NCBI GenBank assembly: GCA_053919585.1
Contig: CM132808.1
Length of the DNA: 64,000 nt
Direction: 5' to 3' (one strand)
Origin: Euprymna scolopes
Taxonomy: Eukaryota
The translations under genes and the position numbers were made by a program. The notes below the pieces were generated by a model that did not search any database, had not been told where the DNA came from, and worked only from the letters and a program-made list of their open reading frames with translations. Position 1 is the stretch's first letter; every line of letters begins with the position of its first letter. Below, piece by piece: positions 1-64,000 of the stretch.

Positions 1-3000
1 TCAGTATCACATTAAGTATTACATACAGTATTACATAAGTATTACATTCAGTATTACATGTAGTATTACATGCAGTATTACATTCAGTATTACATTCAGT
101 ATTACATACAGTATTACATACAGTATTACATTCAGTATTGCATGCAGTATTACATACAGTATTATATTCAGTATTACATGCAGTATTACATGCAGTATAA
201 TAAAGTATAACATGCAGTATTACATTCGGTATTACATCCAGTATTACGTACAGTATTACATGCAGTACTACATACAGTATTACATTCAGTATTACATTCA
301 ATATTGCATACAGTATAACATACAGTATTACATTCAGTATTACATACAGTAGTACATTCAGTATTACATTCAGTATTATATACAGTCTTACATACAGCAT
401 TACATGCAGAATTACATGCATTATTACATACAGTATTACATGCAGCATTACATGCAATATTACATACAGTATTACATACAGTATTACATTCAGTATTACA
501 TGCAGTATTACATACAGTATTACATGCTATATTAAATGCAGGATTACATACAGTATTACATTCAGTATTACATGCAGTATGACATACTGTATTACATACA
601 GTATTACATGCAGTATTACATTCAGTATAACATACAGTATTACATACAGTATTACATTCAGTATTACATGTAGTATTACATGCAGTATTACATTCAGTAT
701 ATTACAGTATTACATTCAGTATTACATGCAGTATTACATACAGTATTACATACAGTATTACATTCAGTATCACATACAGTATTACATTCAGCATTATATG
801 CAGTATTACATGCAGTATTACATTCAGTATTACATTCAGTATTACATGCAGTATTACATACAGTATTACATTCAGTATTACATGCAGCATTACATTCAGT
901 ATTACATACAGTATTACATACAGCATTACATTTGGTATTACATGCAGCATTACATGCAATATTACATACAGTATTACATACAGTATTACATTCAATATTA
1001 TATGCAGTATTACATACAGTATTACATTCAGTATTACATGAAGCATTACATGCAGTATTACATTCAGTATTACATGCAGTATTTCATACAGTATTACATA
1101 CAGTATTACATTCAGTATTGCATGCAGTATTACATACAGTATTACATTCAGTATTACATGCAGTATTACATGCAGTATAATACAGTATAACATGCAGTAT
1201 TACATTCGGCATTACATGCAGTATTACATACAGTATTACATGCAGTACTACATACAGTATTACATTCAGAATTACATACAGTATTACATACATTATTAAA
1301 TACAGGATTACATACAGTATTACATTCAGTATTACATGCAGTATTACATTCAGTATCACATTCAGTATTACATACAGTATTACATAAGTATTACATTCAG
1401 TATTACATGTAGTATTACATGCAGTATTACATTCAGTATTACATTCAGTATTACATACAGTATTACATACAGTATTACATTCAGTATTGCATGCAGTATT
1501 ACATACAGTATTATATTCAGTATTACATGCAGTATTACATGCAGTATAATACAGTATAACATGCAGTATTACATTCGGTATTACATGCAGTATTACATAC
1601 AGTATTACATGCAGTACTACATACAGTATTACATTCAGTATTACATTCAATACTGCATACAGTATAACATACAGTATTACATTCAGTATTACATACAGTA
1701 GTACATTCAGTATTACATTCAGTATTATATACAGTCTTACATAAAGCATTACATGCAGAATTACATGCAGTATTACATACAGTATTACATACAGTATTAC
1801 ATTCAGCATCACATACAGTATTACATTCAGCATTATATGCAGTATTACATGCAGTATTACATTCAGTATTACATGCAGTATGACATTCAGTGTTACATGC
1901 AGTATTACATACAGTATTACATACAGTATTACATTCAGTATTACATGCAGTATTACATTCAGTATTACATACAGTATTACATACAGTATTATATGCAGTA
2001 TTACATACAGTATTACATTCAGTATTACATTCAGTATTATATGCAGTATTACATTCAGTATTACATTCAGCATTACATACAGTATTACATTCAGAAGTAT
2101 ATTCAGTATAACATGCAGTATTTCATACAGTATTACATACAGTATTACATTCATTATTGCATGCAGTATTACATGCAGTATAATATAGTATAACATGCAG
2201 TATTACATTCGGTATTACATGCAGTATTACATACAGTATTACATGCAGTACTACATACAGTATTACATTCAGTATTACATACAGTATTACATACATTATT
2301 AAATACAGGATTACATACAGTATTACATTCAGTATTACATGCAGTATTACATACAGTATTACATACAGTATTACATTCAGTATTACATTCAGTATTACAT
2401 ACAGTATTACATACAGTATTACATTCAGTATTACATGTATTATTACATGCAGTATTACATTCAGTATTACATTCAGTATTACATACAGTATTACATACAG
2501 TATTACATTCAGTATTACATGTAGTATTACATGCAGTATTACATACAGTATTACATTCAGTATTACATGCAGTATTACATACATTATTACATACAGTATT
2601 ACATACAGTGTTACATTCAGTATCACATACAGTATTACATTCAGCATTATATGCAGTATTACATGCAGTATTACATTCAGTATTACATGCAGTATGACAT
2701 TCAGTATTACATGCAGTATTACATACAGTATTACATACAGTATTACATTCAGTATTACATGCAGTATTACATTCAGTATTACATTCAGTATTATATTCAG
2801 CATTACATTCAGTATTACATGCAGCATTACATACAGTATTACATTCAGTATTATATGCAGTATTACATACAGTATTACATTCAGTATTACATGCAGTATT
2901 ATATTCAGTATTACATTCAGTATTACATACAGTATTTCATTTAGCATTACATGCAGTATCGCATGCCGTATAACATGCAGTATTACATACAGTATTACAT

Positions 3001-3925
3001 ACAGTATTACATTCAGTATTACATGCAGTATTATATTCAGTATTACATTCAGTATTACATACAGTATTTCATTCAGCATTACATGCAGTATCGCATGCCG
3101 TATAACATGCAGTATTACATACAGTATTACATACAGTATTACATTCAGTATTACATGCAGTATTACATACCGTATTACATTCAGTATTACATGCAGCATT
3201 ACATTCAGTATTACATTCAATATTATATGCAGTATTACATACAGTATTACATTCAGTATTACATGCAGTATTACATTCAGTATTACATGCAGTATTACAT
3301 ACAGTATTACATACAGTATTACATACAGTATTACATTCAGTATTACATTCAGTATTACATGCAGTATTACATACAGTATTACATACACTATTACATACAG
3401 TATTACATTCAGTATTACATGCAGTATTACATACAGTATTACATTCAGTATAATACAGTATTACATGCAGCATTACATGCAGTATTACATTCAGTATAAT
3501 ACAGTATTACATGCAGTATTACATGTAGTATTACATGCAGTATAATACAGTATTACATACAGTATTACATGCAGTATTACATACAGTATTACATACAGTA
3601 TTACATACAGTATTACATTCAGTATTACATTCAGTATTACATACAGTATTATATGCAGTATTACATGCAGCATTACATGCAGTATTACATACAGTATTAC
3701 ATGCATTATAATACAGTATTACATGCATTATAATACATTATTACATGTAGTATTACATACAGTATTACATTAAGTATTACATTCAATATTATATGCAGTA
3801 TTACATACAGTATTACATGCAGTATAATATAGTATTACATGCAGTATAATACAGTATTACATGCATTATAATACATTATTACATGTAGTATTACATACAG
3901 TATTACATTCAGTATTACATACAAT
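1..3925. repeat. 12-bp satellite (CAGTATTACAT[A/T/G])n with higher-order structure; continues off the left edge
   Basis: Hundreds of tandem 12-mers with one variable position, plus occasional 10-bp variants (cagtataata). Blocks recur, e.g. the segment at 31-213 recurs at 1380-1562. Confidence 0.98.
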
Positions 3926-4036
3926 ATTTCATTATATAGGAAAGTTTGGTTTCACAACACTCCCCTTCTAAGATTTTTTTAAGAAAAAGGAAAAAAAGGG
4001 AAAAAATAAAACTCTTAATACTTTTCTTTTTTACAG

Positions 4037-4048
4037 ATCTGTGCTTTG
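4037..4048 (+). CDS. Candidate 12-nt microexon of the NELL-like gene (xAT CTG TGC TTT G; phase 1-1)
   Basis: Strong pyrimidine tract and acceptor cttttcttttttacag, then ATCTGTGCTTTG, then consensus donor gtgagt. The phase matches the phase-1 start of exon 11023, giving x-L-C-F-G-C-I-Y-E-G. Confidence 0.6.
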
Positions 4049-4843
4049 GTGAGTGTTGTTTTTTTGTAGCTGTTTATGGATAACAATGTTTCATATACCT
4101 CTCAATAAAACAAAATACATGTTTTAATCGAATCTAAGTCAGAAATCATAACAGCCTAATTAAATCGTGTTTAATGCCCGTAGCTCTTTTCATTACTTAA
4201 ACTTTTATCCGTAATCATATCCATGGAAGGGGCTATGTTCTCACCAGTGATCAAAATCTCACAATAGTACAAGGAAAAGAATAACGTTTAAAGAAAACGT
4301 CATTTATCAAAATGTTGATGTCTCCTTCTTTTCTGCTAGAGAGGGAGGACAGTCCAGACTACGGACATAAGGAGAAGTTTGCTTCTAAAATTTGCATTCC
4401 ATCCTAAATTATACTTAACGACTGCTCCTAAACTTCTAACGAAATGGCCTACCTCTGTCTTTGACTTCTATTGACATCACCTCGGCTTCTGACTATGATG
4501 GTTGAGGTGGCATTTAACTGCGTACTTGCTGACGCGATGATCCCAGTTCCCAGTGTACGTGTTAACATTCGCTTGTGACTCTAAATCATCAAATAAATGC
4601 TATCAAATGTACTCAGTATTATTAATAGTAGGAATAACAAGACTTTTGAGCCATACTGAAAACTTTCTAAATGAATCTTAGAATAAGTAAACAAATGCAT
4701 GTTTATATTTGATGATAAGGCTTTCAGACGACCGCGCATTAAATGCAACTGTCTTTATTGCCTATATTTATCAAATTTTCAACTTTCTTTAATATTTTTC
4801 TGGGTTGTCGCCATTTTATGTGCGAAATAATGAGATTGAACTC

Positions 4844-5192
4844 TGAAGTGTTCCTGGTTTAGGACAACAAAATTAAAGAAATAAAAAAAAAGAATTCGTC
4901 TTTGCAAGCCAACAACCGCCGCGTTTGAGATCACCATTGTCACCAACCTTCGTCTGTCCGCTTTTTCCCCCGACCTAACCTGTCAACTCCTTTTATACAT
5001 GTCTCCCGCGTGATTTCCCATGATTGCGCGTGACTTCCACCAGAGCACACCTTTTAAAACTATGGGCGCCATCTTGATTTCTCTCTCTCTTTCGCCCAAC
5101 CTCACCCGACACACACGCGGTAAGACTTTTGTTCGTTTCATCTGTTTTTCCCTTTCGTTTTCTCTTTTTCTTTCTGCTAATTTTAAGCAACA
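4844..5192 (-). repeat. 3' LTR of element A
   Basis: Runs tgaagtgttcc...ttaagcaaca and is highly similar to 10624-10968. A purine-rich PPT-like tract is adjacent on the minus strand (agagattaggaaggca). Confidence 0.9.
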
Positions 5193-6215
5193 TGCCTTCC
5201 TAATCTCTGGATCACATTTCATAATCCCTGATCTACTGTGGCAGTCGTCGTTCCCTACTTGGTCTCTGAAGTGTCTCGCCATCATCTCGCTGCACATCGC
5301 TTTCCACCGTTTCATTTTCCACTGGCCTGATATCAAGAATATGCCTCGATACTCCACAATGTTGTTGCTAGTATTATTCCCGGTTATGCGCCCTCTGCTC
5401 AACTATTTGGTACATCACCGAGTTTGATGGCCCCTGTTGTCTCCGTCTCCCTGCTTTCTGGCTCAATCCTATGATGCCTCTAGGAGTATATGAATATTGA
5501 CAGGTGTGGAACTGTCCCTTGCTCTTGCCCCTATCTAGGCGAAATGTTGTACCAATAAACCGCTTGCTCAGGCGAGGCGTTCCCTCTCTCTGCCACTGCC
5601 TTTATTGCTCGGTGTTTTTTTTCTACAATCCCGTTGCCACAGGGTCTATAAGCAGCTCTAAAGAATTGATGGACATTCCATTTCTTTAGTACATCCGCAA
5701 CTGCTGCCAATCTAAAGCAGTACCATTGTCGGTTAGATGCTCCTCCACCAACACTACGTCAAGGGCTGCTGCTGTGTTTCACCTCGCAGCCTTTTTCATA
5801 GGGCAAATCGCTCGGGGCCACAGTCGATCATTGTCATGTTAAGCCCACCCTTGTAATGGGTGACATCAACTGAGAGTCTTTCCCAGGTCCCAGTCACACC
5901 TAGTTCTCCAGCTTTATGCGCCCTTGAAGCAGGGTCAATTGTCTGACACTTGTCACAAGTCCTAACCACTTGCTTCACTTGTCCTTTGGGACACTCGGAT
6001 CAACTTTTCTCACCAGGTGCAATGTCCTCTCTACTCCCATATGATGCAGATAATGCAACTCTCGAAACCCAGAGCTATCCAGATGAGTCACTGCAGCAAT
6101 ATGGTCTTTTGTTGGCACAAGCCAGCTTCTTCTCACTCTTTTGAGAGCATCCGCTTTGTTCTTCTCAGAGGCAATGATTACGCACGGCTTCAAAGAAAAC
6201 TCCTGCATCAGCTCA

Positions 6216-8581
6216 AACAAGATCGATGATGAGGGGAGGTTCTGTCATGATTTCTCCATTGCTTATGACCTAACTCAGATTGTTCACGAATCCACCCGGG
6301 TGCCCGACAATGACGGCCAGTATGCGAGTCTACTAGACCTTTTTCTCACAACTTGCCCTGAACTATGTTCAGTTTCTGTTCTGTCTCCTCTTGGATCTTC
6401 CGACCACTCTGTTGTATCAATTAATATAAAAATGAAATGTAATATGTCCCCAGACGTACCTATCCATTATACAGTATATCGATACACTAAGGCTGACTTG
6501 GATAGCTTCTGTACATTTATATCGGATCTACCTCTGCGTTCCATGTTTAAAAAGGATGTGTCCTCTATAGTATCAGACCTGACGGAATGGTTAATTGTAG
6601 GTATAGACCGTTTCATACCATCGAAAATGTTCCAGCAAAAACCTAACAGCCAGCCATGGTTCTCTCCAGAATGTTCTGCTGCCACTGCGCACAGAAATCA
6701 CTTTTTCCACTGCTTCCGACGTAATAAATGTATGGAAACTAAAGCCGCTTTTAGGACTGCCAGCAACCATTGTAAGAAAGTAATAAAGAACGCAAGAGAG
6801 GTGTATGCTCAGTCCGTCAAGTCCAAAGTAGCTGAGCAGCGGCTTGGTTCCCACCAGTTTTGGCAAATGGCAAACAGAACAGAAGCATGTGCTCTATCCC
6901 AACTATCATCAATGGACCTGAGATAATCTCATCAGCATCAGACAAAGCCAAACTCTTTGCCAAGAACTTTGCAGCCAATTTTACCCTTTGCCAAACTAAT
7001 AAAAAACCTTGGTTCCAGTAAAGCAACAGGCCCTGACGGTATTCCAATTATAGTACTCAAAAAACTTCAATGAGAACTAGCACCCATACTTACAAAACTG
7101 TTTAAACGTTGTCTTAAGGAGAATTGCTTCCCATCACCCTGGAAAATCTCATTAGTATGCCCTGTATCTAAGAATTCAGGTGATCGCTCATCTGTGCGTC
7201 ATGAGTAAGTTGCTGGAATCTGTGTTAAATACAGAAGCAATCAACCATCTCAACAAAAATAACCTTCTTAGTGACACTCAATATGGTTTCCGTTCTGCTA
7301 GATCTACAGCAGATGTGCTTACAGTCATATCTCATAGGATTAGCAAATCTCTCGACGGAGGCAACCTTTCTAGGGCAATTACTCTTGACATATCAAATGC
7401 CTTTGATAGGGTATGACATAAAGATTTACTTCACAAAATCTCCAGCTATGGTATAGCTGGAAAAGTCTTCTCAATTATTAAATCATTTCTTTCTGATTTC
7501 TGAGGTTCATAAGTGTAATAGTTGAGGGGCAAAAATCAGAAGCCCACAGTATTAATGCTGGAGCCCCTCAGGAGTCCATTCTGGGCCCAACTCTTTTCCT
7601 GATCTACAATGATAATCTTCCAAATCACATCCTTACATCATTTGTAGACATTCATGCTGATGACACTACCATTTATGGTAGCACATCTAAGACAGTAAAC
7701 GACCAAGTTCTCTCCGATTCTCTCTCCTCTGATCTTGAGCACGTAGTACAATGGGGAAAGGAGTGGCTGGTTACTTTTAATGCATCTAAAACCAAGCTTC
7801 TCTCTTTACATCATCAACATTCTGATCCACATCTGGCATCAATTGAAATGAATGTCTCTCGTTTTCAGGAGGCCTCAAGTTTTGACAAACTTCTGACCTT
7901 ACCGTTACTCCTGATCTTAAATGGAACACGTACATCAAATCTGTTGCCAAGGCCGCTGGAAAAATGGTGGGATCTTTCTATCGATCCAGTAGATATCTTA
8001 CTGCTGATGCAATTCTCTATCTATATAAGAGCCAGGTACGTCCAAGGATGGAATACTGTTGCTACATCTAGGCAGGAGCTGCTAGAAAGAACTTGCACTT
8101 CCTTTATAGAGTTCAAAATAGACTTCGTAGTCTCGTAGGAGATGTCCTTTTCTCTTCCTTGCAACCTCTATCTCACAGAAGAGATGTTGCGAGTTTGTCT
8201 CTGATGTATCGTTATTTTCATGGAAAGTGTTCGACTGAGCTTCAGTCTATGGTCCCCCCTCGCCAAACTTTTACAAGAAACACTATCAATAATTCCCCCC
8301 ACTCTTTATCTGTGCCTAAACCTTAACGTAGATTCCATGATCAAAGCTTCTTTCTTAGAACTGCACGCCTGTGGAATTGTCTTCCGTTTTCCTGCTCTCC
8401 GGCTGACTATAATATGGTTGTCTTCAAGTCTAACGTAAACAAGTTCTTGATGAGCCGTTCCATATAAGTTAACAAATTTACCGAATTACTATATTGTCCA
8501 ATTTCTACTGTACACTCTTTAACCCTTATCCTCGAGTGGCCTCTTGGCCTTGATAATTGGGTGATGCCTGTGTAAAAAAAA
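6216..8581 (+). mobile_element. 5'-truncated CR1-group LINE (APE C-terminal part + RT) inserted in the RNase H/integrase region of element A
   Basis: Motifs SLLDLFLTTCP, PLGSSDH, QYGFRSARSTAD, HADDTT, LQPLSHRRDVASL and an A-rich tail. Flanked by the 6-bp duplication AGCTCA (6210-6215 and 8582-8587). Removing it restores element A pol (..GMLAELMQEFSL..). Confidence 0.93.
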
Positions 8582-10611
8582 AGCTCAGCCAGCATCCCGA
8601 GCTTGCGATTCACTAGCATCTCTGCTGTCCCTTTGTCCTTATCCTTTTTTCGTGTGAAATCATCGATTTCAGCCAAACAAACACAGTGGCAGACTCTGTT
8701 TTCACACAGATGTTGTGTAGTCCCCATTTTAAGGCCAGATTCACTCCTTTGGTAACTGCATCCAATTCTGCTACATTGATGTGGCTAGCATCACTTTTCT
8801 TCCATAGCCAGGCCGCATCCTCTGCAACTACTCCACCCACTTCCAAGACAACCCTTTTTTCAATACTGCTTGCATCACACCACACGACTCCATCCAGTGT
8901 TCGCGGCACGTTCCACATTCCCCGAACTGGGTCTTACTTTTCCACTTCTTTCAGGACCTCTTCAATCAAAGCAGTCGTTCTTCCTCCCACTCTATCATCC
9001 CATCTTCTACCTTCGGCATACCTCTTGATGTAGCTGCATGCTGGTCTAAGCCAACCGGCAATGGGGTAATGCCCAATCAGCCTGCCGAATATCGAAAAAA
9101 GCTCCCGCTTGTTAAGCTCTTCTTTCATTTATAGGATCTAGTTTCCCATTCGAAATTCCAGACCACCCGACGCATTTCGTCTTTGCTTTAGTACCAAAGC
9201 CGCTCTCTCATTCAATTCTTCCGGTGCCTTGGCGACCAACCCAGACTTCTTCAAGTGAACCACGACCAATGAACCAATGAAACTCTGGTGACTACAGTCA
9301 CCAGAGTTTCATTCACGAGGATGTCGTCGATATATGAACTCACGGCGCCATTTCCCTTCCCCATTTTTTCTAGAATCTTCCTTAGAATGGTTGACATGAT
9401 TTTGGATGCCGAGTTCAGCCCAAACCCCACCCTCGTAAAACAGTAGGTTCTGCCTTTATATCAGACCAACTGGTACTTCCAGAGTTTCGTGGCAGTGCGG
9501 AGTTGCAAATAGGCAGATTTTAGATCGACCAACTTAGAGGCACCGTTCATTTGCCTCCATTCTCTGATGGTCTCAATGCATATATCTATAACGCCCCCCT
9601 CAGTATGGCACTCGACGTGTCGGTCCAATTCTCGGAAATCTAATACTGGTCTGACCTTTCCTTTTGTTGGCTGCAGAACGGCCATTAATGGCAAGATGCC
9701 CGATTCGACGTCATTTGTCTACGGTAACAGTATTCCCTCCTCGATCCATCTGTCCATTTCTGGTTCAAAATCCTTTCTTGCTCCTCCTTTGGACGAGTTA
9801 TCGTAACATGCCACCCTTTTTGTTAACGTAGCTGGTTCATTCTTCCATGCCCACTCCACTGTCCACTGATTTTCATCGAATTCCACTCTAAAATCCGCGC
9901 CATTATTCCCAAGTCGGGGCAGCTGCTGGCGCTTCGGCTCCCCTTTGACAGTTTCCCGGACTCTTACAGTTAACTGCCATGTGACCACTCTGATTACACC
10001 TGTATCCCACGGTCCTTACCAAGAACTTCCTCTAGTTTCTCTGCAGATGCGGCCCCCACATTCAAAACATGTGTCTTGCGGTCTCGGGCGGCTTTTGCTC
10101 TTACCCTTCCATGCTGGTGCCACCGTTCCTTAGGCCCCAGAGGGTTGGGTGTTCACTAATATTCTTGCAGTTGGGAGCAGATCGGTCACCTCCAAAGTCT
10201 CGATGCCTGGAACCTGCTGCAGTTTCTTAGAAATCCCATCCGGGAACTCGGTAACGAATGCCATCATTGCTACGTGATTTGCAACCTGTCTCCGAATTCC
10301 TGCCAGTTCCACCAATCGTTCGACTTAATTTGCATACACATCGACGTCCACCTCTTCTCTTTTAATTTGTTGTACGCCTCAAACGGTCCTTCCGCAAATG
10401 CCTGGATCAATCTAGCTATGATCATCTCAGCGTCCTCCTGTTCACGGGAGCTCAGCTCCAAATATAGGGCTAGTGCGTCACCCTCCAGGAACAACGGTGT
10501 CACTGTGGTAACGTTGCCGATCTTTTGGAGCTTTGCCACTAGGTCCACTAAGGCACCACATCGCCTTCGCCACTGAACGGCTTTATCATGTTGTTCAGGC
10601 CGGTAGCCATC

Positions 10612-10623
10612 GCCGAAATAGCT
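10612..10623 (-). promoter_or_regulatory. Primer-binding site of element A, complementary to tRNA-Phe nt 1-12
   Basis: The plus strand reads GCCGAAATAGCT directly abutting the TG of the 5' LTR. The identical 12-mer occupies the same position in element C. Confidence 0.85.
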
Positions 10624-10968
10624 TGAAGTGTTCCTGATTTAGGACAACAAAATTAAAGAAATAAAAAAAAGAATTCGTCTTTGCAAGCCAACAACCGCCG
10701 AGTTTGAGATCACCACTGTCACCAACCTTCGTCTGTCTGCTTCTTTTCCTCGACCTAACCTGTCAACTCCTTTTATACATGCCCCCCGCGTGATTTCGCG
10801 TGACTTCCACCAGAGCACACCTTTTAAAACTATGGGCGCCATCTTGATTTCTCTCTCTCTTTCGCCCAACCTCACCCGACACACACGCGGTAAGACCTTT
10901 GTTCGTTTGATCTGGGAGGGGGGGGGTCATTTCTTTTTCTCCTTTCCTCCTGTTAACTTTAAACAACA
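10624..10968 (-). repeat. 5' LTR of element A
   Basis: Copy of 4844-5192 with a diverged U3 end. Contains CAAGATGGCG and TATAAAAG on the minus strand. Confidence 0.9.
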
Positions 10969-11022
10969 ATGTAGATTAAAATAAACAATTTAACTTGAGA
11001 AATGGACATTCTATCATTTCAG

Positions 11023-11105
11023 GTTGTATATATGAAGGGTATTACCATGGAAACAATACGAATTGGATATCTGAATTAGACATGTGCACTCAATGCACAT
11101 GCACA
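11023..11105 (+). CDS. NELL: NELL1/2-like (protein kinase C-binding protein NELL) exon, VWC domain start
   Basis: tttcag|...|gtaagt. Encodes CIYEGYYHGNNTNWISELDMCTQCTCT, matching the cysteine/tryptophan pattern of the NELL C-terminal VWC region. Confidence 0.9.
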
Positions 11106-12605
11106 GTAAGTATTTATTCCTTTTCCTTTTTCATTTCACAAAATCTCATGATAATAATTCAAATACAACATAACCCTACTCGGCAGAAAACCCCGTGACG
11201 CCAACACCGGTGGTTATCACGGTAAGTGGCAGTGAATAACTTGAGTGGATTGAAAAGCCTGAGGAGGGATAACATTATCTGGAGCTCGACTGGAAGCGAT
11301 AGAGAATATTAGTGGATTATTGAGGAGGCTTCCTGTCACTCATATTACAGGGGAAAATAGTAGCCATGACCCGCGAAGAATCACTAGTGACAATTGACAG
11401 GGGAATACGCTGTGAATTGCAAAGGAGAATTGTAGAGATATGATGATATTTACCATTAGCCAAACCCCAGAGAAAAACCTCAGATAAACCCGTTACTTTT
11501 TATCAACGAAATATCACTTATAACGACTAACGTAATAATAATAATGCTAATATGTATAATAATACGCTAATCAGTTTATTTTCGTATGTTTCGTATATCA
11601 CTTTTCGGTATCATTAAAAATTAGATCGTCCAATCAAGGATAGTGATTGGTGATTAATATGGTGTCGTTAATGTAGACAATTCTAAATAATTTTTTCTGC
11701 AGATTACTGGGTATCACCACTCTATCGTTATACAAAAGAACATCGTCGCAAAGTGAAAAAAACTTCCGGTATGTTAGGATCTTTATTTTAGATGTTATTC
11801 TTTGTGGTTTCTTAAAACTATCTTTTAGAGCCCATTGTTTTATGTCTGCAAGTGTGACTGCGAGCTATCTTATAGTATATGCGATCACATCTTTATTTCG
11901 CAGTTGTGATGATTGAATTTTCGAATACTTTGGTGTTCTTTGGAACAAGTCAGGATAACCTGTCGACATTACATATTTTTAGAAGACAGGTACTCACTTT
12001 TGAAATTGTAGTTTAATAATTTTTTACTCAAATATCAACACGGGTTCGTTATCCGTCTGTAACGTAAACCTTCAAAACTTATGTCTAATGTCGCTTTCTC
12101 AATCTAGCAGTGTTGTTATTCCGCAGGTTGTAATGATCGAGATGCATGCACAATGGTTTTCTTTGTTCTGGTTGGTAGTATGCTCTGATACCATGAAAGC
12201 TAGTGTCGCTTACTCATTGCGCTAGATCTTGTGATTATGAGAGAGAGAGAGAGAGGGAGAGAGAGAGAAAGACGAAAGTGACTCACTTGACATTCTGGTG
12301 TCCAACTCCAGGTTCTATCTTTCTTAAGAAGTTCATTGAGAAGGGCCCCTAAATTATGCATATTTTAATAAATATTTGGTAAAACTTTGTCAAACCAAGA
12401 AAGCCTTGTAGAGCTTGAACATTATCCGTGGGAGAGGTATGTCAGTATTCGTCTGTCGACTGTCTGTATTGATTATATGCCCCAAATATTTTTATTTCTT
12501 AAAGAAAAAAATCACATTTCGCTTCTATAACGTAAAACCCGAATTCTTGAAGTTTATCGAAGACGCACAAAATATGCTTCCTGTGCTCAATCACAGATTT
12601 GATGT

Positions 12606-13261
12606 TATATTAGTATATATTGTTAAATATTATATTAGTATGTGTCGTTAAATATGATATTAGTATGTGTCGTCAAATATTATATTAGTATGTATCATAA
12701 AATATTATCTTAGTGTGTATCGTTAAATATTATATTAGTATGTATCATTAAATATTATATTAATATGTGTCGTCAAATATTATATTAGTATATATCGTTA
12801 AATATTATATTAGTGTGTATCGTTAAATAATATATTAGTATATACCGTCAAATGTTATATTAGTATGTATCGTCAAATATTATATTAGTATGTGTCGTTA
12901 AATATTATATTAGTATGTGTCGTCAAATATTATGTTAGTATGTATCGTTAGATATTATATTAGTGTGTATCGTTAAATATTATATTAGTATGTATCGTCA
13001 AATGTTATATTAGTATGTACCGTCAAATATTATATTAGTATGTATCGTTAAATATTATATTAGTATGTATCTTTAAATATTATATTAGTATGTGCCGTCA
13101 AATATTATATTAGTATGTATCGTTAGATATTATATTAGTATGTGTCGTTAAATATTATATTAGTATGTACCGTGAAATATTATGTTAGGATGTATCGTCA
13201 AATATTAGTATGTATCGTCAATTATTAGTACGTATCGTCAAATATTTATTAGTATATATCG

Positions 13262-13314
<53 letters not shown>

Positions 13315-13341
13315 TATGTATCGTTAAATATTATATTAGTA
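12606..13341. repeat. 25-bp minisatellite (aaatattatattagtatgtatcgtt)n, left part, with embedded (TA)n
   Basis: Directly visible tandem units; the array resumes at 16104. Confidence 0.95.
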
Positions 13342-13359
13342 ATTGTCAAATATCCAATA

Positions 13360-41553: not shown

Positions 41554-43323
41554 GTGTATCAGTATAACAAAACATATACTACACTATATCTCCCAAATAT
41601 ATTAAAATTTATGAAACAGATGTGATTTTCGATTGTAAACGAGTAATTGTCTCCATATTATCTCCGATTACATTACATCACCTACGTCCATACTAAGTAA
41701 AGTAGTATCGAATATTTTCGTTTCGATTTACAACTGAGAGTTTCATAATCGCCATTATTAATAGATTTCAACTATATATGGTAATTATTAGAACACATTT
41801 TTTTCAGTTTAGTTGGGATTTAATTTGTATCTTTTCGTATTTTAACATTAGGATTAACTTACGCTCCGCTGTAGTGAGAGTTGATAGAATGACTGCAGAC
41901 AAGCTTTCCTCGAGCGCATTATCGTCAATTACAAAAATATCTGTGAACGGGCGCATTGGCATTCTCGGTAAGACGAGCAACCATTAAAACAGTCGTCACT
42001 ATCGAAGAGAAAGATAATGGCTGACATTGCGCATATTCAGGCCGACAAAGAAGAACCCGGTGTGTTAGGTCATCCCTTAGTTTGTCAGATTGATTGCCGA
42101 GGATAATCTCAGCTCAATGGCAGGCAGTGCATTCAAATTGCTGGGAGTATCAATCATATTAAAAATATTTCCTTTCACATAATATTTCTCAGTACTAACG
42201 CTTATACTCGAGTCGTTGGGGCTTACAATTAATGAGTTTACTCCGGGCATCAACATAGCATCATATCACGCCGCTAGTGAGAATGACATCGAAGATGAGG
42301 AAAGTATTCGAAATAATACAAATAATCCATTCATATCATAAAAATTACAAACATGAAGTTAGGATTTCTGAAACTAATCGTATCTTTAGCAATCTGAATA
42401 CTGATCCATCTACAAAATCGAAAAACAATGAAATTAAAAAGTAGTTCTTAATGTAAATTCTGTAGAAGAGCAAGTTTATGATTCCTTTGGAATATAGATC
42501 CGACCACCTTCCTCATTTATCTGAGGACAGGTATTTAATCTAGTTATAATATAAGGCATGATCCCTAAAATGCTATCCATGGAGCCGTTAATAAATTTAC
42601 AACCCTTTCTGCAACGTAATCATGTTTGGTACAAATAAACTTTAGGACATATCTTAATTGTTCACCCGGTTTCTTTCAAGTCTTATTAATATTCAGTTAT
42701 ATTCGGCCACATGTTGGTTAATCCTGAATGATCTTCGCATTAACCGGATCTTAACCCCTCAGATATTTTATCTATTGAGTTATCTAATGTAAACCTTAAT
42801 CAAAATACTCCCGAAATAATTGCTGAACAGGAGGTCATCATATATAAATTCAAAGCAGCGCTAAATAAAGAATGTGTCAAAATTGCTGACAAGTTTGCAC
42901 ATTGTGTCTAGGTCTGCCTGGACAATAAAAAAGGCTGTTGGACATGCATGGCTGAAATATGTTGGACAAGTCGGAAGCATATAGTCATCAAATTATTGGA
43001 TTACATAAAGGATTTTGGATCTTATTTGCGATTCAATAGATGGTATTTTTAGAAGAGTGGGTCACTTTATTGTCAGTTCTTATAGCAAACACTTTAGAGT
43101 GGCACACTTCTGAATCTAATCATAAAAAAAGATGTTCCAAAAGTCATGATTTTTATCGGTTATTTAATAATGAGTAAATCGACCGGCGTCAAATCGTACA
43201 AAACTGTGACACATTGATATAAGATGGATTTGAAAGTTTGATAAATTCATTTGAATCTTCTCGTGTGCTCTCATTTGAAACAAACACTAGCACTATGTGA
43301 AACAGGTGCTAACCATGAATATA

Positions 43324-44596
43324 CGAGGTGGCTTCAATAAATTTCCAAACTTCTTTGTACAGGCATTTAAATTTATCGTAGACTCTTGAAAATTCAGTAT
43401 GTTATTGCTATACATCTTATAAGATGACTGACTAATTTTTTATGATTTAAGGTTCAAAAGAACTGCTACAGCAGGAATTGGAATACACCCTGTTAAAGGC
43501 CGATATTCTCAGCTAATGAATTCTAAAAATGCAATCTGGACGTGAGGAAACGTTAGAAGAACAACATGCAATAAAATTATATTTTAAACTTGGTAAAAAT
43601 GCCACAAGAACAAAGAGAATGCTTCAGACTACTTTTAGACCATCTTGCATGAATCAAGCACCAATTTTGGAGTGGCATAAACAGGTAGTCTACGAGAGAT
43701 GATGAGAGGTGTGGGAGGAGTAAGACAGCTAGAACACCATAATGGATAAGGCCTGTCGTGAGTCTATAGAGACAATATAAGTGCACAGTTTGGTGTCAGT
43801 GTGGAAACTGTACACACAATTATTCGTAAGGAACTGAAGATGCGGAATATTTGCGTGAAATGTCTCCCAAGGGTGCTCAGAGAAGATCAGAAAGGAAGAC
43901 GTTGTCGTGACAGCTGGGAGATGGTCCAGCTGATCCAATAAGATCCTTCGGTTCTTGATTCTCTGGTGACCTGTGATAAAAGGTATATCTACTGCTATGA
44001 CCCAGAGACCAAAAGACAGTTCCCAGTGAAAACATGCTAGCTCTTCCAGACCCAAGAAAGCCAAACACAGCAAATCCACCCAGAAACTTATGATGATCCC
44101 CTTTTTTACAGCACGGGCATGATCTATCTGCAGTGGGTTCCCACTGGACAGATAGTAAACAAATACTATGTTGAGGTTGTAAAAGAGTTCACCAAGAGAT
44201 TTCGTTGGAAGAAGCCAGCACTCTTCAAATTGGGTTTGTGACATTTCCACCACAACAATGCACCAGTTCACAACTCCATCCTCGTCACAGACTATTTGAC
44301 TAAGATGGAAAGATAGTTCCTAACCCTCTCTAAAGTTCAATCTTGCTCGCTGTGACTTTTGGTTATTCTCTTAGCTCAAGGGAAACCTCTCGTTATGAGA
44401 CAATTGAGGAGATGAAAGAGGTTATGACGAGTATCATTGACACGGATACACAAGAGGATTTTGATGGGGCCTTACAAAACCTTGTTACAACGGTACAACT
44501 AGGATATTACTTCGAAGTGGACTAGAGTTTCATATGTGTAATATCAATAAAAGTACCCATACGAAAAAAGTCTGGAAACTTATTGAAGGCACCTCG
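43324..44596 (+). mobile_element. mariner element, full length, degenerate transposase
   Basis: TA-flanked TIRs cgaggtggcttcaataaatttcca / tggaaacttattgaaggcacctcg. Plus-strand remnants VTCD..YCYDPETKRQ and HHNNAPVH. Confidence 0.88.
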
Positions 44597-44988
44597 TAAA
44601 AAAACATAATGCGATCATTAGGTCGTAACATTCTTACATTCAACATATTTAGCATCAACATTTGTACCAATCGCTAGTATACATCATAATTACGTTGGTT
44701 GATTATTTGGAAATTCCAGGCACTTTAGCTGGGAAGAGGATCGATATCTTTCTTCTGAAAAACCCAACTGAAACAAGAAATATTGCAAAACCCAACGCTG
44801 TCATTTTCCCATACCAAGATAAACATACGATTCCTTCAGTCTTAGCTACATGAGCGGCTTCAAAGATGATATCTGTTCTCACTGAAAGGATGCGACGAGA
44901 ATTAATGCTGGTATACACTGTAAGAAAATTAATGCTGGTATACACTGTAAGAAGCATAGATTTTCATCTGCATTTTGATTAGTTTTTT

Positions 44989-45971
44989 ATCAGGTTGACA
45001 AGAAAGTTTTTTGCAGTTTTTAACTTTTAAATTTTGATGACCATATCTCGACTCAAACATAGCACCATCAGAATCAACACTTTTGCAAACGCAAAAAAGG
45101 TGCATTTATGCCAGTAAGGTAAAAATCCTGCGTTCTGTTGGCAATGAAATCTTTGAAAGCGTTTTTGACATCGCTTAGGTTTTTTAAGTATTTCCCACAC
45201 AGGAATTGTCGAGATGTTTGAAAAAGTGGTAGTCGTTAGATGGAAAGTCTGTTGAGTATGGGAGACGAGGCAGTTTCGTAGCCAATTCGTTAAACTTCTA
45301 CAGAGTGAGTTAAGCAACGGTCGGGCATTGTCCTGGGGGAGAATTTTTTTTTCTAATACTGGGTGTTTTTGTCGAAGTTTCATTCATTTATTGACAGTAC
45401 TTCTCCGCCATAATGGTTTCGCCTGCATTAAAAAAACTGTAACGGATGAGATCGGTTGCAGACTACCAAACAGTCAGCCTGACCTGACCTCTTTTGGTTC
45501 AACTCTGACCTCAGGAAGTGTCGTATAGCTTTGTCGGCGTCTAGTCACTGAGCATCGCCGGTTGTCGTAAATACTCCATTTTGTTCGCAAGTCACAACCT
45601 GATCGAAAAACGGGTCGCTCTTGTTGCAGAAAAGAAGGGAAGATGACACTTCATAACAACATTTCTGTTAGTCGTTAAACTCGTGAGGCACCCATTTATC
45701 GTATTTCTTTTTGTCTTGTGCCAAACGCTTCGTTGATATCAGCAGCTGTTCGGGCTAGCTTGAATTGAAATAAGAAAATTGTGCGAATTTGCTTTTTTCC
45801 ATCTTGTATTTAAACGTTCTGAAAAGAAGACATATATTTTAAAACGCTTGTAATTTAAACGATTAGAGCGAAAAGGCTCTTTAAAATGATATATAAATTA
45901 AACGTATTTGAAAATACATCATTTGAACTAAAAAATATACATTCCGTAAGAACTTCCTCATATACCTAATA
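44989..45971 (-). mobile_element. Degenerate mariner element (second subfamily)
   Basis: Minus-strand LRQKHPVL..QDNARP and worn TIR-like ends. Confidence 0.7.
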
Positions 45972-46397
45972 TGTCGGCAACAAGTGTACTCAATAAAAGA
46001 ATGGAAAAATTCTCTCTCCGTTATTTTTTTGTTTATTCTGCAAAAGAAATTCGACAACTATCATATCCAGGTTTAAAGATACCTTGGACACACATTTAGA
46101 TTGTATGTGAGGGTAAATACTCCCATCTCTCTCTTTCCGTGTCTTCTTGCACTATGTTTGGCACGTAAATTTGATCGGGTTGGATTAATATCCGTAAACT
46201 TTCAAATTCCGAATATTCCATTTAACAAATATGTTAAAGTAATTTCTACCACGCTTGACACAACACCCGAAAATATCACATGACCGAAACCAGTTTTACG
46301 TCATAACTAGATAATATCCTGTTTTACCTGTACATAAATACGAATAGCTACTTTGTTTTCTGATCAGATTCAAACTAGGAGTAATGGAAAATCTTCA

Positions 46398-46686
46398 AAC
46401 CTTTAAAACTAGTAGTACCATTTCATACGTAGACTATAACTTAATAAATCCTAAGCCTAACTAATAAAACAGCAATTATAACAAACTATTTTTAACACAA
46501 CATATTTCAATAAAACAGCAATTATTATGAACTATTAAGCAATTACGAATAATTTTTATCCACTTTAGCACAACTTTCTCGTCAAAAATCGTTATACACA
46601 ATGGTGGCTTAATCTTAACTTCTCTACAATCTCATCCAAATTTACGATCGGTTTAAACGTTTTAAATGTTTGGGGTTTTTTTATAC
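46398..46686 (+). repeat. 289-bp direct repeat, left copy, abutting element C
   Basis: Matches 51358-51646 with about 5 substitutions by eye. Confidence 0.93.
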
Positions 46687-46970
46687 TGTAAGAGTATCTT
46701 GTGTAGTTTCCGACGTGTAGGAGACGGGGAGTCTCGTCGTGGGCGACGAAGCGTTTCACTGAAGAACCACGGCAACACACAGCGAACCAACAAACAATGA
46801 CAGCCACGGCGCGAAGGTAATTAACAAAGCTCAGCTGACTGCACGAATAGAAATGGAACCCAACGGTCACTAACGGAACCCAACGGTCACTGTACTGATC
46901 GCCACGAACGTCAGAACCCGACTGCCTCGCACCTCCAATGGACCGATTTTTATTCCTCAAGATGGCCTAG

Positions 46971-49900
46971 CTAATTTGCATCCCCGCGAGATCTCGCGCG
47001 ATCCTGCGAGATTCCGTCTCTAATAAAAGCAGGCAGGCGCCATCTTGGAACTCTTTCTTCCGCTGCCCCGACCACACGATCAGCAACCACCCCGCACGCC
47101 AGGCACACACGGACCCTCTTGCGCCGAGGGCTACGGTTAGTCTCACACTCCCCCCTGGTCTCCAGATCACATACGTGACACGGCGGACGTGGCCGTTTGA
47201 TTCGAGCACTCCTGCGGAGGGTTATTGCCGGGACTTCCTCATCGGAGCTCTCAGAAGTGGCATCGGAAGCATCAGCATCAGCATTAGAGCTCGCAGTTGA
47301 ATCATCAGGTTCGTGGGGCACAGGTTGGATCCATCGCTCATCGTCGGATGACTCGCTCCTTCCACTGCTCGCAGTTGAGTCACCAGGTTCGTGGGGCACG
47401 GGTTGGATCCATCGCTCATCGTCGGATGACTCGCTACTTCTACTGCACGCCGATTTTTCAGCGCTTAGAGCGGGCCGGACATCCCTTACGTGGCGCGGAG
47501 TATCATCGACTAGTATGGCCTGTTCACTGATGACGCCGGTGACCCGCCCCCTCCAAAAGCTGCTGGTGCACCGGCCGCCGGGTGGCTTCACCCAGACGGT
47601 GTCTCCCACTTGGTACGTCCCCTGGGGTTCTCGTTGGTCGGGTAGACACACTTCAACGTCCTTGACGCGCACGTGGTAGTGATGAATCGCATCAGCGGGC
47701 GCACTGCCGCCAGTCACGGCGTCCTTAGGCGTTGTGTTGTATCTGTAAACCGCCTCCGCGATCGTACACTTCTTCCTGGCCGCGATCCTCTTCACGGTTC
47801 GGTGGCACCGCTCCGCTATGCCGTTGCCGCTCGGCACATACGCGCATCGATGTCGAAGGCGGATCCCCCAGTTGTCCATAAAATGCCTGAATTCCCTGCT
47901 GCAGAACGCCGTGTCGTTATCCGTGAGGATCTCGTCAGGCGGCCCCCTTTCGTAGAATATGGATTCCAATTCGTGGATGACACTGGTGGAATCCTGCCTC
48001 GCTAATTGGCGCCAAATCGCGAACCTCGTTGGCCCGCAGTCTATCAGCGTGAGGAAGTGTTGGCTGCCGTAGTGGGTTATATCCATACCCAACCGACTCC
48101 AGGTCGCGTCCACTCTCAGCTGTCCTTTCCGCCATCTGGCTGGGGAAGGGTCGATGGACTGGCACGTTTGGCACTCCCTGACCACTGCTCTTACTGCGCT
48201 TTTTGGTATTGATGGTCTAGCCAACTTCACAAAGTAGTAGGTCCGTTGTACTCCGGGGTGCCCACTGTCGTGATGTATCTTCCTGATTTCGTTCTCCTCG
48301 ACGGAGGCAGCACACAGAGGCAATGGCTTAGCTTCTTTCTTCATAGCCTCATACCATCTCCGTGGTACCCGAGTGAGCTTGTCGGCGAGGTTGTAGTCCG
48401 AGGTGACGAGCACTACGTCTACGGACAGGTTGTACTTTGTCACCAGTTTTTTCACAGTCTCCAGCCTCCGTCTTATCAGCATTTCGCTGGCTGCCTTGGT
48501 GCGTGCCCTGGCCTTGCTCGTGAGTGTGTCCGACACCCAGTGGTGCACGCAAAGTGAGTCAGTGTGCACACGCAGTTTCTTCACTTCCCATTGAAGTGCC
48601 AGGTTAATGCCCTTTATTACAGCGTCGAGTTCTGCCAGGTTGATATGGGCAGCATCATTCGCCGGTCGCAGCCAGCAGGCATCTTCAGCTACGGCCCCAT
48701 CTTTCTCCAAAACTACACCGATCGCTAGAGAACTTGCGTCCACCCACACGCTCAGTTCGTCTCCCTGCACACACCAGTCCCCTGTGACGGGGTCATTCTT
48801 TTTCACACTAGCGATGGTCTCATTTAACATTCGAACCAATAGTTCGTCGGTTATCTCATCGTCCCAGCCTTTGGTGACCGCATTTGCCCTCCTTTTTATG
48901 ACGCCTGTCGCCGCACGAACCCATCCGCATACTGGAAGGTGCCCCACAAGTTTCCAGCACAGGGAGAACACGGCACGTCTTGTGTAAACGTCGGGTACGT
49001 CGGGAACTGCGGTTCCACGCCTTCACTTCAGGATCCCTCGCTCCTCTTGAACGCTCAAGCCCAATACGCGGGCGCCATCCTCAAGCCGCTCAGAGTCCTT
49101 GCAGTTTAGACCAAACTCGGCAAGTTTGGATCTTACGCGCGAAGATGACACGATATCTTCGTTCACATATATATCGTCAATGTACGCCGATGTTCCCTTT
49201 CTGATCCATTCTTCTTGTGACAACACGGCATTGACGATAGCCTTCATTATCTGGGGTGCTACGTTTAGCCCAAATCCGAGTCGCGTAAGACAGTATCTCT
49301 TCCCGGAAAACATCACTGTCTGGAAAGGCCACATCGCCTCGCCGATCCGGACCTGCAAGTATGCTTTTCTCAAGTCCAGTAGGGACACATTGGACCCCTG
49401 CCGGCGCCACTCTCGCAGCTTGCTGGCACAGACGTCGGCGTCCGCTGTGAACGCATCAACGTGCGCATTCAACTCGCAGTAGTCCATTACCGGCCTCACC
49501 TTTGACTTGTAAGGTTGGGCAACTGCCATCAGCGGTATCAGGCCCTTGGGGGGTCCAAGTTTGTCGTAAGGGTATGGAATCAGCCAACCGTTCTTAATCC
49601 ATTCACGGAGCTCGCTTTCGTATGCAGGCCTTATCTGGTCGGGCATACGGTACTCTGCCACTTTGTTTTGTAGTTTGGCCGGTTCCTTGTCTTCTGACCA
49701 CCTCCAAGTGGCGGTCCACTCCTTCTGTTGGTCGTCGAACTCCGCACTGAAGTCCGGCTGGTCGACTCTTAGTGCTGCGCACACCGGGAGCCTATCCTGA
49801 AATTCTACAACGCCAGCGCGCGTTATGCGCACGCCGCCCAGGGCTTTGATGGCATCGTAGCCTAGCAACAGGTCGAAACTCAGCGGCTTTTCGCGTGTCA

Positions 49901-50183
49901 CCAGCGCTTCGACGTTGGCCGAGTTTCTAGTTCTTGTGCGAATGTGTACCACACCCACGCCGCAACACATTCGTATTTTTCCAGTAATGGTAGTTATCCT
50001 GACGTTCTTATTTTTCCACGCCCGACAGAAGTCCGCACACACTATGGTGCGGGAGCAACCGGAATCAAGGAGGGCTGAACATAACGTGTCAATAACTCGG
50101 ACCTGAATGACAGGGAGCGCCTTGTTTATTTTCTGTTCGGGGAAGAGGTCGGCACTGGCACCTTGTCCCCGTCCCCGTTTCCC
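46971..50183 (-). pseudogene. pol: pol of element C (protease-RT-RNase H-integrase), one internal TGA at 49023-49025
   Basis: LLDSGCSRT protease; LTRLGFGLNVAP and YIDD RT; WVDASS/HINLAEL/HTDS/NLAD RNase H; HH-CC, GMDITH, LTDND, GIAER integrase. ORFs 49023-50042 and 46971-48971 are in the same frame. Confidence 0.92.
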
Positions 50184-50869
50184 GCACAGTCTCGGGCCAT
50201 GTGCCCAGTCTTGTTACAGCGGTAGCAGCGAACAGCCGTCGACCGCCTTCTACAATTTCTTGCCATGTGGCCCCGCCCGTTGCATCTGTAGCAGATGACA
50301 TCACCTTGCGGGCTGGGTCCCTGAGACGGTCCTTCGCCACTTGGTGGGGCCTGAGCGACGGCGACTACCGGTTCCTGCACCGTCGAGTCATCCTTCATTA
50401 TTGTCCTGGCTCTGTCCACTAGGTCACTCAGCGGTAGTGAGGACATGGTAGAGGTTGCTCGCAGGAGCTGCTTTGCTCCAGCGGGGAGTCCTGACAGGAA
50501 TTTCTAGGCTAGGGCCCTCTCGGAAAGACCGCCGAACAACACCGTCAGCTTCTTAAGCTCGGCGAGATACACGTCCACAGTTTCGCCCAAGCGTATAGAC
50601 CTCGTCTCAAACTGCTCCCATGCAGTGGCGGGGTCAGTGGCGAAGGCCCTGTACAACGCCGCCTTGATACTCGAGTAGTCACACTTCTCCTCAGCGCTGA
50701 GTTGCTGATATACAGCGAAGGCCCCGCCGGTCAGCCGCAGAGGAATCACGCGCTCGATATTTTTCACGCCGGACAACTGACAATGTAACTCGACCTTCTC
50801 AACCCAGCTGAGTACCGGGTCGGATCCGTCGAATTCCGGTATCAATTTTAGATCGAACTTATCCGCCAT
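50126..50869 (-). pseudogene. gag: gag of element C with two CCHC zinc knuckles, one internal TAG at 50504-50506
   Basis: MADKFDLKLIPEFDG...CYRCNGRGHMARNC..CYRCNKTGHMARDC. The two ORF pieces are in frame. Confidence 0.92.
50177..50183 (-). promoter_or_regulatory. -1 ribosomal frameshift heptamer G GGA AAC (gag-pol)
   Basis: XXXYYYZ in the gag frame with an open -1 frame into the protease and a GC-rich stem downstream. The same heptamer occurs in A (9951-9957) and B (21457-21463). Confidence 0.85.
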
Positions 50870-50902
50870 TGAAGAAAAGAAAACCAAGTTCGGAGTGGGG
50901 GG

Positions 50903-50914
50903 GCCGAAATAGCT
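50903..50914 (-). promoter_or_regulatory. Primer-binding site of element C, complementary to tRNA-Phe nt 1-12
   Basis: Plus strand GCCGAAATAGCT abutting the 5' LTR TG at 50915. Confidence 0.85.
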
Positions 50915-51357
50915 TGTAAGAGTATCTTGTGTAGTTTCCGACGTGTAGGAGACGGGGAGTCTCGTCGTGGGCGACGAAGCGTTTCACTGAAGAACCACGG
51001 CAACACACAGCGAACCAACAAACAATGACAGCCACGGCGCGAAGGTAATTAACAAAGCTCAGCTGACTGCACGAATAGAAACGGAACCCAACGGTCACTA
51101 ACGGAACCCAACGGTCACTGTACTGATCGCCACGAACGTCAGAACCCGACTGCCTCGCACCTCCAATGGACCGATTTTTATTCCTCAAGATGGCCTAGCT
51201 AATTTGCATCCCCGCGAGATCTCGCGCGATCCTGCGAGATTCCGTCTCTAATAAAAGCAGGCAGGCGCCATCTTGGAACTCTTTCTTCCGCTGCCCCGAC
51301 CACACGATCAGCAACCACCCCGCACGCCAGGCACACACGGCTACGGTTAGTCTCACA

Positions 51358-51646
51358 AACCTTTTAAACTAGTAGTACCATTTCATACGTAGACTATAAC
51401 TTAATAAATCCTGAGCCTTACTAATAAAACAGCAATTATAACAAACTATTTTTAACACAACATATTTCAATAAAACAGCAATTATTATGAACTATTAAGC
51501 AATTACGAATAATTTTTATCCACTTTAACACAACTTTCTCGTCAAAAATCGTTATACACAATGGTGGCTTAATCTTAACTTCTCTACAATCTCATCCAAA
51601 TTTACGATCGGTTTAAACGTTTTAAATGTTTGGGTTTTTTTTATAC
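51358..51646 (+). repeat. 289-bp direct repeat, right copy
   Basis: Matches 46398-46686. Confidence 0.93.
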
Positions 51647-51854
51647 CTACTGACTTTGAGAAGCCTGAGTATTCAGGACCATTTATGTCTCTATGTCGGC
51701 GTTTAAAGCAGACTGTGGTTTCAACAGAAATCATAATTTTGATTGCTTGAACCCTATGGTTCAAATAAAAATCTATGTTTTAGCAACACTTGAAATTCAG
51801 TGTTTTTCCATTGTTTCGAAAAGTTATGTCAGTAGCTTCGCTTAGTAACTGTAA

Positions 51855-64000: not shown

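Follow-up and report, generated by a model that had tools for sequence, protein, structure and literature searches.

LTR retrotransposons with a primer-binding site that matches the 5' end of tRNA-Phe

How does an LTR retrotransposon begin reverse transcription when the site directly behind its 5' LTR matches not the tail of a tRNA but its first twelve nucleotides? This question is raised by two elements, here called A and C, in a 64,000-nucleotide stretch of DNA from Euprymna scolopes (GCA_053919585.1, contig CM132808.1), which we refer to as the window. The original prediction, made from the sequence alone, was that the 12-mer following the 5' LTR in both elements is the complement of nt 1-12 of tRNA-Phe, and that minus-strand synthesis is primed by a short 5' fragment of this tRNA cut in the D stem. 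We find that the observation is confirmed and is much broader than first seen, and that the interpretation is supported, although only at the level of comparative sequence evidence, as the primer molecule itself and the way in which it is cut remain inferred.

The two elements were defined by self-BLAST of the window and by direct reading of their ends (Table 1). The LTRs of C have TG..CA ends and are 98-99.8% identical apart from a ~15-nt indel, while those of A are 92.7% identical. The 5' LTR of C ends ..CTCTTACA and in both elements the base after the terminal CA of the 5' LTR is the first base of AGCTATTTCGGC. A and C share no detectable DNA similarity in LTR or gag, and the 12-mer occurs only at these two sites in the window when up to 1 mismatch is allowed (0.11 expected). 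Two candidate degenerate sites, at 45527 and 45744, were rejected on reading the sequence. One correction to the original prediction is needed, in that the LTR of C is 441 nt rather than ~730 nt, the outer 291 nt on each side being a flanking direct duplication that abuts both LTR ends and that other copies of the C family lack. Self-priming from the element's own RNA 5' end, as in Tf1, was considered, as an 11-12-nt primer-binding site (PBS) flush with the LTR is the Tf1 pattern (PMC7175516, PMC10085805). However, no copy of GCCGAAATAGCT with up to 3 mismatches lies on the element strand in either pair of LTRs, so that this reading is refuted at sequence level for A and C.

Table 1. Features of the window; elements A and C lie on the minus strand.
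Feature	Position	Strand	Description
PBS of element C	50903..50914	-	AGCTATTTCGGC on the element strand, complement of tRNA-Phe nt 1-12
5' LTR of element C	50915..51355	-	441 nt, TGAGAC...CTTACA; matches other C-family copies
3' LTR of element C	46687..47112	-	~15-nt indel relative to the 5' LTR
gag of element C	50126..50869	-	ATG at 50869, 33 nt after the PBS; N-terminal motif KFDLKLIPEFDG; two CCHC zinc knuckles; split by a frameshift in this copy
pol of element C	46971..50042	-	RT (RVT_1), DUF7047, RNase H (RVT_3 type), integrase zinc finger and core; one break near 49000 in this copy; C-terminus runs into the 3' LTR
Flanking duplication	51356..51646		291 bp, copy next to the 5' LTR of C
Flanking duplication	46396..46686		291 bp, copy next to the 3' LTR of C
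PBS of element A	10612..10623	-	the identical 12-mer; gag ATG at 10610-10608, one base after the PBS
5' LTR of element A	10624..10914	-	ends ..CACTTCA
3' LTR of element A	4844..5144	-	preceded by a purine-rich tract at about 5145-5180
pol of element A	5414..9895	-	degenerate, 35-50% identical to C pol (tblastn); interrupted at about 6000-8600 by an unrelated nested repeat
Third pol copy	18588..21321	-	diverged, same lineage, 37-41% identical to C pol; no LTR or PBS found
Unrelated repeat family	about 6000-8600 (inside element A); 51855-54304; 36262-36981; 63548-63993		copies 78-94% identical; one carries a 261-codon frame at 6141-6926
Satellite	about 80-3400		12-bp period, about 250 units; spuriously yields the long ORFs at 579-3545
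Tandem arrays	12598-13354; 16103-16521		two related arrays, 25-bp period, about 3 kb apart

The host's own tRNA-Phe genes were then examined. The pattern GCCGAAATAGCTCAG occurs about 695 times in this 5.9-Gb genome, mostly in tandem arrays, and ARAGORN calls these as tRNA-Phe(GAA). There are about 650-700 such genes, around 100.09-105.5 Mb on sequence C18 and around 101.7 Mb on sequence C28 of the assembly (219-bp period on C28). Nearly all of them carry GAA at positions 4-6, with minor variants at these acceptor positions (AAC, GAG, GAC). The gene at 1501-1573 of one such locus (L011) begins GCCGAAATAGCTCAGTTGGGAGAGCG, so the PBS is the exact complement of nt 1-12 and the shared block ends at G1. 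A tRNA-Phe-like sequence with the same first 19 nt but a diverged body was also seen on the minus strand of a further locus (L002, about 1450-1515), which was not called as a tRNA and may be a pseudogene or a tRNA-derived repeat.

The motif proved to be the property of a lineage rather than of two elements. The junction ACA+AGCTATTTCGGC occurs 3,214 times in the genome, against 0 for the reversed-pattern control. Thirty sampled sites plus A and C fall into 13 clusters by BLAST of either the upstream 300 nt or the downstream 900 nt, and thus represent at least 13 families unrelated at DNA level, with similarity stopping exactly at both ends of the 12-mer; self-priming would instead predict family-specific co-variation of PBS and LTR. 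Their gag N-termini are nevertheless homologous (motif ..IPxF.G....W..K..L..KL....IPL.L.G.A...Y), and the gag ATG is always very close to the PBS, 1-35 nt downstream. The elements are compact (4.3-4.9 kb), with a gag containing CCHC knuckles and a pol ordered PR-RT-DUF7047-RNase H-IN. Pfam searches gave zf-CCHC, RVT_1, DUF7047, RVT_3, Integrase_H2C2 and rve, whereas the models typical of gypsy RNase H (RT_RNaseH), BEL/Pao (Peptidase_A17) and Copia (RVT_2) gave no hit, and the nearest solved structures are retroviral integrases and foamy-virus RT. The lineage is identified here only by DUF7047 and by relatives in Trichinellida, Crustacea and this genome; Odin retrotransposons, which the paper on them reports only from sea anemones, were rejected as its identity. 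A first-look search finds over 13,000 DUF7047 candidates and about 55,000 candidates for C pol; searching with the C pol returned only the C family, in which many copies have uninterrupted 1,080-codon frames at 95-97% identity. Poly-A RNA-seq contigs, from runs labelled mollusc or invertebrate metagenome, cover the element and run across the PBS, but gave no transcription start site.

To ask whether the site is kept in other hosts, loci were fetched by protein identity, that is without regard to the PBS, homologues of the C RNase H-IN frame being found in Trichuris, Trichinella, decapods and a barnacle. Two elements from the barnacle Amphibalanus carry AGCTATTTCGGC, one after an LTR ending ACTACA and with the target-site duplication (TSD) GGCAA (L045), the other after GACTACA and with the TSD GTATT (L202). 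Two elements from Trichuris suis carry AGCTATCGAGGC, after ACTACA with the TSD CAGAA (L044) and after AGTACA with the TSD AGTTG (L201). The decapod elements carry AGCTATCTAGGC, after GCTTCA in Macrobrachium, where no TSD was found (L043), and after ATTACA with the TSD ATGTT in Petrolisthes (L047). Of two metagenomic contigs, that from ENA has AGCTATTCCGGC after CCAATA with the TSD TATAC (L048), and that from JGI has AGCTATTTCGGC after GGTTTTA, with no TSD found (L203); the 5' LTR of the latter ends in three tandem ~55-nt repeats (150-330) just before the PBS. Two further loci, from Trichinella (L046) and Portunus (L200), had no recoverable LTR or PBS. Eight of eight relatives in which the 5' LTR end could be found therefore carry AGCTATNNNGGC starting at the base after the LTR, and six of them have exact 5-bp TSDs. 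The Macrobrachium element, the 3' LTR of which lacks the terminal CA, is flanked by a ~314-bp duplication (4826-5139 and 9445-9759; 97.5% identical) much as C is by its 291-bp duplication, and two such cases in two phyla suggest an occasional aberrant, widely staggered insertion route. The plus-strand primer tract ..ATCAGGGGGGAG directly before the TG of the 3' LTR is conserved from barnacle to decapods, with close variants in Trichuris (..ATCAGGGAGGAG in L044 and ..ATCAGGGGGGCA in L201) and in the second barnacle element L202 (..ATCAGGGAGGAG), whereas element A of the window has a different, A-rich tract.

Among these relatives only the bases opposite tRNA positions 4-6 differ (TTC in the barnacle and JGI elements, CGA in T. 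suis, CTA in the decapods and TCC in the ENA contig). In a pol tree the decapod elements group with the trichinellid ones and the barnacle elements with those of this genome, yet the PBS variant is uniform within each host taxon. A metagenome scan for GCCTMGATAGCTCAGTTGG, followed by ARAGORN, found eukaryote-type tRNA-Phe(GAA) genes corresponding to both the decapod and the Trichuris variants. One (L080) begins GCCTAGATAGCT, has a body almost identical to this host's tRNA-Phe and a 3' acceptor strand TCTGGGC, while the other (L154) begins GCCTCGATAGCT and has the 3' strand TCGAGGC. Both variant sites are thus complements of genuine metazoan-type tRNA-Phe 5' ends, and the variation sits where acceptor stems vary by compensatory change. 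A GAA-type tRNA would pair poorly with these variants (-10.4 against about -20 kcal/mol). As no tRNA genes were found in the fetched Trichuris, decapod and barnacle loci, and the ORFs on L080 and L154, only short exons of an SLC12 and a P-type ATPase gene, do not reveal their hosts, tracking of the host tRNA is strongly suggested but not proven. It remains conceivable that another host RNA ending in GCCGAAAUAGCU-3' is the primer, the match to the tRNA being coincidental or reflecting a tRNA-derived RNA such as a SINE transcript, and the tRNA-Phe-like copy at L002 and the polymorphic sites described below could be taken in its favour. We consider this very unlikely, as such an RNA would have to be conserved from mollusc to barnacle and to vary in nematodes and decapods at exactly the three acceptor-stem positions that vary in real tRNA-Phe genes.

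What does the anatomy imply for mechanism? The 3' end of U5 is by construction the first base copied from the primer, and with LTR ends fixed by TSDs the last base of the primer must pair with PBS base 1, making it a U in the context ...AGCU-3', which is tRNA-Phe U12. The 12-mer might instead bind tRNA-Phe for another purpose, such as packaging or control of the nearby gag start codon, with priming by some other means, but this appears improbable, as it starts at the first copied base in every element with TSD-verified ends and no alternative PBS was found, neither a TGG-type site nor a self-primer. The reading that we favour, and regard as likely although there is no biochemical evidence of any kind and no 12-nt tRNA-Phe fragment has been observed, is that minus-strand synthesis is primed by the 5'-terminal 12 nucleotides of cytoplasmic tRNA-Phe (G1 to U12). 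In this model the genomic RNA carries a 12-nt PBS immediately after U5, which pairs with the 5' strand of the acceptor stem, plus U8, A9 and the first three bases of the D stem. A 3'-OH is then created at U12, most probably through cleavage at the edge of the RNA:RNA duplex by the element's own RNase H, the trans equivalent of Tf1's cut between bases 11 and 12, and RT extends from U12 into U5. Plus-strand strong-stop synthesis would later copy the primer and stop at its natural 5' end, which would explain why conservation ends exactly at tRNA G1. Precedents exist for a short primer cut by RNase H (Tf1, PMC7175516) and for 5' tRNA fragments as primers (copia and others, PMC5371799, PMC6317226), but cleavage inside a D stem has no precedent known to us.

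Two other routes to the same primer end were weighed. The fragment could be made beforehand by a host nuclease and packaged as such, without cleavage of annealed full-length tRNA; 5' tRNA fragments are common small RNAs, and a scan of 150 nt on each side of the PBS in 15 representatives for 7-mers complementary to tRNA-Phe, as might hold a whole tRNA in the manner of Ty1/Ty3, gave only scattered chance hits, including a lone TGGTGCC in A. This seems unlikely, however, as the known classes of 5' fragment are generally longer than 12 nt and end in the D loop or later, and a fragment running past U12 would leave an unpaired 3' flap because the last bases of the LTR do not continue the complementarity. 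Alternatively, uncut tRNA-Phe could prime from an internal 2'-hydroxyl near U12, giving a branched RNA-DNA as in bacterial retrons. Nothing in the sequence excludes this and it would remove the need for a cut in the D stem, but it is a remote possibility, since no LTR element appears to be known to do this and it does not explain why conservation stops exactly at G1.

One observation does not fit neatly. Across the genome ACAAGCTATNNNGGC occurs 4,791 times (control 113), of which 3,214 are TTC and the rest are mainly the three single transitions TCC, CTC and TTT. The C family is almost all TTC, but in one young family (leader CATTTGG, about 630 copies) 100 copies split TTC 44, TCC 35 and CTC 19, while the adjacent 11-nt leader is only about 1% diverged. 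The two polymorphic Ts lie opposite tRNA A5 and A6, and the variant duplexes are weaker (-14.2 and -15.0 against -18.7 kcal/mol). Isodecoders do not explain these variants, as no tRNA-Phe gene with G5 exists in the assembly and only one has G6, whereas the more numerous GCCAACA isodecoder has no matching PBS among the variants listed. If the PBS were rewritten from the primer at each cycle, such mismatched variants should be lost quickly, which counts against the favoured model. Their near 1:1 ratio to TTC is what variant master copies yielding half primer-templated progeny would give, but subfamily structure or other causes are not excluded and the polymorphism remains unexplained.

Accounts of how LTR elements start reverse transcription list three primer types, namely a complete tRNA, a half-molecule cut in the anticodon stem and a self-primer (Neumann et al. 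2019, PMC6317226; see also PMC10886601). We found no description of a PBS complementary to tRNA nt 1-12, although subscription-only papers and Repbase notes lay outside the search and a prior description cannot be excluded. It is about as likely as not that the first 12 nt of tRNA-Phe, released in trans by the element's own RNase H, constitute a fourth class of minus-strand primer, used by a whole, very successful protostome lineage (mollusc, crustaceans, trichinellid nematodes) and invisible to standard PBS finders. Speculatively, the polymorphism opposite A5 and A6 could then be either a footprint of primer copying or an escape from silencing guided by 5' tRNA-Phe fragments, since the changes fall in what would be the seed of such a guide. 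Such a class would also raise the question of whether 5' tRNA fragments restrain such elements as 3' fragments do for mammalian ones (PMC7472051). Practically, the motif CA+AGCTATNNNGGC is a one-line diagnostic for the lineage.

With the canonical 3'-end priming of retroviruses and most Ty3/gypsy and BEL/Pao elements these elements share their overall anatomy, that is LTRs with TG..CA, a 5-bp TSD, a purine tract ending GGGGGGAG before the 3' LTR and a host tRNA as partner. A canonical PBS, however, begins TGG and pairs with the 3' 8-18 nt of the tRNA including CCA, whereas here the bases after the LTR are AGCTAT... in 32 sites of this genome and 8 elements elsewhere. Standard pipelines search only the former (for example the 12 nt at the tRNA 3' end in a 2026 survey of metazoan env-carrying elements, PMC13524379) and would report no PBS for this lineage.

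In half-tRNA priming, as used by copia, Ty5, 1731, Osser, Bianca and fungal Copia elements, a 5' portion of a host tRNA likewise supplies the primer, so that the tRNA must be cut, and the choice of primer is a trait of the lineage (PMC5371799, PMC6317226, PMC10886601). There the PBS pairs with the anticodon stem-loop region of tRNA-iMet (or Ile, Tyr, Asp) and the fragment is about 39 nt, and this mode is reported only in Copia-superfamily lineages (Kojima 2024, PMC10886601). Here complementarity is to nt 1-12 of tRNA-Phe and does not continue into nt 13 onward, the cut would fall in the D stem, and pol has the RT-RH-IN order rather than integrase before RT.

In Tf1/sushi self-priming a short PBS (11 against 12 nt) also lies directly after the CA of the LTR, and the primer is as long as the duplex and starts at the natural 5' end of an RNA. 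In Tf1 the element's RNase H cuts an RNA:RNA duplex between bases 11 and 12 (PMC7175516, PMC10085805), which is the most economical model here, proposed by analogy only. In Tf1, however, the primer is the 5' end of the element's own transcript and PBS and LTR co-vary, whereas here the partner is a host tRNA, the LTRs of A and C hold no complement with up to 3 mismatches, the PBS is identical across families with unrelated LTRs, and Pfam reported no chromodomain.
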